This document shows, piece after piece, positions 1 through 64,000 of a DNA stretch of 64,000 bases. This stretch comes from a virus. Lineage: Duplodnaviria; Caudoviricetes. The notes below the pieces were generated by a model. It saw only the letters and a list, made by a program, of their open reading frames with translations. It was not told where the DNA came from and ran no database searches. Location: IMG/VR virus record IMGVR_UViG_2909979649_000004. The stretch is one strand, 5' to 3'. Numbering within the stretch: the stretch's first letter is position 1; each line of letters starts with the position of its first letter. A program made the translations under genes and the position numbers.

Positions 1-651
1 ATGAATAAGCTATTTCAACTTAAAAGTGATGATACTTTCATGCTAAATCAATACTCTAACTGGTATTCAAGAGTATTGTTAACAGATAGTCCTACAAGTA
101 AACTGTATGTTAATATTAGTGACTTACTTTCTTATACATCTGAGTTTATAAATGGTGCTTTTCTTAGGGTGCCGAAGGCTACTTCTGAGAGATTGAAAAT
201 TATTAGCTTGAATAGAATAATTGAAAACTTGAATAACATAGCAAACTATAGTGGTTTATATTCCTGTTTCATAGAAGGTTTTTTTCAGGAAGAGAAAGAT
301 GATGCTTTTGAACATTTAAGTGGAGAGTTATTTGTTTGGAGTAGTGATAATGGAGAAATCAATGCAAGGATGCTTATTGGTGGGTATGAGTATACTCCAG
401 TATTAACTTATAAAAATCTTGACTCTTACATAAATGATATAAAATTTTTAAGAAAGTCAATAGTTCACAATATAGTCAGCTGTGTAAGAAATGAAATAAA
501 ACTAGAAAAAAGAACTAAAGGTGAATACATGGAGTACTACAAAAAAGGGATTTCAATGCACAGAAACCTGCTATTGGAAAGTCAAGATTTTGATATACAA
601 GATAGATATGCTGTTACAATAGATCAGTCATTTTGGTCATGGACTAAATAG
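1..651 (+). CDS. Hypothetical protein, AT-rich accessory gene (may extend upstream of window)
   Basis: 216-aa ORF starting at base 1; no family recognised. Confidence 0.6.
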   Translation: MNKLFQLKSDDTFMLNQYSNWYSRVLLTDSPTSKLYVNISDLLSYTSEFINGAFLRVPKATSERLKIISLNRIIENLNNIANYSGLYSCFIEGFFQEEKDDAFEHLSGELFVWSSDNGEINARMLIGGYEYTPVLTYKNLDSYINDIKFLRKSIVHNIVSCVRNEIKLEKRTKGEYMEYYKKGISMHRNLLLESQDFDIQDRYAVTIDQSFWSWTK

Positions 652-902
652 GTCAAAATAAGTGTATTCTAAATTAGGTAATCCCCTGTTAATCAGCGGG
701 CTTGCCTGCTCTCCCCTCCTATCGATTTATTTCCTCATTTATCTACTTCATAAAATTGCTAAACGGCACTTGCCTTCTATCCAGGCAAGGATAGGCTTAG
801 ACATGGAGTCTCCTTCTACAAGGGAAAAACTACTTACAAAGACACTGCAAGTAAAGGTAGACTAATGAAGTAGAAAATTAATCAGAAAAGAGTTTATTGT
901 AA

Positions 903-975
903 TGTTAACGATCGGTTAGTGGGTGGCAATTGCGCAGTGTAGTAATTGACATCCTAATTCAACTGCTGGTTATAC
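903..975 (-). other. attC site (73 bp) of integron cassette carrying 970-1353
   Basis: Minus strand GTATAAC (975-969, overlapping stop) ... GTTAACA (909-903) with internal dyad caattac/gcaattg; GTATAAC is complementary to the cassette-start GTTATAC at 1366. Confidence 0.75.
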
Positions 976-1353
976 GATGGCCTCAATGTCGGTATCGAAA
1001 TATTGATAGCCTGAGACTTTACCATTTACCACAATTGTATAGATTGGCATACACTTTTTAATATGCCAGTGTATTTTTTTTATTACTCCGTTCACCTTCT
1101 TGCGAGGAAGAAAAACAACCTCACCTACCTTAAAACCAGGAGCTGGAACTTCTTCAATATATGCTTCTTTGACTCTAAGTATATTCTCGCCATCCTTGAG
1201 TATTTTGTACCCTTCACTTTCACCTAAGTATTCGAAACAACAGCGCTGCCAGCCACTGGTATATTGTTTTGATACCAGCTCTCTATCTGAAGGATGAATA
1301 TTTGCAATATCATCTTCATTTAATATTAATAGTGAGCTATAGCAGTATTTCAT
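970..1353 (-). CDS. Integron cassette hypothetical protein
   Basis: 127-aa ORF lying exactly between two attC sites. Confidence 0.75.
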   Translation of the reverse strand: MKYCYSSLLILNEDDIANIHPSDRELVSKQYTSGWQRCCFEYLGESEGYKILKDGENILRVKEAYIEEVPAPGFKVGEVVFLPRKKVNGVIKKIHWHIKKCMPIYTIVVNGKVSGYQYFDTDIEAIV

Positions 1354-1359
1354 TTTTGC

Positions 1360-1418
1360 GTATAACGCCTAGCTCACTGAGCGCGCGTTAGCGCGTCCGG
1401 TGCAGCTACTTGTTAGCT
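1360..1418 (-). other. attC site (59-base element)
   Basis: Minus strand AGCTAAC-aagtagctgcaccggacgcgctaacgcgcgctcagtgagctaggc-GTTATAC; 59 bp, imperfect dyad, directly after stop codon. Confidence 0.9.
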
Positions 1419-1807
1419 TAGTTTTTATAATCAGGACCGACAAAGCTCCATTCCGTAACCGGTACTTGAACAATCATTACAGAGTCTTGCTTAAATTTCC
1501 GTGCGTATAGGGACGCTAATTCCTTAGCTTTTGTGGTGCCCTCAGAGTTAACTATGACAGTCACTACTTTAGAACGTTCGGGCTTGCCTTTATAGTAACC
1601 AACGGAATCCACAACATTAAAACCTTCAAAAACCTTTACTATTTCGTCTTGTTGAAAAGACTGCCACTCCTTTAAAGACACACCGCCTCCGCTAGGAAGA
1701 GATAAGCCAAAAAACATTCTCAACCTATACAACTCATCTGCGTTGGAAGTTGAAGTGCTGACCAAAATTATTATTGACACTAAGAAGTAATATAGTCTTT
1801 TTTTCAT
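1418..1807 (-). CDS. DUF3574-like exported protein (integron cassette)
   Basis: Signal peptide; FFGLS..GGVS..WQ.F..GF.VVD..G.Y.G..ERSKV pattern; bounded by GTTAGCT (1834) and attC. Confidence 0.7.
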   Translation of the reverse strand: MKKRLYYFLVSIIILVSTSTSNADELYRLRMFFGLSLPSGGGVSLKEWQSFQQDEIVKVFEGFNVVDSVGYYKGKPERSKVVTVIVNSEGTTKAKELASLYARKFKQDSVMIVQVPVTEWSFVGPDYKN

Positions 1808-1830
1808 GGTTCTTTCCCTAGTTTAGAAGC

Positions 1831-1860
1831 TAACTATATATGAATGTCACTATGATGTAA
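1831..1860 (-). other. attI-like cassette insertion site (short copy C)
   Basis: ttacatcatagtgacattcatatatagtta matches the last 30 nt of the 45990-46098 repeat at 24/30 and ends at the GTT of the first cassette. Confidence 0.65.
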
Positions 1861-1873
1861 CCCCCGTCATACT

Positions 1874-2809
1874 TCACTTAGTTAAACTAACACTCGTCGT
1901 ATACCCCGAAGCACTTACCAAGTGCTTTGTCTGCTTCACTACCCATCGACCATCTACGCCAGCTCTTACACCTTGAATAATCACAGGTCTTTCAGCTATT
2001 AATTCAGGGTTACCCACCACGGTTATACTTAAACTGGCTTCTGTATCATTTAAACCACTTAGCTTGGCTTTAGCACTAACTTGGGCTGCTTCCTTGGTTG
2101 GGTATATCATTTTAATAGTATAAACCGGCTCACCATTACCTACTTTGACATGGCTGGTTTTACCTTCTTCTGTCGAATGGTGCTTAGCTGTCACACTTTT
2201 GTAATATTGACGATCAGGTGCCTTAAGGTTCCACTTACTAACTTTGGTAATAGTGATAGGCGATAGTTGCCTACCGGTTGCTGTTTTGGTTTTCCCTCGC
2301 TCAACAAACACCAAATGTTCCATCATTGGCTTAACAATCGCCCCATGATCCAATGCAATACGACTTAAAAAATTAATATCTGATTCTTCTGTCTGGTCTA
2401 TATGATCAATGACAATAGGCGTAAATATTTCTGCAATTTTAGGTTTCAAGCCATTGTCATTGGCAACTGTGGTTACAATATCTACCAACTTTTTTTGATG
2501 CCATGAACGGGATTTAGGGCTACGGAGCTGATCTCGAAGGTTAGCGCCTTTTGCCTGTATGGTCATTTGATTTGGTGGACCAGAGAGTGATACCTCATCA
2601 ATAATAAAATCACCCATATGAATATTCTGGATAGCGACTGATAGCTTGGTGCCTTTGGCGGGTATGGGTAAATTACCTTCAGGGTCAGAAAGCTTAAGGG
2701 TTACACTATCTGACTTGATCCCTGCTTCATCGGTGAGTTCGAGGCTGATAAGGTGGTTTTGGATGATGACTGGGTAAGATGAGATAGTGATTTGGTAGTT
2801 AATTAACAT
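1874..2809 (-). CDS. Phage late control / baseplate hub protein (P2 gpD-like)
   Basis: LISLELTDEAG..SD, IDQTEESDINFLSR motifs; follows gpX and gpU. Confidence 0.9.
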   Translation of the reverse strand: MLINYQITISSYPVIIQNHLISLELTDEAGIKSDSVTLKLSDPEGNLPIPAKGTKLSVAIQNIHMGDFIIDEVSLSGPPNQMTIQAKGANLRDQLRSPKSRSWHQKKLVDIVTTVANDNGLKPKIAEIFTPIVIDHIDQTEESDINFLSRIALDHGAIVKPMMEHLVFVERGKTKTATGRQLSPITITKVSKWNLKAPDRQYYKSVTAKHHSTEEGKTSHVKVGNGEPVYTIKMIYPTKEAAQVSAKAKLSGLNDTEASLSITVVGNPELIAERPVIIQGVRAGVDGRWVVKQTKHLVSASGYTTSVSLTK

Positions 2810-2891
2810 AGTAGTGGAAAGTACTAAATTTTTTACTTAGAGGGTTTGAGGTAAAATACTCAGCTCATTTAGAAATTATTAGGCTGTACTA

Positions 2892-3671
2892 ATGAAAAGT
2901 TGCTTTATTATTCTTATTTCTTTGCTCTCAACATACACTATTGCTCAACCTAAAGACGAAACAAAAGTAACTATTGACGCTAATAATATTACTTATCAAG
3001 GATATTTATCAGCAAAAGCCAATGAAAAAGTTTACAATCTTTACAATCAATCTAAAACCAAACCTACTTGGTTTTCTATTAAGAGTAAAGGTGGAGAAAT
3101 TGGTTTAGGAATGGACTTGGCTGAGTGGATTTATAAAAATAAATTAAATGTTAAAATAGTAGACTATTGCTTTTCATCTTGTGCAAACTACATCCTTCCT
3201 GCCGGAAGACAGTTGGTGTTAGAAAAAGCAGCTATCTTTGGTTTTCATGGTAGTGTGAATAGTAAAGATAATGATTTTGATAAAGATTTTTCTGGTTTAG
3301 ATGAATATATAAATACTTTACCAGAAAAAGATCGTATTCTAACTAAAGAGAAAGTATTAAAACAATTTCAGGCAGACCTTATAAGAGATCGTAAGCGAGA
3401 AATAAATCTATATAAAAAGCTTGGAGTTTCTCCCCAGCTACCTCTGTTAGGACAACAAGAAAAGTACCAGCTATCACTTAAGAATTATCTAGGTAAAGAT
3501 AACCTTGAAGAAAAGGACCAATATGAAGGTTGGTACTACTCCTTATCTGACCTAAAAAGTTTGGGAGTAACAAATATAACTGTTATAGACCCACCTTGGG
3601 CACCAGCTGAAAATATCAAAAAGTTTAAATTGCTTAGACTCTATATAAAGGAAGGTGAGTTAAGACCATAA
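2892..3671 (+). CDS. Exported moron protein, ClpP/crotonase-like fold
   Basis: Signal peptide; I.S.GG and CFSSCANYI..AG..FGFHG motifs; antisense in tail operon, low GC. Confidence 0.6.
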   Translation: MKSCFIILISLLSTYTIAQPKDETKVTIDANNITYQGYLSAKANEKVYNLYNQSKTKPTWFSIKSKGGEIGLGMDLAEWIYKNKLNVKIVDYCFSSCANYILPAGRQLVLEKAAIFGFHGSVNSKDNDFDKDFSGLDEYINTLPEKDRILTKEKVLKQFQADLIRDRKREINLYKKLGVSPQLPLLGQQEKYQLSLKNYLGKDNLEEKDQYEGWYYSLSDLKSLGVTNITVIDPPWAPAENIKKFKLLRLYIKEGELRP

Positions 3672-3863
3672 ATTTTCTGCAGCCTGGGCTATAGGGGCCA
3701 GCTCAGGCAATCTAATTTTTATGCCTGCCACTAAAACAGGCCCTTGCTCCACTAACCCCGGATTAGCCTCTAATACCTGCAGTACAACGCTTTCATCACC
3801 ATAATACTGCTTACAAATCCAATCCAGTGTATCACCGTCCTTTGTTCGGTAGATTGTCGCCAT
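3660..3863 (-). CDS. Tail protein X (LysM-like, P2 gpX)
   Basis: YRTKDGDTLDWIC..YYG..VLEANPGL. Confidence 0.9.
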   Translation of the reverse strand: MATIYRTKDGDTLDWICKQYYGDESVVLQVLEANPGLVEQGPVLVAGIKIRLPELAPIAQAAENLWS

Positions 3864-4239
3864 AGTAGGTTATGCTCACGCTGAATTCTATTTTACGGCA
3901 CTTGCCTTCTTTATCTGGGTAAGAGCCGTTTTCGTTTACTTGGGTAATACACCAATAGCCGAGTATTTCGCCAGTACCCGCTACTAGGATAAAGGGCGCA
4001 CCTGTTCCGGCTAGCTCTACCATATGCAGTAGGCTATCACGGCTGCCATATTGGCCAGGGTACATAACGCCACTTAAAGTCATGGTTCGCACGGTTTCCC
4101 CAGTATACTGCTGCTGGGGATAGCCCCCAATAATAGGCTGACTAGCCCATTTAAATTGCCATTGTTGGCGCAGCTGTTGATAGCTGGCTGTTTTAATCGA
4201 AAAGATAAAATCACCCAGCTTAAGCAGTGTATAGCTCAT
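3832..4239 (-). CDS. Tail protein (P2 gpU-like)
   Basis: LGDFIFSI.TA.YQ..Q.TG..TLSG..G.WCI..KIEF; follows tape measure. Confidence 0.9.
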   Translation of the reverse strand: MSYTLLKLGDFIFSIKTASYQQLRQQWQFKWASQPIIGGYPQQQYTGETVRTMTLSGVMYPGQYGSRDSLLHMVELAGTGAPFILVAGTGEILGYWCITQVNENGSYPDKEGKCRKIEFSVSITYYGDNLPNKGR

Positions 4240-6236
4240 AGGGTCGCCATATCCATGTCGTATAAAGCACTGCGTTGTCGGGCTTCGGCTTCCTGCTCAC
4301 GCTCTTCTAGCTTGGCATTAACCTGCTGGGCAATTTCTTCTGCAGACATACCAGTTGCGCCCTGAATCGTGATTGGTGCATTAATGTGGGTGGTAGCATT
4401 TATGTTTTTCTGTTGGTTAATTTGCTGCAGCCGCCTTTCGATTTGCTTGGCATTGACGCCTTGTGTTTCTTGTATCTGGGCTCGGCGTTGTTGCATCCGC
4501 TGATTGACTTTGCCTGCAACGGTTTGCTTTTCTTCCTCATCATCACCCGTAAACCAGCGCTTAATGCCTTTAAGCTTTTCAATGGCGTTATTAATCCATT
4601 TAAATTTACTGCGTAGCCAATCAATGGCGGGCTGCCAGATTTTCATCATTAACCCTAATGGTGAGTAGCTTAAAAAGCTTTTGGCAATACCCGCCACACC
4701 ACCATCAAACGCCTGACCAATACCATCCCATAGTTTGCTAAAAAAGCCACTGATGCTATCCCAGCTGGAAACGATGTAACCAAGTGGCGTAAAGTTGAGA
4801 AAGTATTTTTTAATTATTTCAAATGCATAGCTGCATGCACTAGCAATGGCATCAAAGGTATCCCCTAAAAAGGTAGAAACGGTGCTCCAGTTGGTATAAA
4901 TCAACGTCGCGCCAACAGCAATGAGTTTAATGATTAGACCAATCGGATTGGCCATCATGGCTAAGCCCACGGCTTTTATTGCTGGAATAATCGTCATTAG
5001 CGCAGCACCTGCAGCTAATACCGCACCGACTAATTTCACCCCAACCAAAGCGGCGACGACAGCGGCGATATTTTTCCAGCCAATAGTGGCCTCGATAAAT
5101 TTATTTATTTTGCCAGCGACAGTCATAACCGTCGAACCCAGGTTCCACATAAAGCGACCCACATTCACTAAGGAATCCGCCATGTGGATTAATAATTGAT
5201 TAAATCGAGCGCCGTATTTTTCATGAAAGGCTTTAAACTTAATCATCATACGGGTAACCAAGGGCATAAACTTGGCCCCAATGGATTTACTGACACTGCC
5301 AATGATTTGTTTAAAGTCTAAAAACGCATCCTGAAAATCCTCGGCATTTTTAGCATCTTCTTTAGAAATTATATTACCAGTCGCTCTGGCATCTTTTCTT
5401 AATGCTTCTAAGCCTGCTTTTCCGCCATTCAACATATTAACCAACCCAACACCCTCGGTGTCGAATAACTTCATGGCCAGCCGGACACGATCCGCTTTAT
5501 TGGGGATATGCTTCATCGCTTCGGAGATTTGCTCAAACTGCTCTTCCGGTTTCAGCGAGTTTAACCATTTGGCATCCAGCCCTAATTCTTTGAGTGCTTT
5601 ACCGGTTTTACCAATCCCAGCAGCGGCTTCCGACACCCGTCGTACCATCCGTTGGGAAGCGGTATTAAACTGTGCTGTTGATACCCCAGAACGCTCAGCG
5701 GCATATTGATACTCTTGAAGTCCTTCAACAGTAAATCCCAATTTGGCGGCATGTTTGGCAATTGGGTCACCTCGATCCGCCGTGGATTTTACCATGGCTA
5801 ACAGTCCACCCGCTGCCCCGGCTAAGCCTCCAGCAGCCCATTTACCGGCAGTTTTTAACTGGCCAAGCCGTCGCATCCCTGATTGCTGAAGTCCTTGAAA
5901 ACGAGCAGTACGCTGCAACTGTCGCTGGGTGCGGGCCAGGTTATTTAAATTCACCCCATAGCGTTGTGCAGAGCGAGAAGCACGCGATAAGGATTGCTCA
6001 GTACGCCGAATCGCATTGGCTAACTGTTGATTACTTCCCCCGGCTTGTTGCTGTTGCCGACGTAATTGAGCCAAGCGTTGGCGATACCGATCTACCTGTC
6101 GTACAGCGGCCAGCTTTTTATTGGTTTCCCGGTAGGCTTTACCTAGTTTACTGGCAGCGGATTCGGTTTTTTTAAAGCTTTTTACCAGCGACTTATCGAT
6201 ATAAGCGCCAATGGCAATATTGAGTTTATTGGCCAT
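4236..6236 (-). CDS. Tail tape measure protein
   Basis: 666 aa, Ala/Gly-rich helical, NPIGLII motif and aromatic-spaced repeats; position after TAC. Confidence 0.9.
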   Translation of the reverse strand: MANKLNIAIGAYIDKSLVKSFKKTESAASKLGKAYRETNKKLAAVRQVDRYRQRLAQLRRQQQQAGGSNQQLANAIRRTEQSLSRASRSAQRYGVNLNNLARTQRQLQRTARFQGLQQSGMRRLGQLKTAGKWAAGGLAGAAGGLLAMVKSTADRGDPIAKHAAKLGFTVEGLQEYQYAAERSGVSTAQFNTASQRMVRRVSEAAAGIGKTGKALKELGLDAKWLNSLKPEEQFEQISEAMKHIPNKADRVRLAMKLFDTEGVGLVNMLNGGKAGLEALRKDARATGNIISKEDAKNAEDFQDAFLDFKQIIGSVSKSIGAKFMPLVTRMMIKFKAFHEKYGARFNQLLIHMADSLVNVGRFMWNLGSTVMTVAGKINKFIEATIGWKNIAAVVAALVGVKLVGAVLAAGAALMTIIPAIKAVGLAMMANPIGLIIKLIAVGATLIYTNWSTVSTFLGDTFDAIASACSYAFEIIKKYFLNFTPLGYIVSSWDSISGFFSKLWDGIGQAFDGGVAGIAKSFLSYSPLGLMMKIWQPAIDWLRSKFKWINNAIEKLKGIKRWFTGDDEEEKQTVAGKVNQRMQQRRAQIQETQGVNAKQIERRLQQINQQKNINATTHINAPITIQGATGMSAEEIAQQVNAKLEEREQEAEARQRSALYDMDMATL

Positions 6237-6238
6237 GA

Positions 6239-6612
6239 TTATGGTTGCTTAGGAAGGGATTTGTACCAATCAAGCAGGTCATCGAGGTCCATGTCTAACA
6301 GCTCGGACAATGGGGTACCTCGCAGATAATACGACAGGTTTAAACAGATTTGCTGGACCGATCGCCAGTCGAGTCTAAAAAAACCGCCACCACATCATTC
6401 AAGTGTTGAAAATCAGCGGCATCTAACTCTTCTATGGTTTTAATATCCAAGCCGGATAAATCTGCAATCATATGAATGCTTTGGCTAATTTCACCGCCAC
6501 CGCGTTTTTCAATGTTTTTCATATCTTTGGTTTTGGGGCGGCGTAAGGTGACTTCATTAATGACTTCGCCGTTGCGCTCGACGGGGTAATTCAATTTAAT
6601 AATTTCGCTCAT
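6239..6612 (-). CDS. Tail assembly chaperone E+E' (-1 frameshift extension)
   Basis: GTTTTTTTA slippery site at 6384-6376; -1 frame reads RLDWRSVQQICLNLSYYLRGTPLSELLDMDLDDLLDWYKSLPKQP to TAA at 6239. Confidence 0.8.
6340..6612 (-). CDS. Tail assembly chaperone (P2 gpE / Mu gp41-like)
   Basis: LNYPV..VTLRRPKTKD..IEELDAADF. Confidence 0.9.
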   Translation of the reverse strand: MSEIIKLNYPVERNGEVINEVTLRRPKTKDMKNIEKRGGGEISQSIHMIADLSGLDIKTIEELDAADFQHLNDVVAVFLDSTGDRSSKSV

Positions 6613-6670
6613 GGTGTACCTATTGTGTTGTGTGTTTTTTGTTTGTTAATTGGTTGGAATGATTGTTTTT

Positions 6671-7174
6671 TTATAAGCCTAATAATTCTCGAATATTCTG
6701 CATGTGGTCAGTGCCTTCCACGTTACGCACATGGTTAACCACATCAATCTCATAAATCAGCTGGTTGTTAATGGTGAGTTTGTAGTAATCCAGTTTGAGG
6801 GTGGCGGTTAAGCTGGATAATTCGGCTTGTTTCCACTCCCCAAAATCCAGTTCACTGACTAAACCACGACAAACCGCATCAATCCCTTGTTCACCCTGAC
6901 CAGGATTGCGCAGGACACCTTTTATATTAAACGGCACCTGTTTGCCTTTTTGGAAACCAAAATGCTTAAGGACGTCGGTATTACAGTCGTCAATGGTAAA
7001 GCTCAGCTCCATCGCTTCCATCCCCAAATCCAAATGGGTGACCCCATCCATGCCACCGCCTCTAAACTCTTCAGTTTTAAGGGTAAGCTTGGGCAAGGTG
7101 ATAGATTGAACCCGTCCCGCTTGGCTGGCCCCATCAATAAATAACGTGGCATAAGCGACGTGATTAGCGTGCAT
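6671..7174 (-). CDS. Major tail tube protein (P2 FII-like)
   Basis: LPKLTLKTEEFRGGGMDG..DLGME..YYKL..EIDVVN. Confidence 0.93.
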   Translation of the reverse strand: MHANHVAYATLFIDGASQAGRVQSITLPKLTLKTEEFRGGGMDGVTHLDLGMEAMELSFTIDDCNTDVLKHFGFQKGKQVPFNIKGVLRNPGQGEQGIDAVCRGLVSELDFGEWKQAELSSLTATLKLDYYKLTINNQLIYEIDVVNHVRNVEGTDHMQNIRELLGL

Positions 7175-8360
7175 TAAACACCTCCTTAAAATAATCGTCG
7201 GTTAAGGTGGCATTAAAGGTGATGTGTTCCGCTGGCGCGGGTGGGGTAAAATCAAAATTAAAATACACCTTACCATCGGCTAAGGCGTCAGGGGTATTTA
7301 ATTCCGGGTCCGCCCAACAGGTGCCGCCTAAAATCGCACCGATATTTTTTAACCGACGTAGATAATTATTCACCCCTTCAGTGACATCAGCGATGTAGTT
7401 TTTCGTGATATTACGATCAACCGCCCATAGATGTGCCCGTTGCAGTGAGTCATAAATAATTTCTGCGGTACGCACTACACTGACAAACGCCCATTTCGGA
7501 TCACCACTACAAGTCCGGTTACCCCAGAGACGGTAGCCGTCTTCCTGAATAATGGTAGTGACATCATGGCTATTTAAATAATTGGCTCGGCAGTTTTTAT
7601 CCCCCAATTTAAAATCAATCGGTCGAGCCGTACCTAAAATGCCGTTAATTAATTTATTCGACGGGGAATGCCAAAAGCCATGATCGTTATCAATTTTAGC
7701 CATTAATCCCGCCACACGAGCCGAAGGGGGTTCAATGACAATGCCACCTTTACCTTCGTTTATGTCGCTATTCCAGACTTTAACCCAGGGATCAACTAGG
7801 TAAGCGTAACGTTTACCAAATACATCACGATATTTAACCGCCTCTTCACCGGTCGTGTTAGGGCCATCAATGATCGCGATACCACCTAATCGCTCTGCTA
7901 CGAGCACCAATTTTTGGGCGGCGGCCTTGATATGTGAAAATTCTGGGGCAATTAAAATCCGGGGCTCGACATGGACCGTACTTTTCGCATCCAGGAAGGC
8001 ATACATGCCGGTATTAGGTTCGCCTTGCTTACCAATAATGGCATTCAGTGCGGTATTTTCATTATCCGTGGTTTCTGGGGATACAGGCGGTTTATCGTTA
8101 ACCCGAATAACCACCACCATCGCCCCAATCTGATCAAAAATACCTTGCAAGGCGGCTGGTAACGTCCCTTGCTTACCGAGTGCTTTCGCTTTTTTTAAGC
8201 TGCCGGCTAATAAAATCGGGGTGTCATAAGGAAAAACGTCGTCTTTCGCGTCGGGTGCAGTACCGACTAAACCGATCACACTGCTTTTAACGGTACGTAT
8301 GGGGCGTGGGCCGCTGTCAATTTCAACGACCTCGACGCCATGGAGAAATTCGTCTGTCAT
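7164..8360 (-). CDS. Tail sheath protein (P2 FI-like)
   Basis: FLHGVEVVE, PRILIAP, GFWHSPSN, GYRLWGNRT, PPAPAEHI. Confidence 0.95.
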   Translation of the reverse strand: MTDEFLHGVEVVEIDSGPRPIRTVKSSVIGLVGTAPDAKDDVFPYDTPILLAGSLKKAKALGKQGTLPAALQGIFDQIGAMVVVIRVNDKPPVSPETTDNENTALNAIIGKQGEPNTGMYAFLDAKSTVHVEPRILIAPEFSHIKAAAQKLVLVAERLGGIAIIDGPNTTGEEAVKYRDVFGKRYAYLVDPWVKVWNSDINEGKGGIVIEPPSARVAGLMAKIDNDHGFWHSPSNKLINGILGTARPIDFKLGDKNCRANYLNSHDVTTIIQEDGYRLWGNRTCSGDPKWAFVSVVRTAEIIYDSLQRAHLWAVDRNITKNYIADVTEGVNNYLRRLKNIGAILGGTCWADPELNTPDALADGKVYFNFDFTPPAPAEHITFNATLTDDYFKEVFNAR

Positions 8361-8420
8361 GGGGATTCCTTTTTATGGTTAAAAAAATGAAGTCAAAAAT
8401 ACAAGGTAGGGTAGATTTAT

Positions 8421-9737
8421 TTAAAATACTTCGAAGGTAATAGTGGCACTTTCAATATCTTCATATTCCAGTGGTAGCCCTTTTTTAACTTGTTCAGTCG
8501 TTAAACGCTTTATTCCCATTGAAAATAGTTCTTCATCACCATCAATCGTATCGTCCGGGCTAACTTTTTTCACATATTCACTTTGATGGTTTTGCATATA
8601 CAGCAAGTCATCAATGATATCACCGGTTAATGTACTAATACTGACTTCACCGTTACTGTTATTGCTGGTCAACCAAAATTCATCATCACTATTTAGTTCA
8701 ACACTCTTTTGGTCACCATGATTGTTTCCTCTCATGGTAAATAATGCAGTATGCGCTTTATCAACTGACTGGATTAAAATATTTCCTTTCTGCTGTTGAT
8801 TTCTAATCGTGACTAATAAACGAAAAGAACGGTCACGATAGCCTAACGGCAACCATAACGTACCTTTGCCGGAAATTTGTGGACGATATATCCGTTTAGA
8901 TGCAATGATGGCTGGGTAAAATTGGCTGCTTTCAATTTTCCCTAACAACACATCGTCATAGCTTGAATCAAAAGATACATGTTGTTCATCCAAACCATGA
9001 GTATTATACGTGCTATCCTCTAAGTCTCTTAAATTGAAGCCTGTAGAAGGTGACCATCGTAAGTGATAGGTTTTGTCTTGCTCATAGGAGAATGTACGTT
9101 CACCTTCTGAATAACTTGCCGTATTGAAGTTTTTCCACCCGCGCCAGCGTATAATTTGATTGGGCTTTATCGTTAATAATTGGCTACTCAGATTGACTTT
9201 AAGCCGGTTATCGTCATTCAGTATTTCTGCAGCAATTGGCATTTGTGAAAAGCTATTGGCTAACAAGTTTTCAACATATGAGCGAGAAGCCAATACAATT
9301 GCAGGATCAATTTTAAGTTCTACATTCGCTGTATTACTTAGCTCAAAAATAACCTTTATATATAGGCTACTACCACTACCTTGAGCCAAAGTGGGTTTAT
9401 ACGTTTTCGGGTATTTACCGATGGCAATTAAATTATCATCTGTATCATACAGTCCAAATTCAGTAATATAAAAGTTACCATCTTCTTCAGGGATGACCGT
9501 TTCAATCACCAGCCAATGATCGTTATCCGGGTCTTGGAAAATACTATTAATAGGCCCCTGCCATTTTTCCCTAACCAGTGCAGTATCTGTTTCTTTGGGG
9601 TTGGTTTCTTTACCCCCATCTTCACCACCATCACCCACTTTTAAGGTGGTTAGTTTAACTGTTTTACCCAATGCCTGGGCGTTAATAATCCTGGCCTGCC
9701 CAAGCTTAGTGAGCAAGCTAAAGTATTTTTGATTCAA
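8421..9737 (-). CDS. Tail fibre protein (P2 gpH-like N-terminus)
   Basis: LT.LG..VGDG..IPE.DGNFYI.EFGLYD..YKP..GSG..IDPAIVLASR.YV N-terminal domain. Confidence 0.88.
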   Translation of the reverse strand: MNQKYFSLLTKLGQARIINAQALGKTVKLTTLKVGDGGEDGGKETNPKETDTALVREKWQGPINSIFQDPDNDHWLVIETVIPEEDGNFYITEFGLYDTDDNLIAIGKYPKTYKPTLAQGSGSSLYIKVIFELSNTANVELKIDPAIVLASRSYVENLLANSFSQMPIAAEILNDDNRLKVNLSSQLLTIKPNQIIRWRGWKNFNTASYSEGERTFSYEQDKTYHLRWSPSTGFNLRDLEDSTYNTHGLDEQHVSFDSSYDDVLLGKIESSQFYPAIIASKRIYRPQISGKGTLWLPLGYRDRSFRLLVTIRNQQQKGNILIQSVDKAHTALFTMRGNNHGDQKSVELNSDDEFWLTSNNSNGEVSISTLTGDIIDDLLYMQNHQSEYVKKVSPDDTIDGDEELFSMGIKRLTTEQVKKGLPLEYEDIESATITFEVF

Positions 9738-9739
9738 AT

Positions 9740-10435
9740 TTAGGCTCCTTTGGGATAGATCGTGATGGTATTAACTGCTTGATAGCCCGTCACCAGTGCC
9801 CGGCAAATGTTGCTTGTCAGTTGCGTTGTAATAAATGGATAAATCTGGTGTGTCACAGCACTTTGGTAACCGGACGTCAAACAAGTACACAGCTGGCTAT
9901 TCATTTCTTTGGTTAAATAGGGAATAACCGTGGTTTGTTGACCTTGTTGACATGTCACTGCCACACGCGGCATTTTTGTTTTATTGGTTAAATAAACGGT
10001 TAAGTCAAAATGACTCCGAACATTTTTAGTACGCTTAATTAGCCGATTAATATTGTCGTATTCTTTTTCAGTAAGGCCACGGGTTTCTAAATTCACATCG
10101 GCTTTAAACGTATAAGGCTGGCCGTTATATTCAAACCATTCGGTTACCGTGATATCCACACCTGTTGCAGCCAACGCTTTTTTTACCGCGCCAAGGGTGC
10201 CTTTATGTCGATGCACTTCAATGGATGCCTTAATGACATTACGCTTGGTTGGCTCTTCCCAAGCTTCGTCCCATTCATCCACCGATAAGGCCCAAGCCAA
10301 CCACGGTAAACAATTGGCAGGGCAGGTATCAGGATGCCAAACGTGATTAGGGTAAGCGGGTATTTCACTCATACGACGAGTGCTATCAGCCAACCCTTCT
10401 TCTAAAGGAGTGGTGTTATTCGGTAGTAAACTCAT
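9740..10435 (-). CDS. Baseplate/tail protein I (P2 gpI)
   Basis: LLPNN.TPLE..CP..LPWLAWALSVDEWD..HRHKGT. Confidence 0.93.
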   Translation of the reverse strand: MSLLPNNTTPLEEGLADSTRRMSEIPAYPNHVWHPDTCPANCLPWLAWALSVDEWDEAWEEPTKRNVIKASIEVHRHKGTLGAVKKALAATGVDITVTEWFEYNGQPYTFKADVNLETRGLTEKEYDNINRLIKRTKNVRSHFDLTVYLTNKTKMPRVAVTCQQGQQTTVIPYLTKEMNSQLCTCLTSGYQSAVTHQIYPFITTQLTSNICRALVTGYQAVNTITIYPKGA

Positions 10436-10439
10436 GAAG

Positions 10440-11336
10440 TTATGCGAGGGTAATGAAAATAGATTTAGCTTTAGGCGCTTGAAAAACTTTGGCCTGAATA
10501 TCCGCTGCCGGTGACAGCAATTCTACGCGGGTAACGCCGCCCATATGGAGTGCATCATAAATACCCGATAAGGCGACGGTTTTACCGAGTTTATAACACT
10601 GCTCAACATACGTATTTAAGGCAGCCGTTGCCGTATCCATAATCGCTTTAGAAGACGGCCCTTGTTGTACATGTAGCTTGGCATTAATGGCATAGTCGAT
10701 AGTTTCCGCCGCTTGTACGGTAATATGATCGGTTAATGGCCTGACATCTTCATCATTTAACGCGGTTAACAACGCCTGTTTTATTTCCTCATCCGGTGCC
10801 ATGTCTGCTTCATCGGCTAATGGTCGCCGTAAAAAAGTAATCATGACTTCGCCCGGTTCATCGGAATACACAGACACATCCGCGATTTGATCATGGGCAT
10901 TATGCGAGTGGGCTAAATAAGCACCGACAGGACCCGCTGTTGAATAACCTTCAGGGCCTAATTGAATACGACGACGAAAGTCTTCATCAGATTCCATGAT
11001 AGGTGGTGTGGGTGGCACTTGATTATCATCAGCGGGTTTAATCACTTTACGTTTAACACCGTAATTCGCGCCTAAATGATCTAAATCCGAGCCTTGCGCA
11101 TAAGCCAACATCACCGCTTTAGCCCGTTCATTAAATTGCTGGCGAATCAGCATTTCACGATAAGCACAGACTTCTAAAATCTTCATGGCCGGATCAGATT
11201 CGACCAATGCCGTAAAGCTGCTATCGCGTTTTTGTAAATCATCTAGCATGGATGCTAGGACCACTTCATAATCAATTGGCTCGACTACATCCGGCGCGGG
11301 TAGCTGCGATAAATCAATGGCAGTAAATTCGCTCAT
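10440..11336 (-). CDS. Baseplate protein J
   Basis: IDLSQLPAPDVVE..ESDP..AYRE..LD.LGA..STAGP.GAY..VRPLTD. Confidence 0.95.
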   Translation of the reverse strand: MSEFTAIDLSQLPAPDVVEPIDYEVVLASMLDDLQKRDSSFTALVESDPAMKILEVCAYREMLIRQQFNERAKAVMLAYAQGSDLDHLGANYGVKRKVIKPADDNQVPPTPPIMESDEDFRRRIQLGPEGYSTAGPVGAYLAHSHNAHDQIADVSVYSDEPGEVMITFLRRPLADEADMAPDEEIKQALLTALNDEDVRPLTDHITVQAAETIDYAINAKLHVQQGPSSKAIMDTATAALNTYVEQCYKLGKTVALSGIYDALHMGGVTRVELLSPAADIQAKVFQAPKAKSIFITLA

Positions 11337-11668
11337 ACAATGATGCCATCCAATGTAATGGGTTTACCTTCTGGTAAATAAATCCCTTCTAACGCAATCA
11401 ATAACTCGCCGGGCTCACCACGAAACGCTTGCACCTTGGTGACCTTTAAACGAGGTTCCCAACGGATTAAGGCTTCAGCAGTGGCTGCATAGATTTCCAC
11501 TAGCCACTGACCATTCATGGGGCGATCCACTAGCTCAGGTAAACGGCTGCCATAATCACGCCGCATTAGTCGGGTACCAATACGGGTGGTTAGAATATCA
11601 GTGATGGATTGGCGGAGGTGATCGAGGTTAGAAAGGGATTTACCGGTTTGTCGGTTGGTGCCTTGCAT
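11333..11668 (-). CDS. Baseplate wedge protein W (gp25-like)
   Basis: HLRQSITDILTTRIGTRLMRRDYGS..WEPR. Confidence 0.95.
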   Translation of the reverse strand: MQGTNRQTGKSLSNLDHLRQSITDILTTRIGTRLMRRDYGSRLPELVDRPMNGQWLVEIYAATAEALIRWEPRLKVTKVQAFRGEPGELLIALEGIYLPEGKPITLDGIIV

Positions 11669-11726
11669 AAATTAAAAGATAATATATTTGACTTAATTTG
11701 GGTCATAGTCAATCCACCATTTTTTT

Positions 11727-12098
11727 CTATTTAGGGTAATAGAAATTTTTTTCATCTGAACAATATGACCCAAATTGGTTTCTCTTAGGATGATAGAAAT
11801 TTTTTTCACACGGAATAATACGACCTAATTTCTTTTCTCTTCGAATATAAGCGGGTGCCAAATCAATATTAATTGTATCTGTTATAGGATAAACAAAGGG
11901 ATTTTCCTCAGACTTTATTGAGTCATTTGATGATGCCTCAAAGTAAGAGAATTTATTTTCTGTCTCACTATGTTGGAGGTACATTTTATTATTTTCGAAT
12001 AATGGTTCTATCTCATTAATTTTCCACAACTCTGATGCAAGCAAATTAACACTGCTTATTGAAAATACTGTGGTTATAAAGAGGTTAACTAACTTCAT
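11727..12098 (-). CDS. Exported hypothetical moron protein
   Basis: Signal peptide, AT-rich, inserted between gpV and gpW genes. Confidence 0.65.
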   Translation of the reverse strand: MKLVNLFITTVFSISSVNLLASELWKINEIEPLFENNKMYLQHSETENKFSYFEASSNDSIKSEENPFVYPITDTINIDLAPAYIRREKKLGRIIPCEKNFYHPKRNQFGSYCSDEKNFYYPK

Positions 12099-12185
12099 GA
12101 AACTACCTAAGTATAATAATTTTCACATCACTGTAACTTAAAGTGCTCAAATATTCACTTACGTAAAAATACTAATGCAACTGTC

Positions 12186-12758
12186 TTATTGTTTATTGCC
12201 TGTAGGTACTGCTGTACCATGCCCCGGCACATCATGCCCATGGCCGTTATAAATATCCCGATCACCTTGCATACTTCGCGTGTGGTCGGTTATCTCTTGG
12301 GTCGCTTTAATATTCCCCTCAACCAATAAATCACCCACAATATGCACGCCTTGGGGACTCACTAGTTTGGTATTGCCTTCCCCAGTTAACTCAATGATTA
12401 ATTCATCATTGCCTCGGTGGTAACTAAACCGGGCATGATTTTTAAACTGCCACACCGATTCATCAGGGTCATGGCTAGGAGATGGGTGCTTGTTTTGATA
12501 GACAGCCGGTAACACAAAGCCATTAGCTAATTCGCCACTGGGGGATAATACAATGACTTGTTCACCCACTTCCGGTGCCCACCAGCTTTGGTCATGGCCA
12601 GCCCTTGTCGTTAACCAAGGTAACCAGCCAGAGGTTAATTCATCAATTTGAACTCTGACGCGGGTGCGTTGGTGATCCACTTGGTAAATGGTGCCAGGGC
12701 GAATTAAATTAACTAAAAGCCGGTAAAGCTCATTAACGCGAAACAACTCGGTAGTCAT
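12186..12758 (-). CDS. Baseplate spike protein V
   Basis: NLIRPG..WLPW..RAG..WWAPEVGEQV..LSPSG..HGH. Confidence 0.95.
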   Translation of the reverse strand: MTTELFRVNELYRLLVNLIRPGTIYQVDHQRTRVRVQIDELTSGWLPWLTTRAGHDQSWWAPEVGEQVIVLSPSGELANGFVLPAVYQNKHPSPSHDPDESVWQFKNHARFSYHRGNDELIIELTGEGNTKLVSPQGVHIVGDLLVEGNIKATQEITDHTRSMQGDRDIYNGHGHDVPGHGTAVPTGNKQ

Positions 12759-13260
12759 CTTTGTGTGGTATTCCTATTTCTGGGGCATCACTGTATAAAA
12801 CGGTTGTAGGTGGGGTACCTTCATCGAGCCAAATAGAGTCGCCAATATACAAACTCTGTTGCCAAGACACTTCCCACGCTTCATAACCATCAGCATCTGG
12901 ATTAAATATGGCTGGCCGACTTTGAATCGCTTCAGGTTCTGATACCTGATCGATTAAAGGCCACCGGTTTTTTGCTGGATTATTTAGAACCAGCATAATT
13001 TCTGTGGCGAATTGACGTATTTCAATTTCCACATTGGGTGTTGTCATCGATAGCACACACAAGGCAAACCATTCGCCTTGTAATAAATAACGTCCATCCC
13101 ATTGCTGTTTATCTAAAGTTAATTCATGGCTACCTAAATAAATTGCGGGACTTTCTATACTTTGGCTGGGTGAATAGGCTTGGATACGATCAATTTTTTT
13201 ATCAAAGTGCTGACTAAAGGTGGCCAGCATTTGATGATGGAGAGTTTTTAATTCATTCAT
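12733..13260 (-). CDS. Tail completion/terminator protein
   Basis: Position between gpZ-like and gpV; W.V.WQQ motif. Confidence 0.65.
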   Translation of the reverse strand: MNELKTLHHQMLATFSQHFDKKIDRIQAYSPSQSIESPAIYLGSHELTLDKQQWDGRYLLQGEWFALCVLSMTTPNVEIEIRQFATEIMLVLNNPAKNRWPLIDQVSEPEAIQSRPAIFNPDADGYEAWEVSWQQSLYIGDSIWLDEGTPPTTVLYSDAPEIGIPHKDDYRVVSR

Positions 13261-13786
13261 GGTTTAATGCGTAATTTAATTCTTGTTCTAACAAAGTAAA
13301 AAACCGTTCTTCAGCTTGCTTAATGATTCGTTCAACGACAGGCGTGGCTAGCTGATCAATCGCCTCAGTTTGATATTCAATCGGAAAGCGGGCTTTGCCT
13401 TTACGTTTAAATACAACCGTATTGCCATGACTACTTTGGATAGTAAAGGCCCCTTGGCGAAGCGGTTTCCCTCTGACCTTAACCCCAGCATTGACTTGCT
13501 TGGGATTACCAAAGTGGTGTAACCCAATGGGATTTAGCCCTAACCACACCCGACCCGATTTGCCATCCTTAGCGACCTCGATAAATAACCGCTGATTATT
13601 TTTAAAGGCTTTTTGCTTTAAGCCGGTAGTTTGACTGAGGGCTTGTAGCAACTGCCGTCTAAGAAACTGAGTGAGTTTACGCACGGCACGACGAATGGCT
13701 TTTTGCACGGCTTTACTGTCTTCATCCAAGCCTTTTAGCAATTCATCAAATGCCTCATCCACCTCTAAATACACATTCATTGCCAA
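13253..13786 (-). CDS. Minor tail protein (lambda gpZ-like)
   Basis: Basic protein; AF..VFKRKGKARFPI..ELNYAL. Confidence 0.8.
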   Translation of the reverse strand: MAMNVYLEVDEAFDELLKGLDEDSKAVQKAIRRAVRKLTQFLRRQLLQALSQTTGLKQKAFKNNQRLFIEVAKDGKSGRVWLGLNPIGLHHFGNPKQVNAGVKVRGKPLRQGAFTIQSSHGNTVVFKRKGKARFPIEYQTEAIDQLATPVVERIIKQAEERFFTLLEQELNYALNHE

Positions 13787-14103
13787 ACTCGATTCGGTTG
13801 AATATCCGGGGTGTCGGTTAATACACAGAGTGTCATGCCATTATTTTTTGGAAAGCATTTCACCAAGGTATACGATTGGTTACGGATAATCAGGATAAGT
13901 TGATCAGGCCAGCTTTCAGCTTCGGTATTGAGCACTTCTAAAGTGGGCTGTTGCTGGTCAGACTCAATATGACCAACTTCTGTATTCGCCACTTGCCAGC
14001 GAAAAATACCAATAAGGGTACTGCCATCTGGCAAGGTCACTGGCTCACCCCATAACGCCAATTTCTCCTGGTTTAATGCCTGTTGATAGTCACTAAATCT
14101 CAT
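13777..14103 (-). CDS. Head-tail joining protein (lambda FII-like)
   Basis: Size and position directly after major capsid. Confidence 0.65.
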   Translation of the reverse strand: MRFSDYQQALNQEKLALWGEPVTLPDGSTLIGIFRWQVANTEVGHIESDQQQPTLEVLNTEAESWPDQLILIIRNQSYTLVKCFPKNNGMTLCVLTDTPDIQPNRVWQ

Positions 14104-15122
14104 AACACCGTTAACAGTGCAGTGGCGTTGGGTCTAACCGGCACAATTAATGGTGCGGATTGGGTCATGACCATTTCGACACTGGGGTCATCCTGTTTCC
14201 AGATTTTGGGGAATAACTTCATGGCAACCAGGGCATCTAAATCCATAATGGCCCCAAAGCATTGGGTGCCTTGTACAGAACGGCTCATTAAATTCACTCC
14301 GCCTTCTGGAATAAACGGCTTGCTGGTACCTTTTTCCATATATTGACGGCTATCGACGTATAAAATAAAACGACCACCGCCTAAGCTACCCACTTTAATC
14401 ACTTCATCACTGTTAGTTAATGGCCCTCTATCGATAATGGCATTAGTACCAGCTACTTGGGTATCTAATTGCTCCAAGAGTTGTTTATTTTTTCGTAGCG
14501 CTTTCCATACCGAAGGACTCATCACCACATCTTCAGCCGGGGCACCGCCTTTGGTCATCGACATAGCCACGCTCATGTCTTCGAGATCATCGATTGGCGT
14601 GGCTTTCGGATCACTCCATTTAACAGAAACCGTTTTAGTTAAACTGGGATCGCGTTGATAATCCACGACACGCTTAGGGTATTTTTCCCCTTCGACCATC
14701 ACCCGACCATGTAAACTGGCTTCCACCGCCATCCATTCAAGACGGTTATCAATGGACTCGGCATGTTCCAGTAAGATTTCCATTTTCCGTAAATTACGCC
14801 GTTGCTGGGGTGATAGTTTTCCATGGTAAGGCTCGCCAGGACGACGTTTTAACATCGCTTGAGGAATGATCGGTTGCTTGGGTTTAATATACGCCGGTTT
14901 AAACGACTTCATTTCGCTGCCTTGTTCTTCCATCACTTGTCCTTCCACCATGGGCGAAACAAAGGGGGCTAAATGGCGATCACGAAATAATAATTCAAAC
15001 TCGATGGTTTCAGTTTCAAACTCGTGGGTGGTGGAATAATAGCGGCTTAAATAAAAGGGTAACGGCTTTTTCTTGGTCTCAATGGTTTGGACCAATTGCA
15101 TCGTATCGGTATAACGTTCCAT
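14100..15122 (-). CDS. Major capsid protein (lambda gpE family)
   Basis: LAPFVSPMVEG..FKPAYIKPK..RLEWMA..QSAPL; start moved to MERY after SD. Confidence 0.93.
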   Translation of the reverse strand: MERYTDTMQLVQTIETKKKPLPFYLSRYYSTTHEFETETIEFELLFRDRHLAPFVSPMVEGQVMEEQGSEMKSFKPAYIKPKQPIIPQAMLKRRPGEPYHGKLSPQQRRNLRKMEILLEHAESIDNRLEWMAVEASLHGRVMVEGEKYPKRVVDYQRDPSLTKTVSVKWSDPKATPIDDLEDMSVAMSMTKGGAPAEDVVMSPSVWKALRKNKQLLEQLDTQVAGTNAIIDRGPLTNSDEVIKVGSLGGGRFILYVDSRQYMEKGTSKPFIPEGGVNLMSRSVQGTQCFGAIMDLDALVAMKLFPKIWKQDDPSVEMVMTQSAPLIVPVRPNATALLTVL

Positions 15123-15210
15123 GGGGTACCTGTTATTTAAAAAGATCAATTAAAAGAATGAATAAGATAAAAAGGAGGAGTGTGGTAAGGAGACTGAGTA
15201 AAATCATCAT

Positions 15211-15579
15211 TTAATAACTACTGGGGGCTTGTAATAAAATACCGCGTTCTCTTAACGGCTGAAAAATAGTATCTGTCGTATGACCGGGCCCTAAATTTAA
15301 AATGGCGGGATTTAAACAAATCGAGGTATAAACACCAGCGGTGGATTCTTTACCGGTGGTATCGATCGCATACGGTAATACGCAATCTGGTACTTCGCTG
15401 CCATCGTTAGCATTTTTATCCGATAAACGATATTGCCCCTTATTATCACAACCTAATACCGAATAGGGTTTTAATTTTTGGCCTTTAGCAACAGTGACCG
15501 TGACCGTGGTAATCGGTTGATTACCCGTAATAATCACCGGTTGGGCAGCAATGGCATGATGTTGGCTATCGGTAATCAT
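15211..15579 (-). CDS. Head decoration protein (lambda gpD-like)
   Basis: GQ.L..VLG..DGSE.P.CVL; between protease and capsid. Confidence 0.85.
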   Translation of the reverse strand: MITDSQHHAIAAQPVIITGNQPITTVTVTVAKGQKLKPYSVLGCDNKGQYRLSDKNANDGSEVPDCVLPYAIDTTGKESTAGVYTSICLNPAILNLGPGHTTDTIFQPLRERGILLQAPSSY

Positions 15580-15947
15580 TAGGCGTTATCTCCATAAACC
15601 TGATTAAAATCCGCGAGCATTTGGCCAATGGCTGTTTGAGGGGCTTCGGCTTCAGGGGCTGGTTCACTATCAATATTCGGATGCGTGTCGCTATTCATGA
15701 CCTGGGTAAAATCAGTTGTATTTGCTGTTGCCGTTTGAGGAATCGTTTTTAATAGCGTAATGGCTTCATCAGCTGACATCGTTGTGTTTAACGCCAGTTG
15801 TTGTGCAGTCGATTCACGGCCTTTGGCTTCGTCACTGGTTAAAATAGCTTGAATCCGCTGGCGTTCTTCCGCCACAGCGGTTTGTTTTTCTGCTTCTAAA
15901 TTAATAGGGGCTTCCGCTTTGGGAGCCGGTTCATTTGTTGCTGTCAT
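15579..15947 (-). CDS. Nested in-frame scaffold protein (Nu3-like)
   Basis: Internal ATG (MTATNE) preceded by AAGGA; AERQRIQAIL..AKGRE scaffold motif. Confidence 0.65.
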   Translation of the reverse strand: MTATNEPAPKAEAPINLEAEKQTAVAEERQRIQAILTSDEAKGRESTAQQLALNTTMSADEAITLLKTIPQTATANTTDFTQVMNSDTHPNIDSEPAPEAEAPQTAIGQMLADFNQVYGDNA

Positions 15948-16841
15948 AACAGTCCTTAGGGTGGTGGATGAATTTAAGGTTTGAATAAAGCTGGATAACA
16001 CTTGATGGGCAGGTAAAATCCGATCAGCTAAGCCAACATCGATAGCCGCTTGACCGGTAAATACTTTAGCCTCGGTATTTTTAATCGCTTCGGTATTTAA
16101 TTGGCGATGACGGGAAACCGTTTCAACAAATAGCCCATAAATGTCGTTTATCTCGGCTTGTAAACCGGCCTTCACATTATCGGGTAAAGGTTCAAACGGA
16201 TTACCATCAACTTTATGGGCACCGGCATGAATTAAGGTGACATTAATCCCTTCTTTAGCCAGCAATTCACTTTGATCGGTATGGGCCAGCAATACACCAA
16301 TACTGCCGACCATCCCGGTACGGGGTAAAATAATTTCATTGGCCGCAGAGGCTAAGGCATAAGCGGCACTGCAGGCTTGTTCATCCACTAATGCCCAAAT
16401 GGGTTTATGTTGCCTCGCTTGATAAATCGAATCGGCTAAATCAAAGCAACCCGAGACACTGCCACCGGGACTATTAATATCCAATAATATTCCTTGAATA
16501 TCCGGATCATTAATCGCTTTGGCCAGCTTGGTTTGAATCCCATCATAGCCCGTCATTCCACTGTAAGGGTCCAGGTGACCATATTTATGGGTCAAGGTGC
16601 CGACCACGGGAATAATGGCTATCCCTTGATTCACTTGATAAAGCTTGTGATCCCGTGGCTCAAATTCCTCGGCGGCTTGCTTTAGTTCGGTGGCTGAAAG
16701 CTGCTTCTCACCATTAATCAATGACTCAATCACGAGGCGGTCGGACAATGAGCCAAGCATGACTTGTGCGTAGCTGGGTTCGATCAATAGTGGTTGATTC
16801 ACGACCATTGAGAGCAGTCGTGGAAATTGCTTATGCATCAT
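15579..16841 (-). CDS. S49 head maturation protease (lambda gpC-like)
   Basis: LLDINSPGG, ACSAAYALAS, GSIGV, GAHKVDGNP, GLAD. Confidence 0.93.
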   Translation of the reverse strand: MMHKQFPRLLSMVVNQPLLIEPSYAQVMLGSLSDRLVIESLINGEKQLSATELKQAAEEFEPRDHKLYQVNQGIAIIPVVGTLTHKYGHLDPYSGMTGYDGIQTKLAKAINDPDIQGILLDINSPGGSVSGCFDLADSIYQARQHKPIWALVDEQACSAAYALASAANEIILPRTGMVGSIGVLLAHTDQSELLAKEGINVTLIHAGAHKVDGNPFEPLPDNVKAGLQAEINDIYGLFVETVSRHRQLNTEAIKNTEAKVFTGQAAIDVGLADRILPAHQVLSSFIQTLNSSTTLRTVMTATNEPAPKAEAPINLEAEKQTAVAEERQRIQAILTSDEAKGRESTAQQLALNTTMSADEAITLLKTIPQTATANTTDFTQVMNSDTHPNIDSEPAPEAEAPQTAIGQMLADFNQVYGDNA

Positions 16842-16931
16842 AGAGTCGCCGAAAGGGTTTGATTTAGAGCGGTTTATGGAATGATCACTCAGCCTGGAGC
16901 TTATTGTTTATCGCTATTACATGTAATGGTG

Positions 16932-16960
16932 TTGACATAATATGACCTTACAGGTAACAT
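16932..16960 (+). promoter_or_regulatory. Sigma70 promoter of microprotein operon
   Basis: TTGACA-N17-TAACAT; dyad gagacat-aaa-atgtctc just downstream (16972-16988). Confidence 0.65.
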
Positions 16961-17033
16961 ATCTACAACTTGAGACATAAAATGTCTCTTCAACACAAAG
17001 GACTGAATGTATTAGCTACAGCGAGGTAATCGA

Positions 17034-17138
17034 ATGTTTAATTTTCTAGATAATGGTTATGCAAAAGTGGGTTTATTTTGTTTGGCAGTGTTTCTGGTCG
17101 TCAAGCTGGTTGAAAACTCAACTTTCTTAGGACTTTAA
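17034..17138 (+). CDS. 34-aa hydrophobic microprotein (not in ORF track)
   Basis: SD GAGG; MFNFLDNGYAKVGLFCLAVFLVVKLVENSTFLGL, single TM-like. Confidence 0.55.
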   Translation: MFNFLDNGYAKVGLFCLAVFLVVKLVENSTFLGL

Positions 17139-17173
17139 GCATTTAATAACCTGATAAGGCTAAGGAGAAAAAA

Positions 17174-17350
17174 ATGACTCATAATAAACTTTCTAAAGCA
17201 TTTGAAACGGAAATAATTTGCCCTCAGTGCTCAACCCGTGTATTGAAAATTGATTTTGATATCATTGGTTGTCCTTTATGTAAAAACAAAAATGAATTTA
17301 GCAAAGAGGTGCCTAATTGGGAGCTTGTACCCATGGACACTAACAATTAA
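17174..17350 (+). CDS. 58-aa zinc-ribbon microprotein (not in ORF track)
   Basis: SD AAGGAG; CPQC..CPLC. Confidence 0.7.
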   Translation: MTHNKLSKAFETEIICPQCSTRVLKIDFDIIGCPLCKNKNEFSKEVPNWELVPMDTNN

Positions 17351-17363
17351 GGCAATCAAGCTT

Positions 17364-17546
17364 ATGACAAATTATGTAAATTCAGATTGTAATCAAGAAA
17401 ATGACAGTATTGCCGCCAGCTGTCCTATGTGCCTCACATCCGTAAAGCGCTTTTATTTTGATTGCTTTGGCTGCTATACCTGCGGGTATTCCAATATACT
17501 AAAAGGAGATAGTGAGAAACAAACGAATGAAAACGATAATAAATAA
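17364..17546 (+). CDS. 60-aa zinc-ribbon microprotein
   Basis: 3' part of ORF 17250-17546 from ATG 17364; CPMC..CYTC. Confidence 0.65.
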   Translation: MTNYVNSDCNQENDSIAASCPMCLTSVKRFYFDCFGCYTCGYSNILKGDSEKQTNENDNK

Positions 17547-17573
17547 AAGCCCAGTAAAATATTGGGCTTTTTT
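17545..17573. terminator. Bidirectional intrinsic terminator
   Basis: AAAAGCCCA-N9-TGGGCTTTTTT between convergent genes. Confidence 0.8.
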
Positions 17574-17574
17574 A

Positions 17575-19077
17575 TCAAGATGCTTGAGGTGTAAATTCTC
17601 CCATTTCTTGTTGTTCTCGCAACCGCTGCTCAAATAACTCCTGATAATCTTCCCCCAGCATCATCGCGGCTTTTTCATAAGTGAGTAAGCCTAACTTCAT
17701 CAGTAGCTCAATGCGTTTGACTTCTTTTAAACCATCAATATGGGTTTGGCCTTGGGCGATCCAGAGGCAACGACACCAAGCGGATTTAGCTTGATAAAAA
17801 TTGGGGGAGCCATTCGGTAATTTGATTATTCCTTTATTCACCATTTCTTCCAGCCAAAGCGCATAAAGCTGACTGCAAAATCGGGCAGGAATAATTTCCC
17901 TGATCCCTAAAAAGTATTTCCAACTCTCCAACATACTCGCCCGGGCACTAGAATAATTGGTTTTACTGTAATCCTTACTCAGTTGCTCAAAGCTTAAATT
18001 CATGCTGGCCGCTAAATGCCGTAGCAAAGTATCCTCAAACTGACTAAAGGCGGCATTGGTACTGGCGGTTTTCAGTTCTAATTTTTCATTGGGTAATAAA
18101 TGCGGGATTTTCACCCCATTAAACCGAATATTTTTAGCCTTTTGATGATAACCCGCCACTTGGGCTAAATACTGGGTAAATGCATTATTGTGGCCATCAT
18201 CCACACCACCTAATGCCGCTAAGACGGTTTGGCTGTCCATTTCGGATTCAATGACCGCGGCATACATGGCATTCACAATAGCATTTTGTAAAGTGGCATC
18301 CTGAAATTGTTCCAGCATTTTTAAGCCTTTTAAACTGGACACAAACACATTCACCCCACGGGTTTGGTCGGCTTGTTCCGGCTCAAAAATATGTAAGATT
18401 TGCAAGCGCCCCCAACGTTTACGCTTGGCGATTTTTTTCCACTGGTAAGCGTGATGGGTTAAACCCGCTTCTGATTGATGGGCAGAACGAATATGGTAAG
18501 CCAAGGCTTGGCCCCGTGGCCCTAATTCCACCCCAGCCCGTAGCCGATAACTGTCGGGTAATTCATAGGGATTACACAGCCGTTCACTATCAATAAGTTT
18601 GATTGCGGTTTGGGCGTTATTTCTGGCCAATTTCCGCCATTCCACACTGGCTAACACTTCGCCTTGATGGGCATGGTGACGAACACTTTCTCTGGCGAGC
18701 ATGGTTAAGGTGCGCTTTTCTTCGGCATCAATCCAAGCATCCGGGTCTTCTGCCCAATCCGTAAAGCGCGCCTCTACATCTTTAGCCCATTCGTTAGCCA
18801 CCTTATGATCAATGCCCAAGACTTTATAGTTAGGCTTGGCTGACAGTCTAAATTGGTGACCGACAATATTATCCACATAGGTTTGTTCAGCCCCAGCCGC
18901 ATAACCATGACTGCGCTTAATATCCCGCGCACGGCTATTACGTAGTTGCCGTTCAGGCAAGTGCTCCATGTCCACTGACAGGGTAGGCGGTTGCCAGTCT
19001 TGCAAGGTCTCCTGCAACTGTCGGCTATGGGTGTGCGCTTGAATGGGCTTTCCCCATTGATCAATGAGTTGTGGCAT
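17575..19077 (-). CDS. Portal protein, lambda family
   Basis: RSRARD..VG..AGVE..G..AYH..QTRG..DYS..NYSSARA. Confidence 0.95.
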   Translation of the reverse strand: MPQLIDQWGKPIQAHTHSRQLQETLQDWQPPTLSVDMEHLPERQLRNSRARDIKRSHGYAAGAEQTYVDNIVGHQFRLSAKPNYKVLGIDHKVANEWAKDVEARFTDWAEDPDAWIDAEEKRTLTMLARESVRHHAHQGEVLASVEWRKLARNNAQTAIKLIDSERLCNPYELPDSYRLRAGVELGPRGQALAYHIRSAHQSEAGLTHHAYQWKKIAKRKRWGRLQILHIFEPEQADQTRGVNVFVSSLKGLKMLEQFQDATLQNAIVNAMYAAVIESEMDSQTVLAALGGVDDGHNNAFTQYLAQVAGYHQKAKNIRFNGVKIPHLLPNEKLELKTASTNAAFSQFEDTLLRHLAASMNLSFEQLSKDYSKTNYSSARASMLESWKYFLGIREIIPARFCSQLYALWLEEMVNKGIIKLPNGSPNFYQAKSAWCRCLWIAQGQTHIDGLKEVKRIELLMKLGLLTYEKAAMMLGEDYQELFEQRLREQQEMGEFTPQAS

Positions 19078-19277
19078 TAAAAAATCACCCGAAAAGCGTG
19101 GCGGGGTGAACAGCCATTTAATTCCGCTTCCAAAGACTTAATATAATGCTCCAACTGTTGGGGGGCATGAAAGGTCACGCTATTCCCTTCGCTGTCACGC
19201 ACAGTGGCCCGGAGTGAACCCGTTTGGAGTTTGTGTAAAGCGGCTTTGGCTTCTTCTAAACGTTGCTGGTGGTTCAT
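19077..19277 (-). CDS. Head-tail joining protein (lambda gpW)
   Basis: LEEAKAALHKLQTG..V..L..YI..LE; between terL and portal. Confidence 0.88.
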   Translation of the reverse strand: MNHQQRLEEAKAALHKLQTGSLRATVRDSEGNSVTFHAPQQLEHYIKSLEAELNGCSPRHAFRVIF

Positions 19278-20747
19278 CCTAATAAATCCGCTAAGTCTGC
19301 AAGTTGTAAGGCAGGTGTCGTTGTGGTTGGTGATTGGTTAGGAGAAATGATTAAGCTGTTATCATCCCAGTGAGCCGCCCAGCCCGGTGGCTGTTGCCAA
19401 TTAAGCTTGTGGGCGTTGAGCTTTAATAAACAGCCCATGTTGTACACCAATAAATCCCAGGCTTCGTTAGGGGCTTTATCCATCACTTTGCACCAACGGC
19501 CTTTCGCATCCCGGGCTTCATTGGTGAGTTCTTCAAAAAAGGCTTTAGGAAGCCAGTCTGGAAAGTGAATATAGTCGGCACCGGGTTCATCCCGTTCTAA
19601 TGCATTACTCACCGAATCTTTAATTAAATTGGTATTGAGTAAATACAGGGGAATGTCCCCTTGAATAAATGCTTTACGTTGTTGCCGGTTGCGATTATCC
19701 GGGAAGGTTGCTTGAATGCGTGGTGCACCCTCACGGCCAGTGCCTTTAATTAAAATCAAGCGATGGGTTAATTGCTGGCTTTTTAAATACCGGTAAAACT
19801 CATAGGCTTTATCGGTCACCCCATCTTCGCCCCCACTGTCACAGGCGACTAATTTAATTTGCATTAAACGACCGGAATTATCCGCTAAGGGATAGGTTTT
19901 ATTGATGACTTGATCAACCAGGCAATGCCAGTCTTCTTTAAAAGCGGCGGGGTTTAATGGGTAAGGTTTACCTTTATGGTCTAGCCGCTGGGACTGGTCA
20001 ATACTAAATCGATCAATCACCCAACCTTCAAATTCTTTTCCCCAGCCAATAACCTGCACGACAAAACGCTTTTGTTTACCGCCCTGCACATCAATGGCGG
20101 CGGTTAAAAAGCGGACGCCTTCAGGCACGACGTGTTCACCTAAGTTTTCCTGGCGATCCATTAAGGCTTCAGCGGTTCGAAATTCGGTGTTGTGTCGATA
20201 ACGATAGGGTTTACCTAAATCTAAGTTGGTCCAACTTTTTAATTTTTCTTGGCTACCAGTATGCTCATATTCTTGTTCAGCCAATAAATACTGGTACACC
20301 AAGTTCTGCCAAGTTTGAAAACCGGCGGCGGGACCTTCTAACCAAAAAGTGGCCATTTTAGAAGAACGGCTTTCGCCGTGTTTATGGCCTGTTTTATCCA
20401 GCCATTCGCCTTCTTTTAGCCAACGACCGGTTTGATTCAGTGTAAATTTTTGCTCAGGGCGTATTACCCCTTGGCAATGAGGGCAGCGCATGACTACCGA
20501 CTCTGAGGCTTTCACTAAGTCAGCTTGCTCCACCCAATGCAGGTGATCAAAGATCGGTTGAAACCATTCTAAGCACACGTCATTAGGACATTGCCAATAA
20601 TAACGACGCCGGTCGCCCATGTTATACAGGCTTAAAATACCTTGGGTCGGTGGGGATTCATGAGTGGTGGTGGGTTGCCATTTTGGGTCCAGCACTTCCC
20701 AACCGGGTGAGGATTCCACCAGGGTTTTACCTGCACTCATAAAAGTT

Positions 20748-21778
20748 CCTAATTATCATCATACCTAAGCTATATTTAGTAGCTTACCTGGTAGTGGAGG
20801 TGTTCTCAGTGCTACAAATGCTAGCCTAGGAATAAATTCTACTAAGCTAAATCTTCGATTAAATCGATACTGAAATTCAGCAAGATAACGTTGTGCATAT
20901 TTAGCGCGAATAGCATGATAAGTACTACGTAAAGCACTTTTTAAGTTTCCAAGGATGGTGTTAACCCAATAAAATTCAGGTTCCTCTACTGATGCACGAC
21001 CACCACCGCATACAATTTTATCATGAAGACAACCTGCTTCTATGACACCATTAAAACAGGCCAGTCCATCGGAGATTACGGTACTGCCCTTGGCCAAATT
21101 CTGCCTACTCCAAGCCGTTATCTCTTCTTTATTAAACCCTTTTAAAATGCTCAGTTTAATTCGTGTCGGTTGACCTTGTTTTGTTGTTTCTACGGCTGCT
21201 ACAAAAGGTATTTTCCCATCTGCTCCCCTACCTCTTTTGCAACCTGTACGCTCACCACCAAGATAGGCATCATCAATTTCAATAAAACCCGACAATTGCT
21301 TGGTGCCTTCTCTTTCTTGCATCACTTTCATGAGCTTATGTTTCATTCTCCAGGCAGCTTGATAGGAAATACCTAAATGGCGATGTAATTCTATGGCTGA
21401 TATACCTTTTTTGTCTTGGGAGATCAAATACATCCCTTGGAACCAAGTCTTTAATGGTAATTTGGTTGATTCAAAGATAGTACCTGCAGTTACAGATGTT
21501 TGCTGGTGACATTTATAGCACTGCTGAAGCTTTCTAGTAGTGAGTTGACAGCATTTGTCGTATCCACAATTGGGGCACTGAAAACCTTCTGGCCATCGCA
21601 ATTTGTATAAGGTATTAAAGCATTGTTCTTCTGTACCATATTGTTTGAGAAACTCGTTTAAACTCAGGCCTTTTTGAAATTGAACTTTGTTGATAGCCAT
21701 TATTTATACCTTCTCAATTAAGTTTCCATGCTGTTCAAATATACAGCAGTTAATGGCTTAGGTATAGTGATAATTAGG
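20748..21778 (-). mobile_element. IS1595-family insertion sequence (1031 bp)
   Basis: 23-bp IRs cctaattatcatcatacctaagc / cctaattatcactatacctaagc; 8-bp TSD TAAAAGTT at 20740-20747 and 21779-21786. Confidence 0.95.
20765..21700 (-). CDS. IS1595-family DDE transposase
   Basis: RWPEGFQCPNC..C..C zinc ribbon, GTIFE.TKLPL, EIDDAYLGG, ISDG, YLAEFQYRFNRR. Confidence 0.95.
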   Translation of the reverse strand: MAINKVQFQKGLSLNEFLKQYGTEEQCFNTLYKLRWPEGFQCPNCGYDKCCQLTTRKLQQCYKCHQQTSVTAGTIFESTKLPLKTWFQGMYLISQDKKGISAIELHRHLGISYQAAWRMKHKLMKVMQEREGTKQLSGFIEIDDAYLGGERTGCKRGRGADGKIPFVAAVETTKQGQPTRIKLSILKGFNKEEITAWSRQNLAKGSTVISDGLACFNGVIEAGCLHDKIVCGGGRASVEEPEFYWVNTILGNLKSALRSTYHAIRAKYAQRYLAEFQYRFNRRFSLVEFIPRLAFVALRTPPLPGKLLNIA

Positions 21779-22365
21779 TAAAAGTTTGAGTCCGCTTTTT
21801 CGCTAAGGTATAAGGGTCACCTTCTTTATCCACATTCGCAGGCAAGCGATCATAGTCCGTTAAGGCCACATAACGATAATCCGAACTGGATAATACATTA
21901 ATCGTTGGCCAGCCAATTTTTAAATAATTACCCGGTTTAAAAATAATATCGTGGACATTATTGTCATGCCGCCGGCTGGAGCATTGATTGCGTAAATTCG
22001 GACTAGCATAAATAGTCCGGCGAATGCGCTTTTTAGAATACTCTTGCGCTTTTTCTTTGGCGAGCTGCACAATCAACATGTCAGCGGGCTCAATCATAAT
22101 CACATAGGCCATCCAGCCTTCAATCAGCGCATTGGTTTTTCCACAACGGGCCGGGCCAACAAAGACCACCGATTCATAATCCCGTTGATTGAGGCAATTT
22201 AATACTTCCACTAAATAGGGGATAGCATCCGTTGTCCAAGGTTGGCTACTACCAGCAGCCCCCGGTATCCATAAGTTTTCTTGGATGGCTTGGGTTACGG
22301 TTAGCCGTCGTGGAGGCTTAAATAAACACGCCACTTCTTTGCGAATTTGCTCGGCAGAAGCAAAG

Positions 22366-22819
22366 TTATTTAATTCGGTCATACAGGGATTGGCGTATAC
22401 CATCAGTGATCACCTGTACCTGACTCAATGCCTCAGCAGATAATTGGCAATTACGTTCTAGTTGATCGGGTAAGGTTTCCAGTTGTTGATTAACAGTAGA
22501 CACCACTTGATGTAATTCGCGGCGAACATCTTCCACCGGGACGAGTTTTTTTTTCACGTTCGAGTAAGGTCAGTTTTTCATTTTCGGAGCGAAACCACTC
22601 ATTACGCTCACGGGGTGTCATTTGTTCGATCGGTTTTAGGCTATTACCATTGGCCGCATTGAATAACACAGGACCCACGACATCAGAGGGATACACATCA
22701 TAACCCCGACGTTTACCCACGGGTTGCACGTTGGCCATATCCAAACGTCTCGATACCGTTTTACGGCACATGCCAAAATACGCGGCCATTTCGCTAATTG
22801 ACCAGTTCTGAGGTCCCAC
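22366..22819 (-). pseudogene. Terminase small subunit (Nu1/DUF1441-like), frameshifted at A9
   Basis: HTH N-terminus and ERNEWFRSENE in one frame; LVPVEDV..LETLPDQLER in another; deleting one A of the run at 22546-22554 joins them. Confidence 0.8.
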
Positions 22820-23100
22820 ACTGAGAGTACGCCCTAGATAAGATTGCTTGAAAGGCCCGAGTTAGAGGGGCTGAACCCCTACTGGTGCTGCGGCGTAGGG
22901 AGCTGGATTTTTACGCAAGAACCGCGACCTAGCGGCGTGGCCCGAATTTAAAGGGCTATAGAAGGACCCGTCACTAACATAGCGACAAGTGTCGTGTAAT
23001 AGTGAATTAATTTTAGTGTTCAATTGAGTCATTTAGAATAATTAAATAAAGAATAAATAAATACAACCAATAATACCCATCGCATAATTAAATCCTTAAT

Positions 23101-23123
23101 AAAAAAAGCCCACCGAAGTGGGC
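23101..23123 (-). terminator. Intrinsic terminator after antirepressor gene
   Basis: GCCCAC-ttcg-GTGGGC-T7 on minus strand. Confidence 0.8.
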
Positions 23124-23139
23124 AACATTCCATTCCAAT

Positions 23140-23859
23140 TTAGGCGACTAACCGTTGATTCCATAATGCTTTTAATTCCCTCAGTCCTTTACCCGTAATT
23201 AATGCCGTGACGGCTTGTTTTAACCCTTGGGTAGGATGGTCAAACTCACTTAATTTAACGTCAAGATAGCCTTTTTCAATTAATCGTTGATAAGGCTCAT
23301 TAAAATAGGTGACCCATTTAATATCACGTAAGAACTTAAATAATCGATTACGTCCCGTGCCCATAATCTTAGCTGCTTCGGCTATGGTAATAGCATCATC
23401 CGATTGAGTGACTTGATCATGAAACTCGGCTTTAGGGGTTAGCACTTCAATTTGTTTAGTTTGCTCTTGCACTTTTTCAAGTGACTGAACTAATAACCCT
23501 GCTATTTGCCCCGTATTAGACCAATCAATTTGAGCGACACCATAACTGCCTGTTTTGCGAATACTGGGCAGGACTTCATTCGTTACCCATTTTTTGAACG
23601 TTTTTGCCTCAGGGCGACGTCTTTTAAGGATGGCTGAGTAGAGACCGGATTCATTAATAACCTGTAATGCCTGGTCTCCACCAAGGGTCCCCACAATCTG
23701 GCGACCCTTTTCATCGTCATCTAAGTTGCGTGTCATTTTATACGCTTCAGAGTAGCCAAGAACTTTAGCTATATCAGTCGCCACAAACCAAGGCTCACCA
23801 TCTTTATTAATAACGCGAACGGCGGATGAACCAAATTGAAATGGAATTAAATCATTCAT
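23140..23859 (-). CDS. Phage antirepressor (BRO-N + KilAC)
   Basis: GEPWFVA.D, INESGLY, FKKWVT.EVLPSIRKTGSY; PKAEF.D..GRNRLFKFLR..ITGKG. Confidence 0.92.
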   Translation of the reverse strand: MNDLIPFQFGSSAVRVINKDGEPWFVATDIAKVLGYSEAYKMTRNLDDDEKGRQIVGTLGGDQALQVINESGLYSAILKRRRPEAKTFKKWVTNEVLPSIRKTGSYGVAQIDWSNTGQIAGLLVQSLEKVQEQTKQIEVLTPKAEFHDQVTQSDDAITIAEAAKIMGTGRNRLFKFLRDIKWVTYFNEPYQRLIEKGYLDVKLSEFDHPTQGLKQAVTALITGKGLRELKALWNQRLVA

Positions 23860-24126
23860 TTATGAACTCTCTTTTTATTGCTTTAGGAAATGTCCAGCAG
23901 GTTGGACGATGGAAAAAGTAATTATGATTAGACTAAATAGAAATTAAGTTATTTTAAATATCTATTTCACAGGAATTTTGATAGTAAGTTAATGATTTTT
24001 AATGAAATTTGTTTTTTTAAATTTAATTGAAATACTTCAAATTTGTGACTACTATAACATTCTCAAATGAGCAAATATGGTCATTTCAACCCCTTCCTTA
24101 AGTATCCTACCAGTAAGGAAATCGTT

Positions 24127-24417
24127 ATGAAAACAAGCATTTTATGCGCTTTGTTTATGGCTATATTTATCAATCCTTTAACAATATCTGCAGACACTCT
24201 GAGTAAAACTAAGTCAGTTGATCTATTTGCCGGTGACTCTATAGAGACCAATGAAAAAAATAGTAATATATTTTTTGAGTTCAATGGTTCCAGCATTAAA
24301 TCCAAAACAAAGTCTAATTTATATCGTGAGCACAACATCAATAATCGACTTGAAAATCAATTTGATCGAGAAGAAGAGTCAAACCTTAATGTGACATTCA
24401 CCATCCTATTTAACTAG
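24127..24417 (+). CDS. Small exported moron protein
   Basis: SD AAGGA, signal peptide MKTSILCALF..ISA; beta-strand-like C-terminus. Confidence 0.55.
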   Translation: MKTSILCALFMAIFINPLTISADTLSKTKSVDLFAGDSIETNEKNSNIFFEFNGSSIKSKTKSNLYREHNINNRLENQFDREEESNLNVTFTILFN

Positions 24418-24660
24418 GTAATCATGTTCCTGCTTATCATGAGAGTCAGGTAAACCATTCATCTTCTGATAAAACAAAACCGTCTCCCGCTTATCCTGCC
24501 GGTGCTTATATACCCAATTAACAACAACGGTAATCGTAGTCAGAATAATACCAATTATCACACCCCAGTCTTTGAGTGTTAGGCCTGCAATCACAGTGGC
24601 AGCACTGGCGACATAAGGGGCATTGGATATAATTTTTTCAGTTACCATGGGGCTAACCAT
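24406..24660 (-). CDS. Holin (HP1-like)
   Basis: LTL.DWG.IIGI..VNW.YK.R. Confidence 0.8.
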   Translation of the reverse strand: MVSPMVTEKIISNAPYVASAATVIAGLTLKDWGVIIGIILTTITVVVNWVYKHRQDKRETVLFYQKMNGLPDSHDKQEHDYLVK

Positions 24661-25067
24661 TATCGTTGTCGAGCAACACCTTTTAATTTTTCGGCAGTTC
24701 GTTGAGCACCAAGACCTAGTAAGGTAAAGACAAGTGTCATTAATTCACTGGTTTCGATTGTCGGTAGCATGGCTACCACATCAGGGCGATTGGCTAGCGA
24801 CAAACCAATCACTATAAAATCTCGCAATATCCACGCATAAGCCAACAACCCGACACACAACCAACCTAACCCAGGCCGCCAACCTGAAACCCATAATGAT
24901 GGATGCTTGGCTTCTTCTAAATTGGTTAATGCTTGGAGTAAATGCGGTTGGTTGAGAGTTTCTTGGAGTTTTTGCTTAGCGGCTAAGCGTTCTTCGTCTG
25001 AAGTGAATAAGCTATCAAGGCCAGAAACTATAGTGTTGGCAATATTTTCAATTGATATCAATTTCAT
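24660..25067 (-). CDS. 3TM holin-like protein (GTA holin family)
   Basis: LD.LFTSDEER..SGWRP..GW.C..LLGLG..RT.EK. Confidence 0.85.
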   Translation of the reverse strand: MKLISIENIANTIVSGLDSLFTSDEERLAAKQKLQETLNQPHLLQALTNLEEAKHPSLWVSGWRPGLGWLCVGLLAYAWILRDFIVIGLSLANRPDVVAMLPTIETSELMTLVFTLLGLGAQRTAEKLKGVARQR

Positions 25068-25073
25068 GGGAAT

Positions 25074-25103
25074 AAAAAAGCCAAGACAGGTTAGCCTTGG
25101 CTT
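25074..25103 (-). terminator. Intrinsic terminator after S74 genes
   Basis: AAGCCAAG..CTTGGCTT followed by T run on minus strand. Confidence 0.7.
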
Positions 25104-25134
25104 ATTTTGGAGTGGAATCAGATTGTAATCGGTT

Positions 25135-25596
25135 TTAAAGGCCTAAATCTTCGCGTAGCTTTTTGTTCTCTTGTTTCAACTCTTTCACTGCTTCGATTAA
25201 AACACCAACTAATCCAGCATAGTTAACTTGTTTAAGTGTCACTTCAGCGCCATTCTTATCTGTGACTTTGACATTATGAACTAGCTCAGGAAATGCTTTT
25301 TCTACATCCTGAGCAATTACACCAATATCTTTTCCTTGGGGAAGGTGTTCGATATCAGTCTCTTCAGGACTTTTCCACTCAAATTTTACACCTTTGAGTT
25401 GGCTAACCTTATCTAGGGCTTGATCAATTTTAGCTTGATTCTTTTTCAACGTTGAATCACTAAAACGCATGAAATTAGGCTTTGATAAGCACTCACTATA
25501 AGCATTTCCTGATAAATGTTTACACATCTCATGTGAGCCTGCTTGAGATGCAGTAGCAAGTGAAGCAAAAAAAATGGTAGTAAATAGTTTTTTCAA
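25135..25596 (-). CDS. Secreted peptide precursor with C-terminal S74 (intramolecular chaperone/autocleavage) domain
   Basis: TTG start at 25596; 19-aa signal (..ASQA), 26-aa two-Cys segment, then SDSTLK..DIGVIAQDVE..PELV..VNY.GL..LIEAVKEL. Confidence 0.8.
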   Translation of the reverse strand: MKKLFTTIFFASLATASQAGSHEMCKHLSGNAYSECLSKPNFMRFSDSTLKKNQAKIDQALDKVSQLKGVKFEWKSPEETDIEHLPQGKDIGVIAQDVEKAFPELVHNVKVTDKNGAEVTLKQVNYAGLVGVLIEAVKELKQENKKLREDLGL

Positions 25597-25660
25597 AGTA
25601 GTTCGCCCGTACTTTATTTGTATCAATTATTCTAACTTATAAAATAGCTAATTAGATCAC

Positions 25661-26053
25661 TTATAATCCAAATTGATCTCTCAAGACTTGATTCTCCTTC
25701 TTAAGCTCCTTGACAGCCTCAATTAAAACTCCAACAAGCCCAGCATAGTTAACCTGTTTGAAAGTTTTTTCTGTACCACTTTCATCTGTAACTTTGGAAT
25801 TATGAACCAGCTCAGGAAATACTTTTTCTACATCCTGGGCAATTACACCAATGTCCTTTTGGCTATTTTTTTTCCACTCAAAATTTACACCATTTAGTTG
25901 TGATACTTTATCTAGTGAGTTTTCGACAGGAGTAATATTTTGTTTAAGGTTGCGATCACTCCATACTCCCCGACCACATTCCCAACCTTGACAATATGCA
26001 TGAGAAAAAGTTGAAACAGAAGTTAGCACAATAGTAGCAATTATTTTTTTCAT
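25661..26053 (-). CDS. Secreted peptide precursor with C-terminal S74 domain (paralogue)
   Basis: 19-aa signal (..SHA), YCQGWECGRGVW, then SDRNLKQNI..GVIAQDVEKVFPELV..VNYAGL. Confidence 0.85.
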   Translation of the reverse strand: MKKIIATIVLTSVSTFSHAYCQGWECGRGVWSDRNLKQNITPVENSLDKVSQLNGVNFEWKKNSQKDIGVIAQDVEKVFPELVHNSKVTDESGTEKTFKQVNYAGLVGVLIEAVKELKKENQVLRDQFGL

Positions 26054-26234
26054 AATAGTTCATCCGTACATTATTTATACCAAGTGTTACGGCGATGTAT
26101 CATAGCAAAGAAAAATAAATGTATCGTAAACTATTGTAATAATTTGTATCAAAACATTTCTTCTTAACACCTATAAAAGTCCATTTCATTATTTTTATTT
26201 GGACTTGCATCCAAAGTCAGATCAATATAAGTAA

Positions 26235-26627
26235 TTAATGTGCTTTATTTATTTTCCACCACTCTCCCACGTCAAAATTAGGACAAGTCTTACCCGCGTC
26301 TAAATCACAATGCCCAACCACCTCAGCATTAGGGTATTTAATGTGCCAGTCGATAATCACTTTCTCTAAGCTATCAAACTGAGCATCGGTAAACTGGTCT
26401 CTACCAATTAAACAAACACCTAAGCTATGGCTATTATGACCTTTAACATGTGCCCCGACCCAGTATTCAGGCCGACCATTTTCGATAGTGCCATCACGTT
26501 TAATCACTTTATGGTAACCAATACCTGACCAGCCTCGTTCAATGTGCCAGTGGTGAATATCATCTGCTGATATATCTCTATCATTTGGCGTATCAGAACA
26601 ATGGACAATGAGTTTAGTAATTATCAT
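26235..26627 (-). CDS. Endolysin, N-acetylmuramoyl-L-alanine amidase (T7 lysozyme-like)
   Basis: IVHCS..HWH..GW..IGYH..GAHVKGHN..GH..KTCP.FD. Confidence 0.95.
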   Translation of the reverse strand: MIITKLIVHCSDTPNDRDISADDIHHWHIERGWSGIGYHKVIKRDGTIENGRPEYWVGAHVKGHNSHSLGVCLIGRDQFTDAQFDSLEKVIIDWHIKYPNAEVVGHCDLDAGKTCPNFDVGEWWKINKAH

Positions 26628-26730
26628 TTAGTTTATTTAAGTATATATTATGGTGTATTTGTGAAAGATGTAGATCATCATGTTATTACATAATACATCA
26701 CAATGAGTTAACTAATATTAGGGAGCTAAC

Positions 26731-27312
26731 GTGAACATACTATCAAAGGCTTGCTTGACATCGTTGTTAATACTGGCAAGTCTACATTCAACAAGTCAGG
26801 AAAGAATTCAGACTCCAAAAGTGTGGAAAATGACTTATAGTGTACTCGATTCAAAACAGGCAGCAGATTTCTGCATCAATATATTAGGTATGGATAAAAT
26901 ATCCATACCTGACCCTACTCTTGCTAAAGGTCGGTCATGGGTTCGTTTTCCTGATTCAGGATTAGAGCTTCATTTTGTCGATGCTAAAACCCGGTATGGA
27001 CATAATAAAACTAAGGAGTTTTATCAATATATAGATGCGTTAGATCAAGATATGACTGTTTTTACTACATTTATGGATAATCATGGCGCTATATTAGTTG
27101 AGGACTTAAACCCATATCTAACTAAGCTAACAAAAAACAATATACCATTTTTAGGACCAGTAAGAAGAGCCGATGGTGTTTACCAACTTTATATTGAAGT
27201 GCCTGGTCATATGTACCTAGAATTAGATTCTAAAAAAGTACCTAACAAAGAATTTCCTACCACAACTTGGGATAAGGTGCCTTTTTCTCCAGTGGAAAAA
27301 AGTAAGTCTTAG
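26731..27312 (+). CDS. Exported VOC/glyoxalase-like moron protein
   Basis: Signal peptide; SV.D..A.DF..ILG, ELHF, H.AILVEDL, QLYI..PG..LEL. Confidence 0.6.
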   Translation: MNILSKACLTSLLILASLHSTSQERIQTPKVWKMTYSVLDSKQAADFCINILGMDKISIPDPTLAKGRSWVRFPDSGLELHFVDAKTRYGHNKTKEFYQYIDALDQDMTVFTTFMDNHGAILVEDLNPYLTKLTKNNIPFLGPVRRADGVYQLYIEVPGHMYLELDSKKVPNKEFPTTTWDKVPFSPVEKSKS

Positions 27313-27346
27313 AACGAAAAAAGCCCTGTCTTCTGATAGGGCTTTT
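27313..27346. terminator. Bidirectional terminator
   Basis: AAAAAAGCCCTGTC-ttct-GATAGGGCTTTT. Confidence 0.8.
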
Positions 27347-27383
27347 CAACTAAATTTATAGTTAATATGACTCTACATCTGGC

Positions 27384-28019
27384 TTACTCTACCGTTTCAA
27401 AAGGTAGTTCGTATGAGTTTCCAAAAATCGCATGATTTACTCCATCTACAGAAAAATTAATTAAATCTATTGGCTCTGCTTCAATTCCAGGATCAAACTC
27501 GTACGGAGGGAGATAAGGTAAAAAGTACAAAAAATTACCAGCTTCTTTAGATGCTGCAGCCAGCTCTTCATAGCTTGTATATCCGTAAATGCTTTCTACT
27601 TTGAAATAGTCTGGGATTTTGATCTCACCACTAAATTCTTTTGCTGAGCAGTACTCTAAAGCTCTAAGCAGGCGAATGAATGGAAGGCCAAATCCTGCTT
27701 CTACATCGCCTTCAGTCAAGCCATCAATAGACACCTTATTATCTTTTAATACAGATAACTTAAATGACGTATAATTATCTGAGCTGCTCTTATAGATAGA
27801 GGTTTGCTTTATCAACAAGAGTTCACCATCATCACCTAAACACATCTTAGGTGTTTTAAGAGAGTAGAGGTTGTCTCCAGGTTGTATGTTATTTAAGTTA
27901 GGTAACATATTACTTCCAGTCAGCTCCCACTTTTCAGTTGGTGCATCTTTGGGAACTTTAAATTGTGCTATTGCAGACGTACTAAGAATCAGTAGAGAAA
28001 TAAGTAAATGCTTTAGCAT
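27384..28019 (-). CDS. Exported hypothetical moron protein
   Basis: Signal peptide ending AIA; 211 aa. Confidence 0.65.
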   Translation of the reverse strand: MLKHLLISLLILSTSAIAQFKVPKDAPTEKWELTGSNMLPNLNNIQPGDNLYSLKTPKMCLGDDGELLLIKQTSIYKSSSDNYTSFKLSVLKDNKVSIDGLTEGDVEAGFGLPFIRLLRALEYCSAKEFSGEIKIPDYFKVESIYGYTSYEELAAASKEAGNFLYFLPYLPPYEFDPGIEAEPIDLINFSVDGVNHAIFGNSYELPFETVE

Positions 28020-28086
28020 GATATAGATTTTCCTTTTAGTATCCAGAACGAAAAAGCCCCGACAATGCAGGGCCTCTTCAAGTAGA

Positions 28087-28422
28087 CTAGTTAATAATGG
28101 TGGTGTAGTGTATACCAGCTTGGTCGTAAAGCTCTTTAGCTACTGCATTATACCCAAAAAACTCAGTGATTTTTTCTAAGCTATCTTCTACATGTGCCCA
28201 CTCAGATACATGATGAAATGGTTTATATAATATGGCCTTTATATGCGCTACATATTTACCTTCAAGGCTTTTAAATAGCCTATATGTTTCTTCACTACAT
28301 TCACCGCCTTGTACAAGATGTCCTGACGCAAAGCCCATCATTTTACCTTTTACTTGTAAGTTAAGGTCATTAGATTGAATAAGAACAAAAGTGTTTTCAT
28401 CAGACACTAAGTCGTGTTGCAT
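28087..28422 (-). CDS. Hypothetical protein
   Basis: 111-aa ORF with SD, flanked by terminators. Confidence 0.65.
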   Translation of the reverse strand: MQHDLVSDENTFVLIQSNDLNLQVKGKMMGFASGHLVQGGECSEETYRLFKSLEGKYVAHIKAILYKPFHHVSEWAHVEDSLEKITEFFGYNAVAKELYDQAGIHYTTIIN

Positions 28423-28558
28423 GTAAGTAATACCTTTTTACTTTTCAAAAGACATAAAAAAAGCCTTAACGATGTAAGGCTTGGTGAGACTTCAATTGTG
28501 GTACTGCAGATTAGGCGTATTGCTTGTGCTTAAGGGAGCATAAAAGTTGTTAGCCTGA

Positions 28559-28591
28559 AACGAAAAAAGCCCCGTCATTTGACAGGGCTTT
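28559..28591 (-). terminator. First terminator downstream of Q (tR'-like)
   Basis: GCCCTGTC-aaat-GACGGGGC-T6 on minus strand; related hairpins at 28456-28482 and 28047-28073. Confidence 0.75.
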
Positions 28592-28669
28592 CTTAACTGA
28601 GCATTTTTACTTTTCTTTAGGCAATATCTTTAAGCCTGGGAAAAGTATATATCCAACATAGCACCCTGG

Positions 28670-29263
28670 TCAACAACTTTTTTCAAATAAATAGCAAAAA
28701 AGTTGATGATTCACTTTTTTATCCCAACTATGAAGTTCATCCAAGCATTCTAAATAACGGGCATGCCATGTTTGACACCAACTTTTATAAGTAATACAAC
28801 ATTTTTCGGCGAGTTCTGCTTTAGTAAGTGCTCTTTTTCCATTTGAACATCGACACTTACGTGTAAAGCTTTTATGTTGATATACACCAGTGCCATTGCA
28901 TGTCTGACAAGTGTTCTCAAAAATGACTTCGTTAATCATTTGTCTAGCAAACTGAAGAAAAAAGAACAGTGACTTTTTCTTATCAGTTGGCCACGGTTCA
29001 CGCCACTTTTCATTAATCCCCTTTGTGATAATGAACTGCTGAGTCAATTTATCGAGTTCGTGTATAACTGTCTTATCATTGTTGTACTTTACTAGTCCTA
29101 ATAAATACGCCTCACGTGGTAAGTCTCCCATTCCAAGTGCCGCCGCGACATCTTCAGGGGTTAACGTTGGCATTCCACCAGGTACACCTTCATATTTAAC
29201 CGACTTAGGTGTTAATAAGGTCATTGCACTCATCTTTATATACTCTTCGTCGTTTCGGGTCAT
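28670..29263 (-). CDS. Late antitermination protein Q (lambda-type)
   Basis: LTPEDVAAALGM, CQTCNGTG..CRC..G zinc finger, W..TW..Y; upstream of lysis genes. Confidence 0.85.
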   Translation of the reverse strand: MTRNDEEYIKMSAMTLLTPKSVKYEGVPGGMPTLTPEDVAAALGMGDLPREAYLLGLVKYNNDKTVIHELDKLTQQFIITKGINEKWREPWPTDKKKSLFFFLQFARQMINEVIFENTCQTCNGTGVYQHKSFTRKCRCSNGKRALTKAELAEKCCITYKSWCQTWHARYLECLDELHSWDKKVNHQLFCYLFEKSC

Positions 29264-29270
29264 TAAACAC

Positions 29271-29651
29271 TTACGCTATTTTTTTATTTTCGGGTAGCGT
29301 TAAGTAATCTTGAATCTGTTGCTTAGCCGCATCGATTCCACGACACAAGACGGCCAGATAGTCTTGACTGGCTAACCGGTTTAGCCATTCTTTTTGATTG
29401 GCTGACACTTGTGTTTTAGCAGGAGGACTGGCTTTAAACTCAATGACCAACCCATGGTAACCACCACGGGGCATCATAATAAAAATGTCAGGTACCCCAG
29501 CTTTAACGCCTTGCTGTTTTAATTTGTTTGCTACCGCCACATGCCGATGACCACCATTAGGCACATGAAAGGCATGCCGATAAACATCAGGGTAATTGCC
29601 ATGTAACCAACGAAATAAATCGGCTTGTTCTTTTCCTTCAAGGTCACGCAT
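29271..29651 (-). CDS. VRR-NUC domain nuclease
   Basis: E..EQ..HVPNGG.R..GVKAGVPD..IEFK..Q..W. Confidence 0.92.
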   Translation of the reverse strand: MRDLEGKEQADLFRWLHGNYPDVYRHAFHVPNGGHRHVAVANKLKQQGVKAGVPDIFIMMPRGGYHGLVIEFKASPPAKTQVSANQKEWLNRLASQDYLAVLCRGIDAAKQQIQDYLTLPENKKIA

Positions 29652-29657
29652 TGTTAT

Positions 29658-29828
29658 TTACTCTCCACACATACCACACTTGCCACTTTTAAGCCCCTCA
29701 GCCGTTTTTCTCACTGCCAGGGCTAGTTCTCTGCTGCCATGTTCTAAACTGTCTTCTAGCTGCTCTGCGAGCCTCTCAAAGCGTTTTGCCATGGCAATCA
29801 AGTTGGTCGTTCGTTCTTTGCTTTTCAT
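29658..29828 (-). CDS. 56-aa hypothetical protein (not in ORF track)
   Basis: SD GGAG; MKSKERTTNL..KCGMCGE, co-oriented with operon. Confidence 0.6.
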   Translation of the reverse strand: MKSKERTTNLIAMAKRFERLAEQLEDSLEHGSRELALAVRKTAEGLKSGKCGMCGE

Positions 29829-29862
29829 TGTTGTTATTCTCCATTCGTTATTTCGGGTTTTG

Positions 29863-30149
29863 ACTTTTCACAATGCCATGTGAAAAGTTGAGAAAAGTCT
29901 GTGATAAGTGAGAATGTGTATAAATATATGAAAAATAAATAAAAAAATAATAATTATTAATATATATACCTACTTTTCACACTTATCACATAGATACCCC
30001 CTTTTTTTATTTTGTTCATTTCTTGTCCTTTACTTCTCATATAAATTAGGAAAGGGGTGTCTCTCGTGTTATTTCTGTGAGAAGCAAAAAAACCTAATAA
30101 AATCAACGATATCCTAACACATAGGAAAATGGGATAACTTGTGAAAAGT
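29863..30149. repeat. Putative replication origin of prophage 1 (TGTGAWAAGT iterons)
   Basis: About 8 copies in both orientations around an AT-rich core at 29915-29970, directly downstream of primase. Confidence 0.7.
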
Positions 30150-30186
30150 CGATTTTTTCTTTTAAAATCAACTATATCCTTTCACA

Positions 30187-32433
30187 TTATTTGTTTTCTG
30201 CGAAGTATGCAGCATGGACCCAAGCGGCTCGTGATCGTCCACGTGTTTTAATGTTGTTACTAAATTGGGCTAAGCCTCTACTCATCAGCGCCTTAAAAAT
30301 GAGGTCTTCTTGTTTAGGGTCAAGTTTTGAAAATGCAGGACTACGACTTATTTCGTATTTTGTTAATCCTTTAGCACCTGCTTTACGAATGATATCTTCA
30401 CATGACTTCAATTCTGTTTCAAATTTTGAACCACCTACTTTTTTGGATACTGTCTCTAGTAATTTAAAATCCAAATAGCGAACATAGTCAATAGCGTATT
30501 TTACTAATTCTTTCTCGATTGTCTTTGCATAGGGATTTTTAGATAAAGCGAGGATTAAACTAATCCGCATGGCCTTTTCACGCGTTCGACCTAATAAGAC
30601 ATCAAGTCCTTGTTGTTCCACTTCTTCTTGTTTAGCTAGTAACTCCTGTTCAAATTCTTTTAACAACATTAATGCATCGGCTTGAAATACTAATACCTTT
30701 TGTTCGACAGTTTCATTAGCGGCTTTTATCTCAGTAATGTTTCCAGCCAGATTACTACGTACTGCTTTTATCCAATTTAAAATACTTTCAGGCACAGGAC
30801 GCACATCAGGATCAATACTTGGTTGTCTGGATAAATGGCTTTCCATTATCAACAGCCGTCCTAAAAAGCCATCACGCACTAACTGTGAATTTAAGTTGTT
30901 GTAAAATGTGCCCGGTGTTGTCATAGCCAATAAGGTTAAAGCTGGGCTACGAATAACACGATTACGCACATCTTCCGCTTGGGATTTACTGAGTGTCATG
31001 GTCGAATACGACGGAGGACGCATGGTACCATCACAACGCCCCCAGCATTCCACCAGTTGAGTAATGGCTTCATCTTTTTGGGTATTATTGGCTTTTTGGC
31101 TGCTTTCAATCAGTTTGCCAAACTCATCAATAATTGAGATATGCACAGGTCGGGTTAACAATTCACTGAATACGGCGCCAGCTGAGGTATAACCACTTCC
31201 TGAAATTAGTTCGCCCAAGTCAGCCGCTTCTAAAATCCGCTCGACAATTTTTTTACCATGTTCTTTACCACTGGAACTTTTAGCAATATTCAAAAAGTAG
31301 AGCGATGAAAAATTATTTTTATTGGTACGATAAAAACGCCCACAGATCACACTCCCCAATGCTAAGGCTGATTGTATAGCTAGCGCCGGTTGTTTTTTAG
31401 TGGCCGTATCATTCATATACTTAACGACTTCCCCTAATACACCCGGCACCTTATATAAATGGTCAGGCAAAGATTCAGGCACAGGCTCGTCTTTAGGTTG
31501 ACTCGCTACAATAGGATAAACTGGCACCACATCATGGGGATGATTTCTAAGATGGGTTGCCACTAAGCTGGCAATACACGTATTTAATTCAGCCTGGCCT
31601 AATGGTGGGTTATTCCCTTTATCCCATTCGTTTAATATCTGCTTAATGGTGTATAAATCCATGCCACCTGCGAGATATTGCCCCACTAAGGAAACAGCCG
31701 ATTTATTTCGTTCACCTTCATTAACTGAATTGCCATCGGCTTTATGATGGTAATAATCAGCCAGGTTAAATCCAATGTTACCGGTCGCAGGCTTAGTCGC
31801 GTCATTAAACTGGTTAATGGTAATTAAGTCTTGCTCAGTTAGGTATGGCAAGTCGTGGATAGAATCAACCGGCCACGTGGGGTCAATTTCCCATTCATAT
31901 TTAGTACCACTGGCATGAGTGGAGCCAGGCGCAACGACATAACCTCCATGGCCACGAAAATCAATTTTTGTTTTGCTATTAACTGAATTTCGAATATCCA
32001 CGCTTTTATTGGGCTGAAAGTAATAGTGTTTCCCTTTAGCGGTTTTTACTTTCCATGGAGTACGACCGACGGCACCTGACTCCATAAATTGAACGGCTTC
32101 TTCAGAGTCGGCGTCCACAACAATCACATTACGCCCCGTCACAATGGCATAATTGGCATAGGGAAATTGATGTGTCCAATTCTCTATTTCTTGATCAGAC
32201 GGCGGTTGCTTCTGGTATTTATGCCAACTGGTGCGTGGTGTTTTAGGCCAACGTTCTTTGGCTTTTTCTAAATCGCCATCACAACGGTCATTAACAAAAT
32301 ACGGTGGTGGTGTATCAAAAGGTGAACCTAATGGAATTAAGGTAAAACCTTGTTCATTCAACTGCCAAGCAATATCCTCAGTGGGTTCGGGTTTTAAATC
32401 TGGCATCATGTTCGACATCCCTGATTTAGGCAT
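30187..32433 (-). CDS. Bifunctional primase-polymerase / PriCT / DUF3987-type helicase
   Basis: N.AIVTG..VVDAD, T.KGKHYYF, DFRG.GGYVVAPGS.H; EGERN; SSSGKE, IDEFG. Confidence 0.88.
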   Translation of the reverse strand: MPKSGMSNMMPDLKPEPTEDIAWQLNEQGFTLIPLGSPFDTPPPYFVNDRCDGDLEKAKERWPKTPRTSWHKYQKQPPSDQEIENWTHQFPYANYAIVTGRNVIVVDADSEEAVQFMESGAVGRTPWKVKTAKGKHYYFQPNKSVDIRNSVNSKTKIDFRGHGGYVVAPGSTHASGTKYEWEIDPTWPVDSIHDLPYLTEQDLITINQFNDATKPATGNIGFNLADYYHHKADGNSVNEGERNKSAVSLVGQYLAGGMDLYTIKQILNEWDKGNNPPLGQAELNTCIASLVATHLRNHPHDVVPVYPIVASQPKDEPVPESLPDHLYKVPGVLGEVVKYMNDTATKKQPALAIQSALALGSVICGRFYRTNKNNFSSLYFLNIAKSSSGKEHGKKIVERILEAADLGELISGSGYTSAGAVFSELLTRPVHISIIDEFGKLIESSQKANNTQKDEAITQLVECWGRCDGTMRPPSYSTMTLSKSQAEDVRNRVIRSPALTLLAMTTPGTFYNNLNSQLVRDGFLGRLLIMESHLSRQPSIDPDVRPVPESILNWIKAVRSNLAGNITEIKAANETVEQKVLVFQADALMLLKEFEQELLAKQEEVEQQGLDVLLGRTREKAMRISLILALSKNPYAKTIEKELVKYAIDYVRYLDFKLLETVSKKVGGSKFETELKSCEDIIRKAGAKGLTKYEISRSPAFSKLDPKQEDLIFKALMSRGLAQFSNNIKTRGRSRAAWVHAAYFAENK

Positions 32434-32494
32434 ACTGGTACTGCTGGATAATCCAATCCAGTACTAATTAGTAAAACAGTCATCTCTAGCAGTA

Positions 32495-32523
32495 GTGACA
32501 TCAAAGACCTACTCAGATATAGT
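32495..32523 (+). promoter_or_regulatory. Promoter of putative small RNA 1
   Basis: GTGACA-N17-TATAGT; matches GTGACG-N17-TAAAGT in prophage 2. Confidence 0.55.
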
Positions 32524-32529
32524 TATTGC

Positions 32530-32645
32530 TCAACCAAGGGATGTGCAGAGCCCAATAGTCGCGAGGCTACTCCTTATACCTCTCCCATCTCCTTTGTTGT
32601 TTCGGGTTTAGCCGGACTTCCCTTGGGAGGTTCCGGCTTTTTATT
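32530..32645 (+). ncRNA. Putative structured antisense RNA 1
   Basis: No ORF; promoter upstream; caaccaagggatg/catctcctttgttg stem; terminator agccgga..tccggct-T run; anti-SD tracts. Confidence 0.5.
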
Positions 32646-32657
32646 ACTATGAGTTAC

Positions 32658-32720
32658 AAGATACACAAAGATTACTAAGTACGTCAATAGTTACGATAAA
32701 GTTTTCTTTTGATTACTTTC
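32658..32720 (-). promoter_or_regulatory. Lytic promoter (pR-like) with repressor operators
   Basis: Minus TTGACG-N18-TATCTT; AAAGATTAC / GATTACTTTC motifs recur at 33277-33310 (GTAATC-AAA-GATTAC dyad). Confidence 0.55.
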
Positions 32721-32753
32721 TACTTCTTTTGAAAGAGATGGTACGCTTACTAT

Positions 32754-33191
32754 ATGAGCGAGAAAAAAAGCGAGCTGAAAGATAGAATTAAATCGGTTAG
32801 AAAGTTCCGGCTTTTCACGCAAGAAGAGCTAGGGCAGAAACTTGGTGTTACAAAGTCAGCTGTTGCCGCCTGGGAAACTGGTAGAAACTCCCCAGCCCCA
32901 TTAATGCTGAAAGAGATTAGTAAGCTCCTAAACTGTTCTTTTGACTGGCTATCGTCAGATGAAAGTGAAATTACTGGTCAATGGGCTGAGCGAATAAAAG
33001 TAGAGCACCCAGATAAAGTAGATAATGAGAACTATGATCGTAACAGAATCATGGAAGATGTAAGCTATGTTGCAACTAATATTACTCGTCTTGGACTTGA
33101 GGATAAACTCACTCAGTCGGATATGAAGTTACTCAAATCAATAATTGATATTATTGAAGAACGAGAAGAAATTAATAATACATCTAAGTAA
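32754..33191 (+). CDS. XRE-family repressor (CI-like, no S24 domain)
   Basis: RIK..R..TQEELG..LGVTKSAV..WE.G..P..WL HTH; divergent from replication operon. Confidence 0.85.
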   Translation: MSEKKSELKDRIKSVRKFRLFTQEELGQKLGVTKSAVAAWETGRNSPAPLMLKEISKLLNCSFDWLSSDESEITGQWAERIKVEHPDKVDNENYDRNRIMEDVSYVATNITRLGLEDKLTQSDMKLLKSIIDIIEEREEINNTSK

Positions 33192-33335
33192 TTAGCCCTT
33201 CTTAATTCACTCCTGTCTCTCCATTCTTATAGATATTTTTAATTAACCCACCTCTTCTAGTAATTTTTTTATACTTGAAAGTAATCAAAGATTACCTAAG
33301 AATACTAAGTACACAGTATTAGTGAGAGTTACTAA

Positions 33336-33725
33336 ATGGACGGTAACGTAATAGCAGAAGGACACTGGCAAGCGCACCTGAACAATCCGCACCTTGCCCC
33401 TCGGGAGACGTTGTACTGCTTCGGTCTCCTAGCGGGTAAGTCAGATAAACAGATTGCCCGCGATTGTGAAGTCTCACCGGGCACAGTGACGCAACGAATT
33501 AAAACCGTACATTACAAGCTACGGACCCATAACCGGGCACATTTAGTGGCTGAGTTAATTCGGCTAAAAGTGGTCACCCCACTATTGATGGTATTAGCCG
33601 CATTAACACTACCTGATTTACCACTATTAACTGCCCAAGACGATGACCCGAATCAACCCCGCCAGGTTCGCATTACTCAACGACCTGTGCGGCGAGCTGA
33701 TGACTTAACGACATTATTAGTATAA
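33336..33725 (+). CDS. LuxR-type HTH protein
   Basis: LAPRE..G.SDKQIAR..VSPGTV..KL..NRAHLVAE. Confidence 0.8.
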   Translation: MDGNVIAEGHWQAHLNNPHLAPRETLYCFGLLAGKSDKQIARDCEVSPGTVTQRIKTVHYKLRTHNRAHLVAELIRLKVVTPLLMVLAALTLPDLPLLTAQDDDPNQPRQVRITQRPVRRADDLTTLLV

Positions 33726-33736
33726 GGAGCCACACA

Positions 33737-34651
33737 ATGGCATCAATAAAGGAAGCAACTGTTTATAGGCTTAAGGTCCACTCAGATATGGTGGTCGAAA
33801 AAATAATGGGTGGATTACAACAATATGCATTTCAGCCTTGCGGTAAAACCCAAGAATTAAGCCATGGGTTTACACCGGTCGTAGACGATAGCTTTGTTTT
33901 AATGGGCGATCACTTAGTTTTATTCCGTTATAAAATCGAAGAAAAAATATTGCCTAAAGCGGTGATTGAACACCATGCCCAAAGACGCATGGTAGAAGCC
34001 GAAGAAAAAAACGGTAAACCCTTATCAAGACAAGAAAAAGACCAAATAAAAGATGCTGTCCGTGTTGAATTACTCCCGCAAGCATTTAGCCTTTATAAAA
34101 CCATTGATGCCTATATTGATACCCAAAACGGTTGGTTAGTGGTGGGTAGCTGCAATACTACAGCGCTGGATTATGTCTTAGGGGCTATCAGACAAGTAGT
34201 CAGTGGTTTTTCCAGTGAACTAATGGTGACAAAACAAGAACCCAGTTTGATCATGACCGCCTGGATATACCAGGAAGCCTTAGACTTTTCTGAATTTGAG
34301 CTAGGCGACTGCTTTAAAATCTCCAATGGTGAAGGTTCTATTACCTGTCGGAAAGAAGATTTACGCGATCAGGAAATTGTTGATTTATGTGGTACTCGCC
34401 AGGTTAAGCAATTAACCCTTGAAAGTGTGCATTACACGTTTGATGTTACCGAAAACATGCAAATCAAAAGACTTAAAATTGATGACGCTTACACCGATTC
34501 TTTTATAAATAATGAGGAAGAAGACAAGCTTCATTATCTTCGGGTTAATGCGTTTGTCACTCAGCAAACCATCAGTGAAATTATTAACACCTTAATTAAA
34601 GCGTTTGGTGGATTGGTTGAGGAAAGATTGCCAGAAGAGCAAGCGGCATGA
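33737..34651 (+). CDS. rdgC: Recombination-associated protein RdgC
   Basis: F.PCG..SHGF.P..EEKILP..LLPQAF..P..IMT.W. Confidence 0.9.
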   Translation: MASIKEATVYRLKVHSDMVVEKIMGGLQQYAFQPCGKTQELSHGFTPVVDDSFVLMGDHLVLFRYKIEEKILPKAVIEHHAQRRMVEAEEKNGKPLSRQEKDQIKDAVRVELLPQAFSLYKTIDAYIDTQNGWLVVGSCNTTALDYVLGAIRQVVSGFSSELMVTKQEPSLIMTAWIYQEALDFSEFELGDCFKISNGEGSITCRKEDLRDQEIVDLCGTRQVKQLTLESVHYTFDVTENMQIKRLKIDDAYTDSFINNEEEDKLHYLRVNAFVTQQTISEIINTLIKAFGGLVEERLPEEQAA

Positions 34652-34857
34652 AACCCATGGCCACCCGATTACCCAAAACTGAACTAAAAGCCAACCAAGC
34701 ATTAAGAAGGAGAAAAACTGAAGCCGAAATTATGTGGGAGAAAATTTCCAAGGAGTACCACGAATTATTAAAGATTAACAACAGTCTGAGAGTACGATTA
34801 CGTTATCAATTAGATAAAGCCAAACATCGATTATTAAGAGAACCTGCCGGGTTCTAA
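34648..34857 (+). CDS. Hypothetical protein
   Basis: Coupled to rdgC by ATGA overlap. Confidence 0.65.
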   Translation: MKPMATRLPKTELKANQALRRRKTEAEIMWEKISKEYHELLKINNSLRVRLRYQLDKAKHRLLREPAGF

Positions 34858-34940
34858 ACCGAATAAAAAGCTGAATTTAAAAACGCTCAAATTAGAGCCA
34901 TGGCACTTTATTGCCTGAAGAAAGTGAAGGAGAAAACAAA

Positions 34941-35357
34941 ATGTTAGCAACCCAACAACCACAACCCGTTAATATGATCGATGAATTAGCTAATCAATGG
35001 GAGTTTGCCAAACAACAAGAAACCGAAGCGATAAAAAGCCGCCGTGCTATTGAAGATAAACTGATTGAATTAATTGGCCGTAAGCCAGAAGGCACTTGCA
35101 GTAAAGCAACGGAAGTATTCAAGTTAAAAACTAACTCTAAGATTAGTCGCAAAGTAGATGTCAATAAATTAGCTGATGTCGCGCAGTCCATAAATCCAAC
35201 CTTATTTAATAACTTGTTTCGGGTGAAGTATGAGGTCAATACCACAGCCTTTAAGGAGTTAATGAAGACCGACAGTAAAACCTACAATGTAGCAGCCCAT
35301 GCGGTTATTTCCACTCCTGCCAGAACCAGCGTTAGCGTTGAGCGTGTGGAGCAATAA
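34941..35357 (+). CDS. Hypothetical phage protein of the Sak4 module
   Basis: SD AAGGAG; W..AK..E..R..IE..L coiled coil. Confidence 0.65.
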   Translation: MLATQQPQPVNMIDELANQWEFAKQQETEAIKSRRAIEDKLIELIGRKPEGTCSKATEVFKLKTNSKISRKVDVNKLADVAQSINPTLFNNLFRVKYEVNTTAFKELMKTDSKTYNVAAHAVISTPARTSVSVERVEQ

Positions 35358-35359
35358 CC

Positions 35360-36112
35360 ATGGCCATTTCATTAGCCAGTATCTCAAAAACCAACGGGAT
35401 TAAGGCTCCACGGATATTGATTTATGGGACTCATGGCATTGGTAAAACCACCTTTGCCGCCGGGGCTCCGAATCCCATATTTTTATTTACCGAAGATGGT
35501 TCCGGTCAATTAGCATTAAATTCATTTCCACTCCTGACGAATTATGTAGAAGTTATTCAAGCTTTAGCGGCTCTATATAATGAACAACACGAATTTCAGA
35601 CCGTGGTGCTTGATTCACTGGATCATTTAGAACCCTTAATTTGGACCCATACGGCCCAGCAATGTAATAAAGACAGTATCGAAGACTTTGGCTATGGCAA
35701 AGGCTATATGGAAGCCTTACGTTATTGGCGTGAAATATTAGGTTGGCTGGATGCGTTACGTAACCAAAAAGGCATGACCTATATTTTAACCGCTCATACC
35801 CATATTAAACGTTTTGATAGTCCTGAAACGGATTCTTATGACCGCTACCAAATTAAGTTAAATGACAAAGCCAGTGGCTTAGTTCAGGAGTCAGTAGACT
35901 GTGTGTTGTTCTGTAATTATCAGGTCAACATTAATAAAGCCGATGTCGGCTTTGGTAAAGAAAAAGCCCGAGGTATTTCCACTGGACAACGGTTGATTCA
36001 TACCGTGGAAAAACCCGCTTACATAGCCAAAAACCGTTTTAACTTACCCGAAAAAATGCCCCTTGCATGGGAGGCATTTACCAATGCACTTAACCCACAA
36101 CCCTCTGTATAA
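35360..36112 (+). CDS. Sak4-like AAA_24 ATPase (single-strand annealing)
   Basis: YGTHGIGKTT, TEDG, VLDSLD.LE, GYGKGY, AKNR. Confidence 0.88.
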   Translation: MAISLASISKTNGIKAPRILIYGTHGIGKTTFAAGAPNPIFLFTEDGSGQLALNSFPLLTNYVEVIQALAALYNEQHEFQTVVLDSLDHLEPLIWTHTAQQCNKDSIEDFGYGKGYMEALRYWREILGWLDALRNQKGMTYILTAHTHIKRFDSPETDSYDRYQIKLNDKASGLVQESVDCVLFCNYQVNINKADVGFGKEKARGISTGQRLIHTVEKPAYIAKNRFNLPEKMPLAWEAFTNALNPQPSV

Positions 36113-36123
36113 GGAGAGTCATC

Positions 36124-36702
36124 ATGGCAAGTTTTGGATTTAATACAGGTGAATATGATCCTAATGCCGGATTTGAGGTATTACCTGCCGGTGATTATAT
36201 CGCTATGTTGGTAGAAGCCGATATTAAAGCGAATTCAAAAGGCACCGGCCAATTTATTAACTGTAAATGGTTAATTACTGAAGGCGAGTTTGCTAATCGT
36301 AATATTTTTGATGCAGTCAATATTACTCACCAAAATACCATGGCGGAGAAATTAGGTCGGCAACGACTGTCGGCGATTGCTCATGCCATTGGGATTCCTG
36401 ATGCGCAGGATACTGACCAGTTATTACAAAAACCCTGTGTGTTAACGCTTGGAATGAAGCGTGACGATAAATATGGTGAGCAGAATACCATTAAAAAATT
36501 CACGGCTTATCAGTTTGGCATGCAACAACCGGCATCACCAGGCAGTTATCAGCAAACAGCTGTGCCAACCATGCCACCTCAAAATACAACACAACAGCCG
36601 GTTACTCAGGTACCACAACAACCCATGAATGTAGGTGGTCCTAATGGTCAGCCTGTGTTTAATACGCCCTCATCTGAGCAAGTAGCAAAAATAGCCGTTT
36701 AA
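36124..36702 (+). CDS. DUF669-like ssDNA-binding protein
   Basis: FEVLPAGDY..G..G.F..R.IF..N.IK plus Q/P-rich tail. Confidence 0.8.
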   Translation: MASFGFNTGEYDPNAGFEVLPAGDYIAMLVEADIKANSKGTGQFINCKWLITEGEFANRNIFDAVNITHQNTMAEKLGRQRLSAIAHAIGIPDAQDTDQLLQKPCVLTLGMKRDDKYGEQNTIKKFTAYQFGMQQPASPGSYQQTAVPTMPPQNTTQQPVTQVPQQPMNVGGPNGQPVFNTPSSEQVAKIAV

Positions 36703-36899
36703 TTATTTAAGAAAATATAAAAAAGCATTGCTTCGTTAACGCGGGTTCAGGGCTAATCGATAAAACAACGAAGCAATGCAATATACGCAAGATTAAAAAA
36801 CTATCTGATTGAGGATTACAAGAAAAGTATACCTCAACTGCAATAAAAAATTTTACTGAAAACGACACTTTTAATAGCCGGTAACCAGGGAGTGACCAT

Positions 36900-37940
36900 A
36901 TGCAAATTCCTGACGCCAGTAACACAACCGTTAATGCCATTTACCAACATTACGAAAAAAATGCTGATAGTGGTTTTCGGGCACACTTGGGCGCGTCCAT
37001 TATTGGTAAAGAATGCCAACGGGCGCTGTGGTATGACTTTCATTGGTGTACCCCTAGCAATCATTCGGGTCAGCTATTGCGCTTATTTGAGACTGGCCAG
37101 TTAGCCGAAGCGCGCTTTGCTGAAAACCTAAGAGCCATTGGCGTACAAATCCATACCGTAGACCCAAAGACCGGTTTGCAATATCGGGTCGTGGCTTGTG
37201 ATGGTCACTTTGGTGGCAGTATGGATGGCATTGGTCAAGGTTTCCCTGAAGCCCCAAAGACACCCCATGTCGTAGAGATGAAGACTCACAGCGAGAAGTC
37301 TTTTAAGGAATTAGAAAAGAAAAAGGTTAAGGAATCCAAACCCCAGCATTACACCCAAATGCAAGTCTATATGCACCTCGGCGGATTCGAGCGAGCTTTT
37401 TATATTGCCGTGAATAAAAACACTGACGAACTTTATGGTGAACGGGTTGAATATGATCAACAGCATGCCAGGGAGGCAATTGATAAAGCATGTAATGTGA
37501 TTTTTTCGAGTGCACCACCGGCAAAAATTAACGAAGACCCGAGCTGGTTTAAGTGCAAGTTTTGCGACCACCAAGCCGTGTGCCATCAAAACAAATTACC
37601 ACCGGTTAACTGTCGTACCTGTATGCATTCTACCCCAGTGGCCAATGGTCAGTGGTTATGTGAGCGTTACCAACTCAATCCGACCGATGAGCAACAACGC
37701 TGGGGCTGTCAGAGCCATATGTATAACCCACATCTGTTGTATCCCTGGGCGGAAGTACTGGATAGTGGGGATTACTGGTATCAGTTTGCTATCAAAGCCA
37801 CAGGGGAAATCATTACCACTGGTGAAGCACCTGAACACTACAAGAGCAGTGAATTAAGGGCCGTTTCTGATTTATCACTATTAAACGATAAAAACGTTGA
37901 AGCGATCCGTGACCACTTTGATGCCAAGGTGGTGGCATGA
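36900..37940 (+). CDS. Cas4-like PD-(D/E)XK exonuclease
   Basis: HLGAS.IG.EC.R.LW, G.MDG, EMKT, Q.QVYM, CKFC..VC, NCRTC. Confidence 0.88.
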   Translation: MQIPDASNTTVNAIYQHYEKNADSGFRAHLGASIIGKECQRALWYDFHWCTPSNHSGQLLRLFETGQLAEARFAENLRAIGVQIHTVDPKTGLQYRVVACDGHFGGSMDGIGQGFPEAPKTPHVVEMKTHSEKSFKELEKKKVKESKPQHYTQMQVYMHLGGFERAFYIAVNKNTDELYGERVEYDQQHAREAIDKACNVIFSSAPPAKINEDPSWFKCKFCDHQAVCHQNKLPPVNCRTCMHSTPVANGQWLCERYQLNPTDEQQRWGCQSHMYNPHLLYPWAEVLDSGDYWYQFAIKATGEIITTGEAPEHYKSSELRAVSDLSLLNDKNVEAIRDHFDAKVVA

Positions 37941-39562
37941 AACTCCGACCTTATCAGCAGGAAGCGATTCAGGCACTGATTGAATACTTTCATCGTGCCA
38001 CTGGGAATCCGTTAATCTGTATTTCCACTGGTGGCGGTAAGTCGGTGGTGATAGCCGCCTGGTGTCAGTTGGTATTAAACCAATTTCCTAACCAACGAAT
38101 CTTAATACTCAGCCATGTAAAAGAAATCCTGGAGCAGAATTACAGCAAATTAAAAACCCTGGCCCCTGATGTGGATATGGGGATTTATTCGGCTAGCTTA
38201 AAACGCAAAGACAAAGATGCCAGTGTCTTATTTGCCGGTATCCAATCCGTGTATTCCAAAGCGTTTGACTTAGGTCCATTCAATTTAATTATTGTAGATG
38301 AGTGCCACTTAATTAACGCCGATAAAGATACCACTATGTACAGTCAGTTTTTTACCGATGCGAAAAAGATGAATCCCAATATTAAAGTGATTGGGTTTTC
38401 AGCCACACCGTATCGGATGAAATCAGGCTTATTAACTCATGGGGATAATGCTTTATTCCATGAGATTGTTTACGAAACCGATATTCAGCAATTAATTGAT
38501 GATGGCTATTTATCGCCCTTAGTCACCAAAGGTGGCAGGCAGAAAATAGACCTGACTGGCGTACGGACTCAAAATGGCGATTATGCCACCAAGGATATGG
38601 AAAAGGCGGTTAATAAAGATGATTTAACTGATAAAGCCTTGGCTGAAATTATGGAGTTAGGTGCAGACCGAAAAAGCTGGTTAATCTTTGGGGTATCGGT
38701 AAAACACTGTTTGGAAATTGAAGAGAAATTAAAAAAGCAAGGTGTCTCCGTGGGGATCGTCCATGGTAAGACACCTAATAAGTTAAGGGATAGAATTATT
38801 ACTTTGTTCAAACAAGGTAGTATACGTTGTCTAATTTCGCAAGGTGTTTTAACGACGGGATTCGATGCGCCTAGAACGGATTTAATTGCGTTATTACGTT
38901 CGACTAAATCCGCTGGGCTGTATGTGCAGATATTAGGGCGTGGATTACGGATATCACCCGAAACCGGCAAGGCTAATTGTTTAGTGCTGGATTATGGCGG
39001 CAATGTTGAACGCCATGGGCCGATTGATCAAATCAAAGTGAGAAATGCCGGCAAGAAAAAAGAACCGGGTGAAATGCCTATTAAGGAATGCCCCAAATGC
39101 CAGTTATTGATTCCTTGCTTTGAAAAAGAATGCCCAGATTGCGGGTATATTTTTCCCGCACAAGCCCCCCATAAAGCCACGGCCAGTAATAAAGCGGTTT
39201 TGTCTGCTATGCAACAGGCTGAATGGTATCCCGTGGAAGCGGTGTTTTATCAGCTGCATAGTAAGGCGTTTTCGAATAACTCAGTCAAAGTCACTTATCA
39301 ATGTGGCACTGAATTTTTTGATGAGTGGGTTTGTTTTGAGCACACCGGCTTTCCAAAACACCGGGCATTAACCTGGTGGGTGCAACGGGTCGGTTATCAA
39401 CCGCCATGCCCGAATGATTGTGATACGGCATTGGCCTATTTAAATAATAACAAGATCAAAACCCCATCCGCTATTCAGGTTAAACCGGAAGGCAAATACA
39501 AAAAAATAATTAATTACGAGTTTCTACCCGAGACAATAAAGGAAATGGCTTATGGAAATTAA
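37937..39562 (+). CDS. SF2 DExH helicase (RadD/YejH-like) with zinc finger
   Basis: LRPYQ, TGGGKS, DECH, SATP, LTTGFD, Q..GRGLR, CPKC..CPDC. Confidence 0.92.
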   Translation: MKLRPYQQEAIQALIEYFHRATGNPLICISTGGGKSVVIAAWCQLVLNQFPNQRILILSHVKEILEQNYSKLKTLAPDVDMGIYSASLKRKDKDASVLFAGIQSVYSKAFDLGPFNLIIVDECHLINADKDTTMYSQFFTDAKKMNPNIKVIGFSATPYRMKSGLLTHGDNALFHEIVYETDIQQLIDDGYLSPLVTKGGRQKIDLTGVRTQNGDYATKDMEKAVNKDDLTDKALAEIMELGADRKSWLIFGVSVKHCLEIEEKLKKQGVSVGIVHGKTPNKLRDRIITLFKQGSIRCLISQGVLTTGFDAPRTDLIALLRSTKSAGLYVQILGRGLRISPETGKANCLVLDYGGNVERHGPIDQIKVRNAGKKKEPGEMPIKECPKCQLLIPCFEKECPDCGYIFPAQAPHKATASNKAVLSAMQQAEWYPVEAVFYQLHSKAFSNNSVKVTYQCGTEFFDEWVCFEHTGFPKHRALTWWVQRVGYQPPCPNDCDTALAYLNNNKIKTPSAIQVKPEGKYKKIINYEFLPETIKEMAYGN

Positions 39563-39785
39563 CCAGATGTATTTATCAAGAGAAAACAGAAAGGTTGTTG
39601 AGAGAATGAGGGAGTATATTAACTATTATAAGCTAGCCAAAGCAGATGGACGAAAGCCTGAAAGAATACAGTTAGAAATTAAACAATATGAAAGGCTTAG
39701 GAAAAATTTACTAACAAAGACTAACGGTAAATGTAAACCACCTTACACCCTTAACAATATCCCAGTTGTCCCGGTTCAACATTAA
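39552..39785 (+). CDS. Hypothetical protein (homologue of 50014-50232)
   Basis: MEIN.M.L..N..YI.YY.LAK..CKPPYT shared. Confidence 0.75.
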   Translation: MEINQMYLSRENRKVVERMREYINYYKLAKADGRKPERIQLEIKQYERLRKNLLTKTNGKCKPPYTLNNIPVVPVQH

Positions 39786-39794
39786 GGAATCACC

Positions 39795-40100
39795 ATGTTA
39801 GCACTCTCACGAAAATACGGGCAGGCCATTTATATTGGTAATCATATCAGAATTTCATTAGGTGGGTTTAATCGGGAATCGGCCCGAGTAGGACTAGCAA
39901 TCAATGAAAAACTAGAAATTAAGGAGGTGCCTTACGAACGTTATCAAAAGCTAGGTGACGATATTACCTTCTTTATTCGACATAAAGGTGGTCAAGTGTG
40001 TTTTTATTTTGATGCGCCGAGAGATGTCATCATATTACGCAGTGAGCTGGAAGCAAGAAATAAGAAAGTTAAACCCGAAAAATCATTAAATGTTGCTTAA
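39795..40100 (+). CDS. CsrA-like protein with internal duplication
   Basis: MLALSRKYGQAIYIG..; second unit LGDDITF..GGQV..DAPRDV.I.RSEL. Confidence 0.75.
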   Translation: MLALSRKYGQAIYIGNHIRISLGGFNRESARVGLAINEKLEIKEVPYERYQKLGDDITFFIRHKGGQVCFYFDAPRDVIILRSELEARNKKVKPEKSLNVA

Positions 40101-40110
40101 GGAGAATGAA

Positions 40111-40305
40111 ATGCAACTTAAGTGGGTTAAGCTAAATAGGTATTTAGAACTATCTGGTGATACTCGGGATGCATTCGCTAATAAACAAAAGAAAGGTGTT
40201 TTTTTACGTGATCGTGAGTATCGAACCTGTAGTGATGGGCGAGTTTGGGTAAACCTTGAGGCAGTAGAAAAGTGGGCTCAAAAAAGTGAACCGAGGAGGC
40301 ACTAG
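40111..40305 (+). CDS. xis: Excisionase
   Basis: KWVKL..Y..G..DGRVWVNLEAVEKW; overlaps int start. Confidence 0.85.
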   Translation: MQLKWVKLNRYLELSGDTRDAFANKQKKGVFLRDREYRTCSDGRVWVNLEAVEKWAQKSEPRRH

Positions 40306-41486
40306 TGAGCAGTAAGTTGCCTGTAGGTGTCAGTATTCGGCAAAATAACCGAACAGAGTCTATTCAAGTTGCCTTTTCTTATCGTGGTGTTCAGTGTCGT
40401 GAGACGCTTAGGCTTAAGCCAAATAAGGCCAATATTAAATATGCTGAATCGTTGAGATCAGAAATCGTTAGCAAAATTAACAGAGGCTTATTTAAATACA
40501 GTGAATATTTTCCTGAATCACCTAGATGTAAATTATTTGGTGAGGAGACTCGTGAAAATATCACTGTAGCTGAATTGCTTAATGAGTATACCGCTGATTT
40601 ATCTCGTACGGTTGAGCCCTCAACTGAGCTTCGTTACCGTCGCTCGATAGAAGGGCAACTACTGCCGGAGTTTGGTGATATATTAGCTACTGAGCTAACG
40701 CCTAAGCGTATTCGTCAGTGGATTAAGTCAAAGGAGTGTAAGCGTAAGACAATTGCCAACCATCTTATACCCTTGGTTAAAGTACTTCGGCTGGCTGTTG
40801 TAGATGGAATTATTGCTAAGTCACCTATGGATTCTATCTCGCTTGATGATGTAGTTCATAAGGAGGCTAGGAGAAGTGACTATAAAATTGATCCATTTAC
40901 ACCGACTGAAATTGAAATACTGTTAAAGGCCATGGAAGGGCAGGTACACAATGCATATAAATTTGCCTTTTTTACGGGTGTTCGTACCAGTGAGCTAATT
41001 GGCTTGATGTGGAATAAGGTGGATTTACCCAGAGGTAAAGTGCTGATTGATCAAGCTAAGGTAGAAAGGCAGATGAAGGGTACTAAAACCGGTGAGAAAG
41101 GGGAGAGGGAGATAGCTTTATTTCCGCCAGCATTGCAGGCTATTCAGGATCAACTGAAGTATACAGGGGAGGGCGAATACGTCTTCCATAACCCAAGGAC
41201 TAATCAACCTTGGGATGATGATCAGCAAATAAGAAAGCGGGCGTGGATGCCTGCAATTAAAAGTACTAGGTTGCGTTACCGTAATCCTTATCAGACCAGA
41301 CACACCTTTGTTTGCTTGATGATTGCCAGGAATGAAAACCTATTCTGGATTGCCAGCCAAATGGGGCATCAGGGTATTGAGATGATCAATAGACATTATG
41401 GCAAGTTTATTGAGGAAGCTGGGGCGCAAAGTTCTTATGAGCCTAATCATGATTGGGGGGAGTTTGTGGTGAGTTCAGATGTGTGA
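40305..41486 (+). CDS. int: Tyrosine integrase (arm-binding N-terminal domain)
   Basis: F.YRGVQCRETL, DPFT, TGVRTSELIGL.W, YQTRHT, QMGH, HY. Confidence 0.95.
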   Translation: MSSKLPVGVSIRQNNRTESIQVAFSYRGVQCRETLRLKPNKANIKYAESLRSEIVSKINRGLFKYSEYFPESPRCKLFGEETRENITVAELLNEYTADLSRTVEPSTELRYRRSIEGQLLPEFGDILATELTPKRIRQWIKSKECKRKTIANHLIPLVKVLRLAVVDGIIAKSPMDSISLDDVVHKEARRSDYKIDPFTPTEIEILLKAMEGQVHNAYKFAFFTGVRTSELIGLMWNKVDLPRGKVLIDQAKVERQMKGTKTGEKGEREIALFPPALQAIQDQLKYTGEGEYVFHNPRTNQPWDDDQQIRKRAWMPAIKSTRLRYRNPYQTRHTFVCLMIARNENLFWIASQMGHQGIEMINRHYGKFIEEAGAQSSYEPNHDWGEFVVSSDV

Positions 41487-42049
41487 AACCATCTTATATC
41501 GCTTCACTGTTGTGCTACAACTGCTGTCGGAATTTATGGCGGTGGTTGAACAGGCTTTTTTAGATTTGTCTACTCATGGCCATACGCCTGCTGGGCCTAC
41601 TAATAAACTCAGCCTAATACAGCAGGCGGATAGTATTAATGAGCAGAATTCTGGTTTTAAAATAATGCTTTAATAAATATAAAATAAAAATGATAGCAGT
41701 TTTTGGAATAGATTAATTAACTTTTTATATTTTACTTGGCCTTGAAGTTGCTTCTGCCAAAAATTTAAACCCTATCTTATGTTTCTATAGTTATTGTGGA
41801 AGTCAATACATGGCTCTTCTTGCTGTTGTGATAAGAGTAAACCTTCAGTAATTACTAAGGAAAGGGAAGAAATTGTTTATAAGAAAATAGCTAAAACTAG
41901 TCATTAATGCTAAGCAATAGTCGCAGACGAAATTGATCTGTCTTGCAATTATAACTTATTTTAAGCTTTATTAATTACAGCTATTGATGTTTGAAAGTTT
42001 ATTCGACTATACTTAAGTTGAGGTGTTTCTGAATTTGCAAGGAGTGCAT

Positions 42050-42691
42050 ATGAAAGTAGTACGTAAGTCATTGGGATTAGATTTGGTGGGAACTTATCAA
42101 GGATTATCGCTAGGAGCATATGAAGTTACAAATCAAGATGGTCAATTGTCTTTTCATGCTGTTGTATATAACCCTCTTATTTTTGATACAAATCTAGTGC
42201 CTTTTTTTAGAATAAATTCAGCTTGTTTTAGCGCTGATATATTCGGTGATAATCGTTGTGATTGTAATTATCAGTTGCAACAAACTATGAGATTTTTTTT
42301 AGAAAATCCTGGTCTTATGATATATCATTTTAATCACGAAGGTCGAGGGGTAGGCTTTGTCAATAAAATAGAAGCATATAAACTTATGAAGAAAAAAAAT
42401 ATTGATACTTTCGATGCTCATAAATTACTAGGGTTGCCTGAAGATAGCCGGAATTACTATTATGCTGTTTTAATTCTAAATAATTTAAACATAAATCGAG
42501 TTAATCTTATTACGAATAATCCACAAAAATGTACATACTTAAAGACTCATGGGATTGATGTCTTAGAGGTAATACCTATAGTCAGTCAATGTAAAGAGCA
42601 TGAAGCATGTCTTTCGTCAAAAGTTATTCACCAAAATCACCTACATTATAAAAACTTATCACCCAAAATATCTGATCTATCTCTTAATTAA
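42050..42691 (+). CDS. GTP cyclohydrolase II-like protein (divergent RibA family)
   Basis: RINSAC..DIFGD.RCDC..QL, EGRG.G..NKI.AY, D.R.Y, LITNNP.K; SD GGAG. Confidence 0.85.
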   Translation: MKVVRKSLGLDLVGTYQGLSLGAYEVTNQDGQLSFHAVVYNPLIFDTNLVPFFRINSACFSADIFGDNRCDCNYQLQQTMRFFLENPGLMIYHFNHEGRGVGFVNKIEAYKLMKKKNIDTFDAHKLLGLPEDSRNYYYAVLILNNLNINRVNLITNNPQKCTYLKTHGIDVLEVIPIVSQCKEHEACLSSKVIHQNHLHYKNLSPKISDLSLN

Positions 42692-42788
42692 TAATATTTA
42701 TTTGTCGAGGTTGACTATGCAATAGGTTTTATCAAGTAATTTAATAACTATTGAATTAGTGTAGGAAACAGTTAGCAGAGACCAGATT

Positions 42789-43511
42789 ATGCAAAATCAT
42801 ACTCTATTACTACTTGGCGCTAATAGCTCATTAGCAGGTGCATTTTTAAAACAAAAGAAAAAAATTTCTCCTATATACATATTAGGTATAGATCAACATG
42901 AAAAGGAAAATTTTTCACAGCTATCAAATTATATGCAATTTAATTTTTCTTGTACATCAATGCAGGATGTATGGCAAAATCTTCCATTGGACTTTACCCA
43001 TGAATTAATATTTATCAGCTGTATAGGGCGGTTTGGTCATCAAGGGAGTCAGGTGCAAGGTCAATCACCGCTGTTAACAAAAGAGGTGCTGGAGCAAATT
43101 AATATCAACTTGGTGTTTGTAACATCGTTTTGCTGTGAGCTTATTAATCGATGTATTAATTATAACTGCAAATGTCGTATTGTAATTGTTGGGTCATCAG
43201 CTTCCTGGGTAGGTAGTAGAGATATTGGTTATGGTATTGCTAAGGCAGGTCTAAATGGATTGGTGATTAGTTTGTCAAAGTCATTTGCTGTTCAGGGAAT
43301 CACAGTGTTAGGAGTGAATCCAGGAATTTTTGATTCTTTAATGTCAAGAAATGTCTCAGTTGAGCGTCAACAGTGTGCTATTCAGTCAACACATATAAAA
43401 CGGGCAGGTCAGGTTGAGGAAATTGCAAAGGTAGTTAGCTATGCGGCATTTGAGGCACCTGATTATATGACAGGTGCTATTTTACCTGTTAATGGAGGGC
43501 AATATACTTAA
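42789..43511 (+). CDS. Short-chain dehydrogenase/reductase
   Basis: LLGANS.L, VGSSAS, YGIAK (YxxxK), VNPG, YMTG..LPVNGG. Confidence 0.88.
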   Translation: MQNHTLLLLGANSSLAGAFLKQKKKISPIYILGIDQHEKENFSQLSNYMQFNFSCTSMQDVWQNLPLDFTHELIFISCIGRFGHQGSQVQGQSPLLTKEVLEQININLVFVTSFCCELINRCINYNCKCRIVIVGSSASWVGSRDIGYGIAKAGLNGLVISLSKSFAVQGITVLGVNPGIFDSLMSRNVSVERQQCAIQSTHIKRAGQVEEIAKVVSYAAFEAPDYMTGAILPVNGGQYT

Positions 43512-44083
43512 TGATTGATTTTTTGCTTATTCATTTGGTGATCTTCAATAAGTTGCTGAATAAGCAATTTTGGCTGTTCGTTAAAATATAGACGACTTTC
43601 ACTTGGCTTTTGAAATGCTTCAAGTAAACTTGGGAGAAATTCAGTCATACCACCACTGCCAGTAAGTACACCAATTGGTTTACCAATATCATAAGCAATT
43701 GTAAATTCATTGAGAGTTCCCCATCGACCACTTATAAAAACAGCTGCATCGCAGTGGCTTACTGCAACTACATTACGATACTTTAAGCAAACTTGATGTA
43801 TCTGTTTATGTGTAAAATCATTTGGAATATAAATGAGCTGATCATAATAACTTACAGAAGTGCCCATTATTGACTCGTGAAGCTTTTCATGCGTGACAGC
43901 AGTACATCCAATCGTTCCGCCATTATACTTTTTAGCACCTTTTATTGCTGCATAAGGTAGTCCTTGGCAGGCTCCAGTAATAAGTGTTGCACCGGCTTCT
44001 GCGATGAACTGACCAAGAAGTATTGCTTGTTGCTCTAATCCTGTAGAGATTCCTGCAGCTGAACCGAAAACTCCAATAATCAT
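43508..44083 (-). CDS. LOG/SLOG-family nucleotide-binding protein
   Basis: GVFGS, TGACQGLP.AA.KGA, RN..DA.V.ISG.WGTLNE..KPI..L.GSGG. Confidence 0.85.
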   Translation of the reverse strand: MIIGVFGSAAGISTGLEQQAILLGQFIAEAGATLITGACQGLPYAAIKGAKKYNGGTIGCTAVTHEKLHESIMGTSVSYYDQLIYIPNDFTHKQIHQVCLKYRNVVAVSHCDAAVFISGRWGTLNEFTIAYDIGKPIGVLTGSGGMTEFLPSLLEAFQKPSESRLYFNEQPKLLIQQLIEDHQMNKQKINH

Positions 44084-44807
44084 TTAGTGTTCCCTCACAG
44101 TTCTTGTTTTCACTATGTACTAATTAGCGTATACATTTAATTATTGTGTCACATGTATCGCTTATAATTAAACTACTGGATGCAGATTTTTGTTTCTGCT
44201 GAAAAGCATCGTATCTTTAATGTATAAAGGGCTGAAGAGCAAGAACTCTCAACTATATATATTTAACAACTTGCAGCTTTTCTAACCTTAGTATAATCGA
44301 GCTATTTCACTAACACCTACCTTTACGTATATCAGATTATTTTCTTATTAATGTCACATCACTTCCATTCACCCGAAGGCTGTGACCGTTATATAGGAGG
44401 GTACTGGAATCTAGGAGGTTGGAAAAAGCACTCATCCTCCACACCTGCGAGTTTTATGAAAATTTATTTGTGGTAATAATTAACAGCTAAGCCTTGTTGT
44501 TTAATCGTTTTAGGAATTATTTATTATTTTCACAAAGTGAAAAATTATCTCAGTTTAAGTAAAAAATACATTTTCAGTGAAAATTATTTATTTTAAGAAA
44601 ACAATAATTGTGTCGTATTCAATACAAGTAGCATTCTTCTGTTTTTAGGCTGTAGTGTTTAACCCTAATTTCTTGTCTTACTTTTCCAAGCAGCAGGCTT
44701 GTCATGATCACCTCCACACAAATATCTATTGAGATGATATGATGTTGTATGTAAGTGCCGTTTAAATAATGGCCAATTCTATGTAAATCAGTTAGTTCAG
44801 TGCATCA

Positions 44808-44916
44808 TATCAACATTATTCTAGTAATAAGTTTGTGACTTGGTTAAAATATATTTGGTTGTTATACGTCAATGCGACGTAGCATTTTGCGTCAGAGAGG
44901 CGTTCATTAAAAGTTA
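44808..44916 (+). other. attI-like site (copy A)
   Basis: 109-bp repeat, ~96/109 identical to 45990-46098; homology ends exactly at GTTA (44913). Confidence 0.75.
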
Positions 44917-45419
44917 TGTTTCAGAATAATATGAATACAGAGTACTCAATTACAGAAGATGATTATGTGAGAGCAATGAAGCTGTTCTCAAAAATTACAA
45001 CAAAGGCTGCTGTAATATACCTAATAATAATAGGTGTAGCAGTTATAGCTGCAATTTTTGGTTCGCCAGTTATTAAAGGTAGTGCAATAGGTGGATTAGT
45101 AGGTGGTGGTAGTGTTGCGATAGTGATGAGATTTCTTATAAATCCAATTCTTTCTAGAAGGGATTATAGAAAATATAAAGCAATTCAAGAGCCGATAAAG
45201 ATTCATTTATTAAATGAAGGGGTTCAATTTTCCGCATCAGATGGGGAAGGTATTGTCAGATGGGAACAGGTGCACAAGTGGCGTCAAAATGACGATTACT
45301 TACTAATATATCCAATGCCAGGGCTATACCACATTATTCCTAAATCAATTGCTGAAAGTGGTTTTGATTTAAGTGGGCTGATTACAACATTACACGAAAA
45401 GGTAGGCAATGAAGCATAA
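44916..45419 (+). CDS. YcxB-like membrane protein (integron cassette)
   Basis: Two TM segments, then W..V.KW..YLLIY..IIPK; starts at GTTATGT and ends in GCATAAC. Confidence 0.78.
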   Translation: MFQNNMNTEYSITEDDYVRAMKLFSKITTKAAVIYLIIIGVAVIAAIFGSPVIKGSAIGGLVGGGSVAIVMRFLINPILSRRDYRKYKAIQEPIKIHLLNEGVQFSASDGEGIVRWEQVHKWRQNDDYLLIYPMPGLYHIIPKSIAESGFDLSGLITTLHEKVGNEA

Positions 45420-45487
45420 CAAGGCAAATCTACATGGACGCAATACTCGCTGGTGCTTGCATTGCTCCGGTTATTTGCGGTTTTGAC
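45414..45487 (+). other. Degenerate attC site
   Basis: GCATAAC-aaggcaaat..ggacgcaat..attgctcc..atttgc dyad; right core decayed. Confidence 0.65.
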
Positions 45488-45989
45488 CATATTTAATAAT
45501 TTTCAAGTTTTGCAGGTAGTCCACAAGTTCATGAATATATGTTGTGGGATTGTCAGTAGAGAGTCTGGATGCATCTTTTAAAAATTGAGCCGCATTTTTT
45601 TGCATCTTCAATGTCAGGGAGCAACGTAGAAAATATTTTTTTTGTGCCCCTGATTAAAAACGCTGATAGTTTAAAAATTATGATAACTTTTAGTTTTTTA
45701 TTTATTTGGTGTTTATAAATGAATTATTGCAGGTTTTGATAAGTATGCTGTCATGCTGGAGACGTAGGTGTATTCAAAATAGGGCTATCTTTATTGAGAT
45801 GTGGTAACCTGATGCCTGGCTATGTTCATTAGCAATGCTTGTCTTGATATGAGTTAGCGAATGGAGTGTGTTCGCTGGCAATTCTTACCTCAGAGCAATT
45901 CAATCGCATTCTTTAATTGTTCCATGAACTTGTCAACCCTTGTTCTCTATCAAGTAATTTGTGTGGTTGGTTGCTGGTAGAGTGATTCC

Positions 45990-46098
45990 TATCAGCATTA
46001 TTCTAGTAATAAGTTTGTTGCTTGGCTAAAATGTATTCGATTGTTATACGTCAATGCGACATAGTACTTTGCGTCAGAGTGACGTTCATTAATAGTTA
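45990..46098 (+). other. attI-like site (copy B)
   Basis: Repeat of 44808-44916 ending at GTTA (46095). Confidence 0.75.
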
Positions 46099-46107
46099 AG
46101 TCAATCT

Positions 46108-46500
46108 ATGAATAATTCTGATTGGGTTAAATTTTTCACAGCCTGTAATGAAGTATTGGGCCAAGGAAGTTGTTCGTCGTTGCATAGTGAGAATTGGTGT
46201 GCATGGACCACTTTTGGAAAGCTCCAAGAAGACTGCCTTTACTGGCGGTCTGGGCTACCAAATAATGATGAGTTAACTGATACGTATGTAAAGGATGGGG
46301 GCACATGGGGGCAGCCGTTCTTGTATAGCGAAATAGCCCATATTATTGTACCTTCACGATTTTACTGGGAGCGCCCTCCAGGCAAAGGATGGGAGTGTGG
46401 ACATAGAGAGCAAAATATCGCTGGGCTTTCACAAGCGTTGCAGCGTCTTGAAGTGCAACACCGAATTACAGATATTATATTAGAAATTAAACTCTACTAG
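46108..46500 (+). CDS. Integron cassette hypothetical protein (Trp-rich)
   Basis: Begins after GTTAAGT; followed by complementary ACTTAAC. Confidence 0.75.
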   Translation: MNNSDWVKFFTACNEVLGQGSCSSLHSENWCAWTTFGKLQEDCLYWRSGLPNNDELTDTYVKDGGTWGQPFLYSEIAHIIVPSRFYWERPPGKGWECGHREQNIAGLSQALQRLEVQHRITDIILEIKLY

Positions 46501-46511
46501 TTGGCTCATGT

Positions 46512-46549
46512 ACTTAACAAGTTGCTATCCTTTTATGGCGGCGTTATGA
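46512..46549 (+). other. Internally deleted attC (38 bp)
   Basis: ACTTAAC-aagttgcta..tggcggc-GTTATGA. Confidence 0.65.
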
Positions 46550-46553
46550 GTAA

Positions 46554-46883
46554 ATGATGAATGAAATAGAGGTAATTCGGCGACTCTTCGATTTCAACTG
46601 GCCTTCAGACGATGAGCTTGTAGAGTTTGCAGAAAAGAAAACTGGTTACGGAGGCGACGATGGTTACTATGGAGTTTTGTATCCAGGTGATCTAGACGAC
46701 TACGATAAGGAAGTTGATGGTTACCACATCCCAGATGGAATGATCGAGGTAGCATATTGGAATGGAGACGATGATGTTATTCAAGTCCCAGAAGAATTGT
46801 ACCTGCAAGAATTGTTAATCTACTTAAAAACAAATGAAAAACATGAGCTTTCAAGTCGTATTGGTAAGCTCTTAACAGGGTAA
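46554..46883 (+). CDS. Acidic cassette protein, possibly toxin-immunity (CdiI-like)
   Basis: 109 aa, very acidic; between attC sites; family call tentative. Confidence 0.6.
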   Translation: MMNEIEVIRRLFDFNWPSDDELVEFAEKKTGYGGDDGYYGVLYPGDLDDYDKEVDGYHIPDGMIEVAYWNGDDDVIQVPEELYLQELLIYLKTNEKHELSSRIGKLLTG

Positions 46884-46930
46884 GGTATTGGGCTACGCTG
46901 ACACTGGCCCAATGCTTAATGCTATTAAGT
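46870..46930 (+). other. attC site, right core mutated
   Basis: TCTTAAC..aaggtattgggc..gcccaatgctt..ATTAAGT. Confidence 0.65.
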
Positions 46931-47164
46931 CAGATGCTGCAATCAAAGGCTAACCTACAAGGTCGTGATATGAAAGTTAATCAGGCTCAACCAAAATCTA
47001 ACAGCCGTCCACAACGTAGACCAAGGTATTAATACCTAGTCATGCAAATCGCTGGAAGTAGAAGGCTATAATCTTTTTGCTTCTGGCAAGTCCAGTTTTT
47101 TATATCTCATCACCATATATAACTCATCTTTTAATCAGACTAGTTATTAAGCAATAGCATTTCT

Positions 47165-47390
47165 CGTGTGAATTTCGTGTGAATTTGGTACCCACTTTTA
47201 GACAAAACCTCACCCTGTAAGGTTTTCAGGTAATGTTCTAAGTGGTTGATTTTAAAGGGTTTTAAGGAAATTCAAGGTGAGTGGAAGTGGTGGAGGCGGC
47301 GGGAATTGAATGTTCGTATAAGGCATTTAACTAATTGATTTTAAAGATAAAATTTCCAAAAATGGACTGCGTGCGAATTGAGTGCGAAAA
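47165..47390. other. att junction: arm repeats, IHF boxes and core
   Basis: CGTGTGAATTT x2 (47165-47186); IHF consensus WATCAANNNNTTR on minus at 47239-47251 and 47328-47340; GTGCGAA x2 (47371-47390). Confidence 0.8.
47288..47310 (-). repeat. att core = 3' fragment of tmRNA (ssrA)-like gene
   Basis: Minus TTCAATTCCCGCCGCCTCCACCA: T-loop, acceptor strand and CCA; 5' T-stem strand absent, so not a full gene. Confidence 0.8.
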
Positions 47391-47721
47391 ATATTACAAG
47401 AATAAAAACTTTTTATTGCATGACTTAATCTCTTCTTTCCCTATATGTGTTTGTATGGCATCCGTGATCAATCTTCAACCACCTTTGTGAAATCTGTCTC
47501 AGATTAAAGCTTGATCAGATCAAGTTTTGCTCTGTATGTGAATTTGATCACGCTTAAAGATCTTTAAGTGATTAATATCTGACCACTTTTAATTATGCGC
47601 GTTGAGTTTAAGGATAGTCTGCATGGCAAAGAAGAGTCTTAAGTATTTTTTAGGGGTCTAGATATTTCCGTACAGTTCTATTCTGGACCGCTTGCTACTT
47701 GGAGTTAAATGAAGGATAAGT

Positions 47722-48273
47722 ATGAGAGTCGAATTTGAATTAACTAAGGAAGAAGTTTGGAATGCAATAACTGAACTTCATACAAGTGCTTGTATAGGCA
47801 CTCACTCTTGGTTGATGTTTTTTGTTTACTATTCAAGATTAGGCTGTTTTTGGATTGCACAACTTGTACTACTAACGTTTGTATTTGACAAAGGGCAGGT
47901 TGAGCTAATGCTTGGTGTGACTATTGGGCTTTTGGTCGTTGCTTTTGTATTGTCTGCGTTATCAAAGTATGTTTTACGTCATGATGCTAAAAAGAGTTAT
48001 TTAAGCTTCGATAAAGGCAATTTTGGTATTCATACATTTGAGTTAAAAGAAGACAAGGCTTCTTTTATGACCCCTGGCGGTTTATTTGAGTTTGCCCCCT
48101 CGCAAGTTTGGTCTATGGTGTGGACACCTCAACATTTTTTTATATACACATCATTATTCTCCGTGTATTTACCTCTTTACAAGGTTAGAAAAGATACCTT
48201 TGAGGAAATGATGAAAAATATTGAGCAGTATACAGGTAAGAATATTATAAAAACTTTTGATCATCCTGGTTAG
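47722..48273 (+). CDS. Membrane protein, YcxB-like architecture
   Basis: M.VEFELTKEE, two TMs, beta-rich C-terminus; CRP-like TGTGA-N6-TCAC/TCTCA boxes upstream (47486, 47537). Confidence 0.6.
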   Translation: MRVEFELTKEEVWNAITELHTSACIGTHSWLMFFVYYSRLGCFWIAQLVLLTFVFDKGQVELMLGVTIGLLVVAFVLSALSKYVLRHDAKKSYLSFDKGNFGIHTFELKEDKASFMTPGGLFEFAPSQVWSMVWTPQHFFIYTSLFSVYLPLYKVRKDTFEEMMKNIEQYTGKNIIKTFDHPG

Positions 48274-48312
48274 TGTTTTTCATTGCTAAGAGCTAGTGGT
48301 AGCAGTACTGAG

Positions 48313-49467
48313 CTACCACTCATAATTAGGCTTGTATTTATTATCGTCTCCAGCCTCTTCAATAAACATTCCATAATGCCTGTTAATCATCTCAATGCCT
48401 TGGTGGCCCATTTGGCTTGCTATCCAGAATAGGTTTTCATTTCTTGCTATAAGAAGGCATGCGTAGGTATGCCTAGTTTGGTACGGGTTCCGATAGCGTA
48501 GGCCACTTTTTTTTATCGCAGGAATCCAAGCACATTTTCTAATTTGCTGATCATTTTTCCAGGCTTGGTTTGTTCGTGGATTATGAAACACAAAATCGTT
48601 GTTGTTCGTATAGTTAAACTGAGATTCTAGGGCTGATATAGCAGAAGGGAAGAGATGTATTAATCTTTCACCCTTGGTACCTGTTTTGGTGCCTTTGAGT
48701 AGACCTTCTACTTTAGCCTGGTCAATCAAAACAGACTTGCCTTTTAAGTTAACTTTATCCCAAGTAAGTCCTATGAGTTCACTAGTTCTAACCCCTGTAT
48801 AAAAAGCAAACTGAAAAGCATTTTTTACCTGTCCCTCCATGCTTTCCAGTAGCTGTTGTATTTCTGCAGGTTTAAAAGGGTCGACTTTAAAATTACTGAC
48901 TCTAGCATCTTTATGAATGAAATCATCAAGAGATATTGCATCCATTGGTGACCTGGGAATAATAGCGTCTACAACAGCCAGCCGAAGTGCCTTAACTAAG
49001 GGGATAAGGTGGTTGGCAATGGTTTTACGCTTACAATTTTTCGATTTAACCCATTCACGAATATGTTTCGGTGTAAGCTCTGTAACGAGAATTTCTCCAA
49101 ACTCTGGAAGTAGCTGACCTTCAATAGACCGTTTATAGCGCAGAGCTGTTGAAGGCTCTACAGTCCTGTGAAGGTCATTGATATATTCTTTTAGTAACTC
49201 TGCAACTGTAGTATTTACTCGAGTACATTCACCAAATACTTTACACCGTGGGGATTCTGGAAAGTAATCACTGTATTTAAATATGTGACGTTCTATTTTC
49301 CCAATAATTTCTGCTCTAAGCGCTTCAGCATAACGTAAATTTGCTCTAGTTGGCTTTAGCTTTAGGGTTTCTCTACATTCAACCCCTCTATACATGAAAG
49401 CAATCAGAATAGACTCTGATTGCTTATGTTTTCTTATCCTTATTCCTCTAGGAAGCGATGAGGTCAT
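48313..49467 (-). CDS. int: Tyrosine integrase, close paralogue of 40305-41486
   Basis: Same motifs and long identical blocks (e.g. RNENLFWIASQMGHQGIEMINRHYG). Confidence 0.95.
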   Translation of the reverse strand: MTSSLPRGIRIRKHKQSESILIAFMYRGVECRETLKLKPTRANLRYAEALRAEIIGKIERHIFKYSDYFPESPRCKVFGECTRVNTTVAELLKEYINDLHRTVEPSTALRYKRSIEGQLLPEFGEILVTELTPKHIREWVKSKNCKRKTIANHLIPLVKALRLAVVDAIIPRSPMDAISLDDFIHKDARVSNFKVDPFKPAEIQQLLESMEGQVKNAFQFAFYTGVRTSELIGLTWDKVNLKGKSVLIDQAKVEGLLKGTKTGTKGERLIHLFPSAISALESQFNYTNNNDFVFHNPRTNQAWKNDQQIRKCAWIPAIKKSGLRYRNPYQTRHTYACLLIARNENLFWIASQMGHQGIEMINRHYGMFIEEAGDDNKYKPNYEW

Positions 49468-49661
49468 TAATGCCTCCTAGGTTCACTTTTTTGAGCCCAT
49501 TTTTCTACCGCTTCAAGGTTGACCCATACACGCCCGTCACTACAAGTACGATACTCTCTGTCTCGGAGGAACATACCGGTTTTTTGTTTGTTAACAAATG
49601 CATCACGAGTATCACCAGATAGTTCAAGGTATTTTTTTAATTTGACCCATTTGAGTTGCAT
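49467..49661 (-). CDS. xis: Excisionase
   Basis: 59/64 aa identical to 40111-40305. Confidence 0.88.
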   Translation of the reverse strand: MQLKWVKLKKYLELSGDTRDAFVNKQKTGMFLRDREYRTCSDGRVWVNLEAVEKWAQKSEPRRH

Positions 49662-49673
49662 GATATTTTCTCC

Positions 49674-50003
49674 TTAACTCATTACCCCAATATACTGAGG
49701 TTTTCTCCGTTTGGTTTTTATTCCGGCTTCTAGTTCATCACGTTCTATCTTGATTGAGAGTGGGGCTTGAATAAATAAATCAACTTGTGACAGTGAATCT
49801 CTAATACCAGCTATATGAGGCATTGCCGTGAGGGATATAGCGTCATTAATATTAAGCTTTTTGCCAAAGTCGATTTGTTTGATTTGTAACTTCCCTTGGT
49901 GAAAAATACTCAGCTCAGCAAAACCGTATCGCCTACCACGCAATACGATACGGTGTTCACCAACTCTGACCGATTCACCAACACGCCTAGTGATGGTTAA
50001 CAT
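49674..50003 (-). CDS. CsrA-like protein with internal insertion/duplication
   Basis: MLTITRRVGESVRVG.. and QV.L.IQAP.SI.I.RDEL. Confidence 0.75.
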   Translation of the reverse strand: MLTITRRVGESVRVGEHRIVLRGRRYGFAELSIFHQGKLQIKQIDFGKKLNINDAISLTAMPHIAGIRDSLSQVDLFIQAPLSIKIERDELEAGIKTKRRKPQYIGVMS

Positions 50004-50013
50004 GCTTTTGTCC

Positions 50014-50232
50014 TTAATTTATTAAGGGGATAAGTCGCACGCCATTAATGGTATAAGGCGGCTTACAGTTGAACTTAATTAAATTCATTTTAAAGGCTTC
50101 CAACTGTTCTTTGGTAATATGCAACTGCATTGGTTTTTTATTTTTTGCTAGAGTGTAATACTCTATGTATTGCTTAGCTTTCTCATATAACCTGAGATTC
50201 TTTTTGGTTAGCTCCATTCGATTGATTTCCAT
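50014..50232 (-). CDS. Hypothetical protein (homologue of 39552-39785)
   Basis: Shared sequence and position. Confidence 0.75.
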   Translation of the reverse strand: MEINRMELTKKNLRLYEKAKQYIEYYTLAKNKKPMQLHITKEQLEAFKMNLIKFNCKPPYTINGVRLIPLIN

Positions 50233-50261
50233 ATCCGTTTCTCCATTACAGCCAGTGATTG

Positions 50262-50543
50262 TTAGTGCGCCTGCATACTACTCGCCGTTGTGTCTCGAAT
50301 AATTGTGACAGCGTGATGCGGTTGTTTGGTTGAGTCTATAAACTGGTTAAGTATTTCATTCGCTAATTCAGGATTGCGTTTAGCGGATTCCTTGAATATA
50401 GCGAACGTAATAATCAAGCTTTCGCCTAACGCTTGAATAACCTCATCAATATCTTCGCAAGCACAGTGATTAACATATTTTTCGATAGATTGATTTGCTA
50501 ATGTTCGGCAATTGTTTTTTGAAATCATATTTTTACTATCCAA
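50262..50543 (-). CDS. Hypothetical protein
   Basis: 93-aa ORF in early operon. Confidence 0.6.
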   Translation of the reverse strand: MDSKNMISKNNCRTLANQSIEKYVNHCACEDIDEVIQALGESLIITFAIFKESAKRNPELANEILNQFIDSTKQPHHAVTIIRDTTASSMQAH

Positions 50544-50568
50544 TCATTATTTTTATAGGGATATATGA

Positions 50569-51345
50569 CTATGCAGCTTTGTTTATATCCTGCTCAAGCC
50601 ATTGCTTTGCTGCAAACTCAGCGCACGCACAAACCCACAGTACATGCCAATCTATAACGGTCAGGCCGCGTTCCCACCAATCCGGGTCTATCTCACATAA
50701 ATTATTATTGTGAATAATGTTATACAGCTCTTGCTCGCTAGGCTTGTAATCATGGTGTCTAAGTTGATCGAATAAATAGTAAATATTTTCTACTTCATCT
50801 TCATTGGCTTTTATTTGCCTTAACCATTCTGGTAACTCTTCTGGCTCGTTTTCATAAAGCACCTCTATTACTTGACAAAAGAGGCTATTGATAGCGATTG
50901 CCAGTTCTTTTGGATTATCTTGATTCAGCGCTGACGGTTCTTTTATCTCATCGGGAAGGTCGCTACTTTCAATAGTGCCTAATTCAAAATATTCATAAAT
51001 TAAACTATATAAATAATCTGCTACCAAAAAGTCGTTAACTTCTTTTTTATCTCTATACACTTGCTCAAGCTTACCTAGGCCATAACCTGAGCAGCCGTCT
51101 TTTGCTAAAAAGCCCATATCTCGGCCAACGGTATACAGCACTTCCCCTATATCACCACTTACCGTAATACAGGTAGGGCTTAGAATAATGTCAAACCCAT
51201 AGACCCATGTTCCCGGTTTTTGGCAACGGTAGAGCTGTACATGCTCAGTATTAACCAGCTCTTTAACCTTGTGATTGGCTAGCGCTCGTTGTACTTGTTC
51301 TTCAAGCTTTTCCATACGTTGATTGGGTGTTTCGAAGTTCATCAT
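50569..51345 (-). CDS. Hypothetical phage protein
   Basis: 258 aa, SD AGGAG; Y.FDI..VSGDIG N-terminus. Confidence 0.7.
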   Translation of the reverse strand: MMNFETPNQRMEKLEEQVQRALANHKVKELVNTEHVQLYRCQKPGTWVYGFDIILSPTCITVSGDIGEVLYTVGRDMGFLAKDGCSGYGLGKLEQVYRDKKEVNDFLVADYLYSLIYEYFELGTIESSDLPDEIKEPSALNQDNPKELAIAINSLFCQVIEVLYENEPEELPEWLRQIKANEDEVENIYYLFDQLRHHDYKPSEQELYNIIHNNNLCEIDPDWWERGLTVIDWHVLWVCACAEFAAKQWLEQDINKAA

Positions 51346-51433
51346 TGCTCCTTTCTGTAGGCAAAAAAATACCGTGGCTCAATATTGAGCAAGAAAATAT
51401 TAATTAAATAATGAGTGGAATATGACTGCTTGA

Positions 51434-51730
51434 TTATTTAACTTCTAAGTTTTTACCAGTCTCCCAAAGTAGTTTGGCACTATTGGTTAAGGGTTTAACA
51501 AACATGGCTGTCATACCATCATCATGGTCCCAAAATTTCAGTGCAAAATTAAACCCTGCAATTTCTCCTGGGTTCCAATCATTAATTAATTTGTCTCCGT
51601 CCTCTTCTATGTCATAGTCATAGTTATTAACAAAGATCGATTCAAAGCCAAGTTCTTTGGCTAACTCTTCAAAATTAACCATATCGTTTGAGGCTATTTG
51701 AACGAATAAAGGATTTTCCATGGGTGTCAT
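51434..51730 (-). CDS. Hypothetical phage protein
   Basis: SD AAGGAG; acidic, WNP..D.DDG. Confidence 0.65.
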   Translation of the reverse strand: MTPMENPLFVQIASNDMVNFEELAKELGFESIFVNNYDYDIEEDGDKLINDWNPGEIAGFNFALKFWDHDDGMTAMFVKPLTNSAKLLWETGKNLEVK

Positions 51731-51748
51731 TATTTTCTCCTTGGTTAG

Positions 51749-52147
51749 TTACACGCTTAACGTGCTGAACGTTTCTTGTCGTCTAACAGACCGTTGTGCT
51801 ATCCGCACGGGCCTGGGTTTATTAGGGTCATCTTTAACAACTCGGGGTAATTCAGGTAATGCGAAAAAACTTAATACAATCAGTAATGGACTCACAATTT
51901 TTAGCCGGATCAGCTCAGCCACTAAATGTGCACGGTTATGGGTGTTTAACTTGTAGTGTACATTTTTAATTCGATTACTGACTGAGCTGGGCTCAACCCC
52001 TTGCTCTCTGGCAATGACTTTATCTGTCTTACCCGACAGTAGCCCTATGCAATATTTAATCTCACGCGGGGCTAGGTATGGGTTATTTAGATTGGCTTGC
52101 CAGTGGCCATCGGTAATACAGTTAGTTGCAGGTATTGAGCTGTCCAT
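51749..52147 (-). CDS. LuxR-type HTH protein (homologue of 33336-33725)
   Basis: GHWQA.LNNP.LAPRE..HNRAHLVAELIRLK shared. Confidence 0.82.
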   Translation of the reverse strand: MDSSIPATNCITDGHWQANLNNPYLAPREIKYCIGLLSGKTDKVIAREQGVEPSSVSNRIKNVHYKLNTHNRAHLVAELIRLKIVSPLLIVLSFFALPELPRVVKDDPNKPRPVRIAQRSVRRQETFSTLSV

Positions 52148-52293
52148 AGCTAAAACTCAAGTTAATTTCTTGAATAATAGAATAACACTAAAAACTTAAA
52201 ATACAACTAAAAACTTATAAATTAATTTTTAATTGGGTTGGCTTGATTGTAGGACAACTCTAAGGTGAAAAAAAGAGCAGAAGAGGGAAGGAG

Positions 52294-52983
52294 TTATCTA
52301 TTGATTATATATTCTGCTAAAGCATCAAGGATTTTTAAGTCTGCAGGTGTAAGCTTGTTTTTAGCTACGAGGTCTGTGTAAGTGTTTATGATCCTCATTT
52401 GTTCTTGCCAAAAAGCAGGATCAGGAGATATAGAGTTCGAGGAAATTTTATCGGTATGTTCTTGAGTTGCAGACAAGCTTTCATTTCCATCAAGTAACCA
52501 AAGGTGGTTTACTTTTAAAACTTCACTTAGCTTCTGTAGCTTATTCCGTTTAGGATAAGCCCTTGTCTCAGGATCTTTGGACTCCCATTTACCAACTGCA
52601 GCTAAAGATACTTCGCAGTATTTAGCTATTTCACCCTGTGTTAGGTTCAACTCTTTTCGGCGCTTACGAAGTTTCGACCAAAGGCTACTCATCTGACGCT
52701 CATTTACTTTGGCTTTAGCTTTTTGGTATTCATCCTCCTCAAGAATAGATACAGCTGAGAATATTGAATCCTCATCATCTGAGTAAAACCAATTAGTATC
52801 AACTTGTAATATTTCACTTAGTTTTTGTATTTTGTCTTGTCTGGGAAAGGCTTGTCTTTCAGGGGCTTGTGACTCCCATTGAGAAACTGAAGTCACAGAA
52901 ACCTCGCAATAGTCTGCGACTTCTTTTTGAGTTAAATCTAGCTCTCTGCGTCGCGCTCTAAGTTTTTTCCAGATTTCACTCAT
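52294..52983 (-). CDS. Repressor with two tandem XRE HTH domains
   Basis: MS..W.KLR.RR.EL.LTQ.E.A.YCEVS..WES occurs twice. Confidence 0.85.
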   Translation of the reverse strand: MSEIWKKLRARRRELDLTQKEVADYCEVSVTSVSQWESQAPERQAFPRQDKIQKLSEILQVDTNWFYSDDEDSIFSAVSILEEDEYQKAKAKVNERQMSSLWSKLRKRRKELNLTQGEIAKYCEVSLAAVGKWESKDPETRAYPKRNKLQKLSEVLKVNHLWLLDGNESLSATQEHTDKISSNSISPDPAFWQEQMRIINTYTDLVAKNKLTPADLKILDALAEYIINR

Positions 52984-53036
52984 GCAAAAATTCTACTTGA
53001 AGTTTACAAAATTCGCTATTACTATGACAATACAAT

Positions 53037-53197
53037 AAAAAAACCGGCACCCTACAATAGAGTACCGGTTAACATGTTAAACCCTTATCAGCACAAACAC
53101 CAGTGCCTGTGGCACCTTTACGCCTAAATTCAGCGGTATATGTGAAAAGGAGACAAAAGCACATACCCTGATAGGTCGATTGTGTTTGTGCTGAATA
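53037..53197 (-). ncRNA. Putative structured antisense RNA 2
   Basis: Promoter GTGACG-N17-TAAAGT (53232-53204); 13-bp closing stem 53088-53100/53182-53194 enclosing hairpins; terminator accgg..ccggt-T run. Confidence 0.62.
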
Positions 53198-53510
53198 GGT
53201 AAAACTTTATCTCAAGTTTTAGTAAGCGTCACTTAACTTAATTCTACTGTTAGTTTATACAGTCACCAACCTAGCAAGGAGCATCCATGATGGTACCTCA
53301 ATGTAAGACTTAGCTAACCCTCTAATACTCTCGTTGTATTTCGAGGGTGTTTTATCAACCAATGACTTATTAATTACTGACTGAATTCAGTGAGCTAAGG
53401 ATTTTTTATGTCTGAAAAAAATAAGGCAGGGTTTCTTGCAGGCAATAAAAAAGCTGCTAACCCCCGCAAAGAGAAAAGCAGCTTTCCTAACCACATTTGG
53501 AGTATTTATT

Positions 53511-54425
53511 ATGGATGATGTTTATGATAACTGCAATGGCTATGTACGACTCAATAACCAGTTATTGGAAGCTATTTGTCAGCTGGATATTTCTGGCCGC
53601 CAGTTTCGTATTTTGATGGCGGTGATTAGAAAAACAATTGGCTATAACATCGAGGTTGACTGGATTTCTGCCAGCCAATTAGCTGATTTAATGGCTTATG
53701 ATGGTGCCACCACCCACCTACATGCCGATTTACGAATACTCAAAGAGCGCAAAATCGTAATCACCAGAGGTCGTAAAATTGGCATCAATAAAAGTTTGGC
53801 TAACTGGTGTTTTAGCAAAATCGAAACTAACCAAAAACCGTCACTAAACAAACCGAAATCGGTCACTCATAAAGAAACCAAAAACGGTCAGGTTAGTGAC
53901 CGAAATCCGTCAGTAAACAAACCGAATTCCGTCACTCCCAAACAAACCGAAAACGGTCAGTGTAGTGACCGAAATCGGTCAGAAAAAGTGACTGAAAACG
54001 GTCACCACAAAAGACAAAAAGACACTAAACCAAAAAACACTATTACCCCCTTTAATCCCCCCTTGGAGGAAACCAACCCACAACCGAGTAAAAAATCCAA
54101 ACGTCGTACACCAGCCAAACGAACCACCACTGCCCCTGAACATTTTCCGATGACACCGGAATTAATTCGGTGGGCCAGTGAGAATTTTATTCGGGTCGAT
54201 TTGATTATCGAAACTGAAAAATTTCTGGATCACCACCGGGCCAAAGGTTCCACGTTCACTTGCTGGGCGTCAGCCTGGCGAAACTGGATGCGTAATGCCC
54301 AACGCTTTGCGGCTGAAAAAGCCATGCCACCCGTTCCAACGACCGGCCCTGTTAAACCCAATGGAATCAAACCTGGGGGGATGGATTGGGATGATACCAG
54401 CTGGCGCCATGACTTAGGTCTGTGA
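53511..54425 (+). CDS. Replication initiator (lambda O-like)
   Basis: NGYVRLNNQLLEA..RQFR..RKTIGY..DWI..Q; internal iterons; F.DH..W..AWRNW. Confidence 0.9.
   Translation: MDDVYDNCNGYVRLNNQLLEAICQLDISGRQFRILMAVIRKTIGYNIEVDWISASQLADLMAYDGATTHLHADLRILKERKIVITRGRKIGINKSLANWCFSKIETNQKPSLNKPKSVTHKETKNGQVSDRNPSVNKPNSVTPKQTENGQCSDRNRSEKVTENGHHKRQKDTKPKNTITPFNPPLEETNPQPSKKSKRRTPAKRTTTAPEHFPMTPELIRWASENFIRVDLIIETEKFLDHHRAKGSTFTCWASAWRNWMRNAQRFAAEKAMPPVPTTGPVKPNGIKPGGMDWDDTSWRHDLGL
53829..54005 (+). repeat. Iterons (ori) within O
   Basis: 8 copies of RACCGAAAWCSGTCAS-like 16-mer. Confidence 0.85.
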
Positions 54426-54435
54426 GGATGACACC

Positions 54436-55179
54436 ATGAAAAAAACCAGTGACATAATTTCTCGAATTAATTTTAATCAACCCAATACACCACAACCGGC
54501 GTCTAATCAGCAGGATGTCTCTGAGCATGCCGCGCAATTGGTGAATTTAATTTTTCGCGAGTTGGTAGGTATTTTTTCTGCTTGGCGACAAGCCTTTGCT
54601 GATCCCGAGGTATTAGCCAGTGCCAAACGCAATTGGACCAAAGGGTTTATTACCCATGGTATTCACCAAGTCGAGCAAGTCCGCATTGGATTAAATAAAG
54701 CCCGGGGGATTGATAAAGATTTTGTGCCGAGCGTGGGAACGTTTATTCAATGGTGTCAACCGCAACCGGAAGATGTGGGCTTACCCGAGGTTGCGTTAGC
54801 GTATCGTGAGGCTTGTGATCATAGCCATAACCCGACAACGGCCGGTTGGTCCCATGAAGGGGTAAAAGTTGCTGCCCAGGAAACCGGGTATTTTGAATTA
54901 AAAGCCCGTACCGAAGCCGAAGTGTTTCCGTTGTTTAAACGCAATTATGCCATCGTCACTCGTCGTGTATTGGCTGGTGAATCACTGACAGATATTCCCA
55001 AGGCGATCACTGATCAAAGCCAACAAAGCTTGGCTGAACGCAATAAGGTTTATCACGATACACAACAACAACAGCAGATTGAATCAATGGGACTCAATCA
55101 TTTAACCAATGCCAAAGATGCCATGGCCGCCATGAGAGGCATGTTAGGTCAACGTGTCATTGAGGAGACACCCGCATGA
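54436..55179 (+). CDS. Replication protein P (helicase loader)
   Basis: VN.IF.EL..IF.AW..AKR.W..G..F.PS.G.FI.WC..GLP. Confidence 0.9.
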   Translation: MKKTSDIISRINFNQPNTPQPASNQQDVSEHAAQLVNLIFRELVGIFSAWRQAFADPEVLASAKRNWTKGFITHGIHQVEQVRIGLNKARGIDKDFVPSVGTFIQWCQPQPEDVGLPEVALAYREACDHSHNPTTAGWSHEGVKVAAQETGYFELKARTEAEVFPLFKRNYAIVTRRVLAGESLTDIPKAITDQSQQSLAERNKVYHDTQQQQQIESMGLNHLTNAKDAMAAMRGMLGQRVIEETPA

Positions 55180-55403
55180 GCTATTCACTGTATGCCCAAA
55201 TCCGCCCCAGCTCTAAATACTATGAGCAAGGTTTAGGCCCGAATGGTCAACCGTGTTTGCTGAAGGTGGACCAGATTAACCAGGCATTAGACGGTTACCA
55301 TTTCTGGTGCTCAAGCCCCTATATCAGCGAGTGTTATCGCCGTGAGGATTTAACCTTTTACTCGGGCAATCCAGAGGTGGGCGAGTTGGTGCAATTAAGT
55401 TAA
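55176..55403 (+). CDS. Hypothetical protein
   Basis: ATGA-coupled to P. Confidence 0.7.
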   Translation: MSYSLYAQIRPSSKYYEQGLGPNGQPCLLKVDQINQALDGYHFWCSSPYISECYRREDLTFYSGNPEVGELVQLS

Positions 55404-55439
55404 GCCATTATATAAAAACTATAAACAGGTAACCCTGCT

Positions 55440-55568
55440 ATGAAAAAAGCCCTTATCTATTTATCTTTATCTGTCGTTGCCGGGTTATGGGTCGGTAACC
55501 AACTGAGTGACGCACTAACCAAGCCCACGACACAATGTGCCTATAATGAAACCCTTTTTGTTTTTTAA
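55440..55568 (+). CDS. 42-aa membrane/exported microprotein (not in ORF track)
   Basis: MKKALIYLSLSVVAGLWVG..; SD-like AGGT. Confidence 0.45.
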   Translation: MKKALIYLSLSVVAGLWVGNQLSDALTKPTTQCAYNETLFVF

Positions 55569-55641
55569 TGAAAGGGCAGTAAACACTGATAGGATGGGAT
55601 TTTGCTGTACCCACTATCAGCTTTAATATGCCAAATAAGAA

Positions 55642-55977
55642 TTATTCAATAATATTTATAGGCTTGTTTAAAAACTTCTTATTACCTTTCCGCAATGCGG
55701 CTACCAGTTTAACGACGGCTTGTTGCTGATCGTTGGTTAAACCTCGTAGAAAAAAATACTTATCTCCCGTCAACAGCCAGTCAATGGAAATATTCAACTC
55801 TTTACAGGTTTCAATAATATGTTCCAGGCTAATTGATCCACCTTTTCGCCAGTGGGTCACGGCGGTATGACTGATGCCCAAAGAATCCGCCAGTTGACGT
55901 ACAGTTATATTTCGGGTGCCCATTGCTTTGGTTAGGCGCTTTCCACGTTGTTGATTTTCGTTTATTTCATTCATCAT
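55642..55977 (-). CDS. XRE-family HTH regulator
   Basis: RL..QLADSLGISHTAVTHWR.G..L.ISIDWLLTG. Confidence 0.85.
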   Translation of the reverse strand: MMNEINENQQRGKRLTKAMGTRNITVRQLADSLGISHTAVTHWRKGGSISLEHIIETCKELNISIDWLLTGDKYFFLRGLTNDQQQAVVKLVAALRKGNKKFLNKPINIIE

Positions 55978-56216
55978 TATTTACTTCAGTGACTTCTAAT
56001 GTTAGTAATACTTAAGATTTTACCCCAAATTGGTAAGCTGAAAACCTTGTTTTTTTATTCACTTCATAGACACTTTACTGTAATATGTGTCGTGCATAAC
56101 AAATAATTAAAAACATAACCCATTATTTTAAAGAGATAGGCCCTTTCAATCACGGATGGTTTTAGCAGTCGTATATCCGTCAATGACTATCATTTTGAGG
56201 AATAGGAGTCTGAGCA

Positions 56217-56417
56217 GTGATTAGCTCAAAGGGTGAAACAGACTTGTTTTTTTATCAAGCAAAAATAAGACGTATTCAAACACGCCTAAAAGAATTAAAA
56301 GTAACCTTGGAAAATATAACTGAAAAAAATCAACTAATGAAAACAGCCCCAATGGAGATGGAGATGATCTTTGTCTTAATCGAGACTATGAGCCAACAGT
56401 GTAAAAACGATGAATAA
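56217..56417 (+). CDS. Hypothetical protein
   Basis: SD AGGAG; 66 aa coiled coil. Confidence 0.5.
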   Translation: MISSKGETDLFFYQAKIRRIQTRLKELKVTLENITEKNQLMKTAPMEMEMIFVLIETMSQQCKNDE

Positions 56418-56440
56418 ACCCTCCCTGGCTGATGGCTGAA

Positions 56441-56695
56441 CTAGCTTGCCATCAGTTGTTGAGCAATTAATTGTCGATCTTTTTCTGATAACCCTTGAAG
56501 AAATTCAGCTACTGCTGGGTTTGTGGTTACTTGCTCTGGTGTGGATAAGGTATGACTAAAGGAGAGTTTCATAACAAATTTATGGTTACATTCTGTATTT
56601 TTGCAGCGACAGTATAAATCGCTCACATCTTTACTTAAATTGTAACGGGATTTAATGACGGCCTTATGTTCGCAGTGAGGACAATTAATTTGCAT
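56441..56695 (-). CDS. ogr: Ogr/Delta-like late transcription activator
   Basis: CPHC..A.I..LYC.C.N.EC.H.F..FSHTLS. Confidence 0.92.
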   Translation of the reverse strand: MQINCPHCEHKAVIKSRYNLSKDVSDLYCRCKNTECNHKFVMKLSFSHTLSTPEQVTTNPAVAEFLQGLSEKDRQLIAQQLMAS

Positions 56696-56756
56696 GGGGG
56701 TTGTTCCCTTTTGTTAGTTATACAACAGTATCGTTATTTAACTTCACCATCCCGGT

Positions 56757-64000: not shown

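Follow-up and report, generated by a model that had tools for sequence, protein, structure and literature searches.

Predicted self-processing precursors of short disulfide peptides, each carried on an S74 domain, in a prophage lysis cassette

Results

Two tandem genes between an endolysin and two holins

The window, which is the whole 64,000-nucleotide stretch of DNA that we analyzed, corresponds to C1:1279604-1343603 of a 6.69 Mb bacterial genome, referred to below as the home genome. Sheath, baseplate, and tape measure genes identify the prophage of the window as a myovirus. An IS1595 transposase splits the large terminase gene, so this copy of the prophage is probably defective, and release of any product through its own lytic cycle is uncertain. 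An earlier note on this DNA had placed two tandem paralogues between the endolysin and the holins, and this is borne out by the open reading frames and by the Pfam and PHROG matches of the neighboring genes. The features of the locus are the following.

26627..26235, minus strand: Amidase_2 endolysin (N-acetylmuramoyl-L-alanine amidase), upstream neighbor (Pfam E 1.4e-15; phrog_822 E 1.8e-56)
26123..26152, minus strand: promoter-like block, TTGATA, 18-nt spacer, TACGAT (consensus scan)
26054..26080, minus strand: conserved 5′ leader directly before the start of gene 1 (alignment of paralogue upstream regions)
26053..25661, minus strand: gene 1 (class A), 130 aa, ATG start (ORF list, Pfam, paralogue comparison)
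26053-25997, minus strand: predicted signal peptide of gene 1, 19 aa, ends S-H-A
25996-25961, minus strand: cargo of gene 1, 12 aa, two Cys, ends ..G-V-W
25960-25958, minus strand: Ser of S-D-R-N-L-K in gene 1, where the S74 domain begins
25597..25622, minus strand: conserved 5′ leader before gene 2, same motif as for gene 1 (alignment)
25596..25135, minus strand: gene 2 (class B), 153 aa, TTG start (ORF, Pfam, paralogue alignment)
25596-25540, minus strand: predicted signal peptide of gene 2, 19 aa, ends S-Q-A
25539-25462, minus strand: cargo of gene 2, 26 aa, two Cys, ends K-P-N-F-M-R-F
from 25461, minus strand: Ser of S-D-S-T-L-K in gene 2, where the S74 domain begins
25070..25103, minus strand: intrinsic-terminator-like hairpin and T-run (25103-25078) in the gap between gene 2 and the holin (conserved after paralogues)
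25067..24660, minus strand: holin of the 3-TM type, downstream neighbor (Pfam GTA_holin_3TM E 1.1e-10; phrog_3427 E 1.1e-23)
24660..24406, minus strand: second holin, HP1 family (Pfam Phage_holin_2_3 E 1e-14; phrog_20)

For gene 2, the mechanical ORF list gives a start at 25626; we chose the TTG at 25596-25594, which aligns with all paralogues. Signal peptides were called by hydrophobicity and the -3/-1 rule only, and they have, by these measures, a K-K n-region, an h-region of about 13 residues, and an A-x-A-like site. The architecture first described for the two genes, a 19-aa signal peptide followed by a two-Cys cargo and an S74 domain starting at an intact S-D-x-x-L-K, was recovered at the same coordinates. 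An embedded o-spanin-like ORF within gene 1 (26063..25956) was rejected, having neither a lipobox nor an n-region.

The S74 domain begins 12 or 26 residues after the predicted signal peptide and keeps its catalytic dyad

The Pfam scan for Peptidase_S74 that the earlier note had proposed gave matches well above the 22-bit cut-off for both gene 1 (E 1.7e-20, 73.5 bits) and gene 2 (E 8e-17, 61.7 bits), and both matches cover profile positions 1-58, that is, from the start of the profile. The S, D, L, and K of the S-D-x-x-L-K motif are invariant in 22 of 22 aligned members (S32 and K37 in gene 1). PHROG matches are all to the extreme C-termini of large fiber or baseplate proteins, and the family profile also matches the MyRF ICA domain. 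That domain (7dc3) was the top Foldseek match as well, with a probability of 1.0 but E 0.012 and TM 0.48, for an AF2 monomer model of moderate confidence (mean pLDDT 67) that we used only for the top fold match.

From the signal-peptide site to the Ser there are just 12 residues in gene 1 and 26 in gene 2, with no fiber or beta-helix ahead of the domain. To our knowledge, S74 cleavage has been described only behind long trimeric beta-helical or fiber sequences. In phage tailspikes and in MYRF, S74/ICA domains trimerize, and a Ser-Lys dyad then cuts before the Ser (PMC3742443); secreted Bdellovibrio fibers have an SDxxxK dyad, and changing the Ser to Ala stops their processing (PMC10769870). 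An Arg is said to stabilize the oxyanion in S74/ICA domains (PMC3742443), and we did not identify its counterpart in genes 1 and 2.

The genes share a leader and are followed by a conserved terminator-like hairpin

The shared upstream sequence and the terminator that the earlier note had attributed to these genes were both found and are kept in the paralogues. A leader of the form ..AAATAA.GTACGG..GAACTA.. precedes both start codons as well as the starts of the paralogues, and the same hairpin follows the copies at C1:1959874, 4407061, and 2653804. The promoter-like block (26152-26123) is weak, with 9 of 12 matches to the sigma-70 consensus, and the upstream region that holds it is an aligned block common to five paralogue upstreams. 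An Rfam scan of positions 24300-26800 returned one sub-threshold chance match and nothing else.

The architecture defines a small family with four classes of cargo

Searching genomes and proteins for the architecture and tabulating the cargos, as had been proposed, yielded about 35 members and four cargo classes. The genes belong to a single bacterial family (Spartinivicinus, Zooshikella), and the homologues keep the signal peptide, a short cargo, nearly always two Cys, and the invariant Ser/Lys dyad. A collection of 5.8 billion proteins contained about 25 close relatives of 130-160 aa, of which one is metagenomic and all others are from Spartinivicinus, 'Endozoicomonas sp. SM1973', or Zooshikella. 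The family was present in five of five genomes of the bacterial family, with the home genome counted; at a threshold of E 1e-10, none of the 196 remaining genomes of the order had it. When a profile of the whole architecture was run against 1.84 billion representative proteins, the only full-length matches were to the family's own clusters, and the other 128,000 matches were ordinary S74 ends. Elsewhere, S74 proteins with a signal peptide, including the Bdellovibrio MAT fibers, carry at least 55 residues of fiber-like sequence.

In isolated phage genomes, the tblastn matches listed were only S74 ends of large structural proteins, aligned from query residue 32, with no small secreted S74 form among them, and blastn gave amidase similarity only. 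The sole close match in IMG/VR is a copy of the C1:2653 locus of the home genome. Databases label proteins of the family 'tail fiber domain-containing protein'.

Twelve S74 matches were found in the home genome. Eight are intact small genes of the signal peptide, cargo, and S74 design. The copy at C1:1213314 is truncated at its 5′ end, its start lost beside an IS-like ORF, and C1:4395202 is a family pseudogene with stops. The rest are a contig-end fragment and a real 516-residue fiber-like protein on contig 2. A match to GWEC..W followed directly by SD at C1:4532419 was rejected as not being a gene.

The part upstream of the Ser is 12-32 residues long in the family. Its four classes, each found in more than one species and conserved across genera, have exactly two Cys in almost all members and read as follows.

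Class A: Y-C-x4-C...W or C-x3-C...W-T-W
Class B: (G/Y)-S-H-E-x-C-K-H-L-(S/T)-G-x2-Y-x2-C-x2-(K/R)-P-N-F-(M/L)-R-F
Class C: C-x11-12-C...S-L-P-R-P-R-F
Class D: Y-A-Y-C-x4-C-x-V-R-F

A proposed two-cut route to short disulfide peptides

We think it probable that each gene is a self-contained pro-peptide module that releases a short disulfide peptide by export and S74 self-cleavage. Such a module would consist of the conserved leader, possibly its own promoter, the gene, and its own terminator. Sec would export the product, and signal peptidase would cut after the A-x-A-type site (S-H-A or S-Q-A). The S74 domain would then trimerize in the periplasm, where the disulfides would also form, and its Ser-Lys dyad would cut the bond just before the Ser. 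Gene 1 would thereby yield a 12-residue peptide with one disulfide and the free aromatic C-terminus ..G-V-W, and gene 2 a 26-residue peptide with one disulfide and the free aromatic C-terminus ..F-M-R-F, with computed monoisotopic masses in the oxidized form of 1440.57 Da and 2970.30 Da, respectively. The S74 domain would be a carrier that removes itself, and it might also template assembly.

Peptides of 1.4-3 kDa would not cross the outer membrane unaided. The module sits between the endolysin and the holin of temperate myoviruses, and we therefore infer that the peptide would build up in the periplasm and be freed when the prophage lyses the cell. Several points speak against this route: the long sequences that precede the S74 domain where cleavage is known, the oxyanion Arg for which we identified no counterpart, the outer-membrane barrier, and the split terminase gene. 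The carrier is also puzzling, as a stop codon would suffice if a defined C-terminus were the sole need; it might be there to meet a length requirement for export, to template assembly, or to mask the C-terminus.

The module is an optional passenger of the lysis cassette

Six copies in the home genome lie directly after an amidase homologue and ahead of a 3-TM holin, and two further genomes of the genus and one Zooshikella prophage share the amidase-S74-holin order. Since at least eight prophage cassettes, from two genera, have the module between endolysin and holin, and no spanin-like gene was seen in those cassettes, the product might instead be a lysis accessory, such as a spanin substitute or an outer-membrane disruptor whose active part is the S74 coiled-coil trimer or the aromatic-ended peptide. 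It also superficially resembles an i-spanin in its size and in having a hydrophobic segment at the N-terminus, a Cys pair, and a coiled coil at the C-terminus. However, the module is missing from sister prophages of the home genome whose amidase and holins are the same (C1:4400223 to 4399733 and four others); in such cassettes the holin directly follows the amidase, and in other sister cassettes a small one-TM protein comes after the amidase, together with a different membrane protein of 130 residues. In two Zooshikella species, moreover, a tandem class C and class B pair lies in the ordinary chromosome, far from lysis genes and flanked by alkaline phosphatase and solute-binding protein genes. 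An h-region of about 13 residues followed by an A-x-A site does not make a membrane anchor, and the proteins have neither the N-terminal anchor of i-spanins nor the L-x-x-C lipobox of o- and u-spanins. The genes bring their own leader and terminator, and the cargo classes are too diverse for a single mechanical role. A lysis accessory is thus an unlikely reading of the locus.

Some of the chromosomal copies retain a downstream stub of the holin start, which suggests that they descend from prophage cassettes. Tandem pairs are always ordered with another class first and class B second: A then B in the window, D then B in a sister species, and C then B in Zooshikella. Because the module is optional, travels with its leader and terminator, and survives in the chromosome, it fits an accessory (moron) unit rather than an essential lysis gene.

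Cargo and carrier appear to evolve separately

For six class B genes from two genera, pN is 0.20 and pS 0.78 (saturated) in the cargo, while pN is 0.46 in the signal peptide and 0.28 in the first 29 S74 codons. The class B cargo in the window and that of Zooshikella sp. RANM57 share 85% identity, whereas the S74 domains behind them share 63%. The carriers form clusters by genus irrespective of cargo, and the cargos by class irrespective of genus; in class C, it is the carrier that is better conserved than the cargo. From the pN/pS pattern and these two clusterings, we conclude that the class B cargo is under purifying selection, as expected of a selected product, and that cargo and S74 carrier evolve as separate modules. 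The variable-cargo system that the earlier note had envisaged gains support from the cross-genus cargo classes and from the purifying selection on class B.

These comparisons also bear on whether the S74 trimer itself, cleaved or not, is the product, for example as a superinfection-exclusion decoy in the periplasm or at the surface, with the N-terminal piece a mere cap or pro-piece. The length and good conservation of the S74 part, many of whose positions are invariant, are what one would expect of such a product. Yet the class B cargo is more conserved across genera than the carrier behind it, the same cargo classes occur on different carrier lineages, and the invariant catalytic dyad points to cutting having been retained, so we give this alternative a low probability.

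Because their predicted Sec signals would place the proteins in the periplasm while fibers assemble in the cytoplasm, it is very unlikely that they are trans-acting chaperones that fold the tail fibers of this or other phages, the alternative that the earlier note had raised in the form of free chaperones for the fibers of other phages. S74 domains do chaperone fiber trimerization, in cis (PMC3742443, PMC10769870). The fiber of the window (9737..8421), however, has its fiber-family matches confined to the first 160 residues and has no S74-related end; there is, as the earlier note had said of the fiber, no S74 domain in the 64-kb window outside genes 1 and 2. The conserved two-Cys cargos, furthermore, would be left unexplained. 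That the genes are decayed 3′ remnants of tail-fiber genes and chance ORFs, as the PHROG matches to fiber and baseplate C-termini might suggest and as a lack of conserved signal peptide and Cys pair would have indicated to the earlier note, is extremely improbable given that homologues show the opposite, with about 35 intact members keeping signal peptide, Cys pair, and dyad, that pN is far below pS, that synteny is kept in two Zooshikella species, and that the true family pseudogene looks different.

An R-F ending before the predicted cut is a trait of the clade

In the preferred reading, in which the S74 cut frees a short peptide, the residues at P2 and P1 become the C-terminus of that peptide. 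Among 89 generic short S74 proteins, these positions are mostly Y, S, or T followed by S, T, or A, with F at P1 in 2 of 89 and R at P2 in 0 of 89. Of 39 distinct sequences of the family, which include a few duplicates or fragments, about 25 have R-F at P2-P1, and the others have R-Y, R-L, x-W, or something else. A metagenomic relative, which lacks Cys and adjoins an ADP-ribosyltransferase-like gene, has G-F-L-R-F before the Ser. On the sequences compared, the R-F ending thus characterizes the clade; either cleavage may depend on it, or the product may need it for its function. Across the 13.4 million six-frame residues of the home genome, there are two occurrences of the motif PNF[MLI]RF, and gene 2 is one of them.

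Discussion

Relation to known S74 proteins and phage morons

The S74 domain and its chemistry are already known. By HMM, the C-terminal S74 domains of phage endosialidases, tailspikes, and tail fibers (K1F, T5 pb1, and S16 gp37) belong to the same domain family, with S-D-x-x-x-K at the start of the domain, and they trimerize and then cut before the Ser, a mechanism that would be expected here as well. Those domains, however, stand at the end of large proteins, hundreds to thousands of residues long, whose folding takes place in the cytoplasm, and the part released is a fiber, whereas here 12-32 residues lie behind a Sec signal; P2-P1 in the generic S74 proteins is also mostly Y/S/T and S/T/A, as against R-F or x-W in the family. 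[quoted passage not shown] Like the family, the ICA domain of MYRF (7dc3) is an S74 domain outside fibers, and it frees an N-terminal product by trimerization-dependent self-cleavage; MYRF differs in being eukaryotic, membrane-bound, and cytosolic-facing, and in that the product it frees is no small peptide but a large trimeric transcription factor (PMC3742443). The MYRF ICA domain is the best profile match to the family and the top fold match of the moderate-confidence model.

The module also resembles phage morons in being optional, in sitting inside an otherwise conserved phage block with what appear to be control elements of its own, in varying between related prophages, and in having a signal-peptide product that lysis could release. 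Familiar morons and late-operon cargos of this kind are lambda bor and lom, and the Shiga toxin genes upstream of lysis genes. Unlike in known morons, the product here is a predicted self-processing mini-peptide precursor. We found no description in the literature that we searched of precursors made of a signal peptide, at most 40 residues, and an S74 domain. What appears to be new, then, is a predicted use of S74 as a self-removing carrier for tiny, class-structured disulfide peptides that is carried as a moron in a lysis cassette.

If this reading is correct, signal peptidase and S74 together would provide a two-cut route, with no dedicated protease, to short disulfide peptides with exact ends, and one small gene per peptide would suffice, with swappable cargo. 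Peptide release would join fibers and MYRF among the known uses of S74/ICA domains, Gram-negative lysis cassettes would gain a further class of accessory genes carried by phages, and the domain could serve as a compact carrier for small-peptide production in the periplasm. The cargo classes are synthesizable candidates (1.4-3.5 kDa) for signaling, antimicrobial, or anti-grazer activity.

Resemblance to invertebrate neuropeptides

The predicted C-termini of three cargo classes resemble those of invertebrate neuropeptides. The Trp pair of the myoinhibitory or Wamide peptides (MIPs) is spaced by six residues (W-x6-W), and class A likewise has two Trp six residues apart with the second at the C-terminus. 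Both Trp are required in MIPs, whose receptor is also activated by the Drosophila sex peptide, a non-amidated peptide with a disulfide bridge (PMC7270403). Among nematode peptides are flp-1 (K)PNFLRFa, PF4 KPNFIRFa, and (K)PNFMRYa (PMC4058706); the predicted class B C-terminus, (K/R)PNF(M/L)RF, equals the first of these and is one residue off the other two. Class C ends in RPRF, or in RPRY in one copy, and so corresponds, without the amide, to the NPF motif RxRF(Y)amide (PMC6389622). The likeness is one of resemblance and not of membership: precursors of FLP/RFamide peptides have a Gly amidation donor, a basic cleavage site, and repeats, whereas here S-D follows R-F and there is one copy per precursor, and the predicted family peptides lack the amide, have an extra disulfide-looped N-terminal part, and are of bacterial or phage origin.

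It is conceivable, though improbable in our judgment, that the released peptides mimic invertebrate neuropeptides and, once freed by prophage lysis, act on grazers or hosts. The scarcity of R at P2 and F at P1 in generic S74 proteins, the rarity of PNF[MLI]RF in the home genome, and the activation of the MIP receptor by a non-amidated peptide all lean toward mimicry. They are set against the free carboxylate that the peptides would carry, FLP function being described as dependent on amidation (PMC5344539), and against class D and divergent copies, which match no neuropeptide ending. Neuropeptide endings are also so many that chance matches are inflated, and R-F may be merely a cleavage-site requirement of the clade. 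Were mimicry real, the S74 cut would expose the exact C-terminal recognition motif, the producers would be phage-carrying bacteria of marine sediment or associated with invertebrates, and effects such as relaxation of nematode muscle or feeding, or altered larval settlement, would be expected. The FLP-, NPF-, and MIP-like endings make neuropeptide mimicry by bacteria or phages directly testable.

As a separate observation on class B, five of its eight peptides have an X-X-His (ATCUN-like) N-terminus that may bind metal.

Cargos carried by relatives of the putatively secreted S74 proteins

In the sister species, G135, we found larger relatives of 230-245 aa (L045:338-1830 and L046:1063-1797), in which a signal peptide is followed by a Cys-containing domain of ~110-130 residues, with no Pfam match for that domain, and then by an S74 domain of the same clade. 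From these relatives, we conclude that the S74 carrier also accepts domain-sized cargos. A 130-aa relative on a metagenome contig (L047:180-1755) has a signal peptide and a 16-residue Cys-free cargo that ends in G-F-L-R-F and is followed by Ser; directly after it lies an ART/ADP-ribosyltransferase toxin-like gene of 391 aa. In Zooshikella (G173:C36; L021/L026), a tandem class C and class B pair is joined in a single 292-residue open frame, and one Cys is missing from its class B cargo; this is probably a decaying copy.

Peptide N-termini and translation starts

When counted from the predicted signal-peptidase cut, five of the eight class B peptides (window 25539-25531 and class B homologues) begin with X-X-His, seen as G-S-H, Y-S-H or Y-A-H, with His, Met and Cys downstream. 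Such a start matches the pattern of the amino-terminal Cu/Ni-binding (ATCUN) motif and would make these peptides candidate metal binders by sequence. TTG or GTG serves as the start codon of several genes in the family (25594-25622 of the window, and the starts of paralogues), and these codons are directly preceded by a conserved leader, ..GTACGG..GAACTA.., with no obvious Shine-Dalgarno sequence in it. This may be a translational control element common to the family genes.

Lysis cassettes and state of the prophage

The lysis cassettes of the window (24406-29263) and of three sister prophages in its own genome (C1:4490200-4491650, 4444700-4446150 and 1379300-1380750) hold an amidase together with two or three membrane proteins of small size, after which comes a Bro-N/KilAC antirepressor-like gene, and no recognisable spanin pair was found in them. 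Three ORFs with signal-peptide-like N-termini and no Pfam match flank the window cassette and look like further accessory genes; the first occurs a second time beside another cassette.

ORFs with signal-peptide-like N-termini
24067-24417, plus strand
26731-27312, plus strand
27384-28019, minus strand

The large terminase gene (19274-22403, minus strand) is in two pieces.

Parts of the interrupted terminase gene
21774..22403, minus strand, N-terminal Walker-A part
20765..21700, IS1595-family transposase between both parts (Pfam, E 2e-39)
19274..20740, minus strand, main part (phrog_15, E 1.7e-150)

Because the transposase interrupts this gene, the window prophage is probably defective.

Follow-up and report, generated by a model that had tools for sequence, protein, structure and literature searches.

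In the prophage studied here, no cro gene lies between the repressor-like gene and the primase gene, raising the question of what stands in its place and on which genes it might act. The prophage is part of the window, the whole 64,000-nt stretch of viral DNA that we analysed, and is organised as two diverging operons separated by a 320-bp gap (32434-32753). The leftward operon comprises the genes for a Prim-Pol/DUF3987 primase, a VRR-NUC protein and a Q-like antiterminator, followed by the late genes. The rightward operon begins with an XRE-type HTH gene, a LuxR-type gene, rdgC, an AAA_24 gene and a DUF669 SSB-like gene, and continues with a nuclease gene, a helicase gene, a 77-aa open reading frame (ORF) and the genes for a CsrA-like protein, an excisionase-like protein and an integrase. 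The XRE-type gene is likely to encode the repressor. No Shine-Dalgarno sequence precedes its ATG (window 32740-32756), and the XRE repressor-like genes of related loci, displayed and read by eye, are likewise without a recognisable one. The 101-aa CsrA-like protein (window 39795-40100) is encoded immediately downstream of the 77-aa ORF and shows two stretches of similarity to the Pfam CsrA family. A search for tRNA and tmRNA genes found none.

The original prediction placed a small-RNA unit in the gap, made up of a promoter, a structured RNA and an intrinsic terminator, and convergent with a lytic promoter at 32687. Each of the elements that it named is found, and a promoter-like site is present at the convergent position (Table 1). 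A Cro-sized ORF was looked for and is absent, the gap holding only ORFs of 32-43 aa. We identify 32495-32642 as a predicted stand-alone small-RNA (sRNA) gene on the plus strand, with a promoter of the sigma-70 type. The fold of the sRNA has an energy of -37.6 kcal/mol, with a z-score of about -2.1 to -2.2 relative to shuffled sequences (stretches of 114-116 nt tested). The long closing stem surrounds a variable apical domain and is followed by a single-stranded linker, which we propose as a toehold on the basis of the modelled fold and which is a possible Hfq site. As in Hfq-type sRNAs, the intrinsic terminator, with its U tail, follows an open A/U-rich stretch.

Table 1. Coordinates of the sRNA gene, its predicted targets and related elements (positions in the window unless a contig is named).
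Feature	Position	Strand	Details
Q-like antitermination protein gene	28670-29263	-	phrog_127, E 1.2e-10
Q-like gene start duplex	29245-29261	-	sRNA nt 63-79; 17 nt: 14 Watson-Crick, 3 G-U; net -17.2 kcal/mol
56-aa ORF duplex	29844-29860	-	sRNA nt 64-80, 17 nt; net -14.6 kcal/mol
Prim-Pol/DUF3987 primase gene	30187-32433	-	heads leftward operon
Imperfect complement in 5' coding part of primase gene	32375-32394	-	sRNA nt 61-80, 20 nt, 2 mismatches
Degenerate LexA-like box, CTAA-N8-ACAG	32464-32479		relatives carry CTGT-N8-ACAG there
sRNA promoter-like site	32495-32523	+	-35 GTGACA, 17-nt spacer, -10 TATAGT; 10/12 positions match
Predicted sRNA, ~113 nt	32530-32642	+	start inferred from -10 hexamer, end at U-run
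Long closing stem around variable apical domain	32531-32599	+	consensus fold; types B, C and D have the same architecture with different sequence
Small apical hairpin, GNRA-type tetraloop	32556-32569	+	GCGA here, GUGA in L003
10-mer CUCCUUAUAC	32570-32579	+	mean unpaired probability 0.73; replaced in L002
Candidate main seed (sRNA nt 56-78)	32585-32607	+	3' strand of closing stem plus linker; invariant in 4/4 A-type copies
Linker with GGGUUUA	32600-32609	+	single-stranded, unpaired probability 0.99; best-conserved sequence in the family
Intrinsic terminator hairpin and U5 tail	32610-32642	+	stem 32610-32638, then T5
Leftward promoter-like site	32687-32658	-	TTGACG-18-TATCTT; 9/12 positions match
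TACTAAGTA, operator-like	32673-32681		only other exact copy in 64 kb at 33303-33311
XRE-type HTH gene	32754-33191	+	145 aa, without S24 peptidase domain
rdgC ribosome-site 10-mer	33720-33729	+	net -5.2 kcal/mol
10-mer at ribosome site of DUF669 SSB-like gene	36107-36116	+	net -6.9 kcal/mol
Best predicted target	39526-39548	+	sRNA nt 56-78; 23 nt: 20 Watson-Crick, 2 G-U, 1 mismatch
77-aa ORF	39552-39785	+	flanked by helicase and CsrA-like genes; sister prophages have homologues at 41-44%
Linker complement upstream of excisionase-like gene	40068-40080	+	sRNA nt 71-83, 13 nt
Paralogous type D unit, ~161 nt	53035-53200	-	prophage 2 of window; GTGACG-17-TAAAGT
C-type repeat-like hairpin, L025/L008	G003:C370:7133-7155
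C-type repeat-like hairpin, L026	G005:C7:142786-142808

Copies and relatives of the sRNA unit

Close copies of the unit, termed type A, occur elsewhere in the same genome (L003, 96% identity) and in a congeneric genome (L004, 95%; L002, 91%). Their similarity sets in shortly before the -35 hexamer and ends at the U-run. The flanks differ on one or both sides: to the left lie primase genes of two unrelated types, and to the right HTH genes encoding 145, 218 and 142 aa. A conserved block set in differing flanks indicates that the unit behaves as an independent gene.

A covariance model built from the four A-type copies recovered weaker relatives, and a search with the LuxR-like protein led to 24 related prophage loci in six genomes of the host's bacterial family. 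Eighteen of the 24 loci, spread over the six genomes, carry the unit immediately upstream of an XRE gene. We grouped the 18 units into type A (4: the window's unit, L003, L004 and L002), type B (3), type C (3) and type D (8). All of them have promoter hexamers of the form [A/G]TGAC[A/G]-17-TAnAnT, separated by spacers of differing sequence, and all share a terminator, an open linker and a closing stem (9-20 bp) around an apical part that varies; the linker motif GGGUUUA is present in types A, B and D. The window's unit occupies the slot characteristic of the family, upstream of an XRE gene that is followed by LuxR-like and rdgC genes. The paralogous type D unit in the window is closed by a stem of 13 bp and also has a terminator, and a LexA-like box precedes its -35 hexamer by 14 nt.

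These units make up what is predicted to be a previously undescribed family of prophage sRNAs. An affinity to c4 or IsrK, which the original prediction had singled out for a check against Rfam, was not borne out: neither family matched between 32300 and 33400, even at E values up to 10. The matches that did appear there were at chance level (among them RsaE and a toxic sRNA, E about 0.3) and arise from a CU-rich stretch plus a terminator; across the whole window, no Rfam family reached its gathering score. An order-level search with the covariance model (R1) returned only ordinary terminators outside the family. Distant blastn against a phage record collection gave no match, and exact and degenerate pattern scans of viral contigs found this genome's own prophages only. 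Pattern scans of genome and metagenome contigs found nothing, and since they also missed a known holder (G002), these blanks say little. A chromosomal origin or a relic of an attachment site was ruled out, as no copies occur outside prophages.

Comparison of the units also revealed the strand of the RNA. In the A-type alignment, all three one-sided changes give G-U pairs on the plus strand, so that pairing is kept only there. A C-G to U-G change in the small hairpin is tolerated on the plus strand only, and the terminator of L002 contains A-U to G-U and C-G to U-G changes that again keep pairing on that strand alone. The D-type alignment shows compensatory changes in 9 of 33 pairs, as well as several conserved G-U pairs in the closing stem. 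The G-U-compatible changes, together with the compensatory pairs of type D, indicate that the RNA is read in the direction of the XRE gene. Two small ORFs in the gap (38 aa on the plus strand, 37 aa on the minus strand) have start codons within promoter hexamers; both lie inside the unit, and their frames are shifted by indels in L004 and L002, so we rejected them as genes. Three GGA motifs occur on the opposite (minus) strand of the unit.

An RNA that starts at 32530 and points towards the XRE gene could also be the 5' leader of the XRE mRNA, with the terminator acting as an attenuator that sets the repressor level and the short RNA arising as a by-product. Consistent with such a leader, the units are co-oriented with the XRE gene and lie 53-111 nt upstream of it (17 units with a placeable start), no other plus-strand promoter-like site precedes 32754, and the displayed XRE genes have no Shine-Dalgarno sequence. 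However, the terminators are strong, with GC-rich stems of 8-13 bp followed by U5-U8, and no alternative antiterminator fold is evident. In the sister unit of the window, a promoter-like site separates the terminator from that unit's XRE gene. Beyond the U-run the A-type copies are no longer similar and have different HTH genes, so that the unit moves alone, and the CRISPR-repeat-mimicking cargo of type C (see below) suits a free RNA. We consider an attenuated leader quite unlikely and continue with the unit as a stand-alone sRNA gene.

The promoter arrangement differs between the types. In types B, C and D, 13 of the 14 units have a LexA-type box (CTG-N10-CAG) at a constant distance of 14 nt upstream of the sRNA -35 hexamer, and the fourteenth (L042) has one mismatch in its LexA-like box. 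Overlapping the box is a leftward promoter, arranged back to back with that of the sRNA (for example, in L038, L039 and L025). With promoters back to back, the sRNA in these 14 relatives is divergent from the lytic promoter and not antisense to its transcript. The lytic/replication operon of the B, C and D loci, whose repressors are without a self-cleavage domain, looks to be under direct SOS control.

In the window, the leftward promoter-like site would instead read through the sRNA gene towards the primase gene, and the sRNA would be fully complementary to the resulting leader of the primase/late operon. The sRNA could thus act as a cis-antisense RNA, as the original prediction also proposed, by transcriptional interference or duplex formation in the manner of P22 Sar or lambda OOP, and such an action could coexist with one in trans. 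The site is the sole minus-strand promoter-like site in the gap and is kept in L002, and on the far side of the sRNA promoter no LexA-box promoter is recognisable in type A. It also carries TACTAAGTA, which occurs elsewhere in exact form only at the rightward promoter-like site, so that one copy lies at each of the two promoter-like sites flanking the XRE gene; these copies are likely operators. By contrast, the 14 relatives have their leftward promoter on the upstream side of that of the sRNA, and type A retains a degenerate box at the position of the relatives' LexA box. The right flanks of L003 and L004 are unrelated, and a scan there finds no leftward promoter. Promoter-like sites are about as common in the sequence as in shuffled versions of it (4 found, 3.2 expected). 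We hold cis-antisense control to be unlikely and favour an RNA that acts in trans.

Complementarity to phage messages

What could such an RNA act on? The original prediction noted that CUCCUUAUAC in the sRNA is the exact complement of GTATAAGGAG at the ribosome-binding sites of both rdgC and the SSB-like gene, and proposed control of these early genes in trans, with the caution that Shine-Dalgarno bias inflates such matches. The exact complementarity is confirmed at both sites, and so is the caution. Within the window, the 10-mer has 3 matches against 0.12 expected; this excess is gone genome-wide, where 18 occurrences compare with about 16 predicted by base composition. A TAA stop codon plus the Shine-Dalgarno sequence GGAG account for seven of the ten bases. 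A perfect 10-mer duplex scores 24, under the mean best score of shuffled sRNAs (27.6; 34 start regions). In L002, the apical segment is replaced by another hairpin, yet the rdgC site is still GTATAAGGAG, and covariation of the apical 10-mer with the rdgC site was looked for and not found. Control through the two 10-mer sites is within chance, weak (-5 to -7 kcal/mol) and without covariation, and we do not retain it. The loops of D-type units match the rdgC site of their own prophage through another 10-mer, as one B-type loop does through a third; for this reason, we keep a weak contact of the sRNA with the rdgC ribosome site as one that it may make.

Targets were scanned by ungapped duplex scoring, which we adopted because duplexfold on the full-length RNA with opening energies gave unrealistic looped duplexes. 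Counts of 9-mers complementary to the linker across prophages proved too noisy and were dropped. The scan points to better target candidates than rdgC and the SSB-like gene, namely the 77-aa ORF, the Q-like antiterminator gene and a 56-aa ORF. What stands of the original reading is a plus-strand sRNA gene in the place of cro, with long complementarity to the phage's own gene starts; the pairing with rdgC and the SSB-like gene is not supported in the form proposed.

The best predicted target covers the Shine-Dalgarno region of the 77-aa ORF (ATG at 39552), with a net energy of -19.1 kcal/mol and a duplex score of 47. None of 200 shuffled sRNAs reached this score (mean best 27.6, sd 3.2). The corresponding site in the sister prophage scores 54, and, that copy aside, the next best site in a scan of the 6.69-Mb genome scores 34. 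Beyond-chance seed complementarity to translation start regions of this kind is a further feature of Hfq-type sRNAs. The sRNA segment and its target site are retained in all four A-type prophages. Neither partner of the 23-nt duplex varies in sequence, so covariation cannot show, and conservation of the target site, which lies in the coding end of the helicase gene, may reflect the helicase protein. Outside the linker, the seed is mostly masked by the closing stem (unpaired probability 0.17).

The linker has further complements at the beginning of the Q-like gene, immediately before the Shine-Dalgarno sequence of the 56-aa ORF (29658-29828), upstream of the excisionase-like gene and, in imperfect form, within the primase gene. 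All five linker-complementary sites are on the sense strand of their genes. Four start regions score at least 28, against 0.6 expected, a number that 1.5% of shuffles attain; the 17-nt sites are not outliers genome-wide. A further module of a 56-aa ORF and a Q-like gene (L060, G000:C1:4404042-4405214) has the same sRNA-complementary sites, and neither a LuxR-like gene nor an sRNA unit was found near it.

The relatives share part of this pattern. No complementarity to the cognate sRNAs is seen in the TIRs of the 77-aa ORF's homologues from B and D prophages, making the strongest target specific to type A. In the same prophages, the Q-like leader is complementary to the cognate linker, and the CUCCUU loop is complementary to this leader over the Shine-Dalgarno sequence, with type D adding a third segment. 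One position of the Q leader and the sRNA covaries among B members (C-G / U-A / U-G). The B and D scores on the Q-like leader are 26-29 against a background of 18-24, barely above it, and C-type units show no pairing with this leader. A conserved Q-directed function is plausible from these complementarities.

The Q-like leader itself (45-60 nt upstream of the ATG; L063-L068) is highly conserved among B and D prophages. It contains a GCTAGAGAGGC element, which is complementary to a conserved segment of the D-type sRNA.

Apical modules and the proposed mechanism

In C-type units, the apical part is a solitary hairpin that corresponds, at 21 (G003) or 22 (G005) of 23 compared bases, to the type I-F CRISPR repeat found in the host that carries them. 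The window's unit has no repeat-like hairpin, and its host genome is without such an array (one 2-mismatch match). The family scaffold appears to be a slot for exchangeable RNA modules, as judged from the sequences of the units.

The hosts of L025/L008 and L026 carry CRISPR arrays with 60-bp spacing. One type I-F array of about 26 repeats (L062, G005:C7:146215-148487) starts some 230 bp past the Q-like gene of the prophage with the repeat-mimicking sRNA, and is either phage-borne or merely adjacent.

Such a scaffold could be a decoy, presenting its apical module to a protein or generally to ribosome-binding sites, as C-type units seem to do for Cas proteins. In the window's copy, the hairpin plus CUCCUUA would then imitate the 3' end of 16S rRNA. 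CUCCUUA does correspond to the last seven bases of the host 16S rRNA, and CUCCUU-type loops recur in types A, B and D; the apical part is exchanged between relatives on a constant scaffold, and the C-type hairpin is that of the hosts' own repeat. However, the motif is lost in L002 and L043, no protein partner is identifiable, and it is the seed and linker, not the apical part, that are invariant in the A-type copies. A decoy scaffold is, on this balance, very improbable.

We return to the trans-acting RNA. With the anatomy of the unit, its conservation as a module, its strand and its complementarities with their statistics established, we infer from these that the sRNA is expressed, and likewise in which direction it acts and whether Hfq or RNase III takes part. 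In our estimation, there is about an even chance that the correct reading is a riboregulator acting in trans on lytic and excision genes of its own phage. The sRNA would be made from the strong, constitutive-looking promoter next to the repressor gene. Its open linker would nucleate pairing, which would extend into the 3' strand of the closing stem. The sRNA would cover the ribosome site of the 77-aa ORF, at the head of the distal block of 77-aa, CsrA-like, excisionase and integrase genes, and also the start regions of the Q-like antiterminator and the 56-aa ORF in the leftward operon. Translation would be held down, and cleavage of the duplex perhaps triggered, with the outcome that leaky transcription is kept from starting late-gene expression or excision.

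A broader reading, which we offer tentatively and hold to be doubtful as a whole, is that Cro has been replaced by a modular RNA cassette. A fixed scaffold would stand beside the gene of a non-cleavable repressor, and its apical module would be exchanged between phages, the options being a loop directed against the Shine-Dalgarno sequence, a hairpin of another kind or an imitation of the host CRISPR repeat. The window's copy would then serve as an RNA co-repressor, silencing the Q antiterminator, the replication genes and the excision block in trans through the linker toehold. The prophages of the family are without Cro, and their repressors are without a self-cleavage domain. If the pairing predictions are true, lysogeny would be guarded twice, with the protein repressor (plus LexA in most relatives) acting on transcription and the RNA acting on translation of the Q and excision genes. 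Phage regulatory RNAs are otherwise known from a handful of model phages, and the family adds one cassette in 18 natural versions, its scaffold clear and its functional parts exchangeable.

Comparison with known regulatory RNAs

The P4 CI and N15 CA RNAs are immunity-region RNAs that silence lytic functions by pairing with transcripts of their own phage. Both, like the P1/P7 c4 RNA, are processed from the same-strand operon transcript that they control. Processing from a target-bearing same-strand transcript is not a feature of the window's unit, which differs from these RNAs in having its own promoter and terminator, kept in 18 relatives, and in lying beside a protein repressor. In the IstR-1/tisB pair of E. 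coli, the target is the mRNA of a neighbouring toxin. The B, C and D relatives resemble this system in that a LexA-box promoter adjoins, back to back, an sRNA promoter of constitutive appearance, a layout that, by analogy, would set a threshold against leaky SOS-controlled expression; the window's A-type unit differs in having a degenerate LexA box only.

The c4 RNA acts from the immunity region, silencing lytic functions via pairing with the phage's own transcripts (PMC12197685). In lambda, the aQ (paQ) and OOP RNAs lower the expression of Q and cII by pairing with the mRNA, and OOP has its own promoter and intrinsic terminator (PMC12197685). The likeness to the window's sRNA lies in pairing with the mRNA of a developmental regulator, which is predicted here. 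The lambda RNAs are, however, encoded in cis, opposite their targets, whereas the Q-like and 77-aa targets in the window are 3-7 kb away and would be bound over 17-23 nt; neither aQ nor OOP is related to the window's sRNA by sequence or in Rfam. The Sar RNA of P22 is a short RNA whose promoter lies inside a leader, convergent with the lytic-side promoter (PMC12197685). This convergent arrangement is putative in the window and absent from the 14 relatives. By sequence, RNA production or proven geometry, the window's unit belongs to none of the aQ/OOP, Sar, c4/CI and IstR-1 systems.

A last likeness concerns the C-type members only. Racr RNA anti-CRISPRs consist of a solitary hairpin that mimics the repeat of the host CRISPR array (PMC10651486), a feature that the window's unit does not share. 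The C-type units are candidate RNA anti-CRISPRs of this kind, and these relatives would place such RNAs within the scaffold of an immunity-region sRNA.

What the first reader, a model, noticed from the sequence alone, without database searches (positions are those of the whole stretch)
42050..44083. GTP cyclohydrolase II + SDR + LOG cargo trio beside the integrase
Seen: low-GC cluster between int and att. The RibA-like enzyme keeps the three Zn cysteines but has RINSACFSAD for the usual RxHSECxTGD; SDR and LOG genes converge with a 4-bp overlap; no other rib genes. Known: GCH II opens the GTP imidazole ring, LOG proteins are nucleotide phosphoribohydrolases/binders, SLOG domains occur in Thoeris, and int-adjacent slots often hold defence genes. 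Inference: an undescribed nucleotide-depletion/signalling defence system, or a mini-pathway to a pyrimidine/pterin-like metabolite.
Basis: partly seen in the sequence, partly recalled or inferred. Interest (0 to 1): 0.7.

Follow-up and report, generated by a model that had tools for sequence, protein, structure and literature searches.

The report
Divergent GTP-cyclohydrolase-II/SDR nucleotide module in prophage cargo
The three genes are real and belong together: they are a horizontally acquired copy, missing one gene, of a rare and undescribed enzyme module built around a divergent GTP-cyclohydrolase-II-like enzyme and its own dehydrogenase, which most likely transforms a nucleotide rather than making riboflavin or acting as a recognisable phage-defence system.

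Summary
In detail: GCH-II-like gene 42050-42691 (+), SDR 42789-43511 (+) and SLOG-cluster-4 gene 43508-44083 (-), at 34% GC against 41% for the window.

- **Origin.** The 2.2-kb unit (41987-44147) occurs once in this genome and is absent from two congeners. It is 79-84% identical in DNA to a four-gene cluster in three Zooshikella species, where housekeeping genes are only 70-73% identical. The window copy has lost the fourth gene, a type-2 pyrF; about 65 nt of its 3' end survive upstream of the SDR.
- **The enzyme.** The cyclohydrolase belongs to a well-supported, rare subfamily with the motif RINSAC. It keeps the zinc cysteines and the counterparts of the residues that E. coli RibA uses for pyrophosphate release. 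It replaces five or six residues that are invariant in RibA.
- **Linkage.** In 25 metagenome loci the subfamily is followed by the same SDR in 17 of 19 informative cases, and one protein fuses the two. Recurrent accessories are pyrF, pyrB, a dTMP-kinase-like gene, an HD_3 nucleotidase (fused twice), a methyltransferase and SLOG.
- **Defence.** The three proteins gave no significant PADLOC match, and the subfamily was absent from viral contigs, PLSDB and INPHARED.

Best reading: a mobile nucleotide-transforming (ring-opening plus redox) module, probably linked to pyrimidines. Substrate and product are unknown.

The parts
41987..44147 (.). The horizontally shared unit: the whole stretch homologous (79-84% nt identity) to the Zooshikella cluster. 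It is single-copy in this genome and absent from two same-genus genomes.
   Evidence: blastn; the genome search dna (G001 and G002 have only canonical GCH II hits).
41984..42013 (+). Candidate sigma-70-like promoter (TTGATG-18-TATACT) at the left edge of the conserved unit, 37 bp upstream of the ATG. This is weak evidence only.
   Evidence: 9 of 12 matches; the number of sites in the region is not above the shuffled expectation.
42050..42691 (+). GCH2v: a divergent GTP-cyclohydrolase-II-like enzyme of the 'RINSAC' subfamily (213 aa, P0001).

The Zn cysteines C59, C70 and C72 are kept, as are R54, R99, R134 and K160 (counterparts of E. coli R49, R94, R128 and K154) and Y110 (counterpart of Y105).

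The canonical invariants H51, E53, S62, Q108 and N118 are replaced.
42726..42788 (+). Deletion scar: a non-coding remnant of the last ~22 codons of the module's type-2 pyrF gene. About 810 bp of pyrF (L016:5640-6450) are missing between window 42648 and 42726.
   Evidence: junction sequences; pyrF identity.
42789..43511 (+). Dedicated classical SDR (240 aa).

The N-S-Y-K tetrad is invariant in the module's SDR family, and an invariant Asp at the end of beta-2 suggests NAD preference (the cofactor rule is from general SDR knowledge).

Its N-terminal half is too divergent for the Pfam models.
   Evidence: fusion protein P0128.
43508..44083 (-). SLOG cluster-4 (LOG-like) protein of 191 aa, convergent with the SDR with a 4-bp overlap.

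The motif GRWGTLNE has R120, G122 and E126 invariant in the aligned SLOGs.

It is 84-86% identical to the Zooshikella copies and 44-47% identical to the SLOGs next to GCH2v in metagenome loci L040, L041 and L043. It is 39-40% identical to gammaproteobacterial SLOG cluster-4 proteins that are not linked to GCH2v.
41479..41673 (+). Context: 3' remnant of a tail-spike-like gene, 24 bp after the integrase stop. The intact gene lies in a sister element, where the equivalent cargo slot holds Hsp20 genes.
40305..41486 (+). Context: tyrosine integrase of the left prophage. A 72-73% identical integrase (48313-49467, -) faces it across 6.8 kb.
44254..44916 (.). Context: a segment repeated elsewhere in this genome and in a congener. 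Earlier notes of this scan read it as an intI stump plus attI of a fossil integron.
   Evidence: matches at G000:C1:1358925 and in G001; earlier notes e1-5943676 and e1-5943672, not re-derived here.

Best explanation
The locus is a horizontally acquired, pyrF-deleted copy of a conserved mobile enzyme module. The obligatory core of that module is a neofunctionalised GTP-cyclohydrolase-II-type enzyme (GCH2v) plus a dedicated SDR.

Shown:
- GCH2v forms a distinct clade.
- It keeps the zinc site and the counterparts of the RibA residues for triphosphate binding and nucleotidyl transfer, including the Arg128 counterpart.
- It has lost five or six residues that are invariant in true RibA, including the His and Glu flanking the first zinc cysteine.
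- It is almost always followed by, and once fused to, the same SDR.
- The variable accessories belong to families that, by annotation, act on nucleoside 5'-monophosphates (SLOG phosphoribohydrolase-like, HD_3 5'-nucleotidase, dTMP-kinase-like) or belong to pyrimidine metabolism (type-2 pyrF, pyrB, udk).

Inferred mechanism:
1. GCH2v takes a nucleoside triphosphate other than GTP, most likely a pyrimidine (uridine-type) nucleotide. It releases pyrophosphate and uses zinc-activated water to open or hydrolyse the base, giving a product at the monophosphate level.
2. The SDR then oxidises or reduces that product, either at the now-labile ribosylamine or at the released carbon fragment.
3. In this locus the SLOG protein cleaves the N-ribosidic bond, giving ribose-5-phosphate and a small nitrogen-rich base fragment.

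The output is a specialised metabolite or a catabolic intermediate, not riboflavin. In this genome the module rides in a variable cargo slot of a decayed prophage and fossil integron.
For: - Domain identities.
- GCH2v scores below every RibA equivalog cut-off (143.1 against 148; 117.8 against 205.85).
- Clade of 61 rows with SH-like support 98. Group-specific residues, 56 variant against 61 canonical sequences. Only 17 representatives at E<1e-30 among 1.8 billion proteins.
- Linkage: SDR immediately downstream in 17 of 19 informative metagenome loci, pyrF in 8, SLOG in 3. Fusion GCH2v-SDR (P0128) and HD_3-GCH2v (P0130, P0288).
- Neighbours: pyrB is a true ATCase by TIGR00670 (345 bits against 237); pyrF passes TIGR02127 (218-225 bits against 110.6); dTMP kinase, HD_3 and udk are also present.
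- Zooshikella has a housekeeping type-1 pyrF plus the module's type-2 copy.
- Purifying selection on all three genes, dN/dS 0.10-0.15 against the Zooshikella copies.
- HGT: 79-84% nt identity against 70-73% for dxs/ribA, and absence from congeners.
- The host already has a complete rib operon elsewhere.
Against: - No biochemical data exist; substrate, product and the SDR's step are inference.
- The Tyr105 counterpart is kept in only 71% of the subfamily, so the chemistry may differ among members.
- The pyrB linkage comes from five loci that may be phylogenetically related.
- The role I assign to the lost His/Glu (guanine recognition) rests on my memory of RibA and RibBX work, not on a tool result.
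- The window copy lacks pyrF and the HTH regulator that accompany it in Zooshikella, so it could be partly disabled here.
- A few loci lie next to defence or conflict genes.
Confidence: 0.5

Rival explanations
1. A GTP-derived specialised pyrimidine metabolite. GCH2v still uses GTP and makes the ring-opened diaminopyrimidinone nucleotide. The SDR reduces or oxidises it, and SLOG (or HD_3) releases a free triaminopyrimidinone-like base or nucleoside, either a redox-active molecule or an antimetabolite. The extra pyrF would then be a self-resistance or flux gene.
For: - The full RibA catalytic core is kept.
- A PrmA/RsmC-like methyltransferase recurs in three loci; by my reading such enzymes methylate exocyclic amino or amide nitrogens.
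- MFS and ABC transporters lie next to the module.
- The distribution is sporadic and includes the cyanobacteria Okeania and Trichodesmium.
- GCH II fused to a RibD_C reductase exists in Actinomycetota, showing the logic of 'ring opening then reduction'.
- pyrF is a second copy in Zooshikella, and it was lost in a host whose own pyrF is already type 2.
Against: - His51, Glu53, Gln108 and Asn118, invariant in all 61 canonical sequences compared, are replaced.
- The strongest neighbour signal is pyrimidine, not purine or pterin, metabolism.
- No deaminase or pterin/lumazine enzyme recurs.
Confidence: 0.22
2. An anti-phage or anti-competitor system working through nucleotides. It would either deplete a (d)NTP or make a toxic nucleotide analogue, with viperin-like logic: the tmk-like kinase would re-phosphorylate the analogue, and SLOG or HD_3 would detoxify it.
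For: - The window copy is prophage and integron cargo.
- Mobile-element genes lie in several loci: an integrase, TrwB/TraG twice and NikA twice.
- GajA lies 3.3 kb from the module in L053, a SIR2-like protein lies in L046, and TCAD9 lies in L037. In L037 and L042 a 1571-1664 aa protein is also adjacent, for which the only pointer is a weak Atlas match to a conflict-context histidine-kinase family.
- Kinases next to nucleotide-modifying defence enzymes are known for prokaryotic viperins (from memory).
Against: - The three proteins gave no significant PADLOC match.
- No member was found in viral contigs, phage records or plasmids.
- There is no sensor or regulator in the conserved core.
- The module is stably chromosomal in three Zooshikella species, with GC equal to its flanks.
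- It is embedded after pyrB in five loci.
- The sister cargo slot holds heat-shock genes, so the slot is not defence-specific.
Confidence: 0.13
3. A bacterial counterpart of the fungal URC uracil-catabolic pathway. A GCH-II-like enzyme (URC1-like) opens the uracil ring of a uridine nucleotide, an SDR (URC8-like) reduces malonate semialdehyde to 3-hydroxypropionate, and SLOG cleaves ribosylurea phosphate to urea plus ribose-5-phosphate. This is a specific sub-case of the best explanation.
For: - The pairing of a GCH-II homologue with an SDR, and the pyrimidine gene context.
- Outline of the URC pathway from PMC7530994. The identities of URC1 as a GCH-II homologue and URC8 as an SDR are from my memory of the primary papers.
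Against: - In the tree GCH2v is not sister to the eukaryotic 'HDxC' GCH-II-like clade; its nearest neighbours are multi-repeat Mycobacteriales proteins.
- No DUF1688 (URC4-like, assignment from memory) was found in the four genomes, though the search had no positive control.
- A catabolic module placed downstream of pyrB and pyrF is odd.
- No fungal URC1 sequence could be compared.
Confidence: 0.1
4. A spare riboflavin gene (a moron ribA), or a decaying, functionless remnant in this genome.
For: - Pfam calls the protein GTP_cyclohydro2.
- pyrF and the HTH regulator were lost on transfer.
- GC has drifted down to 34%.
Against: - The protein scores below the RibA equivalog cut-offs and RibA invariants are replaced.
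- A full rib operon is present elsewhere.
- All three ORFs are intact, with dN/dS 0.10-0.15.
- Natural pyrF-less versions of the module exist.
Confidence: 0.05

Closest known systems
GTP cyclohydrolase II (RibA, PF00925; E. coli structure 2BZ0/2BZ1)
   Same: - Same fold and domain: Pfam 117 bits, and the Atlas model has TM 0.84-0.93 to GCH II clusters.
- The three Zn cysteines of the CX2GX7CXC motif are kept, though the window and Zooshikella copies have Ala in place of its Gly.
- The counterparts of Arg49, Arg94, Arg128 and Lys154, and in this copy Tyr105, are kept.
   Different: - Separate clade with support 98.
- His51->Asn, Glu53->Ala, Ser62->Cys/Asp, Gln108->Met and Asn118->Phe/Met/Tyr/His, with a one-residue insertion before HEGRG.
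- Scores below the NCBIfam RibA cut-offs.
- Never found with rib genes here; instead coupled to an SDR and to pyrimidine or nucleotide enzymes.
Fungal URC pathway (URC1 GCH-II-like enzyme, URC8 SDR, URC4, URC6)
   Same: A GCH-II homologue is teamed with an SDR in a pyrimidine context. The logic is ring opening of a nucleotide base followed by a redox step and release of a ribosyl-nitrogen fragment.
   Different: No orthology is shown. GCH2v is not sister to the eukaryotic GCH-II-like clade seen here. No URC4-like gene was found. The accessories (SLOG, HD_3, pyrF, tmk-like) are bacterial and different.
LOG / SLOG cluster-4 proteins (PF18306; TIGR00725; PDB 1RCU)
   Same: PF18306 at 1.3e-26. A Rossmann-like SLOG with a GxGxxG start and a G-R-x-G-T-x-x-E motif resembling the LOG PGGxGTxxE catalytic motif.
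   Different: Scores below the TIGR00725 cut-off (51 against 106.9). It forms a module-specific subgroup, 44-47% identical to other GCH2v-linked SLOGs and 39-40% identical to unlinked ones. No SIR2 or TIR partner is present, unlike Thoeris ThsA.
GCH II fused to a RibD_C reductase (Actinomycetota) and the RibD/Rib7 reductase step of riboflavin synthesis
   Same: A ring-opening cyclohydrolase is physically coupled to an NAD(P)-dependent reductase. This is a precedent for the two-step logic proposed for GCH2v plus SDR (fusion P0128).
   Different: The reductase here is a classical SDR, not a DHFR-like RibD_C domain. No deaminase or downstream riboflavin enzymes are present.
Nucleotide-based defence enzymes (prokaryotic viperins, dCTP deaminase, dGTPase)
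   Same: Small, mobile enzyme genes acting on NTP pools, sometimes next to nucleotide kinases.
   Different: No sequence relation and no PADLOC match. No phage-borne or defence-island enrichment is demonstrated. Many copies lie in housekeeping pyrimidine operon contexts.

Membership tests
GTP cyclohydrolase II, RibA sensu stricto | Matches the PF00925 domain above the gathering score | tested here: met
   117.2 bits against 23.3.
GTP cyclohydrolase II, RibA sensu stricto | Passes the curated RibA equivalog/subfamily cut-offs (NF001591, TIGR00505) | tested here: not met
   143.1 against 148, and 117.8 against 205.85.
GTP cyclohydrolase II, RibA sensu stricto | Zinc site CX2GX7CXC | tested here: met
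   C59, C70 and C72 are invariant. The Gly of the motif is Ala in the window and Zooshikella copies and Gly in 55% of the subfamily. Motif taken from PMC10366380.
GTP cyclohydrolase II, RibA sensu stricto | Arg128 nucleophile for pyrophosphate release, and Tyr105 for ring opening | tested here: met
   R134 is invariant. Y110 is present in the window copy and in 71% of the subfamily. The Arg128 role is from PMC10366380; the Tyr105 role is from my memory of Ren et al. 2005.
GTP cyclohydrolase II, RibA sensu stricto | The other RibA-invariant residues (His51, Glu53, Ser62, Gln108, Asn118) | tested here: not met
   These are 98-100% conserved in 61 canonical sequences and replaced in 86-100% of 56 variant sequences.
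GTP cyclohydrolase II, RibA sensu stricto | Genomic association with riboflavin genes, or being the sole GCH II of the genome | tested here: not met
   The rib operon lies 4 Mb away and there are four other PF00925 loci. No rib gene lies in any of the 25 related loci.
GTP cyclohydrolase II, RibA sensu stricto | Converts GTP to DARP, formate and PPi | not testable with these tools
   Needs an enzyme assay or ribA complementation.
Classical SDR (FabG-like) | N-S-Y-K catalytic tetrad and a Gly-rich dinucleotide motif | tested here: met
   N107, S136, Y148 and K152 are invariant in 14 module SDRs, with a GxxGxLG motif at the N-terminus.
Classical SDR (FabG-like) | Passes a FabG or other equivalog cut-off | tested here: not met
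   Best score is 80 bits against a cut-off of 222, and all 25 listed families are below their cut-offs.
LOG / SLOG cluster 4 | PF18306 above the gathering score, and a LOG-like GTxxE motif | tested here: met
   93.5 bits against 26.3. GRWGTLNE has R120, G122 and E126 invariant.
LOG / SLOG cluster 4 | Phosphoribohydrolase activity on a nucleoside 5'-monophosphate | not testable with these tools
   Needs an assay with the module's product.
Known anti-phage defence systems (PADLOC-DB 2.0, including Thoeris) | Any component matches a defence-system model | tested here: not met
   No hits for GCH2v or the SDR. SLOG has only a marginal PsyrA match at E 0.0027. No TIR or SIR2 partner is present in the locus.
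Known anti-phage defence systems (PADLOC-DB 2.0, including Thoeris) | Enrichment next to defence genes or on phages | tested here: inconclusive
   GajA, a SIR2-like protein and TCAD9 lie near 3 of the 22 loci scanned. No member was found in viral contigs, phages or plasmids. The sample is too small for statistics.
URC pyrimidine-catabolic pathway | URC1-type GCH-II homologue orthologous to the fungal enzyme | tested here: inconclusive
   No fungal URC1 sequence was available. GCH2v is not sister to the eukaryotic GCH-II-like clade in the tree.
URC pyrimidine-catabolic pathway | URC4 (DUF1688) present | tested here: inconclusive
   PF07958 was not found in G000 or three Zooshikella genomes, but it rang in no control genome either.

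The most novel reading that the evidence does not exclude
GCH2v plus its SDR make a ring-opened or otherwise altered nucleotide analogue that is used as a weapon, against phage replication (viperin-like logic) or against competitors.

In this reading the module-borne type-2 PyrF would serve as a resistant copy of the target enzyme. The tmk-like kinase, HD_3 and SLOG would activate, export-prepare or detoxify the analogue.

This would be a new class of nucleotide-analogue chemistry carried by prophages, integron-type cargo regions and conjugative elements.
Probability: 0.18. Interest if true: 0.85.

Novelty: new variant of a known kind. Interest (0 to 1): 0.55.

Why it matters
GTP cyclohydrolase II is usually treated as a one-function riboflavin enzyme, and automatic annotation calls all these proteins RibA.

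This finding defines a separate, rare clade with three properties:
- It keeps the catalytic machinery but changes residues that are invariant in RibA.
- It is locked to its own dehydrogenase, by fusion in one case.
- It is wired into pyrimidine and nucleotide genes and moves between phyla and onto mobile elements.

That makes a concrete prediction that is cheap to test: a new nucleotide ring-opening reaction and a new product. It also gives a clean example of a metabolic operon captured and trimmed in a prophage cargo slot. If the product is an antimetabolite or an antiviral nucleotide, it would add a new chemistry to nucleotide-based conflict systems.

Tried and rejected
Contexts of the 15-billion-protein hits, including the Okeania and Trichodesmium genomes, could not be fetched. 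The single genome-contig scan returned only Zooshikella.
- SLOG cluster-4 homologues in 9 of 400 gammaproteobacterial genomes are not next to GCH2v, the SDR or pyrF, so SLOG alone is not a marker of the module.
- The viral contig scan, PLSDB and INPHARED (tblastn) returned only canonical RibA-type hits or nothing.
- PADLOC on the trio gave nothing usable.
- The 'longer' protein search found only one more HD_3 fusion and ordinary RibBA proteins, and no fungal URC1.
- Nine full-text searches found no paper describing this gene combination.
- The SDR could not be assigned to a substrate class. Single-sequence and profile searches against the PDB return generic FabG-like SDRs. My idea that it resembles dihydropteridine reductase was not supported by the ranking.
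- I considered that GCH2v and the SDR might replace dihydroorotase and dihydroorotate dehydrogenase, given the gene order pyrB-GCH2v-SDR. I set this aside because GCH2v keeps the counterparts of RibA's nucleotide-binding residues, and because the module is an accessory, horizontally moving unit absent from two congeners. The presence of pyrC and pyrD in the hosts was not checked.
- The promoter and terminator scan is not above chance.
Full report
**1. What is there**

ORF listing and domain scans confirm three genes:
- 42050-42691 (+): a GTP_cyclohydro2 domain protein (PF00925, 7e-34).
- 42789-43511 (+): a short-chain dehydrogenase.
- 43508-44083 (-): a SLOG cluster-4 protein (PF18306, 1.3e-26), convergent with the SDR with a 4-bp overlap.

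The stretch has 34% GC against 41% for the window.

The genome has four other PF00925 loci. Its complete riboflavin operon (ribA, ribH, ribBA, ribD) lies 4 Mb away. The cyclohydrolase here is therefore neither needed for riboflavin synthesis nor placed for it. It also scores below the curated RibA cut-offs of NCBIfam. PADLOC gives no significant match for the three proteins.

**2. Where it came from**

The window's genome belongs to the family Zooshikellaceae but not to the genus Zooshikella.

The unit 41987-44147 is single-copy in this genome. It is absent from the two other genomes of the same genus and present in all three Zooshikella species searched.

DNA identity to Zooshikella is 79-84% across the unit, whereas dxs/ribA housekeeping DNA is 70-73% identical. 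This fits horizontal transfer.

In Zooshikella the cluster has the GC of its flanks. It sits among ordinary chromosomal genes (Cache sensor, DTW protein, an HTH_26 regulator, a SpoIIE-type phosphatase, STAS).

Zooshikella has a fourth gene between the cyclohydrolase and the SDR. It is a type-2 orotidine-5'-phosphate decarboxylase that passes the TIGR02127 cut-off. In the window about 810 bp of this gene are missing, and the last ~65 nt of its coding sequence survive as a non-coding scar just upstream of the SDR start. The trio is therefore a deletion derivative of a quartet.

All three remaining genes are intact and show dN/dS of 0.10-0.15 against the Zooshikella copies.

**3. Local setting**

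The unit lies in the 6.8 kb between two convergent tyrosine integrases that are 72-73% identical.

A 3' remnant of a tail-spike-like gene starts 24 bp after the left integrase. The intact gene is found in a sister element of the same genome. There, the equivalent slot, between the spike gene and a segment that earlier notes of this scan read as an intI stump with attI, holds Hsp20-type genes instead.

So the trio occupies a variable cargo slot of a decayed prophage and fossil-integron region. The slot is not specific for defence genes, and I could not verify an att site.

**4. The cyclohydrolase is a distinct subfamily**

An exhaustive search of 1.8 billion representatives gave only 17 proteins at E<1e-30. 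The closest share the motif R-I-N-S-A-C-[FY]-T-G-D in place of R-V-H-S-E-C-L-T-G-D.

In a tree of 203 domain sequences these form one clade of 61 rows with support 98. Its nearest neighbours are 988-992 aa Mycobacteriales proteins carrying three GCH-II-like stretches. It is not sister to the eukaryotic 'HDxC' clade.

I compared 56 variant with 61 canonical sequences, using E. coli numbering by alignment to the genome's own RibA, which is offset by two:
- Kept: the three zinc cysteines; the counterparts of Arg49, Arg94, Arg128 and Lys154; and the counterpart of Tyr105 in 71% of the subfamily, including this copy.
- Replaced, although 98-100% conserved in canonical sequences: His51->Asn, Glu53->Ala, Ser62->Cys/Asp, Gln108->Met, Asn118->Phe/Met/Tyr/His. 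There is also a one-residue insertion before HEGRG.

The zinc motif and the Arg128 role are described in PMC10366380. That the lost Glu and His recognise guanine is my inference.

The pattern is that of an enzyme that still binds a nucleoside triphosphate, releases pyrophosphate and uses zinc-activated water, but on a different base or with a different outcome.

**5. Gene linkage elsewhere**

A pattern scan of metagenome contigs returned 25 loci. tblastn and ORF clustering give the following:
- The same SDR lies immediately downstream in 17 of the 19 loci with enough flank.
- Type-2 pyrF lies in 8 loci, usually between the two genes.
- A SLOG 45-50% identical by tblastn to the window's lies directly upstream in 3 loci.

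One protein (P0128, 457 aa) is a GCH2v-SDR fusion. Two proteins (P0130, P0288) are HD_3-GCH2v fusions.

Okeania and Trichodesmium cyanobacteria carry the subfamily. In Okeania sp. SIO2C9 a type-2 pyrF hit and the GCH2v hit are each reported on a contig of 37,258 bp, possibly the same contig.

Other recurrent neighbours:
- a true aspartate carbamoyltransferase directly upstream (5 loci, with carB and argH);
- HD_3/YfbR-like nucleotidase (4 loci);
- a dTMP-kinase-like gene (3 loci);
- a PrmA/RsmC-like methyltransferase (3 loci);
- uridine kinase (1 locus);
- MFS and ABC transporters.

The module's SDRs keep the N-S-Y-K tetrad and an invariant Asp at the end of beta-2, which by general SDR knowledge suggests NAD. 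Otherwise they look like generic FabG-type enzymes.

The SLOGs keep a G-R-x-G-T-x-x-E motif.

**6. Defence or metabolism?**

Against defence:
- No significant PADLOC match for the three proteins.
- None in 2.9 M viral contigs, 72,556 plasmids or 50,697 phage records.
- Stable chromosomal residence in Zooshikella.
- Placement after pyrB in five loci.

For a conflict or mobile context:
- The window's prophage and integron cargo slot.
- An integrase, two TrwB/TraG genes and two NikA genes among 112 neighbouring ORFs.
- A full-length GajA 3.3 kb from the module in L053, a SIR2-like protein in L046 and TCAD9 in L037. In L037 and L042 a 1571-1664 aa protein is also adjacent; its only pointer is a weak Atlas match to a conflict-context histidine-kinase family.

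This is what one expects of an accessory, mobile metabolic module. It does not show a defence role, but it does not exclude one.

**7. Most likely mechanism**

Shown: a conserved two-enzyme core, with accessories that belong by annotation to families acting on nucleoside 5'-monophosphates or to pyrimidine metabolism.

Inferred:
1. GCH2v converts a nucleoside triphosphate other than GTP, probably a pyrimidine nucleotide, into a base-opened or base-altered monophosphate, with release of pyrophosphate.
2. The SDR carries out the next redox step.
3. SLOG (in this locus), HD_3 or a tmk-like kinase (in other loci) then removes the base fragment, removes the phosphate or adds a phosphate.

The fungal URC pathway is the closest functional analogy: a GCH-II homologue plus an SDR degrading uracil nucleotides to ribosylurea and 3-hydroxypropionate (PMC7530994; gene identities from memory). 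Orthology is not shown, and a URC4-like gene was not found.

A GTP-derived pyrimidine product remains a serious rival.

One observation fits a role of the module's PyrF as either extra or resistant decarboxylase activity, but it is a single case. Zooshikella has a type-1 housekeeping pyrF plus the module's type-2 copy. The window's host has a type-2 housekeeping pyrF and has lost the module copy.

**8. Verdict**

The interpretation as a defence system is weakly supported. The alternative of a small nucleotide-derived pathway is better supported.

The module as such (the RINSAC-type GCH II with its SDR) appears undescribed in the literature I could search.

The window's copy is a trimmed, horizontally acquired instance in prophage cargo. 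The scan had noted this same stretch from an overlapping window, but not the module on other DNA.

Noticed in passing
window 41479-41673 (+); L062:1151-2101 and L062:3300-5250: The 64-aa ORF right after the integrase stop is the 3' end of a tail-spike-like gene. The intact copy lies in a sister element about 34 kb downstream in the genome. There the equivalent cargo slot carries three Hsp20/IbpA-like genes instead of the trio.
   Followed up: partly
L063:553-1374 (G000:C1:3012052-3012873); Zooshikella G003:C334, G004:C2, G005:C3: The window's genus uses a type-2 PyrF (273 aa) as its only OMP decarboxylase. The sister genus Zooshikella uses a type-1 PyrF (234-238 aa open frame) and has the type-2 enzyme only inside the module.
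   Followed up: partly
P0131, P0169 (988-992 aa, Mycobacteriales MAG): These giant proteins carry three GTP-cyclohydrolase-II-like stretches and are the nearest neighbours of the RINSAC clade in the tree. Their function and context are unknown.
   Followed up: no
P0125, P0151, P0175, P0227, P0256 (green algae, Mantamonas): A monophyletic eukaryotic GCH-II-like clade has the motif RVHD[AQ]C..TSEV. It includes a 600-aa protein with a tandem duplication of the domain. It may correspond to the URC1-type enzymes, but I could not confirm that.
   Followed up: no
L059:948-1295, L060:8001-8348, L061:2459-2851: In three peat/soil metagenome loci the match to the query covers only residues ~36-165. They have no SDR and a different conserved neighbourhood, with proteins of 301, 1214 and 737 aa. 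They may represent a separate module.
   Followed up: no
L037:8092-14459 and L042:4257-9251: A 1571-1664 aa protein lies next to the GCH2v-pyrF-SDR-methyltransferase module in two loci. In L037 it is accompanied by a TCAD9-domain protein and an integrase. It has weak STAS_2 and phosphoribosyltransferase hits, and the Atlas search gives a weak pointer to the HisKin-conflict family (score 0.85).
   Followed up: partly
L038:2470-3414 and L038:6443-7735: A class-I Trp/Tyr-type and a class-II Asp/Asn/Lys-type aminoacyl-tRNA synthetase gene flank the GCH2v-pyrF-SDR module in one metagenome locus. They could be plain housekeeping neighbours or extra copies of the kind seen in antibiotic gene clusters.
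   Followed up: no
window 40305-41486 (+) and 48313-49467 (-), with 40102-41027 / 48745-49670: Two tyrosine integrases, 72-73% identical in DNA, with their upstream excisionase-like genes form a 926-nt imperfect inverted repeat facing each other across the cargo region. Recombination between them could invert the 6.8-kb segment.
   Followed up: no

Follow-up and report, generated by a model that had tools for sequence, protein, structure and literature searches.

Integrons are usually described as consisting of one integrase, one attI, and one array. Integrons and CALINs have also been found in the genomes of temperate phages (Qi et al. 2023, PMC9892861). In mobile integrons of classes 1 and 2, delta-attI and attI-ORF-attI cassettes have been characterised (Gonzales Machuca et al. 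2026, PMC12901181), after they were first noted by Partridge et al. Such attI-ended cassettes recombine with IntI1, and the excision of attI1-aadB-attI1 reaches approximately 100%, which the authors give as the reason for its rarity (PMC12901181). Here, we analysed a window, meaning the whole 64-kb stretch of DNA under study, which corresponds to C1:1279604-1343603 of a 6.69-Mb genome (4 contigs, 40% G+C). Like a CALIN, the locus described below lacks an integrase and contains attC cassettes. It differs from a CALIN in that a putative attI heads every cluster and only 1-2 attCs per cluster are recognisable.

A repeat with a common GTTA end

A repeat search of the 64 kb yielded only four families of at least 40 nt. 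One of these occupies 44799-44919 and 45981-46101, measures 121 nt, and is 86% identical between its two copies. A sequence-only reading of this DNA by a model had reported it as a 109-bp sequence occurring twice at ~88% identity, and had stated that the similarity stops at a GTT. The repeat is real, and the pairwise alignment bears out its end: the likeness breaks off straight after AGTTA in both copies, with GTTA at 44913-44916 in copy A and at 46095-46098 in copy B. The third, shorter copy that had been noticed near 1860 also exists. The three copies in the window are as follows.

44799..44919, plus strand: putative attI platform, copy A; core site 44892-44916; crossover between G and TT at 44913/44914
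45981..46101, plus strand: putative attI platform, copy B; core site 46074-46098 with 0 mismatches
1831..1873, minus strand: short platform copy straight after the gpD stop; core 25-mer 1831-1855 with 3 mismatches

All copies in the family share a terminal core of ~28 bp, GCGTCAGAGTGACGTTCATTAATAGTTA. In copy A, 3 mismatches in the core disrupt the proximal palindrome. Copy B starts 560 bp past the ORF of the first cassette and is closer to copy C, another chromosomal copy (92%), than to copy A (86%). In longer copies, the 15-bp palindrome (ACGTCA-N3-TGACGT) recurs at intervals of 23 bp, so that there are two of them and in one copy three; these copies also have a block containing a conserved TAAAAT. 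Across 68 distinct copies from six genomes, each position up to -1 carries 1-2 bits of information, and from position 0 on the value drops to 0.1-0.5 bits; positions -28 to -26 are still conserved although they lie outside the search pattern.

Cassettes behind the copies

A simple finder of attC sites based on a regular expression and folding energy proved unspecific (164 matches versus 130 in the control), and a covariance model, R1, built from 11 attCs of the family was used instead. The attC of the family never departs from TAAC/GTTA, its 3-nt spacers remain unpaired, and covariation is seen in 8 of its 12 stem pairs. The features at 44.8-47 kb and at the gpD end of prophage 1 are listed below.

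44917..45486, plus strand: cassette 1; YcxB-like ORF (44916 or 44931 to 45419), Pfam PF14317; decayed attC
45414-45486, plus strand: attC of cassette 1; R'' ATAACAA and hairpin kept, 3' spacer shortened
45487-45873: ~390 bp with no long ORF
45874..45997, plus strand: upstream/5'UTR fragment of an RRM RNA-binding-protein gene, 87-92% identical to regions upstream of intact RRM genes
46099..46549, plus strand: cassette B1; 130-aa ORF 46108-46500; collapsed 38-nt attC 46512-46549
46546..46930, plus strand: cassette B2; 109-aa ORF 46554-46883; attC-like hairpin 46870-46930
46931..47032, plus strand: 3' remnant of the RRM gene (last ~100 nt), the 5' half being replaced by copy B and two cassettes
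1874..2809, minus strand: gpD-type tail protein, encoded by the final tail gene of prophage 1; PF05954; phrog_52 tail protein, E 5e-106
1360..1830, minus strand: cassette with DUF3574-like ORF 1418-1807 and textbook attC 1360-1418; site GTTAGCT is the exact complement of R'' AGCTAAC
904..1359, minus strand: second cassette with 127-aa ORF 970-1353 and weak attC ~904-975, undetected by R1

With the family model, the region at 44.8-47 kb contains one marginal attC (14 bits), and two more are seen as decayed hairpins only. The marginal site is that of cassette B1 (E 0.44), which has no fold left. The attC of cassette 1 (-10.8 kcal/mol, z -1.9) and the hairpin of cassette B2 (-8.9 kcal/mol, z -2.5, with R' ATT in place of GTT) both retain a single-hairpin fold but go undetected by R1. 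In Z. ganghwensis, the YcxB homologue is the first cassette behind a platform and its attC is canonical. At the gpD end, the attC at 1360-1418 folds as a hairpin and scores 66 bits with R1, although it is itself a training member of that model. The R'' of the second gpD-side cassette, GTATAAC, complements the start core of that cassette, GTTATAC. The earlier description of attC-terminated cassettes, several of them decayed, therefore stands as regards the cassettes and needs refining as regards quality, which in the window amounts to one textbook, two decayed, and one collapsed site. Pfam recognised only YcxB and DUF3574 among the window cassettes. The RRM 5'UTR fragment at 45874-45997 forms the left junction of copy B, and the junction falls within ~25 nt that are common to the platform and the RRM 5'UTR.

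Copies on prophages, plasmids, and chromosomes of the family

The genome contains ~19 copies of the 28-bp core, instead of the three copies counted from the window. These copies head sets of cassettes, which upholds the earlier view that the locus departs from an ordinary CALIN by multiplying its attI. Five core copies lie behind the gpD gene of related prophages (prophage 1 and four sisters), and one further gpD gene is followed by only the left part of a platform. Six are located on plasmids C2 and C3, and the remaining ones are chromosomal. On plasmids and in arrays, a copy is reduced to its final ~28-35 bp; the copies on plasmid C2 are 1.2 kb apart. Behind 12 of 13 copies in the genome, a same-strand ORF of varied function begins within 55 nt. 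The downstream genes encode GNATs, a K+ channel, MCRA, a TIR/PDC-S35 protein, and unknowns. Among the five window cassettes and five at other copies that were submitted to PADLOC, the sole match was the TIR/PDC-S35 cassette behind copy K.

We searched for the 25-mer core with up to 2 mismatches in related genomes. Each of the other five family genomes contains it, and 35 genomes representing other families in the order all lack it; a reversed control pattern gave no match. Exact matches to the 25-mer among 185,579 species genomes are all from Zooshikella, which identifies the family as Zooshikellaceae. No exact match was found in metagenome contigs. In IMG/VR, the 25-mer gave three matches, all of which are provirus calls from this genus that are identical or nearly identical to known copies and hence non-independent. 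In long arrays of Zooshikella, the truncated site closes a conserved element of ~100 nt between cassettes, and canonical attCs are almost absent. The array elements of relatives are spaced 440-2000 bp apart, for example on RANM57 contig 15. One Zooshikella array cassette is common to two species, in which its neighbours differ on either side.

The setting of the window copies was examined with PHROGs and Pfam, which confirmed two prophages.

Prophage 1: myovirus; integrase 40305-41486
Prophage 2: P2/HP1-like; integrase 48313-49467
47233..47310: ssrA 3'-end fragment (att repeat) closing the island that holds copies A and B, with the tmRNA gene 80 kb further right

The region is a hotspot at a tmRNA gene, where four elements stand in tandem and are delimited by fragments of ssrA. 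The second of these elements ends with copies A and B, and the third with copy C. The platforms had been placed at both ends of a prophage. This is correct for the short copy, which is found at the gpD end of prophage 1, and too loose for copies A and B, which lie ~3 kb beyond the prophage 1 integrase. Genes for ribA, an SDR, and a LOG-like protein intervene, and copies A and B lie at the right end of the ssrA-bounded island.

Insertion scars at the end of the repeat

A circular cassette brings a complete attC. After its insertion into attI, the bases behind the G are the cassette's own TTRRRY and are complementary to its R''. We compared the junctions of the platforms with the first attC downstream. 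At eight of nine independent platforms, the site 7-mer GTTAnnn is the exact reverse complement of the R'' of that attC. These eight are window copy B (GTTAAGT, complementary to the B1 R'' ACTTAAC), the window gpD copy, copies D, E, H, and K, the RANM57 attI, and a phage-linked copy in RANM57. For copy C, the 7-mer matches the R'' of the next attC at 5 of 7 positions, and for copy A at 6 of 7, as judged by eye. The complementarity, which weighed most in the assignment, indicates scars left by IntI insertion between G and TT. Moreover, the prediction of the earlier reading that other copies also end at cassette GTTs proved right, with the scar at 8 of 9 platforms.

We consider it quite likely from these sequence features that the repeat is a multiplied attI platform of a Zooshikellaceae integron, the integrase of which is dead here. 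The scars also suggest that the satellite sites were active. Some shuffling may have followed another route: for one plasmid cassette common to the genomes G000 and G002, homology starts ~24-40 nt before GTTA and not at GTTA, suggesting that part of the exchange may be homologous rather than site-specific.

The assignment as a platform can be weighed against a transposon or transposable-phage end, or a site of another recombinase such as Xer or a phage integrase. The sharp common end, the binding-site-like palindromes at 23-bp spacing, and the location at a prophage end would suit such an origin. It nevertheless seems hardly conceivable, because there is neither a second inverted end nor a target duplication, a same-strand gene always stands behind the block, the block does not end in TG/CA, the bases at the junction fit integron attC cores, and the phage integrases have att repeats of their own, namely the ssrA fragments.

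Integrase remnants and an intact integrase in RANM57

The earlier reading had found no intact intI in 64 kb. This holds, and extends to the entire 6.69-Mb genome, where the best match to TIGR02249 reaches 75.6 bits versus a cut-off of 265. The sub-threshold TIGR02249 matches in the genome are Xer-like. A remnant of the gene is present in the window.

44613..44705, minus strand: intI stump of 31 codons ending at a TGA; 77% identity to RANM57 IntI residues 1-31 (tblastn)

The stump lies 93 bp upstream of copy A, so the description of the platforms as orphans does not apply to this copy. The DNA here is collinear with the 5' end of RANM57 intI and with a stump in the sister genome G001.

Zooshikella sp. 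RANM57 carries the only intact integron integrase of the family (481 bits with TIGR02249, cut-off 265), the nearest relative of which is environmental and 59-67% identical. The element stands 262 bp upstream of this intI in divergent orientation. Moving away from intI, one meets first a LexA box, next a palindrome module in inverted orientation, then ~110 bp, and after these the element itself, followed by cassettes that bear classical attC sites. Within a span of 4.3 kb, the element is followed by four canonical attCs that share one orientation. The RANM57 attI region can be aligned collinearly with both copy A and the G001 copy, and the alignment takes in the 5' end of intI. This arrangement identifies copy A as the native attI of an integron that is now dead. 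The sequence-only reading had also looked to the attI next to the host intI for a match. The host has no intI, and that part of the comparison falls away; the repeat is homologous to the intI-adjacent attI of RANM57 and to the sites adjacent to intI stumps in the genus of the window.

Copy C, 35 kb to the right of copy A, has a second intI stump next to it, and the LexA box there is intact. Considering this, every copy might be the relic of a separate complete integron, in which case attI alone never multiplied. The loci of copies A and C, each with its stump, are 73% identical over 725 bp and would be old paralogues, and G001 likewise has two stump loci. We nonetheless regard this explanation as improbable for the copies at large. 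With RANM57 IntI as the tblastn query, no other IntI fragment was found in the genome, and none lies beside copy B, the gpD copy, or any further copy. The prophage platforms begin ~50 bp after the gpD stop, at the place where intI would be due, copy B abuts the RRM 5'UTR, and the plasmid and array copies retain the last ~28-35 bp only.

A multiplied attI platform would work as follows. The platform would be a double-stranded site, with a promoter-like region upstream, at which IntI would insert circular cassettes by strand exchange between the G and the TT of the terminal GTTA, and the insertions seen here would have been made by an IntI that was once resident or supplied in trans. Copy B, another complete copy, stands together with its two cassettes where the 5' half of the neighbouring RRM gene used to be. 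Without IntI, the arrays would be frozen while their attCs decay. A direct pair such as A and B around a cassette would be unstable under an active integrase, which fits the absence of the integrase; the ~100% excision of attI1-aadB-attI1 (PMC12901181) fits the survival of the pair only where the integrase is gone. The proposal that the prophage samples the host cassette pool is impossible at present, since the host lacks IntI and no close relative of IntI has been recorded in the window's genus. Judged by their sequence, the window arrays look like frozen relics.

The repeat does not resemble an attC

Recurrence at cassette boundaries, a GTTA end, and the 440-2000 bp spacing in arrays of relatives are also what would be expected if the repeat were a family-specific attC, like the Vibrio VCR, and the locus an ordinary CALIN. 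Folding argues against this. The two 121-bp copies are no better folded than shuffled sequences (z -1.4 and -0.9), and an alifold of 17 array copies lacks R''/R' pairing. Furthermore, the family attC model R1 gives no match to the repeat, and genuine covarying attCs of quite different form stand in the same arrays. The intI-proximal copy of RANM57 is preceded by no cassette. Taken against these results, an attC identity is extremely unlikely.

A possible regulatory role of the platform

The conserved TAAAAT lies 62 nt ahead of GTTA and has a poor -35. A promoter consensus scan returned 8 sites versus 9.9 expected from shuffled sequence, and a plus-strand site at TAAAAT was not among them. In array-type elements, a good promoter (TGGATA-17-TACAAT), read by eye, precedes the palindrome. 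A promoter in the platform may drive the first cassette. The palindrome is almost confined to these elements, with 19 raw matches versus ~2 expected. A genome-wide search for further palindrome sites, as possible marks of an autoregulated regulator gene, gave no site beyond the platforms except one likely chance match within a gene. An Rfam scan of 43-49 kb with E up to 1 gave no match. The core is equally well kept in the integrase-less genus and in RANM57, and its conservation without IntI suggests that the platform possibly has a second, regulatory role, for example as operator or leader.

These observations could be taken further, to the reading that the block is mainly a regulatory module of an accessory-gene regulon, with promoter, operator palindromes, and 5' leader, and that its GTTA end is incidental. 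The position of each copy just upstream of a same-strand gene agrees with it, as do the promoter of array-type elements, the near-exclusive palindrome, and the conservation of the core despite the absent IntI. It leaves unexplained the complementarity between GTTAnnn and R'' at 8 of 9 sites, the position beside intI, and the end of conservation at one nucleotide in 68 copies, and we find it very unlikely. A regulatory role can accompany the attI role, but it cannot substitute for it.

A proposed portable docking site

The spread of the copies led us to a broader proposal, which we hold tentatively and regard as possible though rather doubtful. The attI of Zooshikellaceae may be a portable multi-copy docking site, found in phages after gpD, on plasmids, and in many cassettes that use its last ~28 bp, inside an element of ~100 nt with an outward promoter, as a 3' recombination site in place of an attC, with one integrase, resident or transient, serving all platforms. 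If so, phages and plasmids could load cargo from one cassette pool. On the main reading, the docking site has parted from its integrase and now occurs on the chromosome, on prophages, and on plasmids alike, and clear scars record the delivery of cassettes to satellite sites. If the RANM57 integrase acts on these sites, they would offer a natural system for asking whether attI alone opens the cassette pool to a phage or plasmid, how attI-ended cassettes arise outside clinical integrons, and what becomes of arrays after the loss of the integrase; here the attCs decay and the platform persists.

Comparison with known systems

The element in RANM57 shares with the attI/Pc regions of chromosomal integrons (class 1 attI1, Vibrio attIA) its divergent orientation from intI behind a LexA box. 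Also shared with chromosomal attI sites are the crossover between G and TT of a GTTRRRY-like terminal core, the start of the first cassette at this point, and GTTA motifs further upstream. In contrast to the single attI of a chromosomal integron, there are ~19 copies per genome here, mostly with no adjoining intI. The palindromes are unlike the direct-repeat IntI sites of attI1, since two or three 15-bp palindromes take the place of the DR1/DR2 direct repeats.

The architecture of attI-ended cassettes, in which the place of attC behind the ORF is taken by an attI, either whole or reduced to its last few to ~240 nt (PMC12901181), is matched by the layout of copies A and B, by the plasmid copies, and by the Zooshikella arrays. 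The described cases are rare events of clinical mobile integrons, in which 8-18 nt remain (244 nt in one case), whereas here ~28 nt sit inside a conserved element of ~100 nt with an outward promoter-like motif and dominate entire arrays of environmental genomes. The window cassette before copy B also departs from them in having a decayed attC of its own, followed by ~390 bp and the RRM fragment. Compared with the complete integrons, In0, and attC clusters of phages (PMC9892861), the present phage lineage keeps only the attI, fixed after gpD, where cassettes have been inserted. Phage-borne integron parts (PMC9892861) and attI-ended cassettes (PMC12901181) have thus already been described. New here are the number and spread of attI copies, the attI-only phage lineage with its site at a fixed place, the palindromic architecture, and arrays dominated by attI-ended cassettes. 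The site is also a new, sequence-defined chromosomal attI of unusual palindromic architecture.

A palindrome of the integron platforms

The palindrome ACGTCA-N3-TGACG(T) is nearly confined to the platforms, the attI-type elements of the Zooshikellaceae integron, with 19 raw matches in a genome-wide count against approximately 2 expected. Inside the platforms it is present in two or three copies, spaced 23 bp, and the full platform has a further palindrome module, inverted, approximately 105 bp upstream. The window contains the following modules:

44861-44905: palindrome module
46043-46087: palindrome module

Genes carried by the cassettes

In two Zooshikella species, the window's YcxB-like and 130-aa cassette genes have homologues (33-43% identity) that are also adjacent, at these loci:

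L110:1300-3483 (Z. ganghwensis contig 153): YcxB-like/130-aa homologue pair
L107: YcxB-like/130-aa homologue pair

Unlike the window genes, these homologues are divergent, with a platform between them. Their association may be an old one, or one with a function. The first cassette past the gpD-linked platform (1418-1807, minus strand) matches DUF3574; its product has a lipoprotein-like N-terminus and a marginal match to the S-adenosylmethionine lyase family (30 bits, with the cut-off at 28). The second gene downstream of copy K, a platform elsewhere in the host genome (L045:6464-7153; C1 ~2681730 of G000), codes for a protein whose TIR domain is of the CAP12/Pycsar type and which matches the PADLOC candidate system PDC-S35. 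Canonical attCs bracket this part of the copy K array:

L045:6373-6441: canonical attC
L045:9185-9264: canonical attC

The tmRNA-gene hotspot and its prophages

Approximately 152 kb of integrated elements (G000:C1:1254312-1407324) are headed by the tmRNA gene and consist of four elements integrated in tandem, with an ssrA 3'-end fragment closing each of them. The ssrA fragments are flanked by genes for RRM RNA-binding proteins, arranged as inverted pairs.

C1:1406954-1407324: tmRNA gene
window 47233-47310: ssrA 3'-end fragment

In prophage 1, gpD is separated from the next tail gene by a 259-aa ORF (2892-3671, plus strand) that runs on the opposite strand, a moron-like placement; its start resembles a signal peptide, and it matches no Pfam family. 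The early region (25166-25915) holds direct repeats in two pairs, one of 168 nt at 79% and the other of 46 nt at 83%, approximately 500-526 bp apart, and a CsrA-family gene (PF02599; 39795-40100, plus strand) is located immediately upstream of the integrase. In prophage 2, a 69-nt tandem repeat (53830-53967), built from short ACCGAAA/CGGTCA-type units, sits within the start of the 329-aa ORF and may represent the iterons of a replication origin.

Integrase and attI-core arrays in relatives

Of the five other genomes in the family, four retain intI fragments at most. Zooshikella sp. RANM57 encodes an integron integrase for which a set of 5.8 billion proteins holds no close relative; the next best is 59-67% identical.

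L077:1489-2448: integron integrase of RANM57

On RANM57 contig 15 (L083:7400-13400), and at loci L084, L085, L086, and L087, canonical attCs are nearly missing, and the cassette spacer is instead a conserved element of approximately 100 nt, which starts with YTAATCRG immediately 3' of the stop codon, contains the promoter-like motif TGGATA-17-TACAAT, and has the 28-bp attI core as its 3' end.

Follow-up and report, generated by a model that had tools for sequence, protein, structure and literature searches.

A candidate gene for a folded, terminated RNA at the Cro/Cox position of a P2/HP1-type prophage, convergent with the predicted lytic promoter and conserved in related prophages

What lies between repressor and early lytic genes in a temperate phage when no Cro- or Cox-like gene is found there? 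This question is raised by prophage 2, one of two prophages in the stretch of 64,000 nucleotides analysed here (the window), which corresponds to C1:1279604-1343603 of a 6.69-Mb genome; Zooshikella ganghwensis DSM 15267 is a related genome from the window's own family, Zooshikellaceae, for which NCBI has Zooshikella and Spartinivicinus as the only genera; the window probably belongs to Spartinivicinus. The initial annotation had proposed that a small RNA replaces cro in both prophages, that it pairs with the start region of a csrA-like gene, and that it belongs to an antisense control of lysis and lysogeny linked to a phage CsrA. The backbone of prophage 2 is of the P2/HP1 type, as judged from PHROG matches of its Ogr-like regulator, portal and terminase, and its genes are arranged as follows.

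48313-49467: integrase, adjoined by an excisionase-like gene
49674-50003, minus strand: CsrA-like gene (Pfam CsrA and PHROG 9500 'CsrA-like regulator'), with the proposed pairing site at 50001-50012
between the CsrA-like gene and the repressor gene: several small genes, then a LuxR-type gene
52294-52983, minus strand: immunity repressor with two tandem HTH domains (Pfam HTH_3 twice, E 1.3e-21; PHROG transcriptional repressor families)
between the repressor gene and the replication genes: gap of 527 bp
from 53511, plus strand: lambda O- and P-like replication genes
after the replication genes: second CI-like gene, Ogr-like regulator, portal and terminase

The Pfam search found no S24 or peptidase (autocleavage) domain in the repressor encoded at 52294-52983. 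The CsrA-like protein scored 30.0 bits against PF02599 (Pfam cut-off 27, E 5e-7), and RNA binding by this protein is putative.

When we examined the gap, the elements that had been placed there by the initial annotation, namely a lytic promoter, an opposed RNA promoter, a folded RNA, its closing stem and a terminator, were all recovered at their positions. Those belonging to the RNA gene are listed below.

53204-53232, minus strand: RNA promoter GTGACG-17-TAAAGT, read from the sequence (GTGACG at 53232-53227, TAAAGT at 53209-53204)
53037-53196, minus strand: small RNA of ~160 nt, supported by the fold, inverted repeat I1, covariance model R1 and covariation, with its 5' end set from the -10 box
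53182-53199 with 53083-53100, minus strand: closing stem of the predicted fold
53135-53168, minus strand: hairpin with the 15-nt loop CUUUUGUCUCCUUUU (loop at 53145-53159), which holds an anti-Shine-Dalgarno-like CUCC motif
53071-53089, minus strand: single-stranded linker GAUAAGGGUUUAACAUGUU, joining the closing stem to the terminator
53037-53070, minus strand: intrinsic terminator from the terminator scan, with a CCGG-rich stem and U7

The minus-strand RNA from 53200 to 53030 folds with an energy of -68.7 kcal/mol (z = -6.7 against 200 shuffles), and the predicted fold consists of a 13-bp closing stem, two inner hairpins, the single-stranded linker and the terminator. The terminator scan placed a stem of 13 pairs at 53070-53042, followed by a T run, and 4 terminator-like sites were present in 1 kb against 0.6 expected. 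Our own covariance model, R1, gives the prophage 2 RNA 167 bits. The initial annotation had left room for a known RNA of the c4 kind, and this was not borne out: no family of Rfam 15 reached its gathering score anywhere in the window, C4 antisense RNA included, and a search of the region 52700-53600 at E up to 10 returned unrelated eukaryotic and other families with a best E of 1.3, C4 being absent. We also considered coding interpretations. The RNA was rejected as a coding sequence, since the start codon is unconserved and indels that are not multiples of three shift the frame, and a mini-ORF in the linker (AAGGG..AUG) was set aside, as subgroups C and D and one of the A copies of the family described below lack it. 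The region presents itself as a real-looking gene for a folded RNA between the repressor and the early lytic genes.

A BLAST search of the unit against its own genome found three more copies, and others are present in three related genomes; the count in the window's genome was raised to seven, prophage 1 having one of them, by the covariance model together with a simple descriptor. We read 17 copies in all, which lie in related Zooshikellaceae prophages and fall into five sequence subgroups.

subgroup A: the prophage 2 copy and three copies in Zooshikella
subgroup B: six copies
subgroup C: two copies
subgroup D: the type of prophage 1 (the prophage 1 unit and its near twin)
subgroup E: three Zooshikella species, found by layout

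Every copy shows the same order of repressor start, lytic-strand promoter, terminator, RNA body and RNA promoter. The family retains the promoter, the closing stem, the U-rich linker, the terminator and the lytic promoter next to it, whereas the body has diverged. First, every copy of subgroups A, B and C can be aligned over the RNA promoter, (A/G)TGAC(A/G)-17-TA(A/T)A(G/T)T, which is the best-conserved stretch between the window and Zooshikella. Second, the linker motif (A/C)GGGUUUA is kept in subgroups A to D, with GGUUUUUAU in subgroup E. Third, a CUCC loop is presented by hairpins with differing stems in subgroups A to D, the loop being missing from one B copy (L004) and from subgroup E. 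Finally, most terminators of the family are strong ones that combine a stem of ~13 bp with 6-7 U, and the U tracts are interrupted in two Zooshikella copies. For the bodies of subgroup B, the fold is no stronger than that of shuffles (z = -0.3).

We then asked how the helices behave when the sequence changes. In an alignment of 14 distinct sequences, which was fitted to the model and hence leans towards it, 74% of cells pair against 35-43% when the partners are slid, both sides have changed in 25 of the 50 pairs, and the observed score was reached by none of 500 shuffles; a MAFFT-based count gave the same picture. The folding energy is about equal for the two strands and does not decide between them, but the terminator shows double changes in 9 of its 13 pairs in the family alignment, and this fixes the RNA strand; the G-U pairs in the helices agree with the minus strand as well. 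These results bear on the possibility that there is no RNA gene at all, the conservation reflecting DNA-level elements (operators, LexA sites or replication sites) among which the hairpins are incidental. Candidate operator repeats and a LexA box do lie in or beside the region, and the near-equal folding of both strands would also fit. However, the helices are kept by compensatory changes, the U run of the terminator is found on one strand only and belongs to a covarying element, and the promoter hexamers are aligned across subgroups, so we judge an explanation without an RNA to be very improbable. The existence of homologous units with the same layout elsewhere, together with the compensatory changes, places the RNA unit beyond chance, in agreement with the initial annotation.

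Outside this lineage the family was not found. The RNA model search of 151 genomes of the order (147 of them others) gave nothing beyond the family, and a search of 400 genomes of the class with the linked LuxR-like marker gave nothing convincing. Against phage GenBank records, neither blastn of the region nor tblastn of the CsrA-like protein gave a match, and the replication protein had distant lambda-O homologues only. IMG/VR returned only contigs that duplicate loci of the window's own genome, and two metagenome scans contained no family member. Thus the RNA family appears new to Rfam and is lineage-restricted so far, and the comparisons above are not fully independent of one another because the family is confined to one bacterial family.

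To place the RNA gene relative to the lytic transcript, the following elements of the other strand are needed.

52997-53025, plus strand: predicted early lytic promoter P_R, TTGAAG-17-TACTAT (TTGAAG at 52997-53002, TACTAT at 53020-53025), start near 53032
52989-53006, with copies at 53201-53219 and 53240-53257: direct repeat AATTCTACT..AGTTTA (repeat families D1 and D2), candidate repressor operator

P_R matches the consensus at 8 of 12 positions, and the scan tool favoured an overlapping site. A P_R-like site whose -10 box ends 0-24 nt (mostly 8-10) before the RNA 3' end is present in 13 of 14 copies. The predicted start of P_R at ~53032 lies ~5 nt outside the U tract of the RNA. Because the terminator ends ~5 nt short of this start, the RNA would be the exact complement of about the first 160 nt of P_R transcripts. 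The predicted starts of P_R (53032) and the RNA promoter (53196) are convergent and ~165 bp apart. At the level of sequence, the RNA appears to have its own promoter and terminator, on the strand opposite to its proposed target transcript, and both are conserved across subgroups. Copies of the direct repeat overlap the P_R -35 box, the RNA promoter -10 box and the LexA box, and we infer only from this placement that they bind the repressor.

The description of the switch as Cro-less holds for prophage 2 and for two paralogous loci: no plus-strand ORF of at least 40 aa is present from 53233 to the replication gene at 53511, and in the two paralogous loci the lytic strand likewise has no ORF of this size before the replication gene. 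A Shine-Dalgarno sequence is missing at the repressor start, and possible separate repressor promoters in the window are TTGTCA-18-TAAACT, or a leaderless-type TAGAAT with a poor -35 box.

Prophage 1 provides a second view of the same arrangement.

32527-32645, plus strand: prophage 1 RNA unit, found with the covariance model and the descriptor; a near twin lies elsewhere in the genome

The initial annotation had called the internal sequence of this unit unrelated to that of prophage 2. The body has indeed diverged, but the linker and terminator (32593-32645) were the fourth-best match of model R1 in a search of the window plus two loci (20.9 bits, E 0.017). In prophage 1 a predicted P_R precedes the RNA gene, and the first early gene begins 62 nt past the RNA promoter, so that a functional P_R would place the RNA gene within the 5' leader of the early operon. 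The predicted overlap between the RNA and P_R transcripts does not depend there on a second rightward promoter of the kind considered below. A conserved RNA gene at the Cro/Cox position, convergent with the predicted lytic promoter, is common to both prophages of the window and to further related prophages.

Two further elements lie upstream of the RNA promoter, towards the replication genes.

53247-53262: LexA box CTGT-N8-ACAG, 14-15 bp upstream of the RNA promoter -35 box
53276-53313, plus strand: AAGGAG and an 8-codon mini-ORF (MMVPQCKT) in the early leader

The LexA-box pattern has 3 matches in the window against 0.59 expected. The offset of the box (-59/-58) is constant in subgroups A, B and C, where all 12 copies have it and 8 have it in perfect form, and it also occurs in subgroup E and not in D; a box of this kind also precedes the host lexA gene. 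With its centre near -58 relative to the RNA start, the box could also allow LexA to act on the RNA promoter. The prophage 2 copy contains a possible second rightward promoter, TTAACT-17-TATACA, whose -10 box overlaps the LexA box. Transcripts from it would miss the RNA entirely, which counts against the RNA acting on the P_R leader, but the site is not convincing in subgroups B, C and E, and no consensus rightward promoter at the LexA box could be made out beyond the subgroup of the prophage 2 copy.

The sequence A(A/G)GGAG after the box is invariant in 11 copies, and a mini-ORF of 8-18 codons goes with it in most copies, its frame extending to 16-18 codons in the B and C copies (MEVVK..PQCI.PKSQSG). 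A LexA box flanked by the divergent RNA promoter and by a small ORF that has a strong Shine-Dalgarno sequence, together with an RNA that bears an anti-Shine-Dalgarno loop, recalls tisB/istR-1, that is, a type I toxin-antitoxin-like pair in which a LexA-controlled small ORF is blocked in translation by a divergent RNA. However, the peptides are hydrophilic and 8-18 aa long rather than small, hydrophobic and toxic, the start codon is missing in three Zooshikella copies, the pairing is restricted to 4-9 bp around GGAG and is not cognate-specific, and prophage 1 has the RNA without the LexA box or the mini-ORF. We find a pair of this kind scarcely credible here.

We next turn to the link with CsrA. 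The sequence GACAAAAGCAUG at 50012-50001, which spans the csrA-like start, is complementary to the RNA segment UGUGCUUUUGUC with 10 Watson-Crick and 2 G-U pairs, and the pairing extends beyond a 2-nt bulge (AAGGA with UCCUU). When we ranked targets by RNAduplex energies, csrA came 50th of 118; these energies are uninformative because long loose duplexes dominate them, and they were replaced by contiguous-helix counts and shuffles. By this measure, of the 157 start regions of the window, that of the csrA-like gene gives the best contiguous match, but 10 contiguous Watson-Crick pairs with any of the 48 start regions of prophage 2 are reached by 13% of shuffled RNAs. The 12-bp match described by the initial annotation is present, but its Watson-Crick core does not exceed what chance provides.

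Nor is the pairing retained in relatives. Five other csrA-like start regions in the genome are nearly identical to one another (..uuuaggagcuguuuaauuAUG), and they pair with their own RNAs through GGAG/CUCC only, no better than with non-cognate RNAs. In the closest relative, a Zooshikella ganghwensis phage in which the RNA (84% identical) and the CsrA-like protein (59% identical) are on one contig, the loop (CUUUCUAUCUCCCU) and the start region (aaauaaggaaaaacuAUG) have both changed and no helix scoring at least 9 is left. Moreover, tblastn found no csrA-like gene in prophage 1, which has the RNA. A CsrA-titrating sponge of the CsrB/RsmZ type, with several GGA motifs exposed in loops, was likewise rejected: the RNA strand has zero GGA motifs, and the GGA motifs are on the lytic-leader strand. 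The CsrA link of the prophage 2 RNA is probably due to chance, and we hold a functional csrA pairing to be highly improbable. The CsrA connection, which was the most unusual-looking part of the finding, is thus not upheld.

Pairing in trans looks different in other members of the family. The prophage 1 RNA segment UCCUUUGUUGUUUCGGGU can form an 18-bp helix with the start region of a 77-aa gene at 39525-39542 (~23 bp by reading at the equivalent site of the twin prophage) and a 16-bp helix at 29245-29261, where the start region belongs to a Q-like antiterminator (PHROG 127, E 1e-10). The corresponding scores were 17 and 15, compared with a mean best of 11.1 and a maximum of 15.5 in 300 shuffles, none of which reached the top score. 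Because this RNA has long complementarity to two distant start regions, some family members are likely to act in trans. The B and C RNAs have 11-12 bp with AAUAAACCCUU beside the Shine-Dalgarno sequence of their own Q-like gene, and the rdgC start region has 10-nt matches that differ between subgroups B and D.

Could the prophage 2 RNA then act mainly in trans through its CUCC loop and linker, on the csrA-like start region, with a Q-like gene and the integrase-proximal operon as the targets in other subgroups? The rank of the csrA-like start region, the prophage 1 helices and the matches of subgroups B, C and D would all agree with this. On the other hand, the shuffles and the loss of the csrA pairing in the five paralogous phages and the closest relative speak against it, prophage 2 has no Q-like gene, one B copy has no CUCC loop, and the E RNAs lack this loop too and have no match of more than 8 bp to their own Q-like start region. 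Two 13-nt linker matches (at ~51500 and 34015) were also discarded as targets, as neither is at a start site and the one at ~51500 is not kept in Zooshikella. RNA segments complementary to the early leader gave 7-nt matches that were no better than those of non-cognate pairs, so that cognate-specific pairing of this sort is missing as well. We consider a mainly trans-acting prophage 2 RNA to be clearly unlikely.

The reading that we prefer, and to which we give about an even chance, is that the RNA is a countertranscript of the P_R leader which, together with interference between the convergent promoters, does the job of Cox, Apl or Cro, with read-through possibly feeding the repressor gene. 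The RNA promoter is at the position of P_L, the lysogenic promoter of HP1, aimed at the repressor gene and face to face with the predicted P_R. In a lysogen, the RNA would pair with leaky P_R leaders, which would be cut or not extended; conversely, an active P_R would turn the RNA promoter off by convergent transcription. Leader pairing and convergent transcription together could provide the reciprocal control that is supplied by Cox, Apl or Cro elsewhere, and part of the transcription may read through the terminator into the repressor gene. We favour a countertranscript because the cis geometry, and not a seed sequence, is common to all subgroups. A fast-diverging body within a fixed architecture is what would be expected if the target is the RNA's own complement, and the interrupted U tracts in the two Zooshikella copies would fit partial read-through. 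The apical loops are 12-15 nt, and those of classical countertranscripts, at 5-8 nt, are smaller. Here, we need to consider that anatomy, conservation, covariation and the geometry relative to P_R were all obtained in silico, and that expression of the RNA, its pairing in vivo and its effect on the switch are proposed on that basis. It is likewise from the anatomy that we infer RNA control of lysis versus lysogeny.

The same anatomy could be read in another way, in which the RNA serves chiefly as the 5' leader of repressor mRNA, its promoter being the sole repressor promoter, the terminator an attenuator and the terminated RNA a by-product. The RNA promoter is positionally equivalent to HP1 P_L, every copy has the RNA immediately upstream of the repressor gene and in the same orientation, no convincing conserved separate repressor promoter was seen, and two U tracts are interrupted as noted; in addition, Salmonella IsrK offers a precedent of short and read-through isoforms from one promoter (PMC4825925). 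Most of the terminators are strong, however, with no antiterminator structure or protein site identified, and a repressor start without a Shine-Dalgarno sequence would fit a leaderless mRNA from its own promoter. We regard a mainly leader role as rather unlikely, although it is compatible with an antisense role and the two can coexist.

The countertranscript reading can be extended to an immunity of two layers, with the RNA as an immunity factor in its own right instead of an accessory. In each subgroup the RNA would act in cis to silence the P_R leader of its own phage and, in some subgroups, it would also act in trans on the Q-like antiterminator and the integrase-proximal operon. The RNA would then be a heteroimmunity determinant beside the repressor, and the phased LexA box would couple the RNA/repressor promoter to SOS, so that LexA cleavage, and not repressor self-cleavage or Cox, flips the switch. 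Taken as a whole, this scheme seems to us unlikely.

How does the proposed switch compare with known systems? In the annotated record of HP1, PR1/PR2 run rightward from the start codon of cI, and P_L runs leftward from ~100 bp further on, inside the start of cox. On this layout the RNA promoter is the positional equivalent of P_L, and P_R lies where PR1 is. It has been known that P2-like phages have face-to-face promoters 40-60 bp apart with Cox or Apl as the first early gene, and that in phage 186 pR interferes with pL (PMC7498355). The present locus shares with the HP1, P2 and 186 switches a predicted rightward lytic promoter beside the repressor start and a predicted leftward promoter further to the right, whose transcripts would overlap. 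It differs from them in three respects. First, the promoters are ~165 bp apart here instead of 40-60 bp. Second, the leftward transcript is a predicted folded RNA with a strong terminator. Third, no Cox or Apl opens the early operon, and the excisionase-like gene is beside int.

Among plasmid and transposon systems, ColE1 RNA I, R1 CopA and IS10 RNA-OUT are folded, constitutive-looking RNAs that are full complements of their target leader and end near the target start. The prophage 2 RNA would resemble them as a folded, constitutive-looking RNA that is fully complementary to a 5' leader and ends near the start site of the predicted target transcript. Unlike them, it belongs to a phage switch, has much larger loops, shows no sequence or Rfam relationship to them, and has no identified downstream attenuator or primer function.

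Phage antisense RNAs are also already known, as face-to-face switches are. P22 sar, lambda OOP and paQ, P1/P7 c4 and the P4 CI RNA support lysogeny by pairing with lytic or antirepressor transcripts (PMC12197685). The c4 and P4 CI RNAs act in trans on distant sites, as the prophage 1 RNA may. However, none of sar, OOP, paQ, c4 and P4 CI replaces Cro or Cox in the interval from the repressor gene to the early operon; sar and OOP overlap coding genes, and c4 and CI are processed from longer transcripts, with no Rfam C4 match here.

With respect to the LexA box, DNA damage raises rstA and lowers rstR transcription in CTXphi (PMC5963079; PMC13250501). The ig-2 region of CTXphi, with RstR, LexA and the divergent P_rstR and P_rstA, is similar in that a LexA box separates a repressor-side promoter from the replication-side genes and the repressor has no self-cleavage, whereas CTXphi is a filamentous phage with no small RNA at ig-2. 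LexA is reported to activate P_rstR directly (Kimsey and Waldor 2009).

As far as the literature was searched, we found no report of a dedicated small RNA with its own terminator that occupies the Cox position in a switch of the HP1/P2 type and is phased to a LexA box. If confirmed, the locus would mean that an RNA can take over the job of Cro or Cox in a phage with a protein repressor, it would offer an experimentally simple system in which antisense pairing can be separated from transcriptional interference, and related prophages of different RNA subgroups would co-reside in one cell, in which there are seven copies of the RNA gene. P2, 186 and HP1 are the textbook switches built from convergent promoters and Cox or Apl; in prophage 2 the protein is seemingly replaced by a terminated, folded countertranscript, and a LexA site seems to have been added.

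The genome carrying the window (G000) contains seven copies of a module composed of the small RNA, the repressor gene and a LuxR-type gene, at about 114 kb, 1312 kb, 1332 kb, 1372 kb, 2643 kb, 4453 kb and 4496 kb of C1. These modules span four RNA subgroups and their repressors differ; even three modules with nearly identical subgroup B RNAs carry unlike repressors (137 amino acids with one HTH versus about 250 amino acids with two HTHs). The LuxR-type gene comes after the repressor in all copies examined, and the window holds two:

51749-52147, minus strand, LuxR-type gene with GerE/LuxR HTH domain
33336-33725, plus strand, LuxR-type gene with GerE/LuxR HTH domain

The protein comprises 130-150 amino acids, and its PHROG family is labelled 'sigma factor'. 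Despite the differing repressors, the proteins of five aligned copies are 62-67% identical to that of the window, and a search of 400 genomes of the class revealed no convincing relatives outside the family.

Subgroup E small RNAs are present in three Zooshikella species (prophage locus L062, 2553-2705, minus strand; also L063 and L064). They keep the common layout, the closing stem, the U-rich linker and the terminator, while their bodies are quite unlike those of the other subgroups and lack the CUCC loop, the anti-Shine-Dalgarno-like apical loop. A sixth csrA-like gene was located at C1:1258741-1259076 of G000 beside IS-like duplicated genes, in surroundings that look like a prophage remnant, and no small-RNA unit was found near it.

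Several further elements were noted in prophage 2 of the window:

53247-53262, LexA box CTGT-N8-ACAG, upstream of the small-RNA promoter
52989-53006, 53201-53219 and 53240-53257, direct repeat AATTCTACT..AGTTTA, about 18 bp, three copies
53276-53313, strong AAGGAG with a mini-ORF behind it, immediately past the LexA box
55642-55977, minus strand, second CI-type HTH gene (Pfam Phage_CI_repr, 111 amino acids)

The distance from the LexA box to the small-RNA promoter is fixed in subgroups A, B, C and E, with the box at the same offset in L002, L003, L004, L010, L011, L012, L013, L014, L016, L024, L028 and L062-L064; it is absent upstream of this promoter in the subgroup of prophage 1. Since the repressors of these prophages lack a self-cleavage domain, we suggest from the sequence that the LexA box may be their SOS input. 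The three repeats overlap the -35 element of the predicted rightward lytic promoter P_R, the -10 element of the small-RNA promoter and the LexA box, respectively, and are candidate operators of the two-HTH repressor. The replication genes and the ogr-like gene flank the second CI-type gene, which is oriented opposite to the early operon. AAGGAG with a mini-ORF was also observed in L002 (about 1690-1760) and likewise in L003, L004 and L028; the peptide is MMVPQCKT in the window and MEVVK..PQCI.PKSQSG in other copies, and three Zooshikella copies keep AAGGAG without a start codon after it.

Prophages of subgroups B and C carry AAUAAACCCUU immediately upstream of the Q-like gene's Shine-Dalgarno sequence (G000 C1:2651071, 1378387, 4447053 and 109650; plus L052, L057, L060 and L053); over 11-12 bp, AAUAAACCCUU is complementary to the linker AAGGGUUUAUU conserved in their small RNAs. 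The pairing segment UCCUUUGUUGUUUCGGGU of the prophage 1 RNA is predicted to form two long helices, both with start regions:

32527-32645, plus strand, prophage 1 small RNA
39525-39542, plus strand, 18-bp helix, start region of a 77-amino-acid gene ahead of xis/int
29245-29261, minus strand, 16-bp helix, start region of a Q-like antiterminator gene

Allowing at most one mismatch, the window contains 6 occurrences of the motif ACCCGAAACRAC, where 0.33 would be expected, and none of 300 shuffles reached the top helix score of this RNA.
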